From positions 1-64,000 of the IMG/VR virus record IMGVR_UViG_3300005573_000073: a stretch of DNA of 64,000 nucleotides; one strand, given 5' to 3'. The notes under the pieces were generated by a model. It saw nothing but the letters and a program-made list of their open reading frames with translations. It did not search any database and was not told the DNA's origin. Numbering within the stretch: position 1 is the first letter of the stretch; each line of letters starts with the position of its first letter. The position numbers and the translations under genes are program-made. Origin of the DNA: a virus. Positions 1 through 64,000 of the stretch are shown here, in pieces.

Positions 1-437
1 TTAATTAGCAGTTTAATATTTTTCCAATCTAACATTTTAATGAATTCTTCAAATTCTTTTAAGTTTTCTTCAAAAATTAGACTTTCACTAATATTTCTAC
101 GTTTCTTCCAATAATAAATAGCCAAACTTACAATTATAACTGTAGCTATTGAAGTTAACATGCAATATATTAACGCTACCACACCATAAAACAGCCATAA
201 CTTCTCCATTAAAACGGGCAAATGTAAAAATTTACAAATGTTAGTTGTAAACGGTTCAATTAACCATTGAAACAAAAAGTAACCAACAAATGGAACCAAA
301 CCAGTTAATAAAAATAGATTACAAACAGCCCAAAATAAGAAACCAGCAAAGACTCCGACAAACCCAGCTTCCAAATATCCAATAAGCATAAATAAAAACA
401 GAATAAGCATCGAGTAGTCAAGTTTTGGTATTTTCAA
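1..437 (-). CDS. multi-pass membrane protein (3'-truncated by window edge)
   Basis: Open frame read by hand from TTG437/ATG410 off the left end, with several hydrophobic stretches (MLILFLFMLIGYLEAGFVGVFAGFLFWAV...). Confidence 0.6.
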   Translation of the reverse strand, partial: MKIPKLDYSMLILFLFMLIGYLEAGFVGVFAGFLFWAVCNLFLLTGLVPFVGYFLFQWLIEPFTTNICKFLHLPVLMEKLWLFYGVVALIYCMLTSIATVIIVSLAIYYWKKRRNISESLIFEENLKEFEEFIKMLDWKNIKLLI

Positions 438-1486
438 CTTCGTTTACGCTTCTTTACTTTTTTATTAAAATTATCTATGTTAGTTACGATTGTCACGTTT
501 CCTTCCTTCATAATATTTGATAGTTTGCATGCAATTGTATATTCATCGCTTCCAGCAAACAAGACTCCAACCCAGTTTCCATCCATGTCAAAGATTGGAC
601 TTCCCGAGTCTCCACCAGTACTGAATCCTTGCTTATGTATAAGAATGCAGTCTGTAAAAGTTGCTATTCCACGTGAATACTGCACTGTGCCAGTCCAACT
701 TGTAGAAACAACTTCCCCTTCAATTGTTAATCCTGTTGTTCTTCCATTTTTCTGAACTTTATCTCCAACATTCGGTTCCCTGTAACTACCGAAAGCAGTT
801 GGAATATTTAAACATGAAACTTCAAAATCATTATTTAACGGAGTGCCAAAACTAATATCCACCTTGTTTAATGATGCGTCTCTTTTAATAAACTTGTAAA
901 CACGATGAAAAGCGTTTCTGAAAGGACATTTAAAATCGTTAAATTTAACTTCGACAAAATGATGAAGACGTGCAATAGCATCATTAACAGTGCCACCATC
1001 ATACGGGCTTGGTTGAATCCACAAGTCACCTATACTTGCTTTGTTTTCGAGTGCTCCGCAATGATTGTTAAGTCCAATATATAATTGTCCAGTGTCTTTA
1101 TCTCTAAAGAAACCAGTTAACGTGCATGCTGTGCAATTCACGTGGCAAGCACTAACTCCCGCTTTCACTGGTCTATACTTTTTTTTCGGATCATCAACTA
1201 AAGCTTTTACCACACCAATCTCTACTACATCTGTTTCAACATGTTCCAACGTTGAATCAACATTAATTTTATAAAACAGATATTGAGGTAAAACATCTTC
1301 AGGTGCAAGCTGTGACTTCGGAAGTTTTTTACTCACATAAATCCTAAAAACTTTTGTGTTAGGAACTACTTGCCCATTTTTTATACGAGGCTGAAAATCA
1401 TTATCAAACGCAACAACATTCGGAAATTTTTTCAACTGTTTCCAAATTCTCTTAATATCTTCTTCAGGAAATATCATTACAATCAC
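434..1486 (-). CDS. trypsin-like serine protease
   Basis: Triad motifs NNHC (His), KVDIS (Asp) and GGDSGSP (Ser); KNGRTTGLT motif; own upstream promoter. Confidence 0.85.
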   Translation of the reverse strand: MIVMIFPEEDIKRIWKQLKKFPNVVAFDNDFQPRIKNGQVVPNTKVFRIYVSKKLPKSQLAPEDVLPQYLFYKINVDSTLEHVETDVVEIGVVKALVDDPKKKYRPVKAGVSACHVNCTACTLTGFFRDKDTGQLYIGLNNHCGALENKASIGDLWIQPSPYDGGTVNDAIARLHHFVEVKFNDFKCPFRNAFHRVYKFIKRDASLNKVDISFGTPLNNDFEVSCLNIPTAFGSYREPNVGDKVQKNGRTTGLTIEGEVVSTSWTGTVQYSRGIATFTDCILIHKQGFSTGGDSGSPIFDMDGNWVGVLFAGSDEYTIACKLSNIMKEGNVTIVTNIDNFNKKVKKRKRS

Positions 1487-1510
1487 ATTAAAATAAAATA
1501 TAAAAGGAGC

Positions 1511-1528
1511 TATATAAACTTTTCGGTT
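1511..1528 (-). promoter_or_regulatory. BRE-TATA promoter for the protease gene
   Basis: AACCGAAAAGTTTATATA about 25 nt upstream of the ORF; same motif recurs in intergenic regions throughout. Confidence 0.7.
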
Positions 1529-1536
1529 AAAAATTT

Positions 1537-1731
1537 TGTGGATGTGCGGAAATAATGTATTTTTCGCAACAGATTATTGGTTTCACATTAAATTTGTGGT
1601 AACATTATCCCGCACATTTTCCACACTTTTTATGAACCGTTTTATGGGTGCTCATGGATGTGTTTTTCACAAAAATGTATTGTATCACACCACATTTGTG
1701 GTAACACCACAAGCACTTTCCACACGATTCA
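1537..1731 (-). ncRNA. TIGR-like stem-loop guide array 1 (two dual-spacer units)
   Basis: Minus strand: GTTA-CCA-[CAAATGTGG]-TGTGAT-ACA-[ATACATTTT]-TG and GTTA-CCA-[CAAATTTAA]-TGTGAAA-CCA-[ATAATCTGT]-TG, each enclosed by an inverted-repeat stem; starts about 14 nt after the stop of the Nop-domain gene. Confidence 0.85.
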
Positions 1732-1744
1732 CGTTGTTCACTAT

Positions 1745-2689
1745 TTAAATTTTTGCAACTCTATCACATAGGTCTAGAGGATGAATCCACTCGTTTGGTT
1801 TCAACGGAACGAGGTTTCTAACGTGTTGTGGCGGTGGAATTGGCAGTCTGTAAATTTCTTGGTATTTCTCCCATAATATCGAAATAAAAGTTTTTATGAA
1901 TCGTCTTCGTGAAAGATCTAGAACTGACTGAATGTAAGTTTTAGGATGAAGTTTTTTAGCTTCTTTTCTTGTTGTTGCACCAAACCATTTTTTTAAATAT
2001 TTTGCATATTTTTTTCCTTTCATGTCTTCGTGGTAGCGTCTCCATAATTCGTAGCATTTACCTTTCCTTTTTACAATTGATTCAAAGATTATGTAGAAAG
2101 TTTTTCGGTATTCCTGATTTCCAACAACTGACTTATGTTGAACTCTACGATAAGCAAGTCCAGTGGCATCGTCAACTGCGTAACCACATAGTTTAATTAG
2201 GGAACTACGGGATTTTGGTGTGTAAAATTTTACTGTTTTAAATTGTGGTTTAGTTAAAAGTTTACCTTCGTGTTTCTTTTTCATGTATAATGGAACTTCT
2301 AATTCTGCCCAGTATGGTTCGAAATACGCTATAAGTTTTGCTGCTGTGAGAATACTTATGCCTTTAATTCCACGTAACCATTCAGTCCACAGTCTATGTT
2401 GTTCCACGATTGGAGTCATTTCTTTTATAAGTGATTTTTCTAGGTTTTTTATACCTAGAATTTTTCGTTTTCCAACTCCTTCTACTGCTTCGTTTCCTTC
2501 AACCATGCCTTTTTCAATTATGAATCCTAAACGACATGCTGGCATTGTTTCCATTTTAATTGCTCGCATTCGATTTTCAAATGCTATACGTGCTGACTGC
2601 ATATCTTTAAATTTACTGACTAAACTTCGCAGATGAAGTAATTGTTCTTCAGTGATGCCTGAAGGTAACATTTTTGTCTGATTCTTCAA
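1745..2689 (-). CDS. tasA: TasA-like Nop-domain RNA-guided DNA-binding protein (IS110 C-terminal-like, no RuvC/HNH)
   Basis: N-terminal coiled coil LRSLV..ARIAFENR, LRGIKGISILTAAKLIA, SLIKLCG, RRVQHKSVVGNQEYRK, RRRFIKTFISILW; no DEDD RuvC domain and no IS110 catalytic SG motif; adjacent dual-spacer array. Confidence 0.8.
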   Translation of the reverse strand: MKNQTKMLPSGITEEQLLHLRSLVSKFKDMQSARIAFENRMRAIKMETMPACRLGFIIEKGMVEGNEAVEGVGKRKILGIKNLEKSLIKEMTPIVEQHRLWTEWLRGIKGISILTAAKLIAYFEPYWAELEVPLYMKKKHEGKLLTKPQFKTVKFYTPKSRSSLIKLCGYAVDDATGLAYRRVQHKSVVGNQEYRKTFYIIFESIVKRKGKCYELWRRYHEDMKGKKYAKYLKKWFGATTRKEAKKLHPKTYIQSVLDLSRRRFIKTFISILWEKYQEIYRLPIPPPQHVRNLVPLKPNEWIHPLDLCDRVAKI

Positions 2690-2705
2690 AATTTTTCACT
2701 TCCAT

Positions 2706-3647
2706 TTAGTTTTTCTCAAGAAATAACTTGCATAATTCTATAAACATTGCCATTTGTTCATCTAGATTGCTTGTAAGCACCATACGATGTTTCTCAAAAA
2801 CGTTTGTTCCACCGCAGACATCTCCAACCACCCATATTTCATGGGGCTTTATTATTTTACATGTTTTCACAAAGTGTTTCCAGTATTCATATAGTCTTTT
2901 GTTTGCTTCAGTTAAAGATTTAGAATCTTCAATTTCGCTTCCTAACGAAAACTTTGGTGGAGCAACAGCAGCAAGTTCTCCAATGTGAAGGTCAGCGATT
3001 GCAGCCACAATAAAAACAGCATTTTTAACCATTGTCATAAAATAGTCTTCAATTTCAACTTTACCTGTTGAAACGTATTTTTTGGTTGGTTCTTCAGCTT
3101 CGTAAATTTTCTTTTCAAAATGGTTGTAAACAAACGGTTTATAAAGCCATGGTTGCGTATGTATCCGCCCATCTTTTGTTACAATTATAAAGTATGCTCC
3201 AATGTCTGGTTGAAAATGTGCAAAGTTTGCTAATGCTTGTTGATACTCAATAAAAGCTGTCCAAGCAGGCAGATTAATAACTCTGAAAGATTCGTCATCA
3301 AGTGATCCACGTGTAGTGTGACCGTGAGCAGCTACAAGCATGCATATGTCTCTTGGCAATGCTCCTTTGAACATTTGTATCATGAATTTTTCTGCATCTC
3401 GCTGTGACACTGTGTATGGATTTATTGAAGCTAATCTGCGTGGATGAGTTACAAATGCTTTTTTTCCATTGTGAAGATCTTCAAGACTCCATTGAGCTTT
3501 GTGTTCAGCGTTAAAACCAAAATTTTTTAGTTGTGAAACTAGTTGCGATCCAATCATAGTGTCGTATGATCCATGGACATTTGTTCCATCCCAAATTTTT
3601 ATTTTGGGAATCCATTTCTTTTTATTTTTTGTCGTCATATTTATCAC
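2706..3647 (-). CDS. circularly permuted calcineurin-like metallophosphoesterase
   Basis: Motifs in order III (GTNVH), IV (VTH), V (AHGH), then I (IADLHIG) and II (VVGDV). Confidence 0.75.
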   Translation of the reverse strand: MINMTTKNKKKWIPKIKIWDGTNVHGSYDTMIGSQLVSQLKNFGFNAEHKAQWSLEDLHNGKKAFVTHPRRLASINPYTVSQRDAEKFMIQMFKGALPRDICMLVAAHGHTTRGSLDDESFRVINLPAWTAFIEYQQALANFAHFQPDIGAYFIIVTKDGRIHTQPWLYKPFVYNHFEKKIYEAEEPTKKYVSTGKVEIEDYFMTMVKNAVFIVAAIADLHIGELAAVAPPKFSLGSEIEDSKSLTEANKRLYEYWKHFVKTCKIIKPHEIWVVGDVCGGTNVFEKHRMVLTSNLDEQMAMFIELCKLFLEKN

Positions 3648-3651
3648 TTTA

Positions 3652-4038
3652 TTACTTATATTTTCCTCCCTTATAAACTTTGCGGTTTTTTTCCATGCAA
3701 TCTTTAACGTTTGGATGTGTTACAGTGATTAGAACTCGATCTTGCATTCCGCTTATGGTTATTTTTGACTGGTTTATTAAATAGAAATTTGCAAAATCAT
3801 CTGGCAATATAAACGCTAAATAAGATTTAGTTTCAATGTATGGAACAAGTTTAACGTTAAATGCATAATTTAACCAGTTTGGTGATGGTGAGGGAGTAAC
3901 GCCAATCGTGCACCAATCTAAAGCGTAAACTGCAAGAACCTGTGCTTTACTTTTCCATTTTTTATAATCTATCAATTTTTTATCAATTATCACAGTTTTA
4001 CTCAAGTTCTGCTTCAATTTTTTCTTCACCTTCATCAT
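3652..4038 (-). CDS. hypothetical protein
   Basis: 128-aa ORF in a co-directional gene run. Confidence 0.6.
   Translation of the reverse strand: MMKVKKKLKQNLSKTVIIDKKLIDYKKWKSKAQVLAVYALDWCTIGVTPSPSPNWLNYAFNVKLVPYIETKSYLAFILPDDFANFYLINQSKITISGMQDRVLITVTHPNVKDCMEKNRKVYKGGKYK
3670..3689 (-). promoter_or_regulatory. promoter of the phosphoesterase-tasA-array 1 operon
   Basis: AAAACCGCAAAGTTTATAAG, identical over 20 bp to the promoter at 5218-5237. Confidence 0.7.
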
Positions 4039-4282
4039 CTTTTTTACCTTTAATTTTATATTCTGTTAAAGTTGCATTTTCAAGTCCACGTCCTTTTTCA
4101 AGAAACTTTTGAAAGTTTTTAGGTTTAGAAGCTGAACCCCATTCCACATCTGAATCAGCAATTTTCGCCCAGCAATGACTACACAAGCCAATTCGACTTT
4201 CCTCAAATATTAAATAAACTGTAATCGGATCATCTTTATGTTTACATTTTTTATGAATATGCATTTTCGCTATATCACACAT
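3998..4282 (-). CDS. Cys/His-rich hypothetical protein (probable start MCDIAK)
   Basis: CSHC and other Cys/His residues; the ATG at 4282 overlaps the end of the upstream ORF. Confidence 0.55.
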   Translation of the reverse strand: MCDIAKMHIHKKCKHKDDPITVYLIFEESRIGLCSHCWAKIADSDVEWGSASKPKNFQKFLEKGRGLENATLTEYKIKGKKDDEGEEKIEAELE

Positions 4283-4442
4283 GTTTCTTTCCTTCCTTCT
4301 TACACATTTTTGCAAAACATTTATTATCAAATTTAACGATTACCAGTCTGAACGTGCAATGGCATTTGGGGCACTCGTAATATGTTCCACATTTTTCACT
4401 TGTTACTTCCTTTAATGTTGAATCATCATGCGGACATTTCAT
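4275..4442 (-). CDS. small zinc-ribbon protein (55 aa, not in ORF track)
   Basis: Hand translation MKCPHDDSTLKEVTSEKCGTYYECPKCHCTF... Confidence 0.55.
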   Translation of the reverse strand: MKCPHDDSTLKEVTSEKCGTYYECPKCHCTFRLVIVKFDNKCFAKMCKKEGKKHV

Positions 4443-4636
4443 TGTTTTTCCTCCTCTGTTTTTTCAATATACATCCTAACAATTTTTTCTTCCACAAAAT
4501 TTTTAATTATTTTTTCAACTTCATCTTCCAAAGCTGAACCATTCTCTTTTCTTACTTTCTTGTTTAACTCGTATTTTTCCCGAAGTTTTCTAGCGATTTC
4601 AACAGCTAAACAATGCCAAAAATTTTCATAATCCAT
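4439..4636 (-). CDS. hypothetical protein
   Basis: 65-aa ORF tightly packed between neighbours. Confidence 0.5.
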   Translation of the reverse strand: MDYENFWHCLAVEIARKLREKYELNKKVRKENGSALEDEVEKIIKNFVEEKIVRMYIEKTEEEKQ

Positions 4637-4891
4637 TTAATGATCTTCCTCGTTGGCTTTTGTATGCACTTTAGTCAAACAATATAAGCATGCTTCTTTA
4701 AGCACTTTTGTTCCATCCACCTTTTCTAGCCATTGAATACGTTTTGTGCCACCACATGTTAAACAACACGTGCTTGATCTCACAACCTTCACAGTATTAT
4801 TTTCTTTTTGATTGGTTGCTTTATCATTGTCCAACCGAACTTCAAACGTGGAGTATTTCTTTCCATTATTGTTATTTGAGTTTTCGACCAT
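4637..4891 (-). CDS. small zinc-binding protein
   Basis: CLTC...CLYC pairs; promoter at 4931-4948. Confidence 0.55.
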   Translation of the reverse strand: MVENSNNNNGKKYSTFEVRLDNDKATNQKENNTVKVVRSSTCCLTCGGTKRIQWLEKVDGTKVLKEACLYCLTKVHTKANEEDH

Positions 4892-4993
4892 GTGTTTTTC
4901 ACTTCTATTTAAATAGTTTCACCGTTCCGTTATATAAACCTTTCGGTTTTTTACCATACAACCTTTTTTCTTAAAAATAATTACTTCATGTTT

Positions 4994-5194
4994 TGTGGAT
5001 GTGCGGAACAATGTATTTTTCACATGACTCCTCTGTATCACATAACTGATGTGGTAACATTATCCCGCACATTTTCCACACATGTTTGTTTTATGTGAAC
5101 CGTTTTATGGGTGCTCGTGGTGTATTTTTCACAGTGCTCAACCGTATCACATTATAGTTTTGGTAACACCGCAAGACACTTTCCACAGTTCACA
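4994..5194 (-). ncRNA. TIGR-like stem-loop guide array 2 (two dual-spacer units)
   Basis: Direct repeat of array 1 with different spacers: CCA-[AAACTATAA]-TGTGAT-ACG-[GTTGAGCAC]-TG and CCA-[CATCAGTTA]-TGTGAT-ACA-[GAGGAGTCA]-TG; own promoter upstream. Confidence 0.85.
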
Positions 5195-5217
5195 ATTAAT
5201 TATTTGACACAAACTCA

Positions 5218-5237
5218 CTTATAAACTTTGCGGTTTT
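5218..5237 (-). promoter_or_regulatory. promoter driving guide array 2
   Basis: AAAACCGCAAAGTTTATAAG about 24 nt before the first stem; no ORF lies between it and the next promoter. Confidence 0.7.
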
Positions 5238-5478
5238 ATCTGAATACGAAACAATATTGTGTTTTCCCTATAACTTTTACGAGGCTATCATGGTGACAAA
5301 GCGGACATGTCATAACAGTGAAAAATGTTTTATGTTTTTTAACAGTGTCACTTTTTGAAACCCAAAAATGCAATGATTTCGGTAACGCTGGGAGATTCGA
5401 ATCGTCATCTGAAGGAAACTTTAAAGTAAATGTTTTGTGGCAATTACAACATTTAAATTTCAGTGAATAGTATTTCAA
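5236..5478 (-). CDS. zinc-ribbon protein
   Basis: CCNC...CPLC. Confidence 0.55.
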   Translation of the reverse strand: MKYYSLKFKCCNCHKTFTLKFPSDDDSNLPALPKSLHFWVSKSDTVKKHKTFFTVMTCPLCHHDSLVKVIGKTQYCFVFR

Positions 5479-5812
5479 TTTATAATTCCTTCCACAAGAT
5501 TAATAAGTCAGCTAAACAAATTAAAAACATGAAAAAATAAAAAGTTAATGTTCCGTATGTCATCCATGCACCAATCCAGCCTAGATTACTTAATTGATAA
5601 CCCAGAAAAAGAATTAATTTACGTTTGACTTTAGAGTTGATTTTTGTTCCCTCAATAAATAAGTATATTTATCTTATTATTTAAATTTTTTGGTTATTGG
5701 CATTCAAGACACATGTTGCATTTGGGACAACGTTTTAGTCGCCAAAATTTCTGGTATTTGAATCCACAGTTTGGACACGAATACCAGTTTTCATCAATTT
5801 CGTTTTCACTAT

Positions 5813-6661
5813 TCATGTAATCATCCTCTCCAAATATTGTTTGTAAAAATTATAAAGTTTTTTAGGGTTAGACCTGTAATAATGTTCTTTACACGCTTTT
5901 TTAACTTCTTCAGCAATTTTGGGCATTGCTAATTTTACATCTTTAAATTTTTCTGTTCCAAGTTCTTGCCAAACCTTATCAATGCAGTTTAACACTTCAC
6001 TGTCTGGAATTGGCGGGTAAATTGGTTGTCCTTTAGCTATTTTCTCTTTAGTTGGACGTGGAACATCAAGCTTAACTTTCGCCATGATATATTCTGATTC
6101 GCCTTCTTTATCCATGAAAGTTTTGATAACCATGCCCTCACGGTGAATTGATTGACAATATTCTAAAATGTGATTTCTAAATTTCAACAAATCTTTAAAG
6201 GTTCGGTGGCGTGTTTTAGCGTAAGCGGGAACAACTGGTATTTTGTAGTGATAACATTGTTGATAAACGAAAATGTATGGTAGAAAATTGTTTGTAGCCC
6301 TGTTAAAAATGTCGAAGACAATGCAGAAATTTTTGTCGTAAAAGTCTATGCCTGTTACACTTCTGCCTTTTCTGCATGCTTCAAAATATATTATATACTC
6401 TGGATTATCGTTTAATAATGAAAGAAGTTTCGGATATTCTTCAGTTGATTTCACGAAGTTTTGCAAATCTTCACTGGCAATTTTCATGTTTCTACTGGAA
6501 AGATGCGGTTGATTATTCTTCATCCATAAAGCCATGCAGGATCCATCGAATTTTTCTGTCCACCATAAAATTTTGCCAAGTAAAATTCTAGGGTTGGGTT
6601 TCATTGTTTCCAAGTTTGGAATATGTGGATATTTTATGAATTTATCATTCTTCATAGTCAT
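5813..6661 (-). CDS. ATP-dependent RNA ligase (Rnl2-like nucleotidyltransferase)
   Basis: KYPHI, TEKFDGS (motif I KxDG), YFE, VFDI, EGMVIK, AKVK. Confidence 0.8.
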   Translation of the reverse strand: MTMKNDKFIKYPHIPNLETMKPNPRILLGKILWWTEKFDGSCMALWMKNNQPHLSSRNMKIASEDLQNFVKSTEEYPKLLSLLNDNPEYIIYFEACRKGRSVTGIDFYDKNFCIVFDIFNRATNNFLPYIFVYQQCYHYKIPVVPAYAKTRHRTFKDLLKFRNHILEYCQSIHREGMVIKTFMDKEGESEYIMAKVKLDVPRPTKEKIAKGQPIYPPIPDSEVLNCIDKVWQELGTEKFKDVKLAMPKIAEEVKKACKEHYYRSNPKKLYNFYKQYLERMIT

Positions 6662-7637
6662 ATCCTTTTGGTAAGAATCTTGCTTTTTCGTATAACAAAA
6701 ATTTTATGTAGTCTATTTCGATTTGTGTTAGTTTTTTAGTGTATTTTTTAGTGTCAAGTTCAAACACTGTTTTGTTAGAGTTGAAAACTATCCATGATGG
6801 AACAGTTGAGTGTTTAGTAACGATTATTTCGGCTTGTGGGTTAGATGTTAAGTTTTCGCTTGTTAGTTCTGTTATAAATGTTATTTTGTTTCTGTATTCA
6901 GGATGTAACATGATGAATTCAACAGTCCAATTTTTCATCATTTCATATTTTTCATCTAAACTGACGTTTTTGTATGGTGGCTGCTTCATTTTTGACGTTA
7001 TGTCTGTTGCAGGTATTCCAGCCCATACGTGGCGTGGTGGAATGTTTTTTGTAACTTGTGAGCCAGATAATATTATTGCTTTTTCTCCTATTGTTAAGCC
7101 TCCAGCAATCACGTTGAATGAGCCGACAATCCAAACGTCATCTTCAATAATTGTTGGTTCAACCTTGTAAAGTGTGCATCCTTCTAAAAGTTCACCGTGC
7201 ATTCCATGAGTCCAAATGCAGGAATATGTGCCTATGCCGACACCGTTTCCAATTTTTAATGGTGCACGAGCATTAAGAATACAATTTTGTCCAATCCAAA
7301 CGTTACTTCCAATTTCAATTGTTGAGTCTCCGTTGCAGAATAAATGGTTATGTAATTCAACGTAGTCTCCGCATTTAAAATGTTTTGCGATGATTTTTGA
7401 ATCGTGTCCTATAAAGGAGTTGTCACCCATTTCGAAACTTTCACATGATATTTTAGTGTTTGATTCTATGGTTGATCCATAACCAATATGAAGATTTTTT
7501 GTTTTTATGGTTACGTTGTCTCCTATTGTAACATCGTCTTCAATGATTAATTTATCTAATGTATCTCCATCGAAATCTGAAATATACGGTGGCAAACCTT
7601 CAATTTCAATTCTAACATTGCTACCAATACTTCTCAT
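6645..7637 (-). CDS. left-handed beta-helix acyl/acetyltransferase
   Basis: Hexapeptide repeats (IGDNVTI, IGSNVWIG, IEDDVWI), WTH, AGIPA. Confidence 0.85.
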   Translation of the reverse strand: MRSIGSNVRIEIEGLPPYISDFDGDTLDKLIIEDDVTIGDNVTIKTKNLHIGYGSTIESNTKISCESFEMGDNSFIGHDSKIIAKHFKCGDYVELHNHLFCNGDSTIEIGSNVWIGQNCILNARAPLKIGNGVGIGTYSCIWTHGMHGELLEGCTLYKVEPTIIEDDVWIVGSFNVIAGGLTIGEKAIILSGSQVTKNIPPRHVWAGIPATDITSKMKQPPYKNVSLDEKYEMMKNWTVEFIMLHPEYRNKITFITELTSENLTSNPQAEIIVTKHSTVPSWIVFNSNKTVFELDTKKYTKKLTQIEIDYIKFLLYEKARFLPKGYDYEE

Positions 7638-7689
7638 TTAAACCACTTAAATAAAAATATCAGCAAAGTAATATTTAAACTTTGCGGTT

Positions 7690-10356
7690 TTATAATGAAT
7701 TCAAAGCTTTACGAATAACTTCTCGATACTTTTTATCATCGTTAATTATATCGGCGAATTCTCCATAACGTTTAAACCAAGCATCTCTATTTAATTGTGT
7801 ATGAGAGTAGTCATCGTAAATAGTCTGGTTTTCGGCTGGACATTTCGGAATAATATGATGGGGAAGAGTTGTTTGTAAAATTCTGATCAGTTTTAATTCT
7901 TTAATCTGTTCTTCTGTTAAAATATGAAACTTACACTTTAATTTTGTTCTCGCAATCGTTAGAAAATCATCGCAAAGTTTTTCACTGTTAAGTTTGAAAA
8001 CAGCTTTATGATAACCATTTCTAGCCATAGTTAAATAAAGCTGTTTATCTTTTAATAATTTATTAATTAAAAAGATTTGTTTATTATAATCTTTATGTTT
8101 AGTGTATAAATCTGGAAAGAATTCTTTAACGGCTTTGGTTGAACCTATAACTGGAACACCCAACACTGCACATTCAAAAGCAAATTGGCTCCATCCAATA
8201 TAATTTTCATTGTCATCTAACGCTATTTTAATTTCTTCACGTAGTTTTTGTAAAAATTGACTTCTTGAAATATTAGTTATTTCTTTCACGTTATAATTTT
8301 CGCAGTTGATTGTTTGATTTTTTTCACCAGAAAAAACTACTACTGGTATATCAAATTTAAAAGTTACATTTTGCAATGAATGAAGAACAGAAGAATTTGA
8401 AAATCTATGCTGTAATAATGCGATATTGTTTGTTTTATTATTTATTAAATCAACATCAAATGTGGGGATGTCCATTTTTTCAAGTTGTGGAAGAGGCATA
8501 TAATACACTGGTTTTCTACAATATTTTACGTATAATGGATTTTCTGAAACAATAAAGTGTGCATCTACTAACTCGTCCATTTCACGAATTATTTTGTTTT
8601 TATCTTTAGCTTTTTCCTCTAGCCAACTTTCATCCATTTCCAAATTGTAAAGTTTATTTTTAACATTAAACATCCAGTTTAACTCATCATCAAATTGAAT
8701 AATTATTTTAGCAGCAGGATTTGCAATTTGTTTTACGAATTTTGGAATTTCAACATACCATTCCCAGCATTTACCATTATAAATATGATTTCTTGTTCCT
8801 AAATAAATAAAAACTATATCTGCATTTTTTATTGGATTCCAATAACTGTCATTTATAGAATGGTTTGTTATAACATCAAAATCAACAAATACCGAGTCGA
8901 AAATTATATAAGGATGATTTTTTACATATTTCTTAAAAGCTTTAACCCATACAAAATTTGGGTTAGTATCCATAACAATGCAAATTTTAAAAACAGGATA
9001 TTTTGCCTTATATTTTATTTTCACATCTTCGAAATATTCTTTAAATAATTTTTTAACGGTGCTTTGTTTAATTACTTTGGCAGGTTTCATAATTGGCACT
9101 TTACGAGTTGCAGGAACAAATTTTATATATGGCGTTTTTTTACCAACCAAAACTTCTCCAACGCCTTCAAATTGTGAAAGTTTAAAATGTTCCATGTAAC
9201 AACGTAAATCAACATATTGTGGAACTTTTAATCTTGCTAATTCATATGCGAGTCTTAAATCTTGTGCCCATGGATGATTCTTCCATCCTGCTAATCCCGT
9301 TAATTTTAAAAGTTCACGTTTAATACAAACTAAAGCATTACCTTGAAACCATACTTGAATAATGTTACGTAATTGTTTAATTTTGTTTGGTAATAAATGG
9401 TAAGATTTCTCCGTTACTTTATCATCCATTGATTTGGCAATTCTATTTAATGTAACGCTTAAATTCATATCTCCTTTAACTTTATCCATGCAGCAGCATC
9501 CTGCAATAACTGGGAAATTATACTTTTTAATATCGGCAATTAACATAGCAATATGATTATATGGAACAATAGCATCGTCACAATTAATAATTAAATGAGT
9601 ATATTCTTCGTGTTTAATGAAATAATCATAAGCAATTTGGTATGCTTCCATACTTGGATAATATTTAATCCATAATTTATCTACATAATCAATCTTGTCT
9701 AGAGATTCAATTGCAAAAGGTATATCACGTGGAGAAAGAATAACGAGTAAAGGATTAATTTTTATTTTTTGAATTTGACTTATGAACCCAGTTTGATACC
9801 CTTGTTTAAAACTGTTTTTCTGAAATATACTGAAATCACTTTGAGGAACATTCCATTTTGAACCGTATGAATACTGTAGAAACTTTTCAGGATTATATGG
9901 AACGTTGAAATCAATGTTGCTTATTACTATATGATCGAATTTTTCAAAAAAAGTTTGTGGATAAACTTCTGGATATAATTCATTATTAAACATGTTGATA
10001 GCGTTCCAAACTTTATTTTTACATCTATGAAAAATAAATATGTCTAAATGAAATGGGCTGTAGCCTTCACGTTTATATTTATCTTTAGTAAATGAAATAA
10101 CATTGTCATTACAGAAACTATTAGTTATCCATCCAAGATTTTTTGCTTTATCAACAACCGTGTCAATTAATTTTTTATATTCTTCCATAACTCCTAAATC
10201 AACATCATGATCCCATTTAATCATGTCTTTATCTCTTATAAATCCAAGCAATGTGCCACCAGTAACGAAAAACGGAACATTACACTCATCTAAAATATTT
10301 TTAATTTCAATTAAGATTTCCCAAAGCACTTCTCTATTATCTATTTCTTGAACCAT
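7690..10356 (-). CDS. LicD-family phosphotransferase fused to two glycosyltransferase-like domains
   Basis: N-terminal GGTLLGFIRDKDMIKWDHDVDLG, LDIF and YGSKWNVP (LicD); central HLIINCDD (GT-A-like); C-terminal FECAVLGVPVIG (GT-B/GT4-like). Confidence 0.8.
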   Translation of the reverse strand: MVQEIDNREVLWEILIEIKNILDECNVPFFVTGGTLLGFIRDKDMIKWDHDVDLGVMEEYKKLIDTVVDKAKNLGWITNSFCNDNVISFTKDKYKREGYSPFHLDIFIFHRCKNKVWNAINMFNNELYPEVYPQTFFEKFDHIVISNIDFNVPYNPEKFLQYSYGSKWNVPQSDFSIFQKNSFKQGYQTGFISQIQKIKINPLLVILSPRDIPFAIESLDKIDYVDKLWIKYYPSMEAYQIAYDYFIKHEEYTHLIINCDDAIVPYNHIAMLIADIKKYNFPVIAGCCCMDKVKGDMNLSVTLNRIAKSMDDKVTEKSYHLLPNKIKQLRNIIQVWFQGNALVCIKRELLKLTGLAGWKNHPWAQDLRLAYELARLKVPQYVDLRCYMEHFKLSQFEGVGEVLVGKKTPYIKFVPATRKVPIMKPAKVIKQSTVKKLFKEYFEDVKIKYKAKYPVFKICIVMDTNPNFVWVKAFKKYVKNHPYIIFDSVFVDFDVITNHSINDSYWNPIKNADIVFIYLGTRNHIYNGKCWEWYVEIPKFVKQIANPAAKIIIQFDDELNWMFNVKNKLYNLEMDESWLEEKAKDKNKIIREMDELVDAHFIVSENPLYVKYCRKPVYYMPLPQLEKMDIPTFDVDLINNKTNNIALLQHRFSNSSVLHSLQNVTFKFDIPVVVFSGEKNQTINCENYNVKEITNISRSQFLQKLREEIKIALDDNENYIGWSQFAFECAVLGVPVIGSTKAVKEFFPDLYTKHKDYNKQIFLINKLLKDKQLYLTMARNGYHKAVFKLNSEKLCDDFLTIARTKLKCKFHILTEEQIKELKLIRILQTTLPHHIIPKCPAENQTIYDDYSHTQLNRDAWFKRYGEFADIINDDKKYREVIRKALNSL

Positions 10357-11063
10357 ATTTTAACAACTCGCAAATCCTCATCATTGTCAATTTCAAACCA
10401 GTAATCATTTACTTCAACCAATTTACATATAAATTTTTCTCCCTTATTTATCATTAAATTAAATGCGTATTCATACCAATTATTAACTTTTCCTTTTTTA
10501 ATTATTTCTTTCAATGTTTCAGTTAAACATTTTACCGAAGATATTTTAGCTATTCCCGTATATTCACCAAACGATTCCCAACGTCCAATTTTTTTACTTA
10601 ACCTTTTAAAATGTCCTAAATTATCAAGTTCAACCTTCATTGCTTCCTCATCATATTCATGATAAAACAACTGATCATCTGTTTCCTGTGTTCCAATCCA
10701 TCTTTCAACAACAAGAATGTTTCCTTCTTCTTTAACTAATTTTTTAATTATGGATTCTGAAAATAACACGTCACCATTAATTATTAAAATTTCATCATTA
10801 AAATAATTAATTGCACAACATAATGAAACAATATTTTCAGTAAAGAAAAACGGATTATAAACAACTTTAACTTTAAGTTTTTTACATTGTTTTTCAACCA
10901 ATTCATGTTTAAACCCTGAAACAACAATAATTTCATCAACATATTTCTTCAGTATTTTTACTTGATGATTAAGTATTGTTTCCCCGTTAATTTTTACTAG
11001 AGATTTTGGCAAATTTAAATTTAAACGTTTACCTGATCCAGCAGCTAAAATTATTGCCTTCAA
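10341..11063 (-). CDS. NTP-transferase (LicC/phosphocholine cytidylyltransferase-like)
   Basis: MKAIILAAGSGKRL, PKSL, INGDV, WFEIDNDEDL. Confidence 0.85.
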   Translation of the reverse strand: MKAIILAAGSGKRLNLNLPKSLVKINGETILNHQVKILKKYVDEIIVVSGFKHELVEKQCKKLKVKVVYNPFFFTENIVSLCCAINYFNDEILIINGDVLFSESIIKKLVKEEGNILVVERWIGTQETDDQLFYHEYDEEAMKVELDNLGHFKRLSKKIGRWESFGEYTGIAKISSVKCLTETLKEIIKKGKVNNWYEYAFNLMINKGEKFICKLVEVNDYWFEIDNDEDLRVVKIWFKK

Positions 11064-14000
11064 TCAAAACATTCCTTCATATAATCTTCAATTGTTTCGC
11101 ATGGAACAATTTTAATAGTGTAATCTGAAGGAATAACGTCATGTTCATAATTCTTTTTGGGAATGCAAACTTTTTTGAAACCCATTTTTTGTGCTGCAAA
11201 AATCTTTTCGTTTGTTCCCCCGATTGGAGTTACTATAATTTTGTTATCTACTCCAATGTTAATTTCACCTGTTACAGCTACATCTTGCTTGATTTTTTTA
11301 TTTTTTAAACTTGAAATAACGGCTAAAGTCATGGCAACACCTGCTGATGGTCCATCAACACCAATTTCTTGAGCAAAATCAACATGCGTATGAAAATCTT
11401 GACTAATATCCACATTAAACATTTGAAGAATAACATGGCGAACTTTAGCTATGCTATGCTGCATCCAACTTGATTGTTCAGTAGCGACACCAGTAACAAT
11501 GAAACTGCCACTCTTCTTTTTTTTACATTTAACCACGGATGCACGTATTGGAAGAACTGAACCAAGCATTTCAGTATATTCATCCTCATCTTCTTCCTGT
11601 ATCATTGAAACAGCTAAACCATAAATTTGTCCAATTTTAGGTTTAGAATTTGCATCTATAATTTTATACAATTGATCTTTTAAGAGGCGTTTCTCAAGAA
11701 TCTGTTTGGCAATACTTTTACAGTGAACTGAAAAAGCCTCATCAACATATTTTTTATCCACAAATAGTTTTCCATCATTTTGAGCTAGAATACTTGCCAC
11801 TTTTATTATACTAATCATCGGTCTAAACTGGCAAGTTAAACGGTCATTTCGTCCACTTTTAATCCTTGCAATGTCAATTATAGCTTTACATGCTTCACGA
11901 CTAAACGGTAAAAGATTAAAACGTTTCGTTTCCTGTGCAATAAACTGCACATATTTACGTCTATTTTCAACAGTATTAGGCATATCATTATTCATATAGA
12001 CAATTCGTCCATATCCAGCTATACGATCAACAAGTGCCTTATGCATTTGAGGCAGAGAATCCAAGTTGCCTGCACCAATAAAGAAAAACATTGCAGGAAC
12101 AGGTTCAGTTGAAACAGCCATAGCTGCTGTATTATGACAAAGAATCCCATTAGCAATAAAACATTCGTGTTTTGTTGAAATATCAAAGACTTCTTCTTCA
12201 TCTCTGTCAATAATTTTCTTTATTCTATGTAAAGTTAATAATCCTTGATTTCTTAAATGATTGACTTTAAAATCTTCAGAAGAGTCTTTCCATATAGTCA
12301 ATTTATACTGTGAATTTAGAGATTTGAATGCTTTCTTTCCATTCAATCTTCCAGAAGATATTGATGCCTCAATTCCAATTATGGAAAAAAGTGTTTGAAA
12401 ATCTTCAAGAAGTTTTCTATTAACGGAACCAAATTGTGTAATCATTCTTCTATCTTTTCTATACCTACATCCATCACTTCTTTTATATCCTCGTATGAAT
12501 GCTTTCACTTTACTCTCTGGTAAAAAGAATATCCATTCAGGAATTCTTTTATTAAATGCTCCACTTACAAATCCCAGATTTTTCATTTTCCTAACAAGTT
12601 CAGTAGAATAGAGTCTCATATCTCCATTGACATTCTTTAAAGATGCAGTAACATTAAGTTTTTTGGCATAAGCATAAACAAAACTTTTGCTTTCTTCTGA
12701 TTTACCAGTTGCCAGTCCAACGATTTTATTTGCTTCAAACCATCCATTACCAATCCAATATCCATAAAATTCTAAATCATTTTCAGACTCTGATTCCATA
12801 TCTATTTTGGGCACTTCAATTTTATTAATGGTTATGCATTTTCCATGTTCAATGGTTGTTGGAACAAGCGGTTGTTTACTATGAAGGTTGTTATATCTAA
12901 ACAAGGAATGGTCTTTCGTGAGTTTAATGGATTTCCCATTAATCAATTCTATATATTTAATTGGTTTCTTCCCTCTTCTAAACACTTTCAAAACTGGTGT
13001 CCACATCAACTTTTTACATTTAAAATCCATATGTTCAGGGCAAAGAACCTCAATCTTATTACCATTCTCGAAAGACGCAACTAATTCATTAAATTGTCTG
13101 TATCTGATATTCCCATTCTCTTTGAAGAATATCATTGTATCACCAGTGATACTATCACCTCCATGAAACAAACTTCTTAACGCAATAGGCAATTGACCAT
13201 CTTCCAAAACAGTTAACAATGTAATAGCTTCAGCACCAGTTAAATTTTTAACTTCATCAATAAACAAAACACCCAAATGAGCACGATGCACATCACCAGC
13301 ACTAACACGTTGATGTTCAGGAGTGCCGAGACCTCCCGACTGGTAAGGATCCCATGCTATTGAGTTTCCAGTGAAACTTAACTTACCATTTTTCTCTATC
13401 AAAAAGTTATGATTTTTTGTTTGGATACACCATACTTTTCCCTTATATTTTATTTGTTTTATGTTTGATGTTTTTACGTATCCAGCTTTTTTTGAAAGGT
13501 TTACTCTGAAACCAATTCTCCATTTTCCATTATTTCTTCTTTTATCTTCTGAAATACTTATAGAATATCCCAGTTTTAATCCTAGTTCAATGATATTATC
13601 TCTTAATTGTAATGATGTAGTATAGTAAGTAGTCATTTTTTTATTACCATCACCCAACATTAATGTTTCGAAAAGACAAGATAATTTTTCTTTTGGAAGA
13701 TTTAGATACTCCGATGGGATAAATCTTTCATGCTGGTATCTTCCGCACTTCATTAGTATATTAACAATACTTTTATCAGTAATAATACATTCCGTTTTAT
13801 TCCAAAAATGTTTGACGTTCATTTGTCGAAGCAACAGTTCTATTTCGGTAGGAAATTTCTTCTGACTTATTGCAACATAATTTCTTTGTTCTAAATAATA
13901 GCCTTCTGAAATGAACCATCCAATTAAACGAAGCAAATTACAAGTTATTTTTTCATTATCTCGTCCAATCCAATTTCCATTTTGAGGAATAAAGAATCTA

Positions 14001-16165
14001 CTTTTTTCCATCACCTCGGTTATTTTGTTATACTGAAGAGGAAGTTTTATTTTATCACAGTAACTCCTAGGTCTATATAATAGCTTATGGTCTGGAGTAA
14101 CTTGAAAATTCAATCCTTTCTTTTCATTTAAAGACAACATCGGTCCATTATAATCATAAACAAATATTTTGTCAACTGGTTGTAATTCTATTTGCTCTGT
14201 TTTTGGATTTAATGTGAAAACTATATCTCCTTCTTTGACAAACTGCCATTCCTTGATTCCATTAGTAGTAAATAATCTAGTATTTTCATCTAAACATCCG
14301 TATAATTGTGCACTTCCATGTCCTGTTGCATCTACAAAAGGTGCACGTCCTAGACTGTTATCCACTATTAGTTTGGGTGCGGTTGTTCGTTGCACTCCAC
14401 CTATGCTGTAGCCTCCTTGTTGCACGTTTCCCCCGAACAATTTTCCAATTTGCCAAATAAAAAATGTTACAAACAATAATGATCCGCCAATACTTATTAG
14501 CATTATGTTTGTTAAAACAGCATTAAAGAAACCGATTAAACTTGATAGAAGTATAATGTTAACTATTCCAATACCAAGAGTTAATGCTCCAAACCCGCCG
14601 AGAACAAACATTAAAAGTCTCATACCCCATTTTTTCCAAAATGATTTTTTATCTTCAACTTTATATTTTTGCATTACGATTTCTTTGCCTTTTCCTGCTG
14701 GATGAATACTTATTCTTGGTTCAGAAGGTAATCGTGGATTGTGCCAGCATAAAACATCTGTTAATTTAATACCTCGTTTTTTATATTCTTCTGTTAAGTA
14801 TTCGGCTAATGCTCTCCCAATCAACGACTTGCCTGTGTTATGAGATACAATTCCATTAGCAATAAAGTGATGACGATAAGGAACTTCAATATCATAAACA
14901 GTTGCAACCCCCATTGGTTTAATTGAAATTACTCTTTCCCACAATTGATTGCGTCTTTGTCTTCGTTTGGAAACATATTTAACCAACTGTTCTAACTTTT
15001 CTTGTTTTCTTGTAGTCTTAAACCCTATATATTTAGCAAATCGTTCTATTGATTTTCCTCTTTGTATTCTAAGATGTCTTCCTTTCACAACTGAGTATAT
15101 ACCAAACCTAAGAAGAAGTATTTGAATATCTCGAAGTAATTCTATTCTTTTTTCTGCTTGTTCACATGTAATGCCATAATGACCTCTTCCTTTACAATAA
15201 ACAGAACCATCGCCAGTAAAGAACCACGATAGAAAAGATGAAACAACTGAATCTGGAGATTGCATTATTCCAATAGGAACTCTTTTTTCTTTGAGAAATG
15301 ATAACTTATCGGCTATCCATTTTCTATTTATTTCTAATATATGGACATCAATGGTTCTATTAAATCCGTGAGCCACTCTAGTATATAATGATGGTTCAAC
15401 ATCAAATGATTCACGAATTATTTGTTGAAGTTTCGGAATTAATTCTCGTTCATTATCGGCAATAAAAAGTGTTAAAGCATATTTATCTATACTTCCATCT
15501 GCCAAAGCATAACCAAGTAATCCACCAATTTTCTCGTCTATAAATCCATAATAGTTTTTCTTCCAACATGGTATTTTTGTGACAACTCGCAGATAATCTG
15601 TTGTAGAAAGTTCATCAAGTCTTTTCCAGCCATTTTTCGTAAGAAGCGGATGATTATATGTTCCCACTATCCGTTTTCCACTTTCAGTTATTATCTCCAT
15701 TACTGGTTGATTTTCATATCTATGAAATACTGTCGCTATACCTTTATACTTTTCAGACATTTTTCCAAATTGATATACTGGAACATGAATATCATCAAGA
15801 TGAGTTTGACCTAAATTCTCAAGTTTGTTAAATGTGCCATCTCTTAAAGCAATGCGTTCATCACCTACAAGACAACCTGCTGCCCCGAGCATTAATACAA
15901 ATGGTCCTGCTGGAAGCATTTCTTTCAAGTTTTTATCTGGATTTTCTGGATTTTCAAATTTTTTCCACCATTTCTTTTTTCTTAAATATAATAATTTATT
16001 TATCCATTCATCAATACATAAATGAATCTCTTTAAGAACATTGTCTTGACCGATAACATAATCAATCATTCGTTTTGGAAGTGGAAATCTTTTTAACGTT
16101 TTAAATTTTTTCCAATTCCATTCTTTTGTCGCTTCACCGAAAAAATCATCTTCCTTTTCAGTCAA
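11060..16165 (-). CDS. lonB: archaeal LonB ATP-dependent protease with three inteins (about 703 aa after splicing)
   Basis: VIGQD, Walker A GAAG/TGKS split by an intein, two TM helices, DPYQSGGLGTPEHQRV, LFIDE, catalytic GVDGPSAG and EKI. Confidence 0.9.
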   Translation of the reverse strand: MTEKEDDFFGEATKEWNWKKFKTLKRFPLPKRMIDYVIGQDNVLKEIHLCIDEWINKLLYLRKKKWWKKFENPENPDKNLKEMLPAGPFVLMLGAAGCLVGDERIALRDGTFNKLENLGQTHLDDIHVPVYQFGKMSEKYKGIATVFHRYENQPVMEIITESGKRIVGTYNHPLLTKNGWKRLDELSTTDYLRVVTKIPCWKKNYYGFIDEKIGGLLGYALADGSIDKYALTLFIADNERELIPKLQQIIRESFDVEPSLYTRVAHGFNRTIDVHILEINRKWIADKLSFLKEKRVPIGIMQSPDSVVSSFLSWFFTGDGSVYCKGRGHYGITCEQAEKRIELLRDIQILLLRFGIYSVVKGRHLRIQRGKSIERFAKYIGFKTTRKQEKLEQLVKYVSKRRQRRNQLWERVISIKPMGVATVYDIEVPYRHHFIANGIVSHNTGKSLIGRALAEYLTEEYKKRGIKLTDVLCWHNPRLPSEPRISIHPAGKGKEIVMQKYKVEDKKSFWKKWGMRLLMFVLGGFGALTLGIGIVNIILLSSLIGFFNAVLTNIMLISIGGSLLFVTFFIWQIGKLFGGNVQQGGYSIGGVQRTTAPKLIVDNSLGRAPFVDATGHGSAQLYGCLDENTRLFTTNGIKEWQFVKEGDIVFTLNPKTEQIELQPVDKIFVYDYNGPMLSLNEKKGLNFQVTPDHKLLYRPRSYCDKIKLPLQYNKITEVMEKSRFFIPQNGNWIGRDNEKITCNLLRLIGWFISEGYYLEQRNYVAISQKKFPTEIELLLRQMNVKHFWNKTECIITDKSIVNILMKCGRYQHERFIPSEYLNLPKEKLSCLFETLMLGDGNKKMTTYYTTSLQLRDNIIELGLKLGYSISISEDKRRNNGKWRIGFRVNLSKKAGYVKTSNIKQIKYKGKVWCIQTKNHNFLIEKNGKLSFTGNSIAWDPYQSGGLGTPEHQRVSAGDVHRAHLGVLFIDEVKNLTGAEAITLLTVLEDGQLPIALRSLFHGGDSITGDTMIFFKENGNIRYRQFNELVASFENGNKIEVLCPEHMDFKCKKLMWTPVLKVFRRGKKPIKYIELINGKSIKLTKDHSLFRYNNLHSKQPLVPTTIEHGKCITINKIEVPKIDMESESENDLEFYGYWIGNGWFEANKIVGLATGKSEESKSFVYAYAKKLNVTASLKNVNGDMRLYSTELVRKMKNLGFVSGAFNKRIPEWIFFLPESKVKAFIRGYKRSDGCRYRKDRRMITQFGSVNRKLLEDFQTLFSIIGIEASISSGRLNGKKAFKSLNSQYKLTIWKDSSEDFKVNHLRNQGLLTLHRIKKIIDRDEEEVFDISTKHECFIANGILCHNTAAMAVSTEPVPAMFFFIGAGNLDSLPQMHKALVDRIAGYGRIVYMNNDMPNTVENRRKYVQFIAQETKRFNLLPFSREACKAIIDIARIKSGRNDRLTCQFRPMISIIKVASILAQNDGKLFVDKKYVDEAFSVHCKSIAKQILEKRLLKDQLYKIIDANSKPKIGQIYGLAVSMIQEEDEDEYTEMLGSVLPIRASVVKCKKKKSGSFIVTGVATEQSSWMQHSIAKVRHVILQMFNVDISQDFHTHVDFAQEIGVDGPSAGVAMTLAVISSLKNKKIKQDVAVTGEINIGVDNKIIVTPIGGTNEKIFAAQKMGFKKVCIPKKNYEHDVIPSDYTIKIVPCETIEDYMKECFD
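12131..13153 (-). mobile_element. intein 3 in LonB (341 aa)
   Basis: SITGDT...LTKDH...ILCHN/T; YWIGNG and YKRSDG. Confidence 0.85.
13364..14296 (-). mobile_element. intein 2 in LonB (311 aa)
   Basis: CLDENT...VTPDH...FTGN/S; LIGWFISEG and LMLGDG. Confidence 0.85.
14837..15874 (-). mobile_element. intein 1 in LonB (346 aa, LAGLIDADG endonuclease)
   Basis: CLVGDE...IVSHN/T inserted in the P-loop; LLGYALADG and FFTGDG motifs. Confidence 0.9.
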
Positions 16166-16214
16166 GCATTAACACCATAATATAAAGGATTAAAGAAATA
16201 TTTAAACTTTATGG

Positions 16215-18095
16215 TTAAGCAGCCCTGTAAGTTGAAGGGGACACTTCAATAATTTTTCCATTATTAATTAACTGTATAATTAAACGGTCAAATTCGTCTG
16301 GAGATATTTTGAATTTACATTCATCCATCCATTCGTCTCTTGTAAGTTGATCATATTTTCTTAATATATCCAGCATGTAAGCCAATTTTTGTCCTAAAGT
16401 TGTTGCGTTTTCAATATTATAAATGTTACCATCATCTGATCCAAACTTACATGTCTGTTTTAACGATTCTGACATTATGTAAATAGCTCTTTCAGCATCA
16501 TCTTCATCAACTTCTTCTTTTAAAAGAATTTTAGCGTGTGCTTCAGCTAACCTGATTAAACCATATAATTGTCTAGGTGTTATTTGAATAGCGTTATCCA
16601 GACTTTGTGATTGACGAGCCTTTAAAAAGAAATTTTCAAGTTTATCTTCTGCTTTTACAGTCATTTTGGGTTTTAAATTTTTAGCATATGCCAAATAATT
16701 CATTAAAAATTCCCTATCGATATATTCTACGTTTCTATTTCCAAAAACACAATCCACAAGCATCTTATCTCTTTCAATATCTGGCTTATCAATTATTATA
16801 AAGATTAAATCAAATCTGCTTAAAATAGTTGGCGGAAGATTTTTAATATTGTCAGCAATGTCTTTTGTTAAATCATATCTACCCATTTGCGGGTTTGCAG
16901 CAGCAATCACGGTTGTTCTTGCTGATAATTGAGTATGAATATCAGCCTTATGATAAGTTACAGTTTGCTTTTCTAATGCTTCATGAATAGCTTCCCTATC
17001 TTCAGGTTTCATTTTATCAATTTCATCTATACAAGCAACTCCCCCATCCGCCAATACTAAAATTCCAGCGTAAAGGATATACCCATCATTTTCTTTAATT
17101 GCTGCTGCTGTTAATCCAGCAATAGATGAACTTTTTGCACTTGAAAAAATACCGTTGGACACTAAACTTGATGCTGCTGTTAAAAGTTGTGTTTTACCAA
17201 CGGAAGGATCTCCAACTAATAAAACATGTGTATTGCCACGTATATTAATATCTGGATATGCTTTTGGAACGCCACCTACTAATGCTAGTAAAACAGCTTC
17301 TTTTTCTAGTTCTAACCCATTTAAACTTGGTGCAACATTAAAAATTAATGTGTTGTATATATTTGGTTGTTTTGTAAATTGCTTAAACTGTTCAATTTGT
17401 TCGTTGGTAAAACTTGAAATAGAAATATCTTTTCTTTTAACAGTAATACTATCAGCCTCAATAAAAGTTTCTGTAAAACGACTTGTTTGACTTCCCAAGA
17501 AATTTCTAATTTTAACAACACCGACAACTTCTACATGATCTCCGCATCTTGCTAAATTTAACAATGATTTTTTCGTAATTAAAATGCTTTTGTGATCTGG
17601 AATTTGAAGTGTGGAATCCTTGGGAAATTCTTGAACAACAATTCGTTGACTGTTGCAGAACTTGCTTAATTCTGAATTTAAGTCAAGTTTAGTTAGATTA
17701 CGACAATGTGGACATTTATACGGCGAAGTAATCTTAAATGGATCTTCTTGTAATACGTGAATTTGACTTTGACATTTTCTACAAATAAAAATAGCCTCAT
17801 TATACATTGGTTTAATACTGCCAATGCTACTTATCATTCCACGAATTTTAATCAGTTTACCTATATGGTCTGAACCGATTTCATGTATTGGAATTAAATA
17901 TTTATCTGATAATAAGATGTTAACATCCATATTAAATGACAATTCAGATTTGATTCTATCTATCGCACTTTTTGCTTCAGTAAAATTTGAATAAACATAA
18001 TCTTCATTTTCCTCATCAAGAATAAGTTCAACATTTTTATCTCCTTTACTTTTAGAAATTACTTCATAAACATAATTTTTGAATTTTTCAGACAA
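16215..18095 (-). CDS. mcm: MCM replicative helicase
   Basis: Zn finger CRKC..CPHC, LLVGDPSVGKTQLL, GLTAA, ACIDEIDKM, AAANP, SRFDL, ITPRQL. Confidence 0.95.
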   Translation of the reverse strand: MSEKFKNYVYEVISKSKGDKNVELILDEENEDYVYSNFTEAKSAIDRIKSELSFNMDVNILLSDKYLIPIHEIGSDHIGKLIKIRGMISSIGSIKPMYNEAIFICRKCQSQIHVLQEDPFKITSPYKCPHCRNLTKLDLNSELSKFCNSQRIVVQEFPKDSTLQIPDHKSILITKKSLLNLARCGDHVEVVGVVKIRNFLGSQTSRFTETFIEADSITVKRKDISISSFTNEQIEQFKQFTKQPNIYNTLIFNVAPSLNGLELEKEAVLLALVGGVPKAYPDINIRGNTHVLLVGDPSVGKTQLLTAASSLVSNGIFSSAKSSSIAGLTAAAIKENDGYILYAGILVLADGGVACIDEIDKMKPEDREAIHEALEKQTVTYHKADIHTQLSARTTVIAAANPQMGRYDLTKDIADNIKNLPPTILSRFDLIFIIIDKPDIERDKMLVDCVFGNRNVEYIDREFLMNYLAYAKNLKPKMTVKAEDKLENFFLKARQSQSLDNAIQITPRQLYGLIRLAEAHAKILLKEEVDEDDAERAIYIMSESLKQTCKFGSDDGNIYNIENATTLGQKLAYMLDILRKYDQLTRDEWMDECKFKISPDEFDRLIIQLINNGKIIEVSPSTYRAA

Positions 18096-18161
18096 ACTGA
18101 ATCACGATCATTATAATATTCAAACAGGTATTTAAATTTTTTTCCCTAATAAGGGAAAGAT

Positions 18162-18653
18162 TTAAATAATCACAGTTAAAGTTTTGGCATCTTTATCATA
18201 TTCAGCATCACAAGAAACTTCTTTTTCGAAAATAACTTTTTTCATTAATTCAACAATACGTTTTCTTTTTTCATTTTTGTCCATTATAATTTTTGAATCA
18301 AATTTAATGTTTGAACCTTTGATGTTATAACGTTGTTCTTTTTCCTTTGTTCGCCATTCAAACGCCATTTTACGAAAAAAATTTTCTATTGAGGGAATTA
18401 TCAAAGCGTTCTCTGATTTCAATTCTGATTGAACACGTTCATTATTCAAACAGTTTAAGCAGAGAAAATTAAATTTTTCATCCATGCATTCTGCTGGTTT
18501 ACCACAATTAACACATAATGGTTTAGTAATAAATTCTGGAATTGGATAAACCGTTAAAACATTATTATAAGGTTCAAAAAAATAATTTTGCGTATAAACA
18601 CGTTCAAATATTCTTTTATTTTTTTCTTTTTGAGAAATTATGATTTGCATCAT
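18162..18653 (-). CDS. hypothetical zinc-finger protein
   Basis: CVNC...CLNC. Confidence 0.55.
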   Translation of the reverse strand: MMQIIISQKEKNKRIFERVYTQNYFFEPYNNVLTVYPIPEFITKPLCVNCGKPAECMDEKFNFLCLNCLNNERVQSELKSENALIIPSIENFFRKMAFEWRTKEKEQRYNIKGSNIKFDSKIIMDKNEKRKRIVELMKKVIFEKEVSCDAEYDKDAKTLTVII

Positions 18654-19084
18654 TGATCAACTATTATTTGTTTTCTATTAATCAGTTTTTCTGGAATCCA
18701 TATTAAATCTCGTTCTTCTGGTTCATCACCTGATTTTGTAACTACGTTTTTACAGTCTTTTACTTTAACAAAACCATTCTTAAAATAAAAGTCAACAGAA
18801 TCAAAAGTCGAATAAAGACAAATCGGAACATTCAGTAATCGGCTTAATCCTTTGTAAATATCAATGATCATTGTTCCAAAATTCTGTCTTTGAAATCTTT
18901 GCTTAATATGTAAATCATCTATAAAAATTGTATGTTTTGAAATTATAGATGAACCAGAACCGATTTCCGTCATTTTAGTTTTTGATCTTAAAAATAAATG
19001 AACCTCTAACCATTTGTCTTTACTGATGCTTGGAGATGATTTGCCAGCGTTAATTCGTATTACAATTGTATTTCGCTTGTTCAT
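18650..19084 (-). CDS. GNAT-family acetyltransferase
   Basis: IDDLHIKQRFQRQNFGT (motif A) and FYFKNGF. Confidence 0.7.
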   Translation of the reverse strand: MNKRNTIVIRINAGKSSPSISKDKWLEVHLFLRSKTKMTEIGSGSSIISKHTIFIDDLHIKQRFQRQNFGTMIIDIYKGLSRLLNVPICLYSTFDSVDFYFKNGFVKVKDCKNVVTKSGDEPEERDLIWIPEKLINRKQIIVDQ

Positions 19085-19174
19085 TTCTAGTCGATTTTAT
19101 TATGTGCATTCTAATATAAAAGTTTTACGGTTTGAAAACAAAAAAATTTAAATAGTTGTTAAAACACTATTATT

Positions 19175-21619
19175 TTGATTAAAATGTTATATGTAGTATC
19201 TGCAAATTACGATAAAAAATTAAATTCGATTTATCTGCAACTTTACGATGATGAAAAGCATCGTTTGATTAAGTGGTTTGATAAAGATTATAAAGCTTAC
19301 TGTTTAACAAGTATGGAAGACTTGCCAATAACAACTGTTAAAAAAACAACAGTGACAAGACAAAACTTACTGCAAAATAAAACAATGCAATTATATAAAA
19401 TAGAAACAGATAATCCATCAGAAATTATTAAAACTCACCAGTTTGACAAAGTATGGGAAAATCACATTAAATTCCACATGAATTATTTATATGATAAAAA
19501 TATTGATATGGGCATGCCATATGAATTGAATAATGGACTTCTTAAACGTGTATATGATGATGAAACTGAATTAAAAATAAATGAAATCCAACGATTATTT
19601 GCAGCAAACGATACAATTCACCAGCTTATAAGTTATTTTGAATATTCTACACCTAAAATTAAACGGGCAGCAGTAGATATTGAAGTAATTAATCAAAATA
19701 ATGATTTGCCAAACCCTGAAATTGCGAATTTTCCAGTTTTATGTATAGCAATTTATTCACCAGAAGAAAATGTTGTTTATGCAATGTCTGGAGCAAAAAC
19801 TTTCGAAAATGTAAAGTATAAAATAATATTTTATAATGATGAAAAGAAAATGTTGATGGATGCTTTAAGGTTCATGCAGAAATTTCCGTTTATAATAACT
19901 TTTAACGGTGATGGCTTTGATTTAATGTATATTTGCAACAGACTAATCCGTTTAGGTGTGCCTGAAGAAGAAATACCAATAAGTCAGAAAGGTTTAAGTT
20001 TAAATTTGCATAATTGTATTCATTTAGATATTTATAGATTTTTTTCAATAAACGCAATTAAGAACTATGCTTTTCAGGGAAAATATAAAGATATAGATTT
20101 AAACACGTTATCAAAATTATTTTTGAATAAGGAAAAATTAAAGAAAGAAAAAAATATGTTTGAAATGTCGTTAAACGATATTATTGAGTATTGTATGCAA
20201 GATGCAATACTAACATATGAATTAACGTGTTTCGAAAATGAATTAATATTAAGTTTAATGTTAATTATTAGTCGTATAAGTAAGTTACCAATTGAAGAAG
20301 TATGTAGAAAATCTATTGGAAAATGGATAGAAAGTTTTCTCTTTTATTTCCACCGCAAAAATGGTTATTTAATTCCGAACCCTTCAGAAATAAAAACAAA
20401 AGGAACAACAATAACTAAATCAATCATTAAAGGCAAGAAATATAAGGGTGCAATTGTTCTAGATCCTGTTGACGGAATATTCTTTGACGTTAAAGTTATT
20501 GATTACGGATCGCTATATCCTTCTATAATAAAAGAATTTAACATTGGATATGAAACAATAAATTGTAATTGCGGTCCAGAATGTGAAAAAAATAAGTATG
20601 GAGATCTTCCACATTGGATATGTAAAAATCACAAATCACTAGAAAGTTTATTTATTGGTTACTTGAAAGATTTACGGTTAAAATGGTATAAAAAACAAGC
20701 TAAAAATGACAATAACGGATTTGAAAAATGGTATAAAGCAGTAGAGCAAACAATCAAGGTCTTCATGAACGCTGCGTATGGTATTTTTGCGAGTGATGAA
20801 AACTTCGTGTTTTATTGTCCGATTGTAAGTGAAGAAATTGCTGGTATAGCGAGGTCAATCATATTGAAAACGGTTGAAAAAGCTAAAGAATTAGAAATTA
20901 AAATATTGTATGGTGATACGGATAGTATTTTTGTTATTGGAGATAAGGCTAAAATTGAACAGTTGCAGAAGTGGGCAGCAGACACGTTTCAGATAGATTT
21001 AGAATTGGATAAGGAATATATTTTTGTGTGTTTAAGTGAAAGAAAAAAGAATTATTTGGGGTTGCAAACTAAAGGCGTTATTGATGTTAAGGGATTAACT
21101 GGAAAAAAGAGTCATACACCATTATTTTACAAAAATCTTTTTGATAATGTGAAGCAAATATTAAAAAGTGTGAAAACAGAGGAAGATTTAAATTCTGCAA
21201 AAATGAAGGTAAGAGAACTGGTTTTTGAAGCGTATAAGAAATTGAAGAAGAAACAGTGGAATAGTTTGGATGAGTTGACTTTTCACGTTAATATACATAA
21301 AAGATTAACTGATTATGGTAAAGTATCTAGATATACAAAGGAAGGAAAACCGTTTAAACAAGTTATTCCACAACATATTAAAGTTGCCAAAATGTTGGAA
21401 GCGTCTGGAGTAACATTGCGTGAAGGACAAAAAGTAGCTTATATAAAAGCTAAAAATGATGATGGGGTTTTACCCTTGTTATTGGCGAAAAATGATGATG
21501 TTGATGTTGAAAAATATATTGAGTTTTTGCGAACTACATGTGAACAGTTTTTAGAACCGTTGGATTTAGAATTTAATGAAATAATAGGGTTTAAAAAGCT
21601 TGATACATATTTTGGTTAA
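19175..21619 (+). CDS. polB: family B DNA polymerase (archaeal PolB1-like)
   Basis: Exonuclease motifs DIEV, FNGDGFD, YCMQDA; YKGA, DYGSLYPS, KVFMNAAYG, YGDTDS, KKNY. Confidence 0.95.
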   Translation: MIKMLYVVSANYDKKLNSIYLQLYDDEKHRLIKWFDKDYKAYCLTSMEDLPITTVKKTTVTRQNLLQNKTMQLYKIETDNPSEIIKTHQFDKVWENHIKFHMNYLYDKNIDMGMPYELNNGLLKRVYDDETELKINEIQRLFAANDTIHQLISYFEYSTPKIKRAAVDIEVINQNNDLPNPEIANFPVLCIAIYSPEENVVYAMSGAKTFENVKYKIIFYNDEKKMLMDALRFMQKFPFIITFNGDGFDLMYICNRLIRLGVPEEEIPISQKGLSLNLHNCIHLDIYRFFSINAIKNYAFQGKYKDIDLNTLSKLFLNKEKLKKEKNMFEMSLNDIIEYCMQDAILTYELTCFENELILSLMLIISRISKLPIEEVCRKSIGKWIESFLFYFHRKNGYLIPNPSEIKTKGTTITKSIIKGKKYKGAIVLDPVDGIFFDVKVIDYGSLYPSIIKEFNIGYETINCNCGPECEKNKYGDLPHWICKNHKSLESLFIGYLKDLRLKWYKKQAKNDNNGFEKWYKAVEQTIKVFMNAAYGIFASDENFVFYCPIVSEEIAGIARSIILKTVEKAKELEIKILYGDTDSIFVIGDKAKIEQLQKWAADTFQIDLELDKEYIFVCLSERKKNYLGLQTKGVIDVKGLTGKKSHTPLFYKNLFDNVKQILKSVKTEEDLNSAKMKVRELVFEAYKKLKKKQWNSLDELTFHVNIHKRLTDYGKVSRYTKEGKPFKQVIPQHIKVAKMLEASGVTLREGQKVAYIKAKNDDGVLPLLLAKNDDVDVEKYIEFLRTTCEQFLEPLDLEFNEIIGFKKLDTYFG

Positions 21620-21663
21620 TAGTCACCATAAGATTTAAATAATTAATTAAAAGATTAATTAAT

Positions 21664-21927
21664 GTGATAATAATGAAAGAAGAAGAACTTGAAGATTTAT
21701 TGAGAATGTTTGAGAACGATTGTCCAGATGATTTAGTTAAACTGGCAAAAACTCCATTTGAAAAGGCTGTGACAACAGAATTTTTAAAGTTATACCAAGA
21801 AGTTAAACAAGTAGAAATAGAACAGGAAGTTAATTTTAAATGGTTAAAATGGCTTACGTGTGGAATATTTTCGGTTGTTGGTTTTTCATTGCTGTTTGAA
21901 GTGATAAGATTTATTTTACACATCTAA
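21664..21927 (+). CDS. small membrane-anchored protein
   Basis: C-terminal hydrophobic helix. Confidence 0.5.
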   Translation: MIIMKEEELEDLLRMFENDCPDDLVKLAKTPFEKAVTTEFLKLYQEVKQVEIEQEVNFKWLKWLTCGIFSVVGFSLLFEVIRFILHI

Positions 21928-21977
21928 TTAAAAAAACACCGAAAGATTTAAATACATCATAATTTTTATTTAATATT

Positions 21978-22040
21978 GCGGGCAACAAAGTGGTTTAGGA
22001 GGCTTAATGTGATTTTTCGTCACATCTCCCACCACGCCCA
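21978..22040 (+). ncRNA. candidate small hairpin RNA
   Basis: GGGC/GCCC, GTGGT/ACCAC, GGAG/CTCC and ATGTGA/TCACAT nested stems; promoter at 21938-21954; the next gene has a separate promoter (22069-22086). Confidence 0.55.
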
Positions 22041-22105
22041 CAAGTTACCATTCAATTTTGTTTGACGTAACCAAAAAGTTTAAATATTAAGTAACAACAT
22101 ATTTA

Positions 22106-22549
22106 TTGGAGGAAAAAATCATTCCAGCCAGTATTAGAATAATTAAAATAGTTAAGGACAAAAATCCGATGACTGGGGAAGAATCTGAAGCATACACTGT
22201 TGAATTTGAATGTGAAGCTGAAAATGCACGTGATCTTCCAAATGAACTTGCTTCTTCTATTCTTGGTCAACGTGCAATGGATCTGATTCAACGAGCAGAA
22301 TTTTTACCAGAAGGAACTCCAACAGATATAGAATTGATGAAACAGCAAGCTGAAAAAGAAGCTGAAGAATTGAAGAAACGTGAAGAACAATTACGTGAAG
22401 AGGGAAGACGTGAAGTTAGAAAGAAATATTTGGATTATATAGCAAAGAAAAGAAAAAATAGTTCGTCAAGTGCTTCTAGTTCACGAAGGGCATTAACTGA
22501 TATTTATGCTGAATTAGAAAGAGAATATTATGGCGATGAAAGAAGATGA
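22106..22549 (+). CDS. hypothetical coiled-coil protein
   Basis: 147-aa ORF behind a promoter. Confidence 0.55.
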   Translation: MEEKIIPASIRIIKIVKDKNPMTGEESEAYTVEFECEAENARDLPNELASSILGQRAMDLIQRAEFLPEGTPTDIELMKQQAEKEAEELKKREEQLREEGRREVRKKYLDYIAKKRKNSSSSASSSRRALTDIYAELEREYYGDERR

Positions 22550-22887
22550 GTGAAGAGGAAAAAAGAAAAAGAGAACAACGGAAAAAACAACAAAATATTA
22601 GAAAACAGAAACAACAAACTGAATTTAAACGTAAATATAGAAGTATTCATGATAAGCATAGGGAAAGAAGAAAGAAAGATTGTATGATTGGTCTTCCTTT
22701 TATAACTGCTTTTCAGGGAGATCCAGCTAGATTATTTTATTGTGCAGATATTCCAGATAGGTATGAATTGATTCCAAGAACTAATAATTATCCAGATTGG
22801 GAAAAACCACTTGGCAGATTAATGAGATATTTAGATCATCATATAACGCAGATACACAATAAAGTGTTAGTGTATAAAGCAGGTTAA
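22546..22887 (+). CDS. basic hypothetical protein
   Basis: ATGA overlap with the previous ORF. Confidence 0.55.
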   Translation: MSEEEKRKREQRKKQQNIRKQKQQTEFKRKYRSIHDKHRERRKKDCMIGLPFITAFQGDPARLFYCADIPDRYELIPRTNNYPDWEKPLGRLMRYLDHHITQIHNKVLVYKAG

Positions 22888-23339
22888 CTTAAACTTTCTT
22901 CAACTATCACACGGAATGTTACAACTGTTCTCCAATATTTAAATGTTGTTCCTTTTGATAATATTGATTCTTGAGAAGTGAATTCTCTTATATCTAGTAT
23001 ATGCACATCTGAATGTCTATTGTGTGTTTCAAGATAATCTATGATTGCATCCATTACTTCACGGGATTTTGTCATTGAGTCATGAAATATGTAGCATGTA
23101 AAGATGAAATCATACATTTCACCATGAGATATTGTTGGAGGGTGAAATCCATAAACTGGTCTCCATTCTCCAGTCATTCTAACTGTAACTATTGGAAATG
23201 CTGAATGTGTTAAAAGCCAAGATTGAATAAGCCAATTCCCAAAAACATGAGTATCTCTTGGTTGCAGTTCTGGATGTGCATTCGCAATTAAATCAAGAAT
23301 TTTTCGTTTTATAACATATTTATCCATTATTTCAACCAC
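22884..23339 (-). CDS. putative tail terminator/neck protein
   Basis: Size and pattern (FPIVTV...FTCYIF...DAIIDYL...WRTVVTFRV) typical of tail-completion proteins; homologous to the C-termini of the two upstream fibres. Confidence 0.5.
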   Translation of the reverse strand: MVEIMDKYVIKRKILDLIANAHPELQPRDTHVFGNWLIQSWLLTHSAFPIVTVRMTGEWRPVYGFHPPTISHGEMYDFIFTCYIFHDSMTKSREVMDAIIDYLETHNRHSDVHILDIREFTSQESILSKGTTFKYWRTVVTFRVIVEESLS

Positions 23340-25249
23340 TCCATAGGACGTTTTGTTAAAATATCACCTTCAATCATAATTCGGGACATATGCACGCCTT
23401 TAGTAGCTCCACTTGTTTCTGTTTCTCTTGTTTTAATATTAATAATGTCGAGCACTCCAGCATTTTCGTCAGTATTATGTTTTCTTAAATATTTTATTAT
23501 ATCATTTGTTACATTCATTGCTGTTTTGGCATGTATTGGCTCTGTGCTTTCCCCAATATCAAATTCAACATAGCGTGAAATAACATTAATATTAAAATGA
23601 TATAAATAACATGGACCAACAGTTTTAGATGCTAATTGATAACCATAATGTATGCATTGAATTGAAGATGGAATTATTTTAACGGCTACAAGAGTTCCAG
23701 TCCATGCGTTGAAACTCCAAGTATTAAGTCTCCATTCATCAACTATCGTAATAGGATAAGTGGTGGAATTAGCAATCTTATTCATTAATGAGTTTTTAAC
23801 AGCAGTCATTCTACCAAGAATTATAGATTTAAAAACAGATGTAACATCATTTAACCCTAGATGTTCAACTATTATTTTTGTTATCTGTTTTTTCACTGAT
23901 ATTTTAATCTTTTCAATAATATCATTTAACACTAAATATTCAATAATTGACTTACGAATAGACTTAATTCTTTCTTTCATATCTGTTAACCATAAATGTT
24001 CAATCAAATACTTATAAACAAATTTAGATTTACTTTTAATATCCGTTAATTCTAAATATTCAATCACTGATTTAATATGTTCAAATATTTTTTCTTTAAT
24101 TATATTATCAATTAACCCTAAATATTCAATTAATGATTTATAAACACTAATTAGTTTGTTATCAAGCATTCCTAAATATTCAGTAATTGTTCTATATAAA
24201 GATTTAAGTCTATTTGTTACATCATTTAATCCTAAATATTCGACAACAGTTTTTATAACTTGAGAAATTTCTTCGCTTCCCCAGCTTCCATGACTAGGCT
24301 CGGGACTAACATATTTACGGTATAAGCCGTAATCTTCATATGTGTCTGTTTGCTCCATAACAACGCTTTGATCAAAGTTAAAAGTTAAAAGAACGTTATT
24401 ACTTGCGTCTAGGATTTTAAGCCAATCAACGTCAACCATAACAGTTTGATTAGCCCATCCATCAATAAGTCTAATCATTAATGTAACATAGTTACTTGTG
24501 AATGTTGAAAGGTCTAAAACATCTGATGTGTGCGTTGCCCAACCCTTCCACCCGCTTGTTCCTAACGGTGAAGGATAATGTGTTGCCTCAATATAAGTGA
24601 ATAAATTTTCAATATCGTTTATGCCTAGTGTTTGTTGCCTTTTAAGTTCAGTATTTAAAATAATGACTCTTCCAAGAGATAGGTCTCGTGTGTCAGCATA
24701 CGAAAAGTAAACGTTCCAGTAAAGTTGAACTTTTTTACCGTTAAGATAGCTTTTTGGCATAATGATAAAAACGTAACCTTGTCCCATCGAACTAGCTCCA
24801 GCAGTGTAGCTGTCTATACGTATAACAGATCCTGTTGGTTTGGTAAACGTGATGTTTGGATAAAAAGTTGTGTATTTTTGATGTTCACGAAGCTGCCACA
24901 AGTCAATATTTTGAGGGTTATCAGCCCTTGTAGCACTTGACTTTCCATAATAAACATAAATTGTAGCGTTAGAACTGCTTAAGTCGTCTGCAACTTCAAC
25001 CCAGAAAACAGCATTATTACTAGCGGTATAGCTTTCCATCCAATAGTCCAAAAGTGTAGTGCCATCAGATGTTGTGAATCTTACATCGCCAAAATCTGTT
25101 CTGCTGTGACTGTTAAGATAAACACTACCTCCACTATCTGTTCCCGTGCCATAATAACAAGTAATCTTCACTGGATAGTTAGTTCCAGCACCACTAGCAC
25201 TATTTATTACATGTGACTTCCTATAAGAAAACCCCGAGAGCCATCCCAC
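23327..25249 (-). CDS. virion fibre/adhesin: DUF2341-like N-terminus, ExLGLxD repeats, C-terminal anchor domain
   Basis: WLSGFSYRKS, DFGDVRFT..GTTLLDYWME, IYVYYG; repeat block; shared C-terminal domain. Confidence 0.7.
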   Translation of the reverse strand: MGWLSGFSYRKSHVINSASGAGTNYPVKITCYYGTGTDSGGSVYLNSHSRTDFGDVRFTTSDGTTLLDYWMESYTASNNAVFWVEVADDLSSSNATIYVYYGKSSATRADNPQNIDLWQLREHQKYTTFYPNITFTKPTGSVIRIDSYTAGASSMGQGYVFIIMPKSYLNGKKVQLYWNVYFSYADTRDLSLGRVIILNTELKRQQTLGINDIENLFTYIEATHYPSPLGTSGWKGWATHTSDVLDLSTFTSNYVTLMIRLIDGWANQTVMVDVDWLKILDASNNVLLTFNFDQSVVMEQTDTYEDYGLYRKYVSPEPSHGSWGSEEISQVIKTVVEYLGLNDVTNRLKSLYRTITEYLGMLDNKLISVYKSLIEYLGLIDNIIKEKIFEHIKSVIEYLELTDIKSKSKFVYKYLIEHLWLTDMKERIKSIRKSIIEYLVLNDIIEKIKISVKKQITKIIVEHLGLNDVTSVFKSIILGRMTAVKNSLMNKIANSTTYPITIVDEWRLNTWSFNAWTGTLVAVKIIPSSIQCIHYGYQLASKTVGPCYLYHFNINVISRYVEFDIGESTEPIHAKTAMNVTNDIIKYLRKHNTDENAGVLDIINIKTRETETSGATKGVHMSRIMIEGDILTKRPMEWLK

Positions 25250-25250
25250 A

Positions 25251-25733
25251 TTACATACTCTCCTTTAGATATTTATATTTATCCATTAATTGTTGATTAG
25301 GGTCATATTCTACTGATTCTGCTAACCAATGACATTTACCACACAACCATAAACCTTTCTCTGGATGTTGGTCGTCCCAATGATGCCAAAAAGGTCTTTT
25401 TTCTATTATTTTACCACAAAGTTCGTAAAACCCTTCAAATTTTCTTTTCCTTACTCTTATTCGACCACCATTAGTATAGAGAACATTTAATCTACGATAT
25501 TCAGTTATATAATCTTTGTTTTTTTCTCCCCATCGTTTTCGATTCTCCAGTCTTTTTATTCGAAATTCTGGGTCAGCATGATACCTTTCTCTCAACCGCT
25601 CAACTGTTCTTTTTTTTATTTTACCTTTATTTTTCTTATAATATTCTTTCATATAGGCTTTTCTGTTTGGTTCTAACCATCTTTTTCTACCATTTGGATA
25701 TTTTTTAGGATGATTAACTCTATTACCTTTCAT
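25251..25733 (-). CDS. HNH homing-endonuclease-like protein (possibly degenerate)
   Basis: Basic N-terminus, ELCGK...WHHWDD...WLCGKCH; first Cys of the first Zn pair absent. Confidence 0.55.
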   Translation of the reverse strand: MKGNRVNHPKKYPNGRKRWLEPNRKAYMKEYYKKNKGKIKKRTVERLRERYHADPEFRIKRLENRKRWGEKNKDYITEYRRLNVLYTNGGRIRVRKRKFEGFYELCGKIIEKRPFWHHWDDQHPEKGLWLCGKCHWLAESVEYDPNQQLMDKYKYLKESM

Positions 25734-25810
25734 TTAGAATCCTCCTATACTGCCAGCCCCAGCTCCATCCAGATAACCAACCTATGATTTATCCCCCCAC
25801 TTCTTTCTTT

Positions 25811-28800
25811 TTATTCATTTAGCCACCTCATTGGACGTTTTGCCAAGATATATCCTTCGATAATTATTCTTGCCATATGAACGCCTTTTCTGGAACCCCC
25901 TGTATCGGATTCTCTTTTGGTAATATCGAATATGTCTTCCACGCCTGCACTCTCATCTTTATTATGCATTCTCAAGTATTTAACTATTTCGTTTGTAATA
26001 TACATAGTTGTTTTGGCATGTATTGGTTCTGTGCTTTCTCCGATGTCAAATTCAACATAGCGTGATATAACATTAATATTAAAATGATATAAGTGGTATG
26101 GACCAAACATTTTGGATGCAATGCGATGTCCATAATGAATTCTTTGCAGTGGAGATGGTGTAATTTTAACTGCCACTAATGTTCCTGTCCATGCATTAAA
26201 GTTCCATGTGTTTAATCTCCACTCGTCAATCACCGTAACTGGATAAGTTGTTGCATTAGAAATCTTATTCATTAATGAATTTTTAACAGCAGTCATTCTA
26301 CCAAGAATTATAAATTTAAAGATAGATACAACATCATTTAACCCTAAATATTCAATTATTATTTTCGTTAAAGTTTTTGTCTTGCCAACAATATCAACTA
26401 ACGCTAAATATTCAACAATTGATCTGTGAATAGATTTAGTTCTTTCTTTAACATCGATTAGCTCTAGAAAATCAACAATCACTTTACGAATAGATTTTAT
26501 CCAGTTTTTGGTGTCAATTAATCCTAAACGGTCAATTATTAACTTAAACATTTTAATGAATTTATAATCAATTAGTCCTAGATAATCAATGAAAGATTTG
26601 GAAATAGAAGAAGTTTTTTTATCAACTAATCCTATAATGTTAATTATTGTTCTATGAATTGATTTAACTCTTTCCTTCATATCTGTTAATTCTAAATGTT
26701 CAATCAAATATTTATAAACAGATTTGAATTTACTTTTAATATCAGTTAGTCCCAAATGTTCAATTATTGTTTTATACATTACTTTTAATTTATAATCTGT
26801 TAACTCTAAATAATCAAATATTGATCTGTGAATTGATTTTACTCGTTGTTTAACGTCAGAAAGTCCAAGGTAATCAATAATTGATCTATGAACAGATTTA
26901 ACTCGCTGTTTAAAATCGGTTAATCCTAAATAATCAATTATTCGTTTTTGGACAGATGTGATTTTAACATCAATTAATCCTGTATATTCAATTATTGCTT
27001 TATAAACCGATTTAATCTCTTGGTCAACAAAGCCGAAATAATCAATTATTGACTTATAAACCGTTTTAATTTTGCTATCTACTATTTCTATATAATCAAT
27101 AAATGACTTATAAATTGATTTAGTTCTACTCTTAACATCAATTAGTCCTAAATACTCAATGACAGATATAAGATGTTCATATATTTTTTCTTTGATTATA
27201 TTATCAACTAATCCTAAATATTCAATTAATGACTTGGAAACACTAACTAGTTTGTTATCAAGCATTCCTAAATATTCAGTAATTATTCTATATAAAGATT
27301 TAAGTCTACTTGTCACATCATTTAATCCTAACCTTTCAGTTACAAATACATATATTGATTTAAGTTTATTTGCAACATCAGATAAACTTAATTGTTCAGT
27401 AAAGAATTTAACGATTGAAATCAGCTTACTATCAGCTAATTCTAAATATTCAACTAGAGTTCTATAAATTGTTTTTAATCTATTTGTAACATCGGATAAT
27501 GCAAAATATTCACTTATTGACTTGAAAACACTAACTAGTTTATTATCAATTAATCCTAAATAATCAACAAAAATTTTATATACAGATTTGATTTTGCTAC
27601 TAACATCTAACATTTCAAGTTTATCAATCAGTGTTCGATATATTGACTTAATTCTATCTTTAAAGTCAATTAGTCCTAACTGTTCAATTAACAATTTAGA
27701 AATGGAAACAAGTTTCTTATCTAACAACCCTAAATTTTCTATAAATGTTCTATAAAATGACTTAAACTTATTAAGGACATCAGTTAAACCAAGATGCTCA
27801 TAAATTAATTTAGATATTGACATAATTTTATTATCTATTAGTCCGAAATACTCGCTAAAAATCCTATATAAAGATTTAAATTTATCTATCACATCGCTAA
27901 ATTCGAAATGCTCAATAATTGATTTAACAATAGAGATTAATTTTTTATCTAACAATTCTAACTGTTCAGTCATAATTTTAACCAGTGATTTAACTTTGCT
28001 TGTAACATCAATTAACTCTAAATGTTCAGTTATTGATTTGCCCATTGAAATTATTTTGGTATCAACTAGTTCCAGATAATCAGTAATAGTTCTACTTATA
28101 GATTTAACTCTGTCTTTAAAATCAATCAACTCAATTTTATCTATGAAAGTCTTAAACAATGATTTAACTCTTGTTTTTACATCAACAAATCCAAAATATT
28201 CATTAAAAGATTTACTTAATGATGTAATTTTATTATCCAACATTTCAAAATATTCAACTATAGTTCTAGTTACTGGTTTAAGTTTATTCACAACATCAGT
28301 TAAATCTAAATGTTCAATAATTGTTTTATACAATGCTTTAAGTTTGCTTGTAACATCAACTATCCCGATATTTTCTATAAATGATTTGGAAACAGCAGTT
28401 AACTTGTTATCGATAAACTCCATGTATTCAATTAATGTTTGATATAATGATTTTAACTTACTTAAAAAATCGGTTAAACTTAAACTTTCCATAAATGATT
28501 TAGTAATGCCAGTCAGCTTGTTATCAATAAACTCTAAATACTCTGACATTCTCGCATATACTGATTTAATTCTATCTTTAACATCAATTAACCCTAGTTG
28601 CTCAATTACTGATTTATAAATAGAAATCAGCTTATTATCAATTAATCCTAATTGCTCAATTATTGATTTATAAATAGAAATCAACTTATTATCAACCAAT
28701 CCCAAAAAATCAGTAGTTGTTCTATATAACGATTTAAATTTATTAATAACATCATTAAAGTCAAAATATTCCATCATTAATTTCTGTATAGAAACAATTT

Positions 28801-30835
28801 TTGCATCCATTAACCCTAAATATTCAATGACTGATTTTATATGTGCAGATATTTTTTCTTTAATTATATTATCAATTAACCCTAAATATTCAATTAATGA
28901 TTTAGAAACACCAACTAGTTTATTATCAAGCATCTCTAAATGTTCAATAGTTGTTCTATATAAAGATTTAACTCTATATTTAAAATCAATTAACCCTAAA
29001 TATTCAATAAATATTCTATATAATGATTTAATTTTTGATTTAACATCTAATAAACCCAATTTATCAATAAGTATTTTAACTGGTTTTCTTATTTTAACAT
29101 CTAATAAACCCAATTTATCAATAAGTATTTTAACTGGTTTTCTTATTTTAACATCTAATAAACCATAAAGTTCAGTTAATGTTTTTGTAACTGCTTGACT
29201 TAATGATAAACATTTAAATTTTACATTAAATGGACTTGCCGTTTTTGTCATATATGCTAAACCCGTTTCATTATTCAAAAACTTATAGAAGCATGTTAGA
29301 GTGTCAGCACCCGTTAAAACTTCTGTGGTTTCATCTATCCAGTCTGTCCATGAACCCCACGTTCCAGACGAAGCAGTATACTTAATGTAATAGATATGGT
29401 TTGCAGTCCAACCGCTGGGTGTTCCAGTTGTTTTGGTTGCAGCGAAAACGTATAAGTTGTTTGTTGCCGTGTCAATGCTTATAACTGGAGCGGAAGTGCT
29501 CGTTGCACCTGATTGCAGACTTGATTCAGAATTAAATGACTCGGAACTGTAAACATATTTGACATACATAATGTTGTATCCAGAGCTTCTCAAATATACT
29601 ATATGCACATCGTCTCCTTGAGCAACCGCTGAATGATAATAGCCACTAAATATTGAATACACTGTAGCCACTTCTGAACCCCAAGAAGAACCATCCCATT
29701 TTTTTGCTTTAAGTGTTGTAGCATTGTAAGTATAGATTGCAAGCATTTTTCCAGAAGTTAATGGAATGACGGAAACTATCCAACTAGTAGTGGAAGTTGT
29801 TGAAAGCTGGTATGGAAAACCGCTTCGAGTTGTCCATGTTCCATCATTAGTGCTCGACTTAATCACGTAAGGACAATAATTGTTGGTTAACCATGTGAAG
29901 TTTGTTATTCGACTATTATAAGTAGTAGTATCATAGTAGAATCTGACTGTCCAAGTTTTAGGGGGTCCCGTTGCGATTGACAAATAAAAATAATAATAAA
30001 CTGTCCAAGTTGCAGAACTCAACGATTGAGTGCCTAACTGATTAGTTTGCCATGTTCCCAGCAGAGTCCAACCCCAAAACCCCCCACCACTATCCCATAA
30101 ACTAGTGTAAACCCTAACTACAATCGAGTCTGTTGATGCTAACGATGTTGCTGGGCAAGACCATGTAGAGCTTAAAATACCTGAACCACCTGAACCTGAA
30201 CCAGATCGGTAAACTTGAGCTACGGGAGTGCCGCTTGTAATTTCCGTTTCACTTCCGCCACTAGTGCGTTTCCACACCCGAATTCCAAGATAAGCTCTAC
30301 TAGCTGTAGCTTCATAATCAGCATCAACATGTTGCTTGTATCCTGACGTTCCACTTTGACTAGTTAAAAGCGTTTCTGTGTTTAAACCATTAACGTTAGA
30401 TAAGTCACTGCGAAAATAACGGGTTTCAACAGTTTCTGCCTTGTCCTTATATCCAATCCAAGGACAACCATATGAATCAACAGAAACAAAAGGATGACTA
30501 ACACTGTTACCCGTTGTTGAAACAGTCTGCTCATTCGCTGACCATGTTATCGTTCCATCACTATTTGGTGTTCCTCGCCTATAATAAATAGAACTAACAG
30601 AAGCATAGGCATAATGTAAGTACGTTCCGTCAAACCACACGCTGAAGTTATATCCATACGTGCATGCTCTCACAGTTATAGCTGAACTCCATGTTGAACC
30701 ATCGGTGCTCGTAGCGTAAACCATGTTTGTTCCATCAGTGTAGAAAACCCAGAAACGTCCATTAGCGTAGAAGCTTTTACGCTGGAAAAGATACTGCGTT
30801 GCGGAACTTGCTGTGCTTGTTCCAACGACACTCAT
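25811..30835 (-). CDS. giant virion fibre/adhesin: beta-propeller-like head, about 960-aa repeat shaft, C-terminal anchor domain
   Basis: STDGSTWS and SSTNDGTW BNR-like motifs; dozens of 17-23-aa (E/D)xLGLxD repeats; C-terminus nearly duplicated in 23327-25249. Confidence 0.7.
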   Translation of the reverse strand: MSVVGTSTASSATQYLFQRKSFYANGRFWVFYTDGTNMVYATSTDGSTWSSAITVRACTYGYNFSVWFDGTYLHYAYASVSSIYYRRGTPNSDGTITWSANEQTVSTTGNSVSHPFVSVDSYGCPWIGYKDKAETVETRYFRSDLSNVNGLNTETLLTSQSGTSGYKQHVDADYEATASRAYLGIRVWKRTSGGSETEITSGTPVAQVYRSGSGSGGSGILSSTWSCPATSLASTDSIVVRVYTSLWDSGGGFWGWTLLGTWQTNQLGTQSLSSATWTVYYYFYLSIATGPPKTWTVRFYYDTTTYNSRITNFTWLTNNYCPYVIKSSTNDGTWTTRSGFPYQLSTTSTTSWIVSVIPLTSGKMLAIYTYNATTLKAKKWDGSSWGSEVATVYSIFSGYYHSAVAQGDDVHIVYLRSSGYNIMYVKYVYSSESFNSESSLQSGATSTSAPVISIDTATNNLYVFAATKTTGTPSGWTANHIYYIKYTASSGTWGSWTDWIDETTEVLTGADTLTCFYKFLNNETGLAYMTKTASPFNVKFKCLSLSQAVTKTLTELYGLLDVKIRKPVKILIDKLGLLDVKIRKPVKILIDKLGLLDVKSKIKSLYRIFIEYLGLIDFKYRVKSLYRTTIEHLEMLDNKLVGVSKSLIEYLGLIDNIIKEKISAHIKSVIEYLGLMDAKIVSIQKLMMEYFDFNDVINKFKSLYRTTTDFLGLVDNKLISIYKSIIEQLGLIDNKLISIYKSVIEQLGLIDVKDRIKSVYARMSEYLEFIDNKLTGITKSFMESLSLTDFLSKLKSLYQTLIEYMEFIDNKLTAVSKSFIENIGIVDVTSKLKALYKTIIEHLDLTDVVNKLKPVTRTIVEYFEMLDNKITSLSKSFNEYFGFVDVKTRVKSLFKTFIDKIELIDFKDRVKSISRTITDYLELVDTKIISMGKSITEHLELIDVTSKVKSLVKIMTEQLELLDKKLISIVKSIIEHFEFSDVIDKFKSLYRIFSEYFGLIDNKIMSISKLIYEHLGLTDVLNKFKSFYRTFIENLGLLDKKLVSISKLLIEQLGLIDFKDRIKSIYRTLIDKLEMLDVSSKIKSVYKIFVDYLGLIDNKLVSVFKSISEYFALSDVTNRLKTIYRTLVEYLELADSKLISIVKFFTEQLSLSDVANKLKSIYVFVTERLGLNDVTSRLKSLYRIITEYLGMLDNKLVSVSKSLIEYLGLVDNIIKEKIYEHLISVIEYLGLIDVKSRTKSIYKSFIDYIEIVDSKIKTVYKSIIDYFGFVDQEIKSVYKAIIEYTGLIDVKITSVQKRIIDYLGLTDFKQRVKSVHRSIIDYLGLSDVKQRVKSIHRSIFDYLELTDYKLKVMYKTIIEHLGLTDIKSKFKSVYKYLIEHLELTDMKERVKSIHRTIINIIGLVDKKTSSISKSFIDYLGLIDYKFIKMFKLIIDRLGLIDTKNWIKSIRKVIVDFLELIDVKERTKSIHRSIVEYLALVDIVGKTKTLTKIIIEYLGLNDVVSIFKFIILGRMTAVKNSLMNKISNATTYPVTVIDEWRLNTWNFNAWTGTLVAVKITPSPLQRIHYGHRIASKMFGPYHLYHFNINVISRYVEFDIGESTEPIHAKTTMYITNEIVKYLRMHNKDESAGVEDIFDITKRESDTGGSRKGVHMARIIIEGYILAKRPMRWLNE
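29039..29164. repeat. exact 54-bp tandem repeat (about 2.3 copies)
   Basis: Encodes VKIRKPVKILIDKLGLLD twice. Confidence 0.9.
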
Positions 30836-30918
30836 AGATCACAACATCGCCTATTTTTTTTATATTTAACCCTATTGCTTCGGTAAAAAAGGAATTAAAT
30901 AAAGTTAGTAGATAGTTT

Positions 30919-31446
30919 TTACGTGCCTTGTTTGCATTGTATTTTAACTATCATTTGCAGGCTGTCGCCAGCATCCCAATTCATGTTTTCAGCAGCGAAT
31001 GTTTGACGCATCAGCATGGTTCCACTAGAGCTTGCATTAAACATGCCAACTTCTGTTACTGCACTTGATCCACTTAATCCATCTGCACTTGAAAATGTTG
31101 CAGTTAACTGTGCAGTATCATTGGTAACAGTGGTTGTTACTCTTGTGCCTGTTCCAGCTTTACGTTTAATTTCTGTTTGAAGTGCAGTGTCCGTTGCAGC
31201 AGCAGCATTTGTGCCTGTTCCTATGGCTATGTAATCAAAAGCTGTTCCGCCAACATCAGTTAACATTAAACCTGCAACTTCAGCGAAACCCGCATTTGTC
31301 ATGCAGTTTTTCGGTTTCAAATGAAGAGCTTTCAATAATTTACTAACTAAAGTGTTGCTTTTGTAGTGTTTCTTGACGTTGCCGTTTTTGTCTCTTACGA
31401 AGTATTCAATTTCATCAGCAATTTTAATATCATTTCTTTTACTCAT
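30919..31446 (-). CDS. tail/fibre-associated structural protein
   Basis: YIAIGTGTNAAAATDTALQTEI...TEVGMFNASSSGTML, a pattern common in tailed-virus fibre modules. Confidence 0.65.
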   Translation of the reverse strand: MSKRNDIKIADEIEYFVRDKNGNVKKHYKSNTLVSKLLKALHLKPKNCMTNAGFAEVAGLMLTDVGGTAFDYIAIGTGTNAAAATDTALQTEIKRKAGTGTRVTTTVTNDTAQLTATFSSADGLSGSSAVTEVGMFNASSSGTMLMRQTFAAENMNWDAGDSLQMIVKIQCKQGT

Positions 31447-31515
31447 ATTTTTCCACCAGTTTAAATATTACATAGTTAATTAACTATTTAAATTTTATGG
31501 TTTTCACTAACAATA

Positions 31516-32352
31516 TTACTGGGCATAAATGAATGTTAAAGTAACTTCCCATGGTTTTTCCCAGTTGATTTCTCCTTTCCATTCCGATTCCATTTCAACA
31601 AAGAAAGCGTTGGTTTCAATTTTATGAACTACATCTACAAGATAAACCCATGAATGATCTAATAGTAATTGGTTAAATGCCAATTTTTCAAGACCTGTCA
31701 TCCTGCATATATATGTTACTTTATAAATTTGTTTATTCCAGAATGAAGTGATTAATTCTGGTGGTTGATTTATCCATTGTGGAAATTGCGTGTAATTTCG
31801 GATTACACGTTCAAAATCAATTATAAAATCTAAAACATTACCACTTACAGAAACAAATGTTGGGTTAGCAGGCGTAAAACGATAAGATTTAACATCACGT
31901 AAACCTAATTTTTCTCTTAAAATTTTTATAAGTCCAGCACTTTTTACGTCTTTCAATCCAAATTTTTCTTCAAATAATTTAATAAATTCTTTATTTTGAT
32001 TATCTTTAAAACCAATCATTTCTAAAATATCTTTCACTAAACCAACAGCGTAACTTTCAGCCAAACTGATTTTTTCAACAATATTCTTTATTACAATTGT
32101 TATTGTTCCATTCTCAATCATTTTTAATGAATCAGACATTTCCAAATTTTCATATACGATTACAGTTTTTTGGGTATATGATCGTAAACCAAAAGATTCT
32201 GTAATAGTTTTGCTTATATCACTAGAAAATGAATCAACCATTTCCAAATTTTCATATGCTGTTTTAGTTATATCTGATTCTTCATAATCTAAAAAACCAA
32301 AAGTTTCTGTAATAGTTTTAGTTACAGTGTTTGGCATTATGTCACTGTCCAT
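31516..32352 (-). CDS. structural protein with ExxGLxD repeats
   Basis: Same repeat family as the fibres. Confidence 0.55.
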   Translation of the reverse strand: MDSDIMPNTVTKTITETFGFLDYEESDITKTAYENLEMVDSFSSDISKTITESFGLRSYTQKTVIVYENLEMSDSLKMIENGTITIVIKNIVEKISLAESYAVGLVKDILEMIGFKDNQNKEFIKLFEEKFGLKDVKSAGLIKILREKLGLRDVKSYRFTPANPTFVSVSGNVLDFIIDFERVIRNYTQFPQWINQPPELITSFWNKQIYKVTYICRMTGLEKLAFNQLLLDHSWVYLVDVVHKIETNAFFVEMESEWKGEINWEKPWEVTLTFIYAQ

Positions 32353-35300
32353 TTTGTTGAGTAATTATAGAAGTAAATAACTGCACGATTATTTGTTCCT
32401 CCATAAGCTGACAGATACATGTATAGTGGTCTAACTTCAATTGTTAAAATGTTATCAGCATGACACATGCTCGAAAACATCGGACTATTTTCATTGTCAA
32501 GATCGTAAAGATTATATATAACATTGTTGTTTCTAAATATTATTTTTCCATTTTTATCTTTAACATCTGCTTCTTTTTGTATAATTATTTTATATTTATG
32601 ATTAGACTCTAAATATGTGAGAAATGTTGATGTTGTATCGTCAGCATTGCCTGTTAAATTATATTCAGCATAGCACGAAAATAGTCCACCTTGTTTGACA
32701 ATTTTAAACCAGAATCCAATTCCTGAAGTTTCATTTTTTAAACCTAAAATTGCATAATCACCATCTGTCCAAAATCGAAGATTTAAAGCATCTTCATTAA
32801 GAGCAAACTCTAATGTTAAAACAGGATCTTTGATCATTCTAATAAATTCGTTCTTAATATAAACTGTAAGTGGTTGTATTCCTCCGCTTGTTGGTCCATA
32901 AAGTTTGAATTCTTCACTACTTTTTACAAAAGTTCTTCCATGAACAGCTTCGAAAACTAGTTGGGCATTTGGATCACTTGTGTTTCCAAAGTTGGAAAAG
33001 TTACTTAACTCGGGATCATAACCCCATTTTATATCTCTAATGTCTCCTTTGGATGTTGCTTCTTTATTAGTTACACTTTTCTTGTATTCACTTGTTTTAT
33101 CAATTTGTTCAGCACTTACATTATCAGTTCCATTTTGAGTCCAATCTGGCATTAGAACTCCAACTGTTGCCAAATTCTTAATTTGCTTCATTAATAATGC
33201 AAACTCGTCATCATCTCTATATTTAGGATAACCAAGTGTAAATGTAACTTGTTCACCATTTTCATCAATTTCTTTTTCTATATTTGTTAACCTGAAGTTT
33301 CCATTAGTGTTTGTTAATGTATCAACTATTTTAATTGTATCTCCAACATCATAACTTCCACTTGCATAACTATCATTTGCAACGTATGCTGTTATCTGAT
33401 CTCGTGGATAAGCATTTTTATACAGATAAACTTTTCCAACTACTTCTGCAACTGAAGAATCACTTATACTTTTTTCACTTTCAACAGCTTCATAAAACGT
33501 TCTAACATTATCCATAGCATCTTCGCTTAACACCCACTTACTAACATCTTGTTGTGTTTTTTGCTCACCTCTTCCAACAATATAAACTTTTTGAGCAGTA
33601 TCTTCAATATACCTTTCTCTTTTAACACCACTTAAATGTGTTCCAGTAATGAATTGAATATTTGCAGACTTATCTGCTCCGTGACGATTTGAAATGTGTA
33701 AAGTATTATTTTCATCATAATTTATCCACCATTCATATGGAACATATAATTCTCCAGATTCTTCATAACATTTCTCCACAACAAAATAAATTGCATCAAG
33801 CAAACGTTGGCGAGAAATGTTTAATGGACCAACAGGAACATCAAATTTACTATCAATAACAATGTTTTTAATATATGGACCACCAGCATATGGTGGAGGA
33901 GATGACGGTTCAGATTCGCCGTCAAGAAATGCTCTGTATTTTGTATCTTGAGTCTTATAAACATAAATTTGTGAAATAGCCCACGCATGCGGATCATCTT
34001 TTGTTATTTCAATTCTTAATCTATCTGTTATAATAGGACTCCAACTGTGAATTATATCTCTAAAAACATTATTTTGACATTCAACTAATACACATGCACC
34101 ATAACTAACATCTAAACTGCTAATTTCGCCTAATGTATGAGTTGATGTTGTTGTATATGATCCTAAACGTGCATAATCCAATAAAAATGTTCCATACGCT
34201 GAATCATAACATACCGCTTCAACATTAAAACAGTTTGGCGTTCCATTTACTGAAGAATTTAAACCCGTTTTTTCACATAATAAATGAGAAGTGTAACCTT
34301 CTAGATAATATGCTTTAACAAATCCATTAGAAGAATCACTTGAAACATAGAGGCGAAGTCTATGCCAATATGATGGAACCAATGAGTAACTAGAAGACAC
34401 TACCTCCCAATATGTTCCTGCATGACCATATATTACGACACGCCATCTATTTTGAAATATGGGCGTATCTTCTGGTCTTAACATTAAAGCACCATGCAAC
34501 GCAACGTTTTTATCTCCAGTTCCATTAACATCTTTATCGTAAATTTTTGCAAGAGTAACATAGCCAAAATATCCTGTTCCTGAAAGATGAACTTTCACTT
34601 GTGTAATTCTAAAATTACTATCAGCCACATATGTGCATTGATAATAAACTAATTTTAATTTCATAGCATTAATTTTTTCAATTGTCATGGAATTAAGAAG
34701 CACACTTGGAATAGCAATGGTTCGTTCCACATAACCGTTACTATCAGACCATACGTCACCAATATACTGATAACCGTTGCCATCGTTAAAATCTATGTAA
34801 ACTTTAAGCTTCGCTGCACCAGTATTACTTGGATTATCATTTCCTCTGCATTTCACTATTACAACAGCAGAATCTAATTTAACGGCTCTATATTTTGAAT
34901 CAAGATCACTAAACTCCCAATGTTGATCATATTTTCCTTCACTTGTATGATTATTTGGTAAATATATATAAGAAGAATCACCATCATCAGTGCTTATATC
35001 TGAAGACTTGTTTCCAGTAGATGACAACCAATCTGAATGATCAGATATAAAAGAGTTAGGAACTAGATCAACTTCCAATGATTCATGAGGAATTTCTGGA
35101 AGTTTAACGTAAAAATCAATATAACAATCTTTACTATCTTCAAATTCTTTTTCAACATATGCACCACCATTTTCATTTTCTGATACGTTAATTGAAAAAG
35201 ATTTGAACCCATCAACTCTATCATTACTATAACCTATAATCGCATTACCAACTGATCCATGTCTTGTCCAATTAGTTAATGTAGATTCAAAACTATCAGA

Positions 35301-37004
35301 AAATTGTATTGCAAACTCTGACTTACCATACGTTAACGCTTGATAACGATACCTTAAATCATTAGCTGAAGTTGTTAATACCCACTGTGCAAGTAAAGAG
35401 CTATTGTTCATTTTTTCATCATTAAAAATTGAAACTTTAAAATTAGTTCCAGTCTTTGTAAAATGAACATAATACATTTGATTTAATGTTAAAGGTATAG
35501 AAGAAGTAGTTGTAGTTGCTGTTCCTTGTTTATTTTCACAAAACAAGATTAAATCATTATCAAGATTAGCAACAATTAATGCAATAAGATTCGAAGATAA
35601 ATCATTTTCTTGAGAATACAAATTACCTAAATAAGAACTTAAACAAAACGGAATAAAAGCATTTAGAGCAGGTTTACTATTAGATATTTTAAAAGAAAAT
35701 TTCCAGTCAGCAGTAACAACATTAGAGCCATAATCTTTATAATAATAAGCAGATTCTAATGGATAATTGTCATGTGTAATAACTCTTTGAGTAGAATCTA
35801 AACTAATATGACTGTTGGGATCAACTTCAACCCATCCATTTGAAGAATTCCATGGTGAAGTTGAAATTGCAGTTTCATCTGCATTTAAAATTCTATAATT
35901 TCTCGGATAACTATCATTGTCTGTTCTGCTTTCTATATAAATTCCAGTTACTGATTGTTTTGGAAAACTAACTTCAAACCAATCATTTGTGCTTTGTTCT
36001 CCAGAAATCATGTATGTGACTGATAAACATGCATATGTAATAAAAGATGCTAAATCACTTGATTTTTCTACAAATTTAATTTTTGCATTATTAATATCTG
36101 AAACTGTTGTTAAATAATTAGTTAGATTAAATTCGCTTGTTCGCCATGGATTATTAAATCCGCCTTTACCATAAATAGTGTAAAGATAATGCCATGCTTG
36201 AGTAGATTCAACCCAAATATAACAATCATATGCTGAACGAATCCAAGACCAATACGTAAAATCAGGTTTCGATCTTACTCGTAAAGTAACATTTACAAGA
36301 GAAGATAAATTTGTGGAAATACTTGAAAAACTGAAAATTGCAGAATCATCAATATGTCCTGTTGATTTTATATAATCATTATCATCATCACTATGAAGAT
36401 ACGGACTTGTTCCATGCGTATTCCATGAATTTGAAACCACATTGTCAACAGCTAAAGTTGTGTATCTTTGTTCACCTGAATTTCTCCATTCATATCCACG
36501 TCTTCTCATAAGTGTAAAATCTGGATGTCCAGAAGCGGTTCTATAAGCATTACATGACATTCTTAATGTTCCATCAGTATTTTGAGTTGCTATACCCCAT
36601 CCTTCTTTATTACTTGGATAACTTGCTACATCATCAGAAACTGGGGTTCTGCATAAAAACTTAATTAATTCTATTGCATTAACTCTTCCGAAAAAACCAT
36701 AAGTTTTCTCTGTCATGTTACTGAAATCTTCAATATATTTTTTCCATAATATAACACTGACATCTCTGCCTTTCAAGTTTAAATATCGCCCATTAGAATC
36801 CCATGTTACTTCCATACTTTCAACATAACCCTTCCATTCCGTATATCCATCACGTTTAATTTCAACAGTATCCATAAAATTAATATCATCATAATATTGA
36901 ATTGTAGCATCAAACTTTGTCGGACTAACCATATCTAATTTTCGTTCAAAACTTATATTTTTATATTTTCGTCCAATTTTATTAACTTCTATTGTCCATT
37001 TCAT
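32337..37004 (-). CDS. large tail/baseplate hub protein with inserted carbohydrate-binding-like domains
   Basis: N-terminal hub pattern (EWKGYVES..LKGRD), C-terminal YDVGDTIKIVD..FRLTNIE; follows the tape measure gene. Confidence 0.65.
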   Translation of the reverse strand: MKWTIEVNKIGRKYKNISFERKLDMVSPTKFDATIQYYDDINFMDTVEIKRDGYTEWKGYVESMEVTWDSNGRYLNLKGRDVSVILWKKYIEDFSNMTEKTYGFFGRVNAIELIKFLCRTPVSDDVASYPSNKEGWGIATQNTDGTLRMSCNAYRTASGHPDFTLMRRRGYEWRNSGEQRYTTLAVDNVVSNSWNTHGTSPYLHSDDDNDYIKSTGHIDDSAIFSFSSISTNLSSLVNVTLRVRSKPDFTYWSWIRSAYDCYIWVESTQAWHYLYTIYGKGGFNNPWRTSEFNLTNYLTTVSDINNAKIKFVEKSSDLASFITYACLSVTYMISGEQSTNDWFEVSFPKQSVTGIYIESRTDNDSYPRNYRILNADETAISTSPWNSSNGWVEVDPNSHISLDSTQRVITHDNYPLESAYYYKDYGSNVVTADWKFSFKISNSKPALNAFIPFCLSSYLGNLYSQENDLSSNLIALIVANLDNDLILFCENKQGTATTTTSSIPLTLNQMYYVHFTKTGTNFKVSIFNDEKMNNSSLLAQWVLTTSANDLRYRYQALTYGKSEFAIQFSDSFESTLTNWTRHGSVGNAIIGYSNDRVDGFKSFSINVSENENGGAYVEKEFEDSKDCYIDFYVKLPEIPHESLEVDLVPNSFISDHSDWLSSTGNKSSDISTDDGDSSYIYLPNNHTSEGKYDQHWEFSDLDSKYRAVKLDSAVVIVKCRGNDNPSNTGAAKLKVYIDFNDGNGYQYIGDVWSDSNGYVERTIAIPSVLLNSMTIEKINAMKLKLVYYQCTYVADSNFRITQVKVHLSGTGYFGYVTLAKIYDKDVNGTGDKNVALHGALMLRPEDTPIFQNRWRVVIYGHAGTYWEVVSSSYSLVPSYWHRLRLYVSSDSSNGFVKAYYLEGYTSHLLCEKTGLNSSVNGTPNCFNVEAVCYDSAYGTFLLDYARLGSYTTTSTHTLGEISSLDVSYGACVLVECQNNVFRDIIHSWSPIITDRLRIEITKDDPHAWAISQIYVYKTQDTKYRAFLDGESEPSSPPPYAGGPYIKNIVIDSKFDVPVGPLNISRQRLLDAIYFVVEKCYEESGELYVPYEWWINYDENNTLHISNRHGADKSANIQFITGTHLSGVKRERYIEDTAQKVYIVGRGEQKTQQDVSKWVLSEDAMDNVRTFYEAVESEKSISDSSVAEVVGKVYLYKNAYPRDQITAYVANDSYASGSYDVGDTIKIVDTLTNTNGNFRLTNIEKEIDENGEQVTFTLGYPKYRDDDEFALLMKQIKNLATVGVLMPDWTQNGTDNVSAEQIDKTSEYKKSVTNKEATSKGDIRDIKWGYDPELSNFSNFGNTSDPNAQLVFEAVHGRTFVKSSEEFKLYGPTSGGIQPLTVYIKNEFIRMIKDPVLTLEFALNEDALNLRFWTDGDYAILGLKNETSGIGFWFKIVKQGGLFSCYAEYNLTGNADDTTSTFLTYLESNHKYKIIIQKEADVKDKNGKIIFRNNNVIYNLYDLDNENSPMFSSMCHADNILTIEVRPLYMYLSAYGGTNNRAVIYFYNYSTKWTVT

Positions 37005-37010
37005 GATTTA

Positions 37011-37826
37011 TCACTTTCTAACCCTCAAATTTCTACGAAGTGCTTTTCTTATTTCTTCGTCAATATCGTCAATATCAGCTTTAGTATGAACATTTTGAAT
37101 AGTGATTGGTAAATTCCAGACGTTTGTTCCTGCTTCTCCCCTGCTAATTTCATTGCCAACTTGTGTTGGCAAGTTAGTGTATGGATTATAAATTATTTCA
37201 CCCTTATGAATTTTTGCTAAACCAGTGTATGGAGCATAACGAGTTCCAGTTTGATATTCAGGAGTTGTAGCATTCATGCTTTCTTCCATAAGAGCTAAAG
37301 AAGCAGCAGCAGCTATTCCTCCCATTGCAGCAGCGATGGGAAATGCAGCACTTTTGGCAATATACACTGACCAGAATGCTATTGCAACAGCAGCAAGTAT
37401 AGTAATTAATGATGCAAGTGGACTTCGTAGTTGTTGTAAGATTAAATAAGCAACTGTAAAACCAGCAGTAAAAGCAGCCATTGATATAACTATTTGTTGC
37501 GTAGTTACATGTAAACCTCTTAACTCAACATTTAATACTTTTAAAACAGAAATTAACATTTCAAATCCTCCAAGCATCATCATCGTGTAACTTAAAGCAT
37601 TCATCATTGTTCCAGCAGTGCCTCCAACTTGTTGACCTAAAGCATTAAACATCATTCCCGCCATTAAAGCATATTGTCCCATCATCATGTGATGTTTAAC
37701 AATTTGAGCTTCGGCACCTTTAAGTTTTTCCAAATCTGAAATAACTGCTGAAAAAATACGTCCAGTATAATTTATAGCACGAAGTGTTATCCAAATTGTC
37801 CGCATACCTCCTCCAGTCGCTGCCAT
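37011..37826 (-). CDS. short tape-measure-like protein
   Basis: ITLRAINYT N-terminus, Ala/Gly-rich hydrophobic helices, YQTGT..AKIHKGEII C-terminal motif. Confidence 0.6.
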   Translation of the reverse strand: MAATGGGMRTIWITLRAINYTGRIFSAVISDLEKLKGAEAQIVKHHMMMGQYALMAGMMFNALGQQVGGTAGTMMNALSYTMMMLGGFEMLISVLKVLNVELRGLHVTTQQIVISMAAFTAGFTVAYLILQQLRSPLASLITILAAVAIAFWSVYIAKSAAFPIAAAMGGIAAAASLALMEESMNATTPEYQTGTRYAPYTGLAKIHKGEIIYNPYTNLPTQVGNEISRGEAGTNVWNLPITIQNVHTKADIDDIDEEIRKALRRNLRVRK

Positions 37827-37837
37827 ATTTATTCACC

Positions 37838-47566: not shown

Positions 47567-48079
47567 TTGTCAGAAAAAAAAGATATTGAAAAATCATTCC
47601 CGAAAGAAGATGCAGATGCAGATGAAACAAAGCCAGCATCATCATGGGCACAGGAACCAGAAACTAAAAGATCAACTCCAACAATGGGAGAAGTATTCTT
47701 ATATATTGCAAAACAATTAAAAGAAATAAATGATAAAATGACGGCTTTACTTGAAAAAACCGAAAAAATTACAGAACCAGCCAAAGAAAAAATACCAGTG
47801 CAATTACCAGTTATGAAAAACGTTACACCACCATCAACGCCAACAACAACAGATAAAAAATTTGAAACAATAAAAGAATCTCTTGCAAGTTACATAAGAG
47901 ATGACATGGTTGAAGTTTCTTCAGATGAAAACAATATGTTTTACATTATACGGATAAAAAGATTTCTCGGTGCACAAAATTTCGCAAACATTGCTGCAAT
48001 AGCAAAATCATACAATGGAGAATATGTAAGTCAAGGAAAAGCGTCACATTTCAAAATTCCAAAAGGCGACTTTAAGTAA
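47567..48079 (+). CDS. hypothetical protein with conserved C-terminal domain (FLG.NFA.IA...GEYVS.GK.SHFKIPK)
   Basis: I recall this C-terminal motif from Bathyarchaeia proteins; unverified. Confidence 0.5.
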   Translation: MSEKKDIEKSFPKEDADADETKPASSWAQEPETKRSTPTMGEVFLYIAKQLKEINDKMTALLEKTEKITEPAKEKIPVQLPVMKNVTPPSTPTTTDKKFETIKESLASYIRDDMVEVSSDENNMFYIIRIKRFLGAQNFANIAAIAKSYNGEYVSQGKASHFKIPKGDFK

Positions 48080-48163
48080 CTAAAAACGTTAAGGGAAAAT
48101 CTTAAATAATTGTTAGTCTAATCCAAAAAATTTAAATACTCAAACATACATTTTCTTTTTAAA

Positions 48164-48520
48164 GTGATAAGAATGAAAGAAGATTATGAATACATTTGCG
48201 AATATGAAGGATTAACTATTCAAGAAGCAAAATTAACATATGCTGCCAGACAAAAATTGCCAGACAGTGCATTTTGTGGTCCTAACAGAACATACCCAGC
48301 ACATGATGCTGCACACGTGAGAAACGCATTTGTTCGTTTAGCCACTTTTGGTAAGAGATTGAAACCAGCAGTTCGTGAACGAATTCATGGTTGCTTAATG
48401 AAGCGGGCTAAAAGATTCGGTGTAGAACATGGTGGATGCTGGATTTGCAAACGCAAACAAGAAACATTGATAAATTGGTATTTAAAAGAAAAAGGCATAA
48501 CGGTAAAGAAGAGCAATTAA
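48164..48520 (+). CDS. head-associated conserved viral protein
   Basis: RQKLPDSAFCGP.RTYP.HDAAHVRNA motif seen in phage head modules. Confidence 0.6.
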   Translation: MIRMKEDYEYICEYEGLTIQEAKLTYAARQKLPDSAFCGPNRTYPAHDAAHVRNAFVRLATFGKRLKPAVRERIHGCLMKRAKRFGVEHGGCWICKRKQETLINWYLKEKGITVKKSN

Positions 48521-48549
48521 ATGCTTTTCTTTAAGAAGGTGAAATAAAA

Positions 48550-48984
48550 ATGGCAGGTCCATATCGTTGCACAAATATGGTTGTAAAAGTTACTGTTGAT
48601 AGCACAGAATACACGCTTGGAGTTGTTGAAGGATTAGATATTGATGTAAGATATGAAGGGGGAGCAGAACCAATTTATGGTTCAAGAATTCGAAGACACA
48701 GTGCAGGTTCAAAACATGCAACATTTACAATTACACGCTGGTTTTACAGTGATGCAAAACAAGAAGCTTTAATTCTTGATTTGTTCCTCAATGAATCAAT
48801 ATTTATATTAGAAGGTTCATTGCAAGATAATAGTGGAAACCCAATAGCAAATACAAGCATTAAGTTAACAGGTTGCAGACTTTACAGGTATCGTCCAAGA
48901 ACTGGAAGAGCCGATGATATAATTGGTGAAGAAGGAATGGGAGAAGCAACCGACTGGACTATGAACGTTGGAAATACATCATAG
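48550..48984 (+). CDS. tail tube protein (putative)
   Basis: 144 aa, beta-rich pattern LGVVEGLD..EPIYGS..ATFTITR..IKLTGC. Confidence 0.6.
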   Translation: MAGPYRCTNMVVKVTVDSTEYTLGVVEGLDIDVRYEGGAEPIYGSRIRRHSAGSKHATFTITRWFYSDAKQEALILDLFLNESIFILEGSLQDNSGNPIANTSIKLTGCRLYRYRPRTGRADDIIGEEGMGEATDWTMNVGNTS

Positions 48985-48994
48985 GTGAATAAAA

Positions 48995-49378
48995 ATGCCA
49001 ATAGAAAAAACTCCAAACTACATAAGAATAAGAGTGGAATCTCCAAGTAAATTTGTTAGATTTCGTGTTAAAACATTGGGAAAAGGAATTAAAGCAGTTA
49101 TTGGGTTTTTCAAAGAGGGAGGAAGCAAAATTCAAAGTTTGCTTTTTCCAAGAAGTAGATATACACTTGCAGAAGCTAAAGCATGGGTTAAATCACATGG
49201 ATACACAGTTCATGAAACACTGCTTGTCTATGATATAATAATTAATCCTAAAACATTCAATATGATTTTTATAGAGGAAACAGTTGATGAAGTGCAAGAG
49301 TCGCAGATTCCACGTCCAACAAGAAAACCATGGCAATGGTTGTTAGATGACGAGGTAGAGTGGACTCTTTATGAGTGA
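48995..49378 (+). CDS. head-morphogenesis-associated protein
   Basis: YIRIRV..FR..GIKAVIG..IQSL.F..EAKAWVKSH, a domain often found near prohead proteases. Confidence 0.5.
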   Translation: MPIEKTPNYIRIRVESPSKFVRFRVKTLGKGIKAVIGFFKEGGSKIQSLLFPRSRYTLAEAKAWVKSHGYTVHETLLVYDIIINPKTFNMIFIEETVDEVQESQIPRPTRKPWQWLLDDEVEWTLYE

Positions 49379-50027
49379 AAATGAATTTATGGTTTTCGAA
49401 TATAACTTTATTTCTCCAATTCTACGAATTGAAGAAACTGAACATGGCGTTTTAGTTGAAGGAACATTACTTTCTGAAGGAACAAGTAAAAATGGAAATT
49501 TATATACGATAGATGAAATGGAAAAAATAGCAACGCAAGCAGTTGGAAAACCAGTGTTTTACGGTGTTCGTGAAGGAATTGATCCAAACACAGGCTTAAA
49601 AGTTAAAAATTTACATGATGATTCTCCTGAAAACCAAGTTGGACGAATAATAGATGCTTGGCTTGATAAACAAAATAGAAAAATTAAATTCATTGCAGGA
49701 ATAGTAAACACATTAAAGTTTCCAGACATCATTCAACGTGTCAAAGAAGGATGGGGCATAAGCATTGGAGGATTTGTCAAAAAAGCTTCTTGGGTTTTAA
49801 ATGAAGCGAAAAAATTATGTTTAAAAATTGAAAACATGGTTGTTGAACATGCTTGTATGATTCCTCCTTATGTTCGCCGTGGACAAGATGAGGCAAAAAT
49901 CGAAAAAGTTTCAAAAATTCAGGAAACAATGATTTTCTCTGAAGATGAAACATTTCAAGTAAGTAAGATAGTGGTTAAAAGCGGTAGAGGCGTTTCAATT
50001 AATAAAGTTCGTTATTCTGAATCGTAA
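49371..50027 (+). CDS. prohead maturation protease
   Basis: SKNGNLY, LHDD, VGRII, GISIGG; precedes scaffold and capsid genes. Confidence 0.7.
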   Translation: MSENEFMVFEYNFISPILRIEETEHGVLVEGTLLSEGTSKNGNLYTIDEMEKIATQAVGKPVFYGVREGIDPNTGLKVKNLHDDSPENQVGRIIDAWLDKQNRKIKFIAGIVNTLKFPDIIQRVKEGWGISIGGFVKKASWVLNEAKKLCLKIENMVVEHACMIPPYVRRGQDEAKIEKVSKIQETMIFSEDETFQVSKIVVKSGRGVSINKVRYSES

Positions 50028-50509
50028 TACCATTCTAAAAATCTTTCAAGACCATATCGTTTAGGTATATAACTGTCAAGTTTCTTTTTACAATTTAAAC
50101 ATAATGTTATTTTTGATTCACAACCTAAACCAGCAAATGTCTTTCCCTCTAAACCTAATGGTAAATCAATTTCCATAACGTTAACAGTTGAACCGCATTT
50201 TCTACATTTGTAATCGTCACGTTCTAATGTTCGTGAAATATTGGAAGATCCCACATTACGTTCAGATTTTATTGCACTCATCATTTTATGTTCTTGTTCA
50301 TCTAAAAACTTGTCAATATATGTTTGAATCCTTTCAGTTATAATTCCACGTTTAATAAATGATGTTGCAACATCAGTTATAGTTGAGTTTTCAATTTTAG
50401 CCACGTTTTCAATAATATCAAATAGTTGATTTGGAATTCTAACACTTAAACGAGTTGAACGATTATTTCTATCTCGCATTTTGTCACCATTAATAATTAT
50501 GTTAAACAA
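50012..50509 (-). CDS. ribbon-helix-helix regulator with C-terminal HNH-like Zn domain
   Basis: RLSVRIPNQLFDIIENVAK..TITDVA; LERDDYKCRKCG...ITLCLNC. Confidence 0.6.
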   Translation of the reverse strand: MFNIIINGDKMRDRNNRSTRLSVRIPNQLFDIIENVAKIENSTITDVATSFIKRGIITERIQTYIDKFLDEQEHKMMSAIKSERNVGSSNISRTLERDDYKCRKCGSTVNVMEIDLPLGLEGKTFAGLGCESKITLCLNCKKKLDSYIPKRYGLERFLEWYYDSE

Positions 50510-50600
50510 TTATTTAAATCTTTTGGGACACAGTGGGTTCCAAAAAAAGCAAAATATTTAAATACCTGATTGTTACTTATTTTTTCAGAGGTAAAATAAA

Positions 50601-51371
50601 ATGTCCGAACAAGATAAAGGAAAAGAAAAAGAACAAAAACTAACGATAGAAGTTGACAGAAGTTCTGAAATTGCAAAATTACAAGAAGAACTTAAACGCA
50701 TAGAAGCTGAAGCAAAAAAAGCTAAAGAAGAAGCTGAACGTTTAGCAAAAGAAAAGGAAGCAATAGAACAGGAAAAAGCTAATTTGTTATCTGAAAAAGA
50801 GGAATTACAAGGAGCATTAACAACCATTGCAGAAAAAGAATATAATGCCAAGAAAGAGGCAATAATGAAACGTGTTAAAGGTGTTTTTTCAGAGGATGAT
50901 AAACGTTTGAAAGATATAGAGGAAAAACTTAATGATCCAGAGAAAGGACCAGAGAATATTAAGGAAGTTGAATTTATGGTTGGAGTTCTTGAAGATGCAA
51001 TGAAAAAGGGGAAAGAAGAAATTGAAAAATTAAAGAAGGCTGAAGAAGAAAAAGCTAAACAGCAATTAGCAACATCTCCTCCACCTGCACCTGTTGGGGG
51101 AACAACTGCTATGCTTAATGAAAAACAATTAACTGGTGGTAAAAAAGAGGAAGAGGGCTACGAGTCTTATGAAGCTATGATTCGTGATTTGCGTGCAAAA
51201 GCAAGAGATACAAGTAATCCAGAGAAGCAGGCTGAAGCAGAAGCAATATTGAAGGAACTGTTTAAGAAATGGGCTATAACGTTAAGAGATGATTTGAGGA
51301 AAAAGACGAATGCAGCACCACAAGTTGAATATGAAAGTCGAGAAAAAGTTGGACATAAGGAGGAGACATAA
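50601..51371 (+). CDS. capsid scaffolding protein
   Basis: Highly charged coiled coil between the protease and major capsid genes. Confidence 0.65.
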   Translation: MSEQDKGKEKEQKLTIEVDRSSEIAKLQEELKRIEAEAKKAKEEAERLAKEKEAIEQEKANLLSEKEELQGALTTIAEKEYNAKKEAIMKRVKGVFSEDDKRLKDIEEKLNDPEKGPENIKEVEFMVGVLEDAMKKGKEEIEKLKKAEEEKAKQQLATSPPPAPVGGTTAMLNEKQLTGGKKEEEGYESYEAMIRDLRAKARDTSNPEKQAEAEAILKELFKKWAITLRDDLRKKTNAAPQVEYESREKVGHKEET

Positions 51372-51373
51372 AC

Positions 51374-51829
51374 ATGTCAGGCGTTCCGCAAGTTAGAAGT
51401 ATTCGTGATGTTCCACCGCCAAAAAAAGGTAAGAATTATCATGAATACGATGGTGTCAGATACGAGTTTGATGAACCATATGATGAACTTTACTGGGAAG
51501 AAATAACCCAAACTGGCGGTGCAATCCATCATAGAGTCTGGCATTATTATCAAGGTATAGTTCCATGTCCCGCATGCCAACGAACAGATGATACAGTGTT
51601 TTATATAGAAAGAACAGGAGTATTCATGAAATGTAAATGGTGTGAAGTAACAATACCTGTTCCACCAATGGATATAGAAACAAAGGAGTCATGGGCAGAA
51701 CTTGTAGAAGATAAAGTAGTTACTCCAGAGGAAGCTACAGCAATATGTAATAGAGTTGCACAGATGATTCCATCTTCAGCACTTACTAGAGGAGCAAGAC
51801 CGCCAAGACCAAAAACTTCTAAAAGTTAG
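51374..51829 (+). CDS. zinc-binding hypothetical protein
   Basis: CPAC...CKWC. Confidence 0.55.
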   Translation: MSGVPQVRSIRDVPPPKKGKNYHEYDGVRYEFDEPYDELYWEEITQTGGAIHHRVWHYYQGIVPCPACQRTDDTVFYIERTGVFMKCKWCEVTIPVPPMDIETKESWAELVEDKVVTPEEATAICNRVAQMIPSSALTRGARPPRPKTSKS

Positions 51830-51918
51830 TTTTTTTAATATTTCTCTCTTTTTTTAAAAATATTTTTTTGTAAATAAAGATTTAAATATCTATTCTTATT
51901 TAAATAATTACGTAAAAG

Positions 51919-52848
51919 GTGAAAATTAAAATGGCAAAAATAACTATTTCCGAAACTTTGCAAGCCTCTTCAGGTATTGACTATGGAGCATTCTTGATTT
52001 ACAGTGAAGTAATTGAAGGAGCAAGACGACCACTAGTATTCTTTGACACTGTAACAGAAGATTTCTCTCTGATTGGAAGCACAGGCGTTCAAATTTATGT
52101 TCCAACTGCTACACAGTTGACAGCCACAAAATTGACATCAAGTATAGAAGACCAAATATCTTCAGGATTTACTTCAAGTGCAAAAACAATAAGCAAAGTG
52201 CTTATTAATGTGTCTGTTTTTATATACTGTGCAATGTCTCTGACAGATATATTGAAGGAAGACTATCCAAATATAGATTGGCTACGGCTGGCTTTACACA
52301 ATATGGGTAAAGCAGTTCTGGAACAAATAGACGCTGATATTGAATCTGCATATTCTTCAGGTGCATATAACTATGGAATAACTTGCACTGATCTTTCATA
52401 CGAGGAAGTAATTGATGCTTTAGCTGCAATGGCTGCACAAAAATGGATGGCTGAACCAGATAATCCGCCATTCCTTATTACGAGTCCAGCTTCAGCAGCT
52501 AAATTGATGAAAGACACTAGATTCCTGTTAAGCCAACGTTACGCATTGGGAATTGCACCAGAAAAGATAGGTCAACTATTGATAACTGAAGGAACGGTTG
52601 GATTATATGCTGGTTGCCGTGTTCTGCAAACACCACTGCTTGCAGGCACAGGTAAATCATATATAGTCTTTCCGCCAAACTTCAAGTGGGGACCAGTTGC
52701 AATACTAGCTTGGAAGCGTAAGATGCGTGTCCGTGAAATGAGATATGAAGACAAAGAGATAAGCATTCTTGCGTGCACAGCTAGATGCATCCCCGTAGTC
52801 ATACAGAGTAGAGGCATTTGCAAGATTCTTGAATCAAGTTCACCGTAA
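51919..52848 (+). CDS. major capsid protein (HK97 fold)
   Basis: Size about 305 aa; motifs MGKAVLEQIDADI, LITSP, GTVGLYAGCRVLQT; gene context. Confidence 0.75.
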   Translation: MKIKMAKITISETLQASSGIDYGAFLIYSEVIEGARRPLVFFDTVTEDFSLIGSTGVQIYVPTATQLTATKLTSSIEDQISSGFTSSAKTISKVLINVSVFIYCAMSLTDILKEDYPNIDWLRLALHNMGKAVLEQIDADIESAYSSGAYNYGITCTDLSYEEVIDALAAMAAQKWMAEPDNPPFLITSPASAAKLMKDTRFLLSQRYALGIAPEKIGQLLITEGTVGLYAGCRVLQTPLLAGTGKSYIVFPPNFKWGPVAILAWKRKMRVREMRYEDKEISILACTARCIPVVIQSRGICKILESSSP

Positions 52849-52943
52849 AAGTGGATTTGATTTGGGAAAAACCCTTCTCTTTTTTTTGTTTAAACCGCAA
52901 AGTTTATATACTACCTTTTATACTTATTATTTTGTGAAATAAA

Positions 52944-53351
52944 ATGGAAGAACAAAAAAATAAAAAAGAACCAATTATAATTCCACGTGACATATCTATA
53001 CCTGAATATGAAATTCCAAAAAATATGGCAATATGGGCTAGTGAAGGAGATTACAGTGAAGGATTTAAACAGTTGCTTTCTGATTTAACTGATATTTGTT
53101 TGTATGTAGCTAAACAACTGAATGAGGGACCAGAAGTTAAAGATAGCGTTGCTAAACGTGTAATAACTTTAAAGTCACTAATAAAATATCTGATTATGCG
53201 GGTTTTCCTTAATAATATTGAACGTGAAGGAATTCTTCATCAGATAATTCTTGACCTTTACTATGAATATCAACAAGCTGAAGCTGTTAAAAGATACAAA
53301 TCAATGTTAGAAGAACAGCAAAAGAGGGCGACTGAAGATTATGCAATCTAA
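52944..53351 (+). CDS. hypothetical protein
   Basis: First gene after the promoter at 52893-52910. Confidence 0.55.
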   Translation: MEEQKNKKEPIIIPRDISIPEYEIPKNMAIWASEGDYSEGFKQLLSDLTDICLYVAKQLNEGPEVKDSVAKRVITLKSLIKYLIMRVFLNNIEREGILHQIILDLYYEYQQAEAVKRYKSMLEEQQKRATEDYAI

Positions 53352-53604
53352 TCAAGAAGCATTTCCAGTTGATTCGACAATATCCGTTATTAACGGAGAA
53401 ACAATATATAAAAATAACAACTGGTGGCTTGCTGTTATATTAGCCAATACGTTTGGTCATAATAAAATTTTGATTTATCAATGGAGATTTGACAAAACAA
53501 GCAATAAATGGAAGCGAAAACAAAAATTAAGCATCAATTTTTCTAAAGACTGGGAAAAAATGAAACCAATAATTGAAAGGTATATTAAGGAAGCAAATAT
53601 TTAA
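53341..53604 (+). CDS. small PC4-like DNA-binding protein (tentative)
   Basis: Beta-rich, Trp-containing, C-terminal helix; precedes RadA. Confidence 0.35.
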   Translation: MQSNQEAFPVDSTISVINGETIYKNNNWWLAVILANTFGHNKILIYQWRFDKTSNKWKRKQKLSINFSKDWEKMKPIIERYIKEANI

Positions 53605-53620
53605 GATGTGGTAGATTCTT

Positions 53621-54610
53621 ATGACGGATACAAGAGAGATTGTTGATGAAATTGTTAAAACAAAATCTCACGTGATTAAAGAGTTTTTGGATAAACTTGG
53701 CAAAATAAAGATTGAACCTGTTGACATTGAAAAACTTGAAAAACAAGAACAGGAACAATTTAAAATTAAAACTGGAACAATAATAGATGAAATGATTGGT
53801 GGAGGAGTTCCTGAAGGTAAATCTGTGATGCTTTATGGAGAGTTTGGAAGTGGAAAAACACAAACATGTTTTACGACAGTTTGTTTAGCAAAAGGTTACA
53901 TAATATACATTGATACAGAAGGAAGTTTTTCTTGTCAACGATTAAAACAAATCTGTGAAAGTCGCAAAATAGACTGGAATGATGTTAAGAAAAGAATAAT
54001 TCTTTACACAGCAGAAAACTGGATTCAACAAATGTATATTTTACAAAGTCTTCCAAGTCCATCTGATGTTAATGGAAAAGTTGATTTAATAATATGCGAT
54101 AGTTACAGCAAACATTTTCGTGGAATTGAGTTTGTTGGTAGAGAAACATTACAGCTTAAAAATGGATTCATAAGAGAATTCATATTTTCGTTAGAACGAT
54201 TAGCAAAACAACACCGTGCAGCATTAATTTACACCACTCAAATTTACGATGAACCAAAAGCTTCACCATACGCAACTAAAGCCGACACACAAAAACCTGT
54301 TGGCGGACATAGTGCAGAACATCAACCTGATTTTATACTGTTCTTTAGAAGAGGAACAGGAAACGTAAGAATTGTCCGTATGGTTGATTCTAGTTATACA
54401 GCATTAAGTGAACGGGCATTTTTAATTACAGAAAAAGGAATTGAAGATCTTCCACCTGATACTAAAATATCTAAAACACTTGAACCGCAAATCGAAAAAT
54501 TCGAGACAAAGCAACATCAAGAAGAAATAAAAATAAAGAAAAAAGAAAAAAGTCAAGATCAAGAGAATAAAGATAGTGAAGAGGAAATTGTTGATGAAGC
54601 GGTGATGTAA
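53621..54610 (+). CDS. radA: RadA/RecA-family recombinase
   Basis: IDEMIGGG, YGEFGSGKTQ, YIDTEGSF, LIICDS, PVGGH. Confidence 0.9.
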   Translation: MTDTREIVDEIVKTKSHVIKEFLDKLGKIKIEPVDIEKLEKQEQEQFKIKTGTIIDEMIGGGVPEGKSVMLYGEFGSGKTQTCFTTVCLAKGYIIYIDTEGSFSCQRLKQICESRKIDWNDVKKRIILYTAENWIQQMYILQSLPSPSDVNGKVDLIICDSYSKHFRGIEFVGRETLQLKNGFIREFIFSLERLAKQHRAALIYTTQIYDEPKASPYATKADTQKPVGGHSAEHQPDFILFFRRGTGNVRIVRMVDSSYTALSERAFLITEKGIEDLPPDTKISKTLEPQIEKFETKQHQEEIKIKKKEKSQDQENKDSEEEIVDEAVM

Positions 54611-55395
54611 TGACGCATGAGTTTATTTTAACTCCAAGAATGGCAAATATTTTGAAGGGGCGTAAAATGCGTTTAATTTGCAGTGCACCGAAATGTTTAT
54701 TTGCCACTGGTGAAACTAACGATTTGCTTTTTGAAAGGGAAATAAAAGTTAAAGGTTACGGAATATGTAGTAGATGCGGTCATAAAACTCCATTAGAAAT
54801 GTTTGAATATTCTGATCAAAAAGCTGTGGAGCTAGCACATAAACATGAATATAGAGCCAAAAGTAAATTGACAATTCCTAAATGTGAAGTTTGCGGTGGA
54901 AGAACAAGAGTTGTATATACACAAAAAGTCATTGCTCGCCATCATAAAAAATCTCATTTTTATTATCATAAAGAATGTTGGGAAAATATGTATTTTCATG
55001 GTGAAACAGGAGAGTTATTTAAACGTCAAAAATATAGGATGCGTTATGCTGGAACTCACGGTCACGGTTGCGTGATTTTTCTACCGTTTGATCCACGAAA
55101 AGGTGTTTGTATGGCTTGTGGTAAATCCAGAGAGAAAGGAGAAATTAAAACAACATCTTTGCATCATTGGAAATATGCATATAAAGCTGATACAATTAGA
55201 AAAAACCCGATTTTAATTTTGGAAAATACTACAGAACTTTGTTTTGCATGCCACATGATTGCCGACTCTTTCAGAAATATGCTTAAACTTTCTGATGAAA
55301 GAATAATGAATGTTTATAAAACGATGCCTAAAGAAATGCAGGAACGATTTAAATTTTTATGTGGCAAAATCATCAGGAAGAGATTTAAATGGTAA
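54610..55395 (+). CDS. zinc-finger/HNH-like protein
   Basis: Several CxxC; CMACG...LHHW...ELCFACH. Confidence 0.55.
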   Translation: MTHEFILTPRMANILKGRKMRLICSAPKCLFATGETNDLLFEREIKVKGYGICSRCGHKTPLEMFEYSDQKAVELAHKHEYRAKSKLTIPKCEVCGGRTRVVYTQKVIARHHKKSHFYYHKECWENMYFHGETGELFKRQKYRMRYAGTHGHGCVIFLPFDPRKGVCMACGKSREKGEIKTTSLHHWKYAYKADTIRKNPILILENTTELCFACHMIADSFRNMLKLSDERIMNVYKTMPKEMQERFKFLCGKIIRKRFKW

Positions 55396-55886
55396 GAGCA
55401 CAAGTAAGATGTTATCTAGCACATACATTTGGATTAAGATATTATGTTCGTGATGTTTTAATGACTAAAGTGCAGTCGTTAGGTATTTTAACTAAAAACC
55501 CATTTTATGAGTCAGATGGAACTTCCAAACGAAAAGAAGTAATTCTGGCGGATGAATATAATCTTTTTTCTGAAACATCACTGAACAAGAAAGAAATTAA
55601 AAAATGGTCTAAACTAGTGAAGAAGAAAAATGTTAACATTGTAAAAACAGATTTAAAATCAATTGATAGAAGTGATTTTACTATTGCATACATGCAAAAA
55701 TTAAGTGCAGGAACCATGTGTGAAATATTTTATACAGGAGTAATAAAGAAAAGACCAGTATTTTTACTCACAGAAGATGAAGAATTAAAAAATCATCCGT
55801 GGATTATTTATTCATGTCGTTTTGGAAAAATCTGTAGTTCATTAGATGAATTGTTAAAGGTTTTAAAACGGAGATATTGTAGTTGA
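55389..55886 (+). CDS. nucleoside 2-deoxyribosyltransferase-like protein
   Basis: YLAH, DLKSIDRSD, SAGTMCEI. Confidence 0.7.
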   Translation: MVRAQVRCYLAHTFGLRYYVRDVLMTKVQSLGILTKNPFYESDGTSKRKEVILADEYNLFSETSLNKKEIKKWSKLVKKKNVNIVKTDLKSIDRSDFTIAYMQKLSAGTMCEIFYTGVIKKRPVFLLTEDEELKNHPWIIYSCRFGKICSSLDELLKVLKRRYCS

Positions 55887-56956
55887 AAGAAGACCATATA
55901 ACTAAAGAAGAATTTATGTTAGATTATTTTGGTTATATTGGTGGAAGAGATTTAGGTAATCCAAAACAATTTTTCGTAGATAATCCAAATGAAATTATAA
56001 AGTTCGTAAATGAAAATAACGCTAAAAAACTGCCAAGTTACTGTTCTGTTCAACCAAGAAAAGAGCATAAAAAAATTTTAGGCATTGAAAAATTATTTTT
56101 TGAGTTTGATTACGGACATGAAAACGAAAAGTTGTCAGATAAAAAAATTGAAGAGAAGAAAGTGGAATTAGAACAGGAAGTTAAAGATTTCGTTAGTTTT
56201 TTAGATAGTCAGAATATTAGTCCATTAATTGTTAAAACAAGACGTGGTTATCATGTTTATATTTATTTTGATCATGTGTATGATGTAACTGATTCTAGTG
56301 AGGAATTTTTACGTGAATTATATGTCACTTTAATTGAAACTATTATAAGTAGATATTTTTGTTTTAGAAAAAACGGAGGATTAAAATATCTTGATGAAGC
56401 GTGTGTTAAAGATGTTTATAGAATGGCAAGAGTTCCATTTTCTATACATGAAAAATCTGGAGAGGAATGTATTTTGGTTGAGTTAAAAAATAATTCTTTT
56501 AATAAATCTAAAATACGTGGCATTGCTATTCAACGTCAAAAAGGATTGAAAGAGGAAGATTTTGAACGTGCAATAAAAGAAACGAAAGCAAAATTAAAAA
56601 ATAGAGAGAACATTTTTATGGTAAAGCGTGAACAACAAAAACAAAATTGGATTATAAAACATGGGTTTGTTGGAAAAATTCGTCCATGTTTTATTCATAC
56701 ATTAAAAAGCGGAGAAATGCCACATCAACAAAGATTAGCGTTACTAATTGAAGCATGGTATAGTGGATACAGAACAGAAGATGATTTAACATTATTATTT
56801 ACGCCATTACATGATTTTAAAGATTCAATTACTCGAAGTCAAGTTCGATGGTTTTTGAAAAATGAAAAATGGAAAACAAAACCATATCGTTGTTCTACAT
56901 TAATTAAATTAGGATATTGTATTGGAAAAAAATGTCCATATTGGAGAAAACATTAA
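55883..56956 (+). CDS. archaeo-eukaryotic primase fused to a PriL-like Fe-S C-terminal domain
   Basis: FFEFD, TRRGYHVY, RMARVPFS; IRPC...YRC...C....CP. Confidence 0.8.
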   Translation: MKEDHITKEEFMLDYFGYIGGRDLGNPKQFFVDNPNEIIKFVNENNAKKLPSYCSVQPRKEHKKILGIEKLFFEFDYGHENEKLSDKKIEEKKVELEQEVKDFVSFLDSQNISPLIVKTRRGYHVYIYFDHVYDVTDSSEEFLRELYVTLIETIISRYFCFRKNGGLKYLDEACVKDVYRMARVPFSIHEKSGEECILVELKNNSFNKSKIRGIAIQRQKGLKEEDFERAIKETKAKLKNRENIFMVKREQQKQNWIIKHGFVGKIRPCFIHTLKSGEMPHQQRLALLIEAWYSGYRTEDDLTLLFTPLHDFKDSITRSQVRWFLKNEKWKTKPYRCSTLIKLGYCIGKKCPYWRKH

Positions 56957-57054
56957 AATGGTTCAACCAAATAAACGTAAAAACCGTAGAAACGAAAACG
57001 AGTTAAGTCAAGAAGACTGGAACGAAATACTTGAAGAATTAAAAAGGAGATATA

Positions 57055-57279
57055 GTGAATATGGAGAAAAAAAGGAAAACAACCAGTAAAGAGAAATGGC
57101 GATTTAATTATAAATGGGTTAAACAAGCATTCTTGGAAATTGATGAGTTAAAAAATAGAATAGATAAAATAGAAGAATTTCTTGGCGGGCAAGAATCAAT
57201 TTATAAGATTCTTAAAGACCGAAAAGCTTATAAATCTGAAAAACAAGATAATCAGGGGAATACTAATGAAGAAAAATAA
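57055..57279 (+). CDS. hypothetical protein
   Basis: 74-aa ORF. Confidence 0.45.
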   Translation: MNMEKKRKTTSKEKWRFNYKWVKQAFLEIDELKNRIDKIEEFLGGQESIYKILKDRKAYKSEKQDNQGNTNEEK

Positions 57280-57613
57280 GAAATATTATGGACATCCAAA
57301 GTTTTATGAAATTCTAAATAGGCTTGCGGATTTGCATTCCAAGAAGAACTATCAATACGCAACATCTGATGATCCTTTGGCTAACTTTAAACGCTGTGGA
57401 TTTCTCTGTAACAAACTTATTAAAATAGAAAATAAACCATTAGCAATGGCAATGTTCTATATGAGTAAACAAATTGACGCTGTCTATGAAATGATTGGAG
57501 AAAATAAGAAGGATACAATTGAAGAAATAAATGATAAATTCATGGATATAGCCGTATATTCAATTATATGCATGATTTTAAACGATGAATGGAAAAACAA
57601 GAAAAATAAGTAA
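57266..57613 (+). CDS. DUF1599/nucleotide-modification-associated domain protein
   Basis: KKNYQYA..DPLANF...DKFMDIAVYSII; probable start MKKNKKY. Confidence 0.6.
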   Translation: MKKNKKYYGHPKFYEILNRLADLHSKKNYQYATSDDPLANFKRCGFLCNKLIKIENKPLAMAMFYMSKQIDAVYEMIGENKKDTIEEINDKFMDIAVYSIICMILNDEWKNKKNK

Positions 57614-57704
57614 AAAATTTGGTTTTTTACGTTAAAAATTGAGTTTTTAAACCAAAAAATTTAAATAATTCAATGTTATTTAAATAATTAATTAAGGTGT
57701 TAGA

Positions 57705-60230
57705 ATGACAAATAAAACTAAAAAGTCAAAACGTAAACCTAAAATCCAAGATGTTAATTTCACCGATTTTGAAAAGTGGCTTAACCAAGAAGTAGTTAGA
57801 ACTGGAAAAACAAAGGAGCAAATAATAGAAGAAACCTTTAAGGATGGATTTTTAGTATGGACTATAGGAGATATGGAAAATGTTGTTGGAAAAAAGATTC
57901 AAGAATCTGCTACAAGTGGCGGAACAATTATTCAGTCACCTCCTATGTTAACTGCTTGGGCTATGCCTAAAGAAGTTGAAGATCTAGATGTTTATCGCCG
58001 ATTGAGAAAAAATTTTGCACCAGTTAGCAGAGCAATAGATTATATTAAAGCTCAAATTTTAGGTAAGGCAATTAATGTTTCAGTAGCGGATGATGAAGAT
58101 AATCATCAACATGAAATGAAAGAAGAAATAGAAAGATTTTGTCGTTGGGTTTATCAGGATCGTTACACTGCAAGTTTATATACTATTTTAAGCATTATGG
58201 TTGATGAAGCGTTAACTGTAGGTGCAGCAGGTGCAGAAATTCGATATATGACTCCTATTAACTTTTGGGATTATGTTCAACAGCAAGGAACAAGTTCACT
58301 TCCAATCGTTAAATCAACTGTAGCAAGTAGAGAACATGTATATTTCAAAAGTAGAGAACCAGACTGGCAATCTTTAGGTGGAATTGTTCAGTTAAAGATT
58401 TTTAAGAATGCACAGGGAAGAATGAAGCTTTATCGTGATCCTGAAACTTGGGAAGCGAATTACTGGACTCTTGATGAAATTGTAAGTCAAGGCGATACTG
58501 CAATGGCTGTTCATCAGCTTACATTAAAAAAGGATACTGGTCAAGCAGTGAAGTTTCATCCATGGCAAATTTTCTGGTTAGCATTAAATAGACGAGAATT
58601 TGATGAGAGGGGGACAAGCGTTATAGAGCCTGTGCGTTATACTGTTTTGTTACTTGAAAAAATACTTGATGCTGTTGGTGAAGGTGCTTACCGTGCAGGA
58701 AACAAGAAATATTTTATAATCACAGGCACAGAAAAAAGACCATGGGGTAAAGTTCACATACGCAACGTTATGGAACAAATTGTCGAGATGGGAAGGAAGA
58801 ATTGGACTGCCGTTCCTGTTCCATATGGTTTTGATATTAAAGAAATTGGTGGTCAAGTTTTTGAAGCTAACAATATAATAACTCATTTGTTAAATATGGT
58901 TGCTCAAGGCATGCATGTTCCTGTTGAAATACTTGGAGTTCCTAGAAGACTTTCTCCTGAAGCTACAACAGAAGAATTTGCAATAAGCAGTCTTGAATTA
59001 GATAGGTTAAGTTACGAGTTAAAAATTGCTGTTGAAAATCAACTTTTCAGAACTCACTTGTGGTGTAAATTTGGAAAAATAAGACAGAAACAAGGTGGAA
59101 AAACAGAGCCGATATTTATTCCGTTCTTGAAAATCCCTGCAAAAGGATTAACAAGTGACACTGAACGTTTACGTCAAATTGTGCAATTGCTTAATGTTGC
59201 TAATCCTGTTACTCCAGAACTTAAACTTGAACTTGAACGTGAAATGACTCAAATATTAGGTTATGATAGTATAAAATTAAAAAGTCAAGAACAATTACGA
59301 AAAGATTTAGCTGAAATTGAAGAACAAATGAAAGAAAAGAAAGCAAAGAAAACTGAAGAGAAAGGTGAAGGGGATACAGAAAAGATTTCTCCGTTAGAGA
59401 AGAAACAAGGTGAACCGAAACCCCAATCAGTTGAAAGACAAGAAAAACGTTTAGAAGGAGGAGTTAATGTTCCTAAACGTGGTCAAGCACGTCCTATGGG
59501 AAGCACGAGAATTCCGAAAGAAAGTCAAGTGATGGTTGGTGAAACATGGAACAGGGAAAATGAAGATCAAGAACATAAGGCACAACGTGTAAAGTTTATT
59601 AGGGAATCAAAGAAAACTGGTGAAGTGTTGACGCATGAGCAGATTGATAAGATTTTCAGTATTCAGGAAGCAATTTATAATGCGTATGGTTATGGAGAAG
59701 AACGTGTTCCAGTAGATGACAGGATTGCACAAAGAAATGTTCCATCAACTGGTCAGGAAACTCAAACTCCAAAAGGAATTAAAACACTTGTAAATCCACT
59801 AAATAATAAGATAGTGATTGTAGTTAAAACTCCTTTAACAGGTGGAATTGCAGGATATAATAAAGATGGGACAAGAATATACTTTGATTCAGATGTTCCT
59901 GAATGGATGTATATTCCACTATTGGCTCATGAAACCTTTGAACAAGCATTAGTGGAAATTTTAGGATTTAGTTATGAATGGGCACATGTGCAAGCTACAA
60001 AATTAGAGAAAGAACTTTGTGAAAAAATGGGGACTTCATGGAAACAATATGATACAGAATATAAGCGGTTATTAGAATTGCAGAAGAAACGTAGTCCTCA
60101 ACCTAAAAATCCAGAAGATATGGCGATTCACGGTAAAGGAACTGGTGAACCATACACTACAGAAGAACATCCAGCAGGAAACAGTCACCCGTTTGGACGA
60201 TACGATCTAACGCAAGAAAACAGTCCCTAA
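57705..60230 (+). CDS. portal protein with long C-terminal extension
   Basis: VSRAIDYIKAQILG, GAAGAEI, RGTSVIEP, MHVPVEILG; core about 520 aa plus a charged linker and an extra domain. Confidence 0.75.
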   Translation: MTNKTKKSKRKPKIQDVNFTDFEKWLNQEVVRTGKTKEQIIEETFKDGFLVWTIGDMENVVGKKIQESATSGGTIIQSPPMLTAWAMPKEVEDLDVYRRLRKNFAPVSRAIDYIKAQILGKAINVSVADDEDNHQHEMKEEIERFCRWVYQDRYTASLYTILSIMVDEALTVGAAGAEIRYMTPINFWDYVQQQGTSSLPIVKSTVASREHVYFKSREPDWQSLGGIVQLKIFKNAQGRMKLYRDPETWEANYWTLDEIVSQGDTAMAVHQLTLKKDTGQAVKFHPWQIFWLALNRREFDERGTSVIEPVRYTVLLLEKILDAVGEGAYRAGNKKYFIITGTEKRPWGKVHIRNVMEQIVEMGRKNWTAVPVPYGFDIKEIGGQVFEANNIITHLLNMVAQGMHVPVEILGVPRRLSPEATTEEFAISSLELDRLSYELKIAVENQLFRTHLWCKFGKIRQKQGGKTEPIFIPFLKIPAKGLTSDTERLRQIVQLLNVANPVTPELKLELEREMTQILGYDSIKLKSQEQLRKDLAEIEEQMKEKKAKKTEEKGEGDTEKISPLEKKQGEPKPQSVERQEKRLEGGVNVPKRGQARPMGSTRIPKESQVMVGETWNRENEDQEHKAQRVKFIRESKKTGEVLTHEQIDKIFSIQEAIYNAYGYGEERVPVDDRIAQRNVPSTGQETQTPKGIKTLVNPLNNKIVIVVKTPLTGGIAGYNKDGTRIYFDSDVPEWMYIPLLAHETFEQALVEILGFSYEWAHVQATKLEKELCEKMGTSWKQYDTEYKRLLELQKKRSPQPKNPEDMAIHGKGTGEPYTTEEHPAGNSHPFGRYDLTQENSP

Positions 60231-60571
60231 TATTTTCTAACCCATCCACGTGGCGAATATTCAATTTCATTATGGCAATGTCTGCAATAAAAATGTTTTT
60301 CTCCAGTGAAGACATCACGTTCAAAAAATATCCAATATGGAGTTAACATTTCATCACACCATGGACAAATCTCCATAATAAACGGTGGAGGAACGTTACA
60401 TCCTTTTCCCTGTTTTTCAAAATCTTGATTATATCCGACTTGCGGTCCAGTTGCAGTTTCTCCACTTGAACCCTGTAAATCTTTATTTTCTTTATCGTCA
60501 GCATTCGGTAAATCTTTATTGTCTTTTTTTTCAGGCATTTTACGCCAAGCCTTCCCATGTTCGGAATCCAA
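60227..60571 (-). CDS. zinc-ribbon hypothetical protein
   Basis: CPWC...CRHC. Confidence 0.5.
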   Translation of the reverse strand: MDSEHGKAWRKMPEKKDNKDLPNADDKENKDLQGSSGETATGPQVGYNQDFEKQGKGCNVPPPFIMEICPWCDEMLTPYWIFFERDVFTGEKHFYCRHCHNEIEYSPRGWVRKY

Positions 60572-62723
60572 GCGATTCTAATGCTGCCATAGCTTCTGTT
60601 TCTAATCTTCGTCTAGTATTTTCCAATGTTTCACGATCAGGAACTTCAGCTAACGAATCACTTAATTGACTGAATGCTATTGCCATTTGACGTTTACCAA
60701 TAACCCAATCAAACAATAAAACACCAGCTAACTTACTTGAAGCTTCTTCTAACGCAGGCGGAATACTATCTAAAAACGGATCATAACTATACGTCACCGT
60801 TATTCTACCAGTGGGATACCATTCTGGCATGCAATTGCCAGTCCAGTTTGGTTTTCCATTGCGTCTAACGTAAATTATATGATAATTTGGAACAGTTACG
60901 CAGTAAACTTTGCCAATGTAGTCAATTATTTTTGGTTTGTTTTCTAATGTTGCATTCAGCATTCTATTTCTAACATTAACTTTATAACATAAAGCTTTTG
61001 GAATTATTTTTTTACCATTCTTTAAATATCGAGTTCTATTTTGTAATATTGATATAGATGCAACGTAACCCGCTTTCAAAAATAGTTCCTGTAAGTCATT
61101 TGCCATTCTCAATGAAGTGGTATAAATAGTTTTAATTGTTCCGTTTTTATTGAATGTTCCATCACCTTTAGCATATGTTTTCAAGAACTCATTTATCAGT
61201 TCTGGTGTTAATTCTTTAACGAAGTTCGGAACATATTTTTCGTAGCAATTTCCAAACTGTGCAAGATAGTTATTAAGTTCTTTTGAATAAATAGCAAAAG
61301 TGTGTTCTCCATTTTCCCTAGTGTAAACACATGGAGTAAATCCAATGTTTGAAATAACTGATTCTATCTCTTTTATTTTCTGTCCATCTGTTTGGAAAAT
61401 AGAAATTCTATTTTCTTTTTGTGAACAACCTTCCGATAAATACCATGCTAGAAATCTTAACCATTGTTTCATTTCTATTTTATTTTTTCCTAAATAGAAC
61501 CATTTTTCTTGTTTTCCTTTCCATTTTGCATCTGCTTTTAATTTAAAACGAGTTAATTGTATTGTTTCTGCTTCTTGAAGACGATATTTATTATAGTTTC
61601 TTCCATACGGGGCAATATACAAGTTATGATTTGGCGTTATCATCATGTCAGCATATCTACTTTGGAAAAGTAACATTTTTCCAGCATAATCCAATATTAT
61701 TATGTTTGATGGTTTTTGATATTCTATTGAATTATCTTTATTTAATGTTGCAATCTCATCATCGTATGTTAAATCCTTAAAGAATTTCCATCCTTCCCTA
61801 GTTAAAACTTCAGTTTGTTCATCCACACACCAAGCAATTTCTCCTGATGGGTATGTTGCGAAGAATCCATCGTTGAAGCTGAAGTTATCTATCCAGAAGT
61901 TGCATGGTCGGTCTGCAACAATTTGGAACCATTCTGTGTATATTAATATCCAGTTGAATGGTGCTTGTTCGCCTTCTCCTCCAACATTTACAAATTGGAA
62001 TCGTCTGATGCTTAATTGAACGGTTTCCCACGTGTCTTCGTTGCTAACTTTAAATGTGTTATGATAATAGCTACCTGTATCTCTAACTATTCTAAAATCG
62101 AATAGAGCATCTTTGTTATCTGTTTTAAACCAGAATCCAGCGTAGAACCATGGGTAAATTCGTTTATGCAAGTTTTTAGTTGATGGGTAATAAATGCTTC
62201 CACCTTGTGAACCTGTTATGGTGGCTTTTAAACTTGCTGTTCCACATTTAAAGTCGGATGTATCTTTAGCTATTGTTCCATTTTCAGTTCCCCATCCAGT
62301 AGTATCTTCTGTAAATTGATCCCAGTCTTTAGGGTATGGAATTTTTGTGCGGTAATTATTATAGTATATAGCGTAAACTTCAACAACTCTGTTTGTCGGA
62401 TTGTATGCACCGAAAAATTCGAATGGATCTTCTCTTTCTGGTCCTAACTGAACAACTGGATTATTGAAGAATTCATGTCCTTCTTTTCTCACGGTTACTG
62501 GAATTCCAAGCATTCTGCGAATTCGTTCATCGGCTCTACTTATATAATTTGAAATTAAACTTTCAACTTGATTATCCGTTAAGTTTCCAATTGATTTAAG
62601 AAAATCCACTGAAAACCCTGTTGCTTCAAGAACATCTGCTGACGATGAATAATGTTTTTTAACACGGTAATCTTCAAACTGTCGATTGTCCTGTGTTTCT
62701 AATGGTGGTTGTTTAAATGACAT
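60540..62723 (-). CDS. head-tail adaptor-like protein with a carbohydrate-binding-like insert and an intein
   Basis: YSSSADV..ISRADERI N-terminus and ITVTYSY..IPPALEEASSKLA C-terminus typical of adaptors. Confidence 0.65.
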   Translation of the reverse strand: MSFKQPPLETQDNRQFEDYRVKKHYSSSADVLEATGFSVDFLKSIGNLTDNQVESLISNYISRADERIRRMLGIPVTVRKEGHEFFNNPVVQLGPEREDPFEFFGAYNPTNRVVEVYAIYYNNYRTKIPYPKDWDQFTEDTTGWGTENGTIAKDTSDFKCGTASLKATITGSQGGSIYYPSTKNLHKRIYPWFYAGFWFKTDNKDALFDFRIVRDTGSYYHNTFKVSNEDTWETVQLSIRRFQFVNVGGEGEQAPFNWILIYTEWFQIVADRPCNFWIDNFSFNDGFFATYPSGEIAWCVDEQTEVLTREGWKFFKDLTYDDEIATLNKDNSIEYQKPSNIIILDYAGKMLLFQSRYADMMITPNHNLYIAPYGRNYNKYRLQEAETIQLTRFKLKADAKWKGKQEKWFYLGKNKIEMKQWLRFLAWYLSEGCSQKENRISIFQTDGQKIKEIESVISNIGFTPCVYTRENGEHTFAIYSKELNNYLAQFGNCYEKYVPNFVKELTPELINEFLKTYAKGDGTFNKNGTIKTIYTTSLRMANDLQELFLKAGYVASISILQNRTRYLKNGKKIIPKALCYKVNVRNRMLNATLENKPKIIDYIGKVYCVTVPNYHIIYVRRNGKPNWTGNCMPEWYPTGRITVTYSYDPFLDSIPPALEEASSKLAGVLLFDWVIGKRQMAIAFSQLSDSLAEVPDRETLENTRRRLETEAMAALESLGFRTWEGLA
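60834..61829 (-). mobile_element. intein (332 aa, LAGLIDADG)
   Basis: CVDEQTEVLTREGWK...ITPNH...WYLSEG...YAKGDG...WTGN/C. Confidence 0.9.
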
Positions 62724-62874
62724 ACATATTCACTTCTTTTAACGGTGCCTATTAACGCACCCTTTACATTTTTTATGGTTTAATTCGATATTTAAATGTT
62801 TTCCTATTTTATTACATTAAATAAATAACCAAAAAATTTAAATAGCTGGCTTGCATATTAAATAATTGATTAAA

Positions 62875-64000
62875 ATGCCAAGTGTGAAAATTTCAAATAG
62901 TGGTGGAACTTTGAGCTTTGATGCATTAAATTTCAATGAAAGATTAGTATGTGAACCTGCTATACGAGATATACCACTTGGCACTAGTGGACAATATATT
63001 GATGTTGATACATATCGTTTTTCCGAACCTATAACTATTAAAATTAAAGTTAGATTAACAGATAGCGAAAAAAAGACTCTTGAAAAGATTTTTAATGCAG
63101 ATAAAAGATGCACATTAACAGTAGCTTTAGATACAGGCGGATCAGCAGAATATAGCGGATGGTTACAAAGTATCCAAACAATTTATAGTTACCGAAAAGA
63201 ATCTGAAAATGTAACAGAATGGATATGGCTGATGGATTTAAATTTTGCAGCAGGTATCGGTGGTGAAGGTGAAGAAGGTATAAGTTATGTTCGTCATTTT
63301 TGTGAAGATTATTTAACTTTTACTCAAAGTCAATATCCCTATACTTTCGTGGCTGCATCTGTTACTTCATGCTTTTTAGATCATGTTCAAACAAGTAACT
63401 GGTTTGAAAGATATATATATAAAGATTATGGCGTTGATTATTTTGCTGATTTTATTCATACAGTTAAGTTTCATTGGGTTAACATAACTTCTGGAGAAAC
63501 AGATTATAGTAAATGTATTTTTTGGATGTTAAATAATGATGTTGGTGGTTGGACTCAATTAAAAACTGCTAATAAGACTGCTGTTGCATTAATGTTTAGT
63601 TATCCTTCAGGTAAATATCGAATAACTTTAATGGAAACTTATAATGGACAAGAATATAGTTCGCACATTAATAATCTTCCTTATTCAAATGCTACTTATT
63701 ATCCAGTTATTCAAAAAGAAGGTAACATTTTAAAAGTAAACGTTTATTCTAATGCAGCAAGATCAATTTTATTAGGTTCAACATCATTAACATTGCATGG
63801 TGATTGGCGTTTTAGATATTTAACAGCTTCTTCATCTTACACTGGCACTTCTACAATGACTGGAACTTTTACAATTTCAAAGTTAGATATAGATTATCAA
63901 GGAACAGAGTGTGAATGTTTTAACTCTGGAATAGTTTCATGTTATGATAACTCTCACACTGGACAAATCACATTGTTAGTGCCAAGAGGAACAGGTGTGT
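62875..64000 (+). CDS. virion structural protein (partial, runs off window)
   Basis: Open frame MPSVKISNSGG... behind the promoter at 62827-62844; shares a YKDYG-type domain with 32337-37004. Confidence 0.6.
   Translation, partial: MPSVKISNSGGTLSFDALNFNERLVCEPAIRDIPLGTSGQYIDVDTYRFSEPITIKIKVRLTDSEKKTLEKIFNADKRCTLTVALDTGGSAEYSGWLQSIQTIYSYRKESENVTEWIWLMDLNFAAGIGGEGEEGISYVRHFCEDYLTFTQSQYPYTFVAASVTSCFLDHVQTSNWFERYIYKDYGVDYFADFIHTVKFHWVNITSGETDYSKCIFWMLNNDVGGWTQLKTANKTAVALMFSYPSGKYRITLMETYNGQEYSSHINNLPYSNATYYPVIQKEGNILKVNVYSNAARSILLGSTSLTLHGDWRFRYLTASSSYTGTSTMTGTFTISKLDIDYQGTECECFNSGIVSCYDNSHTGQITLLVPRGTGV

What the first reader, a model, noticed from the sequence alone, without database searches (positions are those of the whole stretch)
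1537..5237. Nuclease-less TIGR-Tas-like RNA-guided system with split stem-loop guide arrays in an archaeal virus
Seen: four hairpin units in two loci (1537-1731, 4994-5194). Each carries two variable 9-nt segments in a near-invariant frame, GTTA-CCA-N9-TGTGA(T/AA)-(A/C)C(A/G)-N9-TG(T/C)GAAAAA. Spacer pairs A/B are CAAATTTAA/ATAATCTGT, CAAATGTGG/ATACATTTT, CATCAGTTA/GAGGAGTCA and AAACTATAA/GTTGAGCAC. The scaffold is conserved between the loci while the spacers differ. The adjacent 314-aa protein has the coiled-coil plus Nop/IS110 C-terminal fold but no nuclease or recombinase domain. Known: TIGR-Tas systems use tandem 9-nt spacers, one per DNA strand, and TasA lacks a nuclease. Inference: this is a programmable DNA-binding system, and the split two-hairpin loci plus the partner enzyme look like an undescribed variant.
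Basis: partly seen in the sequence, partly recalled or inferred. Interest (0 to 1): 0.95.

Follow-up and report, generated by a model that had tools for sequence, protein, structure and literature searches.

The report
Archaeal-virus TIGR-TasA guide-RNA system
This tailed archaeal virus carries a real example of the RNA-guided DNA-binding TIGR-Tas systems published in 2025-2026, so the kind is known, but its guides are scattered as hairpin-framed mini-genes while all relatives use plain repeat arrays, and an unexplained enzyme-like gene always sits beside the guide-binding protein.

Summary
Four hairpin units lie on the minus strand, with cores at 1665-1704, 1562-1602, 5018-5057 and 5127-5166. 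Each reads CCA-N9-UG...(A/C)C(A/G)-N9-UG and is closed by a covarying 12-21 bp stem. Paired units share 90-93% of their scaffold but only 6/18 spacer bases.

The 314-aa ORF (1745-2689, minus) is a nuclease-less Tas protein. Its model matches TasR 9MTY at VIA Z 17.9, TasH at 17.5, IS110 at about 13 and Nop5 at 5.3. NCBIfam TIGR_Tas_endo gives E 1e-21.

The locus is therefore a stem-loop TIGR-TasA system. That kind is already published, including arrays on both sides of tas, archaeal-virus hosts and TasA acting as a transcriptional repressor. This scan has also noted TIGR-TasA loci in at least 16 other genomes.

Three features look unusual:
- All seven related loci use 35-37-nt dual-repeat arrays. 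This genome has five stem-loop units plus a two-unit dual-repeat mini-array with the same loop repeats.
- The guides sit in four small loci; three have their own BRE/TATA-like promoter and one trails the tasA operon.
- A 313-aa, possibly permuted, metallophosphoesterase-like gene sits next to tasA in 8/8 loci, six of them independent.

No target was found, and self-matches are at chance level. Verdict: a known kind with variant features, of moderate interest.

The parts
5220..5235 (-). BRE/TATA-like promoter that would drive guide locus 2 as its own short transcription unit
   Evidence: This is one of 11 matches to AACCGNAANNTTTATA in the window, against 0.41 expected by chance. It lies about 25 nt upstream of the first hairpin.
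5096..5195 (-). Stem-loop tigRNA unit U4. The core is 5127-5166, with spacer A AAACTATAA and spacer B GTTGAGCAC.
4990..5085 (-). Stem-loop tigRNA unit U3. The core is 5018-5057, with spacer A CATCAGTTA and spacer B GAGGAGTCA. A T-rich tract follows.
   Evidence: A roughly 97%-identical strain in another metagenome shows a different spacer A and inner stem at this position, seen only in contig loose ends.
3672..3687 (-). BRE/TATA-like promoter of the operon: MPE-like gene, then tasA, then guide locus 1
   Evidence: There is no room for another promoter between the tasA stop (1745) and the first hairpin (1733).
2706..3647 (-). 313-aa partner gene, possibly a circularly permuted metallophosphoesterase. 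It has DxH and GD motifs near the C-terminus and an HGH motif in the N-terminal half.
   Evidence: It is adjacent to tasA in L001-L007 and L093, in both gene orders, with arrays interleaved. The invariant residues are listed. All fold evidence is weak.
1745..2689 (-). tasA: a 314-aa nuclease-less TIGR-associated protein made of a coiled coil and a Nop domain
   Evidence: The AF2 model has pLDDT 78.6. Foldseek's top hits are TasR and TasH. VIA gives Z 17.9 to 9MTY residues 112-322. NF052498 gives E 1.3e-21. The profile matches 9MTY at E 1e-5.
1636..1733 (-). Stem-loop tigRNA unit U1. The core is 1665-1704, with spacer A CAAATGTGG and spacer B ATACATTTT.
1534..1627 (-). Stem-loop tigRNA unit U2. 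The core is 1562-1602, with spacer A CAAATTTAA, spacer B ATAATCTGT and loop repeat UGUGAAACC. A T5 tract and the next promoter follow.
3652..4891 (-). Five small ORFs between guide locus 2 and the operon. There is no evidence that they belong to the system.
   Evidence: They have no Pfam, PHROG or PADLOC match and no homologue beside tasA in the related loci.

Best explanation
This is a TIGR-TasA system of a tailed archaeal virus.

Shown:
- A nuclease-less Tas protein is encoded next to hairpin-framed guide units.
- Each unit presents two 9-nt variable segments in a CCA-N9-UG / (A/C)C(A/G)-N9-UG frame.
- Three of the four guide loci follow a BRE/TATA-like promoter, and the fourth trails the tasA operon.

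Inferred from published TIGR-Tas work:
- A TasA dimer binds one guide.
- Spacer A pairs with one DNA strand and spacer B with the other strand of an adjoining 9-bp half-site, so the target is 18 bp and reads A followed by the reverse complement of B.
- Having no nuclease domain, the complex sits on the DNA and blocks transcription or replication.

The targets are not in the virus itself, so they are most likely host or rival-element DNA.

The stems look like a lineage-specific way of closing a guide that stands alone or in a pair. In an array, the neighbouring edge repeats do that job. The edge repeat UGUGA|ACCA of the relatives is split here into a 3' UGUGA(AAAA) and a 5' (GUU)ACCA, joined by 12-21 bp of helix.
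For: Protein:
- Searches place it in the Tas family, with TasR/TasH >> IS110 >> Nop5.
- The structural alignment starts after the nuclease domains of TasR (residue 112) and TasH (residue 64).

Relatives:
- Seven metagenome loci and one archaeal-MAG contig encode TasA at 46-65% identity, with 35-37-nt dual-repeat arrays and different spacers.
- The same genome has a dual-repeat mini-array with identical loop repeats.

Promoters.

Function of TasA as an RNA-guided repressor: Xu et al. 2026. Stem-loop TasA structure: Guan et al. 2026.
Against: - No RNA data are available. No RNA run holds this sequence, so transcription, processing and RNP formation are inferred.
- No natural target was found.
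- The score to NCBIfam's Tas model is below its curated cut-off (77.6 against 100 bits).
- The A + rc(B) target geometry is my inference from the description of the PlTasA structure. It is not stated explicitly in the texts I could read.
- The family keeps a roughly 35-aa C-terminal tail with invariant PQH and WIHP motifs. Published stem-loop Tas proteins are said to lack a long C-terminal processing loop, so how these hairpin units mature is open.
Confidence: 0.8

Rival explanations
1. This is a two-component RNA-guided enzyme. TasA with its guide finds the DNA, and the conserved 313-aa metallophosphoesterase-like partner acts there in trans as a nuclease or phosphodiesterase. That would replace the fused HNH or RuvC domains of TasH and TasR.
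For: - The partner is adjacent to tasA in 8/8 loci, six of them independent (L004/L005 and L002/L093 are near-duplicate pairs), and in both gene orders. Arrays lie before, between and after the two genes.
- The pair sits by the terminase block in the relatives but has moved together to another place in this genome.
- The invariant D219-x-H221, G275-D276 and H108-G-H110 are typical metal-ligand motifs.
- Ten of the top 50 VIA rows are calcineurin-fold enzymes, aligned through their C-terminal two-thirds to residues about 10-190.
- Atlas feature hits score 0.95 to viral clusters in which 14-16% of members carry PF00149.
- Pfam Metallophos positions 3-58 hit the C-terminal piece of one homologue at E 0.16.
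- hhalign places the GD motif on motif II of SbcD.
Against: - Every fold or sequence signal is below significance: the model has pLDDT 66, the best Z is 4.1, and hhalign gives 1% probability.
- The partner family has about four times as many 90%-identity clusters as the TasA clade (57 against about 14). It probably also occurs without tasA and may be a conserved viral gene beside which the TIGR module sits.
- No interaction was tested.
Confidence: 0.3
2. The element is an IS110-like bridge-RNA element. Each roughly 200-nt hairpin doublet would be a two-loop bridge RNA, with a target loop and a donor loop, and the two doublets would bracket a mobile cassette of about 3.6 kb.
For: - There are two doublets of two hairpins in fixed order, about 200 nt each. 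They are direct repeats flanking tasA, the partner gene and five small ORFs.
- The Tas fold is related to the IS110 RNA-binding domain at Z about 13.
- The module has changed position relative to the relatives.
Against: - The protein has no DEDD/RuvC domain and no serine Tnp domain. NF033542 scores 14 bits against a cut-off of 140.
- No guide matches any site in the genome better than shuffled guides do, so none matches the cassette ends.
- Solo and dual-repeat units with the same frame exist elsewhere in the genome.
- The relatives have ordinary arrays.
Confidence: 0.03
3. The virus regulates itself. The guides would target its own promoters or its own guide loci to time gene expression.
For: - TasA represses transcription in reporter assays (Xu et al. 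2026).
Against: - The best self-matches of all seven guides, in both half-site orders, have 3-5 mismatches. That is the same as for shuffled spacers.
- A 12-nt junction-spanning match like that of U1 arises in 19% of shuffles.
- Spacer 9-mers are neither enriched nor depleted in the genome.
Confidence: 0.07
4. The element is a box C/D-type RNA-guided RNA modification particle. The hairpins would be sRNAs that guide 2'-O-methylation.
For: The Nop domain and the two-guide layout are shared with archaeal C/D sRNPs (Faure et al. 2025).
Against: - Similarity to Nop5 is Z 5.3, against 17.9 to TasR.
- There is no fibrillarin-binding N-domain.
- There are no RUGAUGA or CUGA boxes and no k-turn after the 3-nt bulge.
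- Rfam finds nothing in the window.
Confidence: 0.02

Closest known systems
Stem-loop TIGR-TasA systems: PlTasA from a Peromyscus leucopus gut contig, BlTasA and MbTasA (Faure et al. 2025, PMC12045711; Xu et al. 2026, 10.64898/2026.09.09.750476; Guan et al. 2026, 10.64898/2026.08.11.744272)
   Same: - The protein is a solo coiled-coil plus Nop protein.
[quoted passage not shown]
- Guide loci lie on both sides of tas.
- The carrier is a mobile element.
   Different: - Only one or two units occur per locus, spread over four loci and about 75 kb. Three loci have their own archaeal-type promoter; the fourth is co-transcribed with tasA.
- The loop repeat has fixed length and sequence, as in dual-repeat arrays.
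- No conserved CUU sits at the stem base.
- The protein keeps a long conserved C-terminal tail.
- Every relative examined uses dual-repeat arrays.
Dual-repeat TIGR arrays with TasA, including the tasParB-tasA operons of Faure et al. 2025 (fig. S14)
   Same: - The relatives (L001-L007) have 35-37-nt periods with alternating 8-11-nt repeats.
- Their arrays lie before, between and after tasA and a partner gene.
- This genome also has a two-unit dual-repeat array.
   Different: - The partner here lacks the DGFHR motif and any ParB match, and instead shows phosphoesterase-like motifs.
- Most guides in this genome are hairpin-closed.
TaTasR (PDB 9MTY) and SpTasH (PDB 9W04)
   Same: These are the best structural matches. 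VIA gives Z 17.9 with rmsd 2.7 A over 198 residues at 25% identity, and Z 17.5 respectively. Box C is CCA and box D is UG.
   Different: Those proteins carry an N-terminal RuvC or HNH nuclease. This protein starts at the coiled coil.
IS110/IS621 bridge-RNA recombinases (PDB 8WT6, 9T56)
   Same: They share the RNA-binding fold (Z about 13). Their guides sit in internal loops of hairpins, with two hairpins per RNA.
   Different: This protein has no catalytic domains, no donor or target match, and more than two units per genome.

Membership tests
TIGR-Tas | Tas protein with a coiled-coil dimerisation helix pair and a Nop-type RNA-binding domain | tested here: met
   The AF2 model has pLDDT 78.6. 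Foldseek's top ten hits are all TasR or TasH, at E 3e-7 to 8e-4. VIA gives Z 16-18 to them. The family profile matches 9MTY at E 1e-5.
TIGR-Tas | Guide units with two short (8-12 nt) spacers, each preceded by box C and followed by box D | tested here: met
   All seven units of the genome read CCA-N9-UG ... (A/C)C(A/G/U)-N9-UG.
TIGR-Tas | Units arranged as dual-repeat arrays or closed by palindromic stems, next to tas | tested here: met
   The stems covary. Locus 1 begins 12 nt after the tasA stop. The relatives have dual-repeat arrays flanking tasA.
TIGR-Tas | Spacers vary while repeats or scaffolds are kept | tested here: met
   Spacer identity is 6/18 against 90-93% for the scaffold. The relatives carry different spacers. 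A close strain shows a different spacer, seen only in fragmentary contig ends.
TIGR-Tas | Score above the curated cut-off of NCBIfam NF052498 (TIGR-Tas RNA-guided endonuclease, equivalog) | tested here: not met
   The score is 77.6 bits against a cut-off of 100, although E is 1.3e-21 over profile positions 1-213 of 215. The model is named for endonucleases, and this protein lacks a nuclease domain.
TIGR-Tas | Guides are transcribed, processed and bound by Tas, and the complex binds DNA matching both spacers | not testable with these tools
   No RNA run holds the sequence.
TasA subclass | No HNH or RuvC domain N-terminal to the coiled coil | tested here: met
   The first helix starts at residue 14. 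The structural alignment starts at TasR residue 112 and TasH residue 64. Pfam finds no domain.
IS110 RNA-guided recombinase with bridge RNA | DEDD RuvC-like domain and serine Tnp domain, plus guide loops matching the element ends and the target | tested here: not met
   NF033542 scores 14 bits against a cut-off of 140. There is no N-terminal domain. No guide matches the genome better than chance.
Archaeal box C/D sRNP (Nop5) | Nop5 with a fibrillarin-binding N-domain, and sRNA with RUGAUGA/CUGA k-turn boxes | tested here: not met
   Z to Nop5 3ID5 is 5.3, against 17.9 to TasR. No such boxes are seen. Rfam gives no match.
Calcineurin-like metallophosphoesterase (the partner gene) | Motifs DxH, GD, GNH(D/E), H and GHxH on the alpha/beta sandwich fold | tested here: inconclusive
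   The motif-like invariant residues appear in permuted order. Only weak matches were found: Z up to 4.1, Pfam E 0.16, hhalign P 0.056 and Atlas features 0.95. The model is poor, at pLDDT 66.
TasParB (ParB-like partner of TasA, Faure et al. 2025) | ParB/DndB-like fold with a conserved DGFHR motif | tested here: not met
   The six aligned homologues contain no DGFHR. Pfam finds no ParB match at E up to 10. The motif was taken from the paper's supplement.

The most novel reading that the evidence does not exclude
This clade may be a distinct TIGR subtype with two unusual properties.

(a) One TasA would use both dual-repeat and hairpin-closed guides. That would catch the change from arrays to free-standing single-guide genes in the act.

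(b) The nuclease-less TasA would work with a separate, always-adjacent, circularly permuted metallophosphoesterase as a trans-acting effector.
Probability: 0.25. Interest if true: 0.75.

Novelty: new variant of a known kind. Interest (0 to 1): 0.5.

Why it matters
The natural role of nuclease-less TasA and the origin of the two guide architectures are open questions in a field that is under two years old.

[quoted passage not shown] Here a single family, at 46-65% protein identity, spans both. One genome carries both forms with the same loop repeats and a single tasA. That gives a natural test bed for what the stem is for and who processes the guides.

A partner enzyme embedded among the arrays would, if functional, show how a nuclease-less Tas protein can acquire a catalytic activity in trans.

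The compact promoter-hairpin-terminator guide genes are also a simple design for expressing single guides.

Tried and rejected
- I could not fetch contigs of the other TasA or partner homologues, so I could not check whether the partner occurs without tasA.
- **Relatives in viral contigs.** No relative of TasA or of the partner was found there. A scaffold pattern gave 85 single chance hits, none with the full unit.
- **Targets in the virus's own genome.** The seven guides were tested in both half-site orders. The minimum was 3-5 mismatches, the same as the shuffled null. The self-array match of U1 (12-nt core) and a 14-nt match of U2 at 4319 are within chance after multiple testing.
- **Targets in viral contigs.** U3 gave no hit. 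The second unit of the dual-repeat mini-array gave two independent hits in unrelated phages.
- **Targets in archaeal genomes.** One guide of a relative found nothing in the archaeal MAG that holds that relative. The U3 target against 371 genomes of that MAG's phylum gave one hit with one mismatch, inside an ORF, where about 0.5 is expected by chance.
- **Spacer 9-mers.** They are not depleted in the viral genome.
- **RNA evidence.** No RNA holder was listed among the sequencing runs.
- **Family libraries.** Rfam gave no match in the window. PADLOC gave no match for any cassette protein.
- **Fold searches for the partner.** Foldseek PDB and BFVD gave nothing significant.
- **TasA tree.** The backbone is unresolved, so the claim that stems are derived rests on parsimony over the sampled loci, not on a supported nesting.
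- **Published locus list.** The related contig names were not found in the held part of the Faure supplement, so I cannot say whether this clade is in their list.
- **Other candidate units.** The GTTACCA sites at genome 83239 and 31122 are not guide units.

Full report
**What is there.**
All genes in 1-18 kb run on the minus strand, and so do the units. Read as RNA, each unit has this layout:

5' stem arm - GUUA-CCA - N9 - UG-UGA(U/AA) - (A/C)C(A/G) - N9 - UG-(U/C)GAAAAA - 3' stem arm.

A relaxed pattern finds exactly four such cores in the 64-kb window:

| Unit | Core (minus strand) |
|---|---|
| U1 | 1665-1704 |
| U2 | 1562-1602 |
| U3 | 5018-5057 |
| U4 | 5127-5166 |

Both loci fold better than shuffles, at z -4.9 and -3.65. 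With the core forced single-stranded, every unit is still closed by a two-part helix with a 3-nt bulge.

On five aligned units the closing helix pairs in 94.8% of cells, against 85.7% in shuffles (0/500). Seven pairs changed on both sides. Shifted registers pair at most 62%. With five related sequences this is supportive, not proof.

Scaffolds are 90% (U1/U4) and 93% (U2/U3) identical, while spacers share only 6/18 bases.

**The protein.**
ORF 1745-2689 has no Pfam hit. It matches PHROG 4285, annotated 'transposase', at E 3e-16. It matches NCBIfam NF052498 'TIGR-Tas system RNA-guided endonuclease' at E 1.3e-21 over the whole profile, although below the curated cut-off.

An AF2 model built on ten homologues (pLDDT 78.6) gave these matches:

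| Match | Result |
|---|---|
| Foldseek top ten | only TasR and TasH, then IS110 |
| VIA to TasR 9MTY | Z 17.9, rmsd 2.7 A, 198 residues, 25% identity |
| VIA to TasH | Z 16-17.5 |
| VIA to IS110 recombinases | Z about 13 |
| VIA to Nop5 | Z 5.3 |

The alignment covers TasR residues 112-322 and TasH residues 64-309. That is only the coiled coil and Nop domain, after their nuclease domains. The model's first helix starts at residue 14. The protein is therefore a TasA.

**What is already known.**
- Faure et al. 2025 (PMC12045711) described TIGR arrays in dual-repeat and stem-loop forms, and TasA as the commonest effector. They named archaeal viruses among the carriers. They noted stem-loop arrays whose inter-spacer sequence stays repeat-like as possible intermediates.
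- Xu et al. 2026 catalogued 2,559 stem-loop arrays, which may lie upstream, downstream, on both sides of, or inside tas. They showed that TasA and dead TasR repress transcription in a guide-dependent way.
- Guan et al. 2026 solved a stem-loop TasA complex with 9-bp heteroduplexes on opposite strands.

This scan has also noted TIGR-TasA loci in at least 16 other genomes.

**Context.**
The record is a 93,705-bp virus genome. It encodes a large terminase and a portal, and an MCM helicase, a family-B polymerase and a RadA/Rad51-type recombinase.

The motif AACCGNAANNTTTATA occurs 11 times against 0.41 expected, in front of genes. This fits a tailed archaeal virus.

One copy (5220-5235) precedes guide locus 2. 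Another (3672-3687) precedes the operon of partner gene, tasA and guide locus 1. T-tracts follow both loci.

**Relatives, and the unusual points.**
Seven metagenome loci and one contig binned in an archaeal MAG encode TasA at 46-65% identity. L004/L005 and L002/L093 are near-duplicate pairs, so six loci are independent.

None has hairpin units. All have regular dual-repeat arrays of 35-37-nt period. These alternate UGUGAACC with UUGAAAAACU, UGUAAAxCU or UGUGAAU. The arrays lie around tasA, and in L004/L005 they run into its 5' coding region.

Scanning the whole genome showed three further units outside the window:
- a solo hairpin unit with its own promoter at genome 75500-75539 (minus);
- a two-unit dual-repeat mini-array at genome 66159-66244 (plus), which reads UGUGAACCA-N9-UGUGAUACG-N9-UGCGAACCA-N9-UGUGAAACCA-N9-UGCGAACC.

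The loop repeats of the mini-array are the ones found inside the hairpin units. The hairpin ends, 3' UGUGA(AAAA) and 5' (GUU)ACCA, are the two halves of that edge repeat.

One tasA therefore appears to serve seven guides in two formats at four loci. Because every sampled relative has arrays, the hairpin form is most simply a recent change in this lineage. The TasA tree is too poorly resolved to prove the nesting.

A roughly 97%-identical strain in a sediment metagenome shows a different spacer A and inner stem at the U3 position. This is seen only in contig loose ends.

**The partner gene.**
ORF 2706-3647 has a homologue next to tasA in all eight related loci, at 54-70% identity. It occurs in both gene orders, with arrays before, between and after the two genes.

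In the relatives the pair lies beside homologues of window genes 47.5-50 kb, near the terminase. Here the pair lies about 45 kb away from those genes, so the two genes stayed together when they moved.

The partner is not the published TasParB. It has no DGFHR motif and no ParB match.

The invariant residues include D219-x-H221, G275-D276 and H108-G-H110. Several weak signals agree on a metallophosphoesterase whose first two motifs have moved to the C-terminus:
- VIA rows at Z 3.4-3.9 to MJ0936, SbcD, Mre11, purple acid phosphatase and the polymerase small subunits, aligned through their C-terminal parts;
- Atlas feature hits;
- Pfam Metallophos positions 3-58 at E 0.16 on one C-terminal fragment;
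- hhalign on motif II of SbcD.

None of these is significant alone, and the model is poor.

The partner family has about 57 clusters against about 14 for this TasA clade. It probably also exists without tasA. The held literature has no paper linking TasA to a phosphoesterase.

**Targets.**
I take the target as A followed by the reverse complement of B. In the PlTasA structure, box C lies 5' of each spacer and sits at the DNA unwinding junction. This is my inference, so both half-site orders were tested.

- No guide matches the viral genome better than shuffled guides.
- The earlier idea that U1 points at the guide loci rests on a 12-nt core, which 19% of shuffles reach.
- Scans of viral contigs and of 371 small archaeal genomes gave only chance-level hits.

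The targets are therefore unknown and presumably lie in host or rival-element DNA.

**Verdict.**
This is a real TIGR-TasA system, so the kind is known. Three variant features deserve follow-up:
- coexisting dual-repeat and hairpin-closed guides in a clade that otherwise uses arrays;
- guides dispersed as small loci, most with their own promoter;
- a constantly linked, possibly permuted, phosphoesterase-like partner.

How the system works is inferred from published relatives. Nothing about expression or binding could be tested here.

Noticed in passing
L094:660-745 (genome 66159-66244, plus strand, outside the window): A two-unit dual-repeat TIGR mini-array sits behind a TTTAAATA promoter-like box. 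It uses the same two loop repeats (UGUGAUAC and UGUGAAACC) as the hairpin units in the window.
   Followed up: partly
L095:680-765 (genome 75479-75564, minus strand, outside the window): A solo stem-loop tigRNA unit (spacers GAAAAATAC and GAATGGGAA) has its own BRE/TATA-like promoter and T-tracts after it. It lies 70 kb from tasA.
   Followed up: partly
L004:1780-1830 and L005:2382-2432: In these relatives a dual-repeat unit is written in frame inside the 5' end of tasA (peptide CEPNGECKTMIVCEP). Protein P0007 has a longer N-terminal extension of the same repeated kind.
   Followed up: no
   Followed up: no
L093 (contig CAYZVE010000040.1) and its genome G001: A related virus contig with the same module is binned in a 1.3-Mb 'uncultured archaeon' MAG. 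The 371 genomes of that MAG's phylum are all 0.3-2 Mb. This hints at small-genome, DPANN-like archaea as hosts, but binning is not proof.
   Followed up: partly
L001:5938-5960, L002:2949-2975 and window promoters: In the relatives the last edge repeat UGUGAACC overlaps the BRE-like AACC of the next gene's promoter (AACCGCAA..TTTAAATA). Array ends and promoters therefore share sequence.
   Followed up: no
window 434-1486 (minus): This is a 350-aa trypsin-like serine protease (PHROG 20754 at E 2e-43, with weak Pfam peptidase hits). It lies directly downstream of guide locus 1.
   Followed up: no
window 37838-39409 and 11060-16165 (minus): Intein and LAGLIDADG signatures lie inside large viral genes.
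   Followed up: no

Follow-up and report, generated by a model that had tools for sequence, protein, structure and literature searches.

A circularly permuted calcineurin-like metallophosphoesterase encoded beside a TIGR-TasA cassette in an environmental virus

Introduction

The calcineurin-like metallophosphoesterase (MPE) fold includes RNA end-healing enzymes, and bacterial Pnkp has an MPE module for RNA end healing. To our knowledge, natural circular permutations are well documented only in a limited set of enzyme folds, and a full-text literature search found no earlier account of one in the calcineurin-like MPE fold. The described proteins closest to the one studied here are DP1, the 3′-5′ proofreading exonuclease of archaeal PolD (PDB 5IHE, 6HMF, 9F2A), the Mre11/SbcD nucleases, and a set of DP1-like, single-gene phage MPEs that go under the names 'DNA polymerase II small subunit', 'metallophosphatase' and, in PHROG 284, 'exonuclease'.

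The gene in question also lies next to a TIGR-TasA cassette. So far, tasParB is the one accessory gene that has been reported to share operons with tasA (Faure et al. 2025, PMC12045711). It resembles the present case in being a non-Tas gene operonised (here plausibly so) with a nuclease-less tasA, the arrays lying upstream, downstream or between (PMC12045711), but it encodes a ParB-like DNA-binding fold and not a phosphoesterase. An MPE partner of Tas is mentioned neither in PMC12045711 nor in the preprint 10.64898/2026.09.09.750476.

Here, we describe the MPE gene in a 64,000-nt stretch of viral DNA, from now on the window, whose source virus is uncultured and probably archaeal. The protein carries the two parts of the canonical fold in swapped order, and we ask how it compares with the systems above and what it might do.

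Results

The MPE reading frame is open and yields 313 aa when read from GTG 3647, while the database gene call, P0001, gives 310 aa from ATG 3638, which is the likely start. The features of the locus are collected in Table 1. The BRE/TATA-like motif that precedes the gene, AACCGCAAAGTTTATAAG, is one of nine copies of the promoter-like motif AACCGMAAMSTTTAWAWR in the window, where 0.01 copies are expected. Eight of the nine precede, by 20–40 nt and on the same strand, either an ORF start or guide array 2, and the copy preceding guide array 2 is identical to that of the MPE gene. The gap from MPE to tasA, which starts with TTG at 2689, holds GGAAGTGA, which is Shine-Dalgarno-like, and the motif search of the window placed no promoter copy in it; the next copy, at 1511–1528, lies beyond guide array 1. 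Since there is a promoter upstream of MPE and none in the gap, it is plausible that MPE and tasA are co-transcribed as one unit, and a single promoter would then read MPE, tasA and guide array 1 in this virus. The initial annotation had the MPE gene behind a promoter, 16 nt upstream of tasA and co-transcribed with it; the promoter is there and the distance is right, while co-transcription keeps the rank of a probable single unit deduced from promoter placement.

Table 1. Position of the features of the MPE locus in the window.
Feature	Position	Strand	Evidence or remark
Guide array 1, two hairpin-embedded tigRNA-like units	1530..1745	(-)	downstream of tasA; repeats
tasA, 314 aa, Nop/IS110-C-terminal-domain protein without nuclease domain	1745..2689	(-)	16 nt downstream of MPE stop
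Circularly permuted MPE gene	2706..3647	(-)	ORF; homologs; AF2 model; two-piece swapped homology
C-terminal segment, residues 208-312, equivalent to the canonical MPE N-terminal third	2712..3026	(-)	profile A2 positions 6-108, E 3e-26; BLASTP
Linker, residues 178-207, from ancestral C-terminus to ancestral N-terminus	3027..3116	(-)	outside canonical profile
N-terminal segment, residues 11-177, equivalent to the canonical MPE C-terminal two thirds	3117..3617	(-)	profile A2 positions 108-272
128-aa ORF upstream of MPE, function unknown	3652..4038	(-)	3′ end holds MPE promoter
Promoter motif, BRE/TATA-like	3670..3687	(-)	upstream of MPE, 32 nt from ATG 3638 and 23 nt from GTG 3647
Guide array 2	4990..5215	(-)	own promoter copy 5218-5235; repeats

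TasA matches NCBIfam NF052498 (TIGR_Tas_endo) at 1.3e-21 over residues 20–275, under the equivalog cut-off, as well as phrog_4285 (3e-16) and atlas viral clusters with PF02371, and it weakly matches PDB 9mty_A, an IS110 C-terminal-domain protein. The two guide arrays, 77.5% identical over 200 nt, bracket small ORFs, MPE and tasA. The 128-aa ORF upstream of MPE had no match in Pfam, PHROG or NCBIfam, and BLASTP found no homolog of it among the ORFs of related loci.

In the MPE protein the motifs follow the order III-IV-V-I-II. The initial annotation had read this order from GTNVH (residues 21–25), VTH (66–68), AHGH (107–110), LPAW (126–129), PDIG (147–150), ADLHIG (218–223) and VVGDVCGG (273–280); all of them are present and homology confirms the swap, except that LPAW and PDIG, which had been counted as calcineurin-like, are family-specific and not classical MPE motifs. 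The N-terminal segment bears motif III (G21-T-x-V-H25), motif IV (H68) and motif V (H108-G-H110), followed by the family motifs P127-x-W129 and P147-D148-I-G150, and the C-terminal segment bears motif I (D219-x-H221), motif II (G275-D276...G280) and the conserved N282 and Q298. The linker that joins them varies in length and sequence, its columns being gappy and poorly conserved in the alignment of the permuted family (A1), and a short helix is predicted at residues 201–208.

A phmmer search against 1.8 billion representatives returned collinear relatives (P0035, P0051–P0054) and, besides, many relatives of 260–300 aa that match in two stretches in swapped order, query residues 15–187 falling on about 110–282 of the protein and 206–311 on about 4–110. 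The same is seen by BLASTP with P0055, a canonical-order relative (phmmer 1e-40): residues 13–189 align with 108–284 (2e-39) and residues 207–309 with 7–108 (3e-12). Profile A2, made of 40 canonical-order relatives, matches the window in two pieces, model positions 100–272 at 3117–3650 (2e-37) and 6–110 at 2706–3026 (3e-26). The breakpoint lies at A2 position ~108 in every one of the 56 permuted-type proteins, past the helix of motif II and before the strand of motif III. At the level of structure models, the secondary-structure elements of the permuted protein and of P0055 match one to one in swapped order, and sequential aligners place residues ~11–170 of the MPE model on the C-terminal parts of MJ0936, LpxH, Vps29 and DP1. 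The MPE is a genuine circular permutation of the canonical fold. Because the arrangement recurs inside 29 independent contigs, an assembly artefact was rejected.

The permutation arose once, within a virus-borne MPE family. There are 50 close homologs, 306–320 aa long, and the most distant collinear member of the permuted clade is 32% identical. When sequences were de-permuted, the 19 permuted rows of the tree formed one clade (SH-aLRT 100), which sits together with the canonical P0055–P0058 inside a group supported at 99. These metagenomic tree sisters are 36–38% identical to MPE in both segments and carry the same family motifs (GDxxxGxN, G[ST]xxH, PCW and QPDIG), but they have the normal N-to-C order and a Tyr, not a Val, at the motif III Asn position. 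Longer forms, fused or duplicated, such as MPE-MPE intermediates or MPE-Tas fusions, were searched for and none was found, which is weak evidence.

The MPE protein itself has no match in Pfam (PF00149 and PF12850 included), PHROG or NCBIfam; its sequence is permuted and divergent, so that collinear HMMs are expected to fail. P0055 scores 20.7 bits on PF00149, where the cut-off is 21.5. Profile A1 of the permuted family matched no PDB sequence even at E 10, Foldseek with the permuted AF2 model (pLDDT 81, pTM 0.86) returned nothing at E≤1e-3, and VIA searches with that model gave only weak, half-length MPE matches (Z 4–5), the top match being DP1, itself weak (Z 5.2 over residues 6–173). A new fold was considered and rejected, the half-length matches being read as an effect of sequential alignment. 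Neither blastn nor tblastn matched the MPE in 50,697 deposited phage genomes, and IMG/VR scans with A1, A3 and P0149 found nothing.

The canonical-order relatives place the family. With the P0055 model (pLDDT 93.6), Foldseek gave 281 PDB matches at E≤1e-3, those listed all being MPEs and the best one DP1 (2.4e-10). VIA gave 69 chains at Z of at least 8, and all 50 rows listed are MPE-fold proteins: DP1 scores highest (5ihe_A, Z 19.4, 225 aa, 3.2 Å), followed by Pol delta p50 (16.5), with the other MPE classes at 14–15.5, MJ0936 (15.5) and SbcD/Mre11 (~14) among them. DP1 is likewise the top and only significant match of profile A2 among PDB sequences (8.8e-4). Canonical relatives have PHROG 'exonuclease' and 'DNA repair exonuclease' matches, the NCBI name of P0079 is metallophosphoesterase, and the BFVD neighbours of P0055 are called 'DNA polymerase II small subunit' or metallophosphatase. 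By homology and by motifs, the MPE belongs to the calcineurin-like superfamily, and by structure and sequence of its relatives the DP1/polymerase B-subunit branch is its closest neighbour among MPEs. The earlier assignment to a fold that includes Mre11/DP1 nucleases was thus well aimed, DP1 and Mre11-type nucleases being the nearest solved relatives.

DP1 and the viral family have motifs I, II and V in common, and in both a conserved Gln follows motif II and a Trp follows motif V. However, DP1 is a 440-aa chain of which only residues 347–619 align to P0055, whereas the viral product, permuted in chain order and with the motif III Asn replaced, consists of one domain of ~310 aa, and the polymerase of the studied virus is a PolB that carries an exonuclease domain itself. 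A DP1 orthologue or proofreading subunit was therefore rejected as improbable: judging from its length, the ~310-aa protein would have no room for an extra domain such as the DP1-type OB-fold, and the viral polymerase identified is of family B and has an exonuclease domain. As for Mre11/SbcD, the likeness consists of the MPE nuclease fold (Z ~14 with the P0055 model), of weak profile matches around motif II and of weak SbcD-type matches on canonical relatives, namely phrog_100 on P0056 and TIGR00619 on P0156 (E 0.056); structural similarity is nevertheless lower than to DP1, and, judging from length, the single ~310-aa viral domain would leave no place for a capping domain. An Mre11-Rad50 pair was rejected, since a search of the complete 93.7-kb genome for Rad50/SbcC with PF13476 and PF02463 found none, whereas every control genome was positive; a partner from the host would be possible. 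The phage MPEs, to which P0055 has its best BFVD matches (1.5e-13 to 1e-10) and which give PHROG matches on canonical relatives, differ in having collinear motifs I-V, and most of those listed are longer (about 250–500 aa). With a PolB that has its own exonuclease domain and no Rad50/SbcC, no obvious partner in the genome points to a DNA role, and this counts against one.

Might the substrate be something other than nucleic-acid ends, such as phosphoproteins, cyclic or linear nucleotide defence signals, or dinucleoside polyphosphates? The MPE superfamily is promiscuous, LpxH, GpdQ, Rv0805 and Ap4A hydrolase are found among the neighbours at Z 12–15, and the MPE flanks are unannotated or variable, so context fixes no substrate. 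Nevertheless, we regard such a substrate as quite unlikely, given that DP1 and the polymerase B-subunits stand ~3–5 Z units above most other MPE classes (MJ0936, at 15.5, does rank between p50 and the Pol delta B-subunit), that DP1 is the only significant sequence-profile match and that the PHROG relatives are annotated as exonucleases.

Is the active site intact? Residues D219, H221, D276, H25, H68, H108 and H110 are invariant in the 50 permuted proteins aligned and kept in 73–79 of 79 canonical relatives; with G275 added, the figures are 50 of 50 and 69–79 of 79. The motif III Asn ligand (GNH[DE]) is typical of the MPE superfamily, though not universal. At the position aligned to the DP1 Asn there is Val24 here, Val in 44 of the 50 permuted proteins and Tyr in 71 of the 79 canonical ones, a more notable departure than the Gly that the initial annotation had singled out at the second Asp of motif II: that Gly is real, but the position is variable across the family (A/C/G in permuted, E/Q/D/A in canonical forms). 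The conserved N/Q two residues past GDxxxG might offset the missing Asn. In relative P0089 an intein sits at the P-C-W motif, a position that suggests the importance of this site.

Inactivated MPEs typically lose metal-binding and catalytic residues. A non-catalytic scaffold, with the fold kept and the chemistry lost as in the eukaryotic polymerase B-subunits or Vps29, could be argued from the loss of the motif III Asn, the absence of the motif II second Asp and the presence of B-subunits among the closest structural neighbours; the seven invariant metal-binding or catalytic positions, which are nearly so in canonical relatives too, make it very unlikely.

Related metagenomic loci with an MPE ORF number 29, and in every one of them this ORF is permuted. 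Apart from the window, only five distinct loci have TasA or TIGR arrays next to it, four of them with TasA and one with an array only. Counting the 16 non-redundant loci that have at least 1.2 kb on both sides of MPE, with flanks fetched up to 8 kb, TasA lies beside MPE in four, and the remaining 12 have neither TasA nor a TGTGAACC array in the fetched flanks. The MPE therefore does not depend on TasA. In TasA-less loci the MPE is flanked by HNH endonuclease genes, which abut it in six distinct loci, or by a small helical gene of ~90 aa, and it usually stands first in an operon extending as far as a Rad51/RadA-like recombinase. Around L037, a canonical-order relative, there are tail, lysozyme, Clp protease and zinc-ribbon genes and no informative partner.

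The initial annotation had suggested that the MPE is an effector recruited by TasA or a guide-maturation enzyme, to be checked by co-occurrence with tasA in other viruses. Co-occurrence turned out to be inconsistent, and with 12 of the 16 two-flank loci having MPE alone the suggestion is unsupported in that form. Even so, an accessory role in TIGR-TasA, as a trans-acting nuclease recruited to TasA-bound DNA or as an enzyme that trims or heals tigRNA ends, deserves weighing. MPE adjoins TasA and/or arrays in the window, L001, L002, L018, L019/L020 and L021, in two gene orders; every TasA or TIGR array seen in the related loci is directly beside MPE, and L018 and L019 have arrays on either side of it; the studied genome has MPE and tasA together, away from the usual MPE position; one promoter would serve MPE, tasA and array 1 in the window; TasA and MPE divergences run roughly parallel (65/70, 46/58 and 53/54% identity). 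Moreover, no enzyme is known to process the stem-loop tigRNAs, and in other systems their processing gains from flanking sequence (10.64898/2026.09.09.750476). On the other hand, the 12 loci of MPE without TasA or array tell against such a role, and so do the canonical-order relatives in unrelated viruses without Tas (L037), the promoter-like sequence that tasA has of its own after the array in L001 and L002, and, weakly, the lack of a fused MPE-Tas protein. In addition, TasA alone is reported to work as an RNA-guided repressor, and where the genes around tas were surveyed, the partners named are all ParB-like (PMC12045711). Taken at large, we consider an accessory role unlikely; its narrower form, a permuted DP1-like catalytic partner of nuclease-less TIGR-TasA that cuts or degrades marked DNA or matures hairpin-type tigRNAs, is slightly more so.

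Genomic context also bears on RNA repair, in which the MPE would be an end-healing 2′,3′-cyclic phosphodiesterase or 3′-phosphatase working with a viral RNA ligase. An RNA ligase (PF09414, 2.5e-13) is indeed encoded at 5813–6661 (-), 2.2 kb upstream of MPE on the same strand, and MJ0936-type phosphodiesterases are close structural neighbours of the P0055 model (Z 15.5). But the linkage is unconserved, as no related locus has a homolog of the RNA ligase ORF in the flanks fetched around its MPE (up to 8 kb), there is no kinase module beside the MPE gene and the nearest relatives are DNA exonuclease subunits; such a repair function seems decidedly doubtful to us.

Discussion

The reading that we prefer, with about even confidence, is that of a core viral nucleic-acid phosphodiesterase or exonuclease, permuted, probably active and independent of TasA. 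The MPE is predicted to be a binuclear metallophosphoesterase whose chain opens with motif III and closes behind motif II. In this model i) two metal ions would be held by D219/H221, D276, H68 and H108/H110, and ii) H25, the motif III His, would assist phosphodiester hydrolysis at nucleic-acid ends, with Val24 in place of the usual motif III Asn ligand. The enzyme may serve genome replication or recombination in this virus clade independently of TasA, and the TIGR-TasA cassette would have settled in the variable flanks of a conserved MPE gene, much as the HNH homing endonuclease genes of sister viruses appear to have done.

Several observations sit uneasily with the preferred reading. Every TIGR-TasA cassette seen in this clade touches MPE, and in the studied genome the pair has moved together, which a pure hot-spot explanation does not predict. 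The absent motif III Asn, the weakness of direct searches with the permuted model and the lack of Pfam, PHROG or NCBIfam matches to the protein itself also count against it. Since TIGR arrays and tasA are repeatedly placed against MPE, it is a concrete, testable candidate partner, even if the evidence favours independence; were it a catalytic partner of TasA, it would be the first trans-acting enzyme of the TIGR-Tas system.

Why has this family gone unannotated? It is missed by collinear profile models (Pfam, PHROGs, NCBIfam) as well as by sequential structure searches, and therefore a conserved core gene in a group of ~95-kb environmental viruses is at present annotated as 'hypothetical'. A deep monophyletic permuted clade, standing beside canonical sisters and having one fixed breakpoint, is a clean natural experiment on how a two-metal site folds and assembles when both chain halves contribute to it.

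A circularly permuted phosphoesterase family

The calcineurin-like metallophosphoesterase (MPE) encoded next to tasA carries its motifs in the order III-IV-V-I-II, and every motif quoted for it in the initial annotation is found in the ORF (Table). For this protein the public gene call, P0001, opens at ATG 3638 and is 310 aa long. Searches with Pfam, PHROG and NCBIfam models gave no match to the protein, and its 50 homologs at E<=0.001 (full-length ones 302-320 aa, 51-70% identity), several of them on 50-150 kb metagenomic contigs, are all unnamed or 'hypothetical'. In an alignment of 24 homologs, H25, H49, H68, H108, G109, H110, D148, D219, H221, G275 and D276 are invariant.

With the permuted MPE as query, phmmer run exhaustively over 1.8 billion representatives recovered collinear proteins (P0035, P0051-P0054; identity down to 32%) together with about 90 relatives of 260-300 aa that matched in two stretches of swapped order, query 15-187 pairing with their residues ~110-282 and query 206-311 with ~4-110. 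BLASTP against P0055, a relative with the canonical motif order I-V, gave the same picture (q13-189 = s108-284, 2e-39; q207-309 = s7-108, 3e-12), and the two segments join exactly at P0055 residue 108. A profile built from 40 canonical-order relatives and run against the virus genome split its match to the ORF: model positions 100-272 fell at 3117-3650 (2e-37) and positions 6-110 at 2706-3026 (3e-26). The same profile classified 56 of all 171 collected proteins as permuted, all 56 breaking at model position ~108, and about 100 as full-length collinear. The two-piece matches by all three methods and the common breakpoint bear out the swapped motif order first proposed for this protein. The new termini lie between the post-motif II helix and the strand preceding motif III, and the old ones are joined by a variable linker of ~30 residues (178-207).

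Permuted sequences were cut at the linker, re-ordered and analysed together with 79 canonical relatives in a quick IQ-TREE search. All 19 permuted representatives fell into a single clade (SH-aLRT 100; a single change over the tree), nested with the canonical sister members P0055-P0058 in a group of support 99. By this topology the permutation arose once, from a canonical-order ancestor, and its descendants have since diverged to about 32% identity.

Fold and active site

Canonical relatives match Metallophos weakly, P0055 scoring 20.7 bits (cut-off 21.5). Their PHROG matches are labelled 'exonuclease', 'DNA repair exonuclease' and 'SbcD-like', and one of them (P0079) bears the NCBI name metallophosphoesterase. 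Against PDB sequences, the sole significant match of the canonical profile was the PolD small subunit DP1 (5ihe_A, 8.8e-4), followed by Mre11/SbcD and Vps29. AlphaFold2 modelled P0055 with high confidence (pLDDT 93.6, pTM 0.92); Foldseek returned 281 PDB matches at E<=1e-3, MPEs throughout among the matches listed, with DP1 best (2.4e-10), and VIA-align ranked DP1 (Z 19.4; 225 aa, 3.2 A) before Pol delta p50 (16.5), MJ0936 (15.5) and SbcD/Mre11 (about 14). Among predicted viral structures, its best matches were phage 'DNA polymerase II small subunit' or metallophosphatase proteins. The Mre11/DP1 nucleases that the initial annotation named for this fold are thus among the nearest solved relatives, DP1 coming first in all three comparisons, and permuted and canonical forms together make up one DP1/Mre11-like metallophosphoesterase family.

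The model of the permuted MPE itself (pLDDT 81, pTM 0.86) gave no significant Foldseek match. VIA gave half-length matches only (Z 4-5), placing residues ~11-170 on C-terminal parts of DP1, MJ0936, LpxH, Vps29 and TM1076, as would be expected of a sequential aligner given a chain of permuted order. Between the permuted and P0055 models, secondary-structure elements correspond one-to-one in swapped order, query E15-19...E180-182 to P0055 E112-116...E275-277 and query E210-218...H295-310 to P0055 E10-17...H94-105.

An alignment of 50 permuted and 79 canonical sequences, all in canonical order, shows next to no variation at the classical ligands and the catalytic His in either form (Table). The motif III Asn is replaced, by Val24 in permuted and by Tyr in canonical forms. 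The Gly reported in place of the second Asp of GDxxD is present, but it is not peculiar to this protein, the site being variable family-wide; the conserved Asn/Gln two residues past GDxxxG and Gln298 are candidate substitute ligands. Inteins usually target essential catalytic sites in replication and repair proteins. P0089, a canonical-order metagenomic relative with 635 aa, carries a LAGLIDADG/Hint intein at the P-C-W motif just past motif V. This insertion site and the invariant ligands and catalytic His suggest that the permuted MPE is probably an active enzyme.

Features of the permuted MPE, its genome and related loci
Feature	Location	Strand	Details
Permuted MPE ORF	2706-3647	minus	313 aa from GTG 3647, uninterrupted
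GTNVH	MPE residues 21-25
VTH	MPE residues 66-68
AHGH	MPE residues 107-110
LPAW	MPE residues 126-129
PDIG	MPE residues 147-150
ADLHIG	MPE residues 218-223
VVGDVCGG	MPE residues 273-280
D219			permuted 50/50, canonical 77/79
H221			permuted 50/50, canonical 77/79
D276			permuted 50/50, canonical 73/79 (+6 Glu)
H25			permuted 50/50, canonical 79/79
H68			permuted 50/50, canonical 79/79
H108			permuted 50/50, canonical 77/79
H110			permuted 50/50, canonical 79/79
tasA	1745-2689		314 aa; NCBIfam TIGR_Tas_endo 1.3e-21, residues 20-275, below equivalog cut-off
Guide array 1	1530-1745		~200-nt doublet of hairpin-embedded guide units
Guide array 2	4990-5215		~200-nt doublet of hairpin-embedded guide units
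AACCGMAAMSTTTAWAWR copy	3670-3687		32 nt before ATG 3638 (MPE)
AACCGMAAMSTTTAWAWR identical copy	5218-5235		precedes guide array 2
AACCGMAAMSTTTAWAWR copy	1511-1528		after guide array 1
RNA ligase	5813-6661	-	PF09414, 2.5e-13; 2.2 kb upstream of MPE
Large AAA helicase	16215-18095	-	phrog_10371, 1e-130
Rad51/RadA-type recombinase	53621-54610	+	PF08423, 9e-40
~90-aa all-helical gene	L005:8939-9232, L015:4512-4790, L023:837-1115, L024:4406-4675, others		directly downstream of MPE
HNH endonuclease genes	L007:1890-2357, L012:3006-3497, L013:9186-9659, L014:8905-9417, L016:8921-9391, L022:8942-9376	either	abut MPE 3' end

Promoters, tasA and guide arrays

The window covers the first 64 kb of the virus genome, which is complete (93.7 kb) and has direct terminal repeats. 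Its recombinase, family B polymerase and BRE/TATA-like promoters are consistent with an archaeal virus, and the recombinase type with an archaeal host. The promoter motif AACCGMAAMSTTTAWAWR occurs in 9 copies (0.01 expected); in 8 cases an ORF start or guide array 2 follows 20-40 nt downstream on the same strand. As initially described, MPE lies 16 nt upstream of tasA behind such a copy; the gap between its stop and the TTG start of tasA contains no AACCGMAAMSTTTAWAWR copy and holds a Shine-Dalgarno-like GGAAGTGA. The guide arrays, 77.5% identical, flank MPE, tasA and the small ORFs grouped with them. With a promoter before MPE, none in the gap and arrays around the block, the claimed co-transcription of MPE with tasA, here extended to array 1, is well supported as far as architecture goes. 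The tasA product matched a PHROG 'transposase' (3e-16), and among PDB proteins it had a weak match to one with an IS110 C-terminal domain; since its 314 aa leave no space for a nuclease domain, the name TasA is justified. Elsewhere in the genome, outside the window, a second, ordinary small MPE (PF00149, 26.2 bits; 185-aa frame) is encoded at 87988-88365 (-) (loci L035, L036).

TasA proteins 46-65% identical to this one (L001, L002, L018, L019) adjoin classical dual-repeat arrays of 35-37-nt period, TGTGAACC alternating with TGTAAA- or TTGAAAAAC-type repeats, and the guides of the window are single repeat-spacer-repeat-spacer units within long hairpins. One TasA lineage seems here to have switched its array architecture. 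The TIGR repeat and the BRE-like promoter part have an AACC core in common. At L001:2948-2975, L001:4125-4152, L019:3054-3080 and L019:4133-4177 the last TGTGAACC runs into the promoter consensus AACCG.AA..TTTA.A.A, so that the promoter of the following gene forms the end of these arrays.

Is the phosphoesterase tied to TasA?

A metagenome scan yielded 31 related loci, 29 with a recognisable MPE ORF. A TasA HMM detected the protein in none but L001, L002, L018 and L019/L020; tasA follows MPE in the first two and precedes it in the rest. Arrays lie between MPE and tasA and also past tasA; in L018 and L019 they also follow MPE immediately, bracketing the gene. In L021 a 7-copy TGTGAACC array (6003-6219) directly precedes MPE with no tasA upstream, and the contig ends inside MPE; tasA may lie beyond. 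Of the non-redundant loci, 16 reach >=1.2 kb to either side; 12 of these had neither TasA nor a TIGR array in the flanks examined (up to 8 kb). Co-occurrence with tasA thus extends to a few other viruses and fails in most two-flank loci, which speaks against the proposal that MPE is a TasA effector or guide-maturation enzyme.

In TasA-less loci MPE is followed by a conserved ~90-aa helical gene (11-12 loci) or by HNH endonuclease genes. The former, which often overlaps the MPE stop, is missing from the window and every TasA-bearing locus and matched nothing in Pfam or PHROG; it may encode an MPE partner or occupy the slot used by TIGR-TasA. The HNH genes abut MPE in six distinct related viruses, and this flank therefore appears to be an insertion hot spot. 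A ParB-like gene (phrog_26377, 2e-7) lies ~1.5 kb downstream of MPE in L007 (3496-4590) and L012 (4320-5489), where no TasA was detected. A survey of tas neighbourhoods reported ParB-like partners only (PMC12045711).

The usual place of MPE is the head of a rightward operon that runs from beside the terminase block on to a RadA-like recombinase. In the window other genes fill this ancestral position, and the MPE-tasA pair lies about 45 kb away. We read MPE as a core gene that would not need TasA, and its flanks as a hot spot where selfish or accessory cassettes such as TIGR-TasA insert. A functional MPE-TasA link seems unlikely; it is kept alive because every TIGR-TasA seen touches MPE, whichever of the two gene orders is present and even where the pair has relocated. 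A 2026 preprint reports that TasA by itself represses transcription, and leaves the processing of stem-loop tigRNA without explanation (10.64898/2026.09.09.750476).

Function and significance

We favour a metal-dependent phosphodiesterase/exonuclease acting on nucleic-acid ends in genome replication or recombination, because the closest relatives of the family are 3'-5' exonuclease subunits and Mre11/SbcD, its PHROG relatives are labelled exonucleases and its usual operon is one of replication and recombination. However, the family B polymerase carries its own proofreading exonuclease domain, the virus encodes no Rad50/SbcC, and it has the second, ordinary small MPE at 87988-88365. The nearby RNA ligase would allow RNA end-healing instead, but a ligase-MPE linkage is seen in no related locus within the flanks examined (up to 8 kb).

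The fold is a known one, as the chemistry probably is; what is new is the permuted topology, together with a whole unannotated family. Full-text searching of an open-access collection of papers found no description of a circularly permuted calcineurin-like phosphoesterase, and we know of none. For the study of protein evolution and for annotation, the permuted MPE makes a clean and somewhat surprising case; for TIGR-Tas biology it is a concrete, if unproven, lead.
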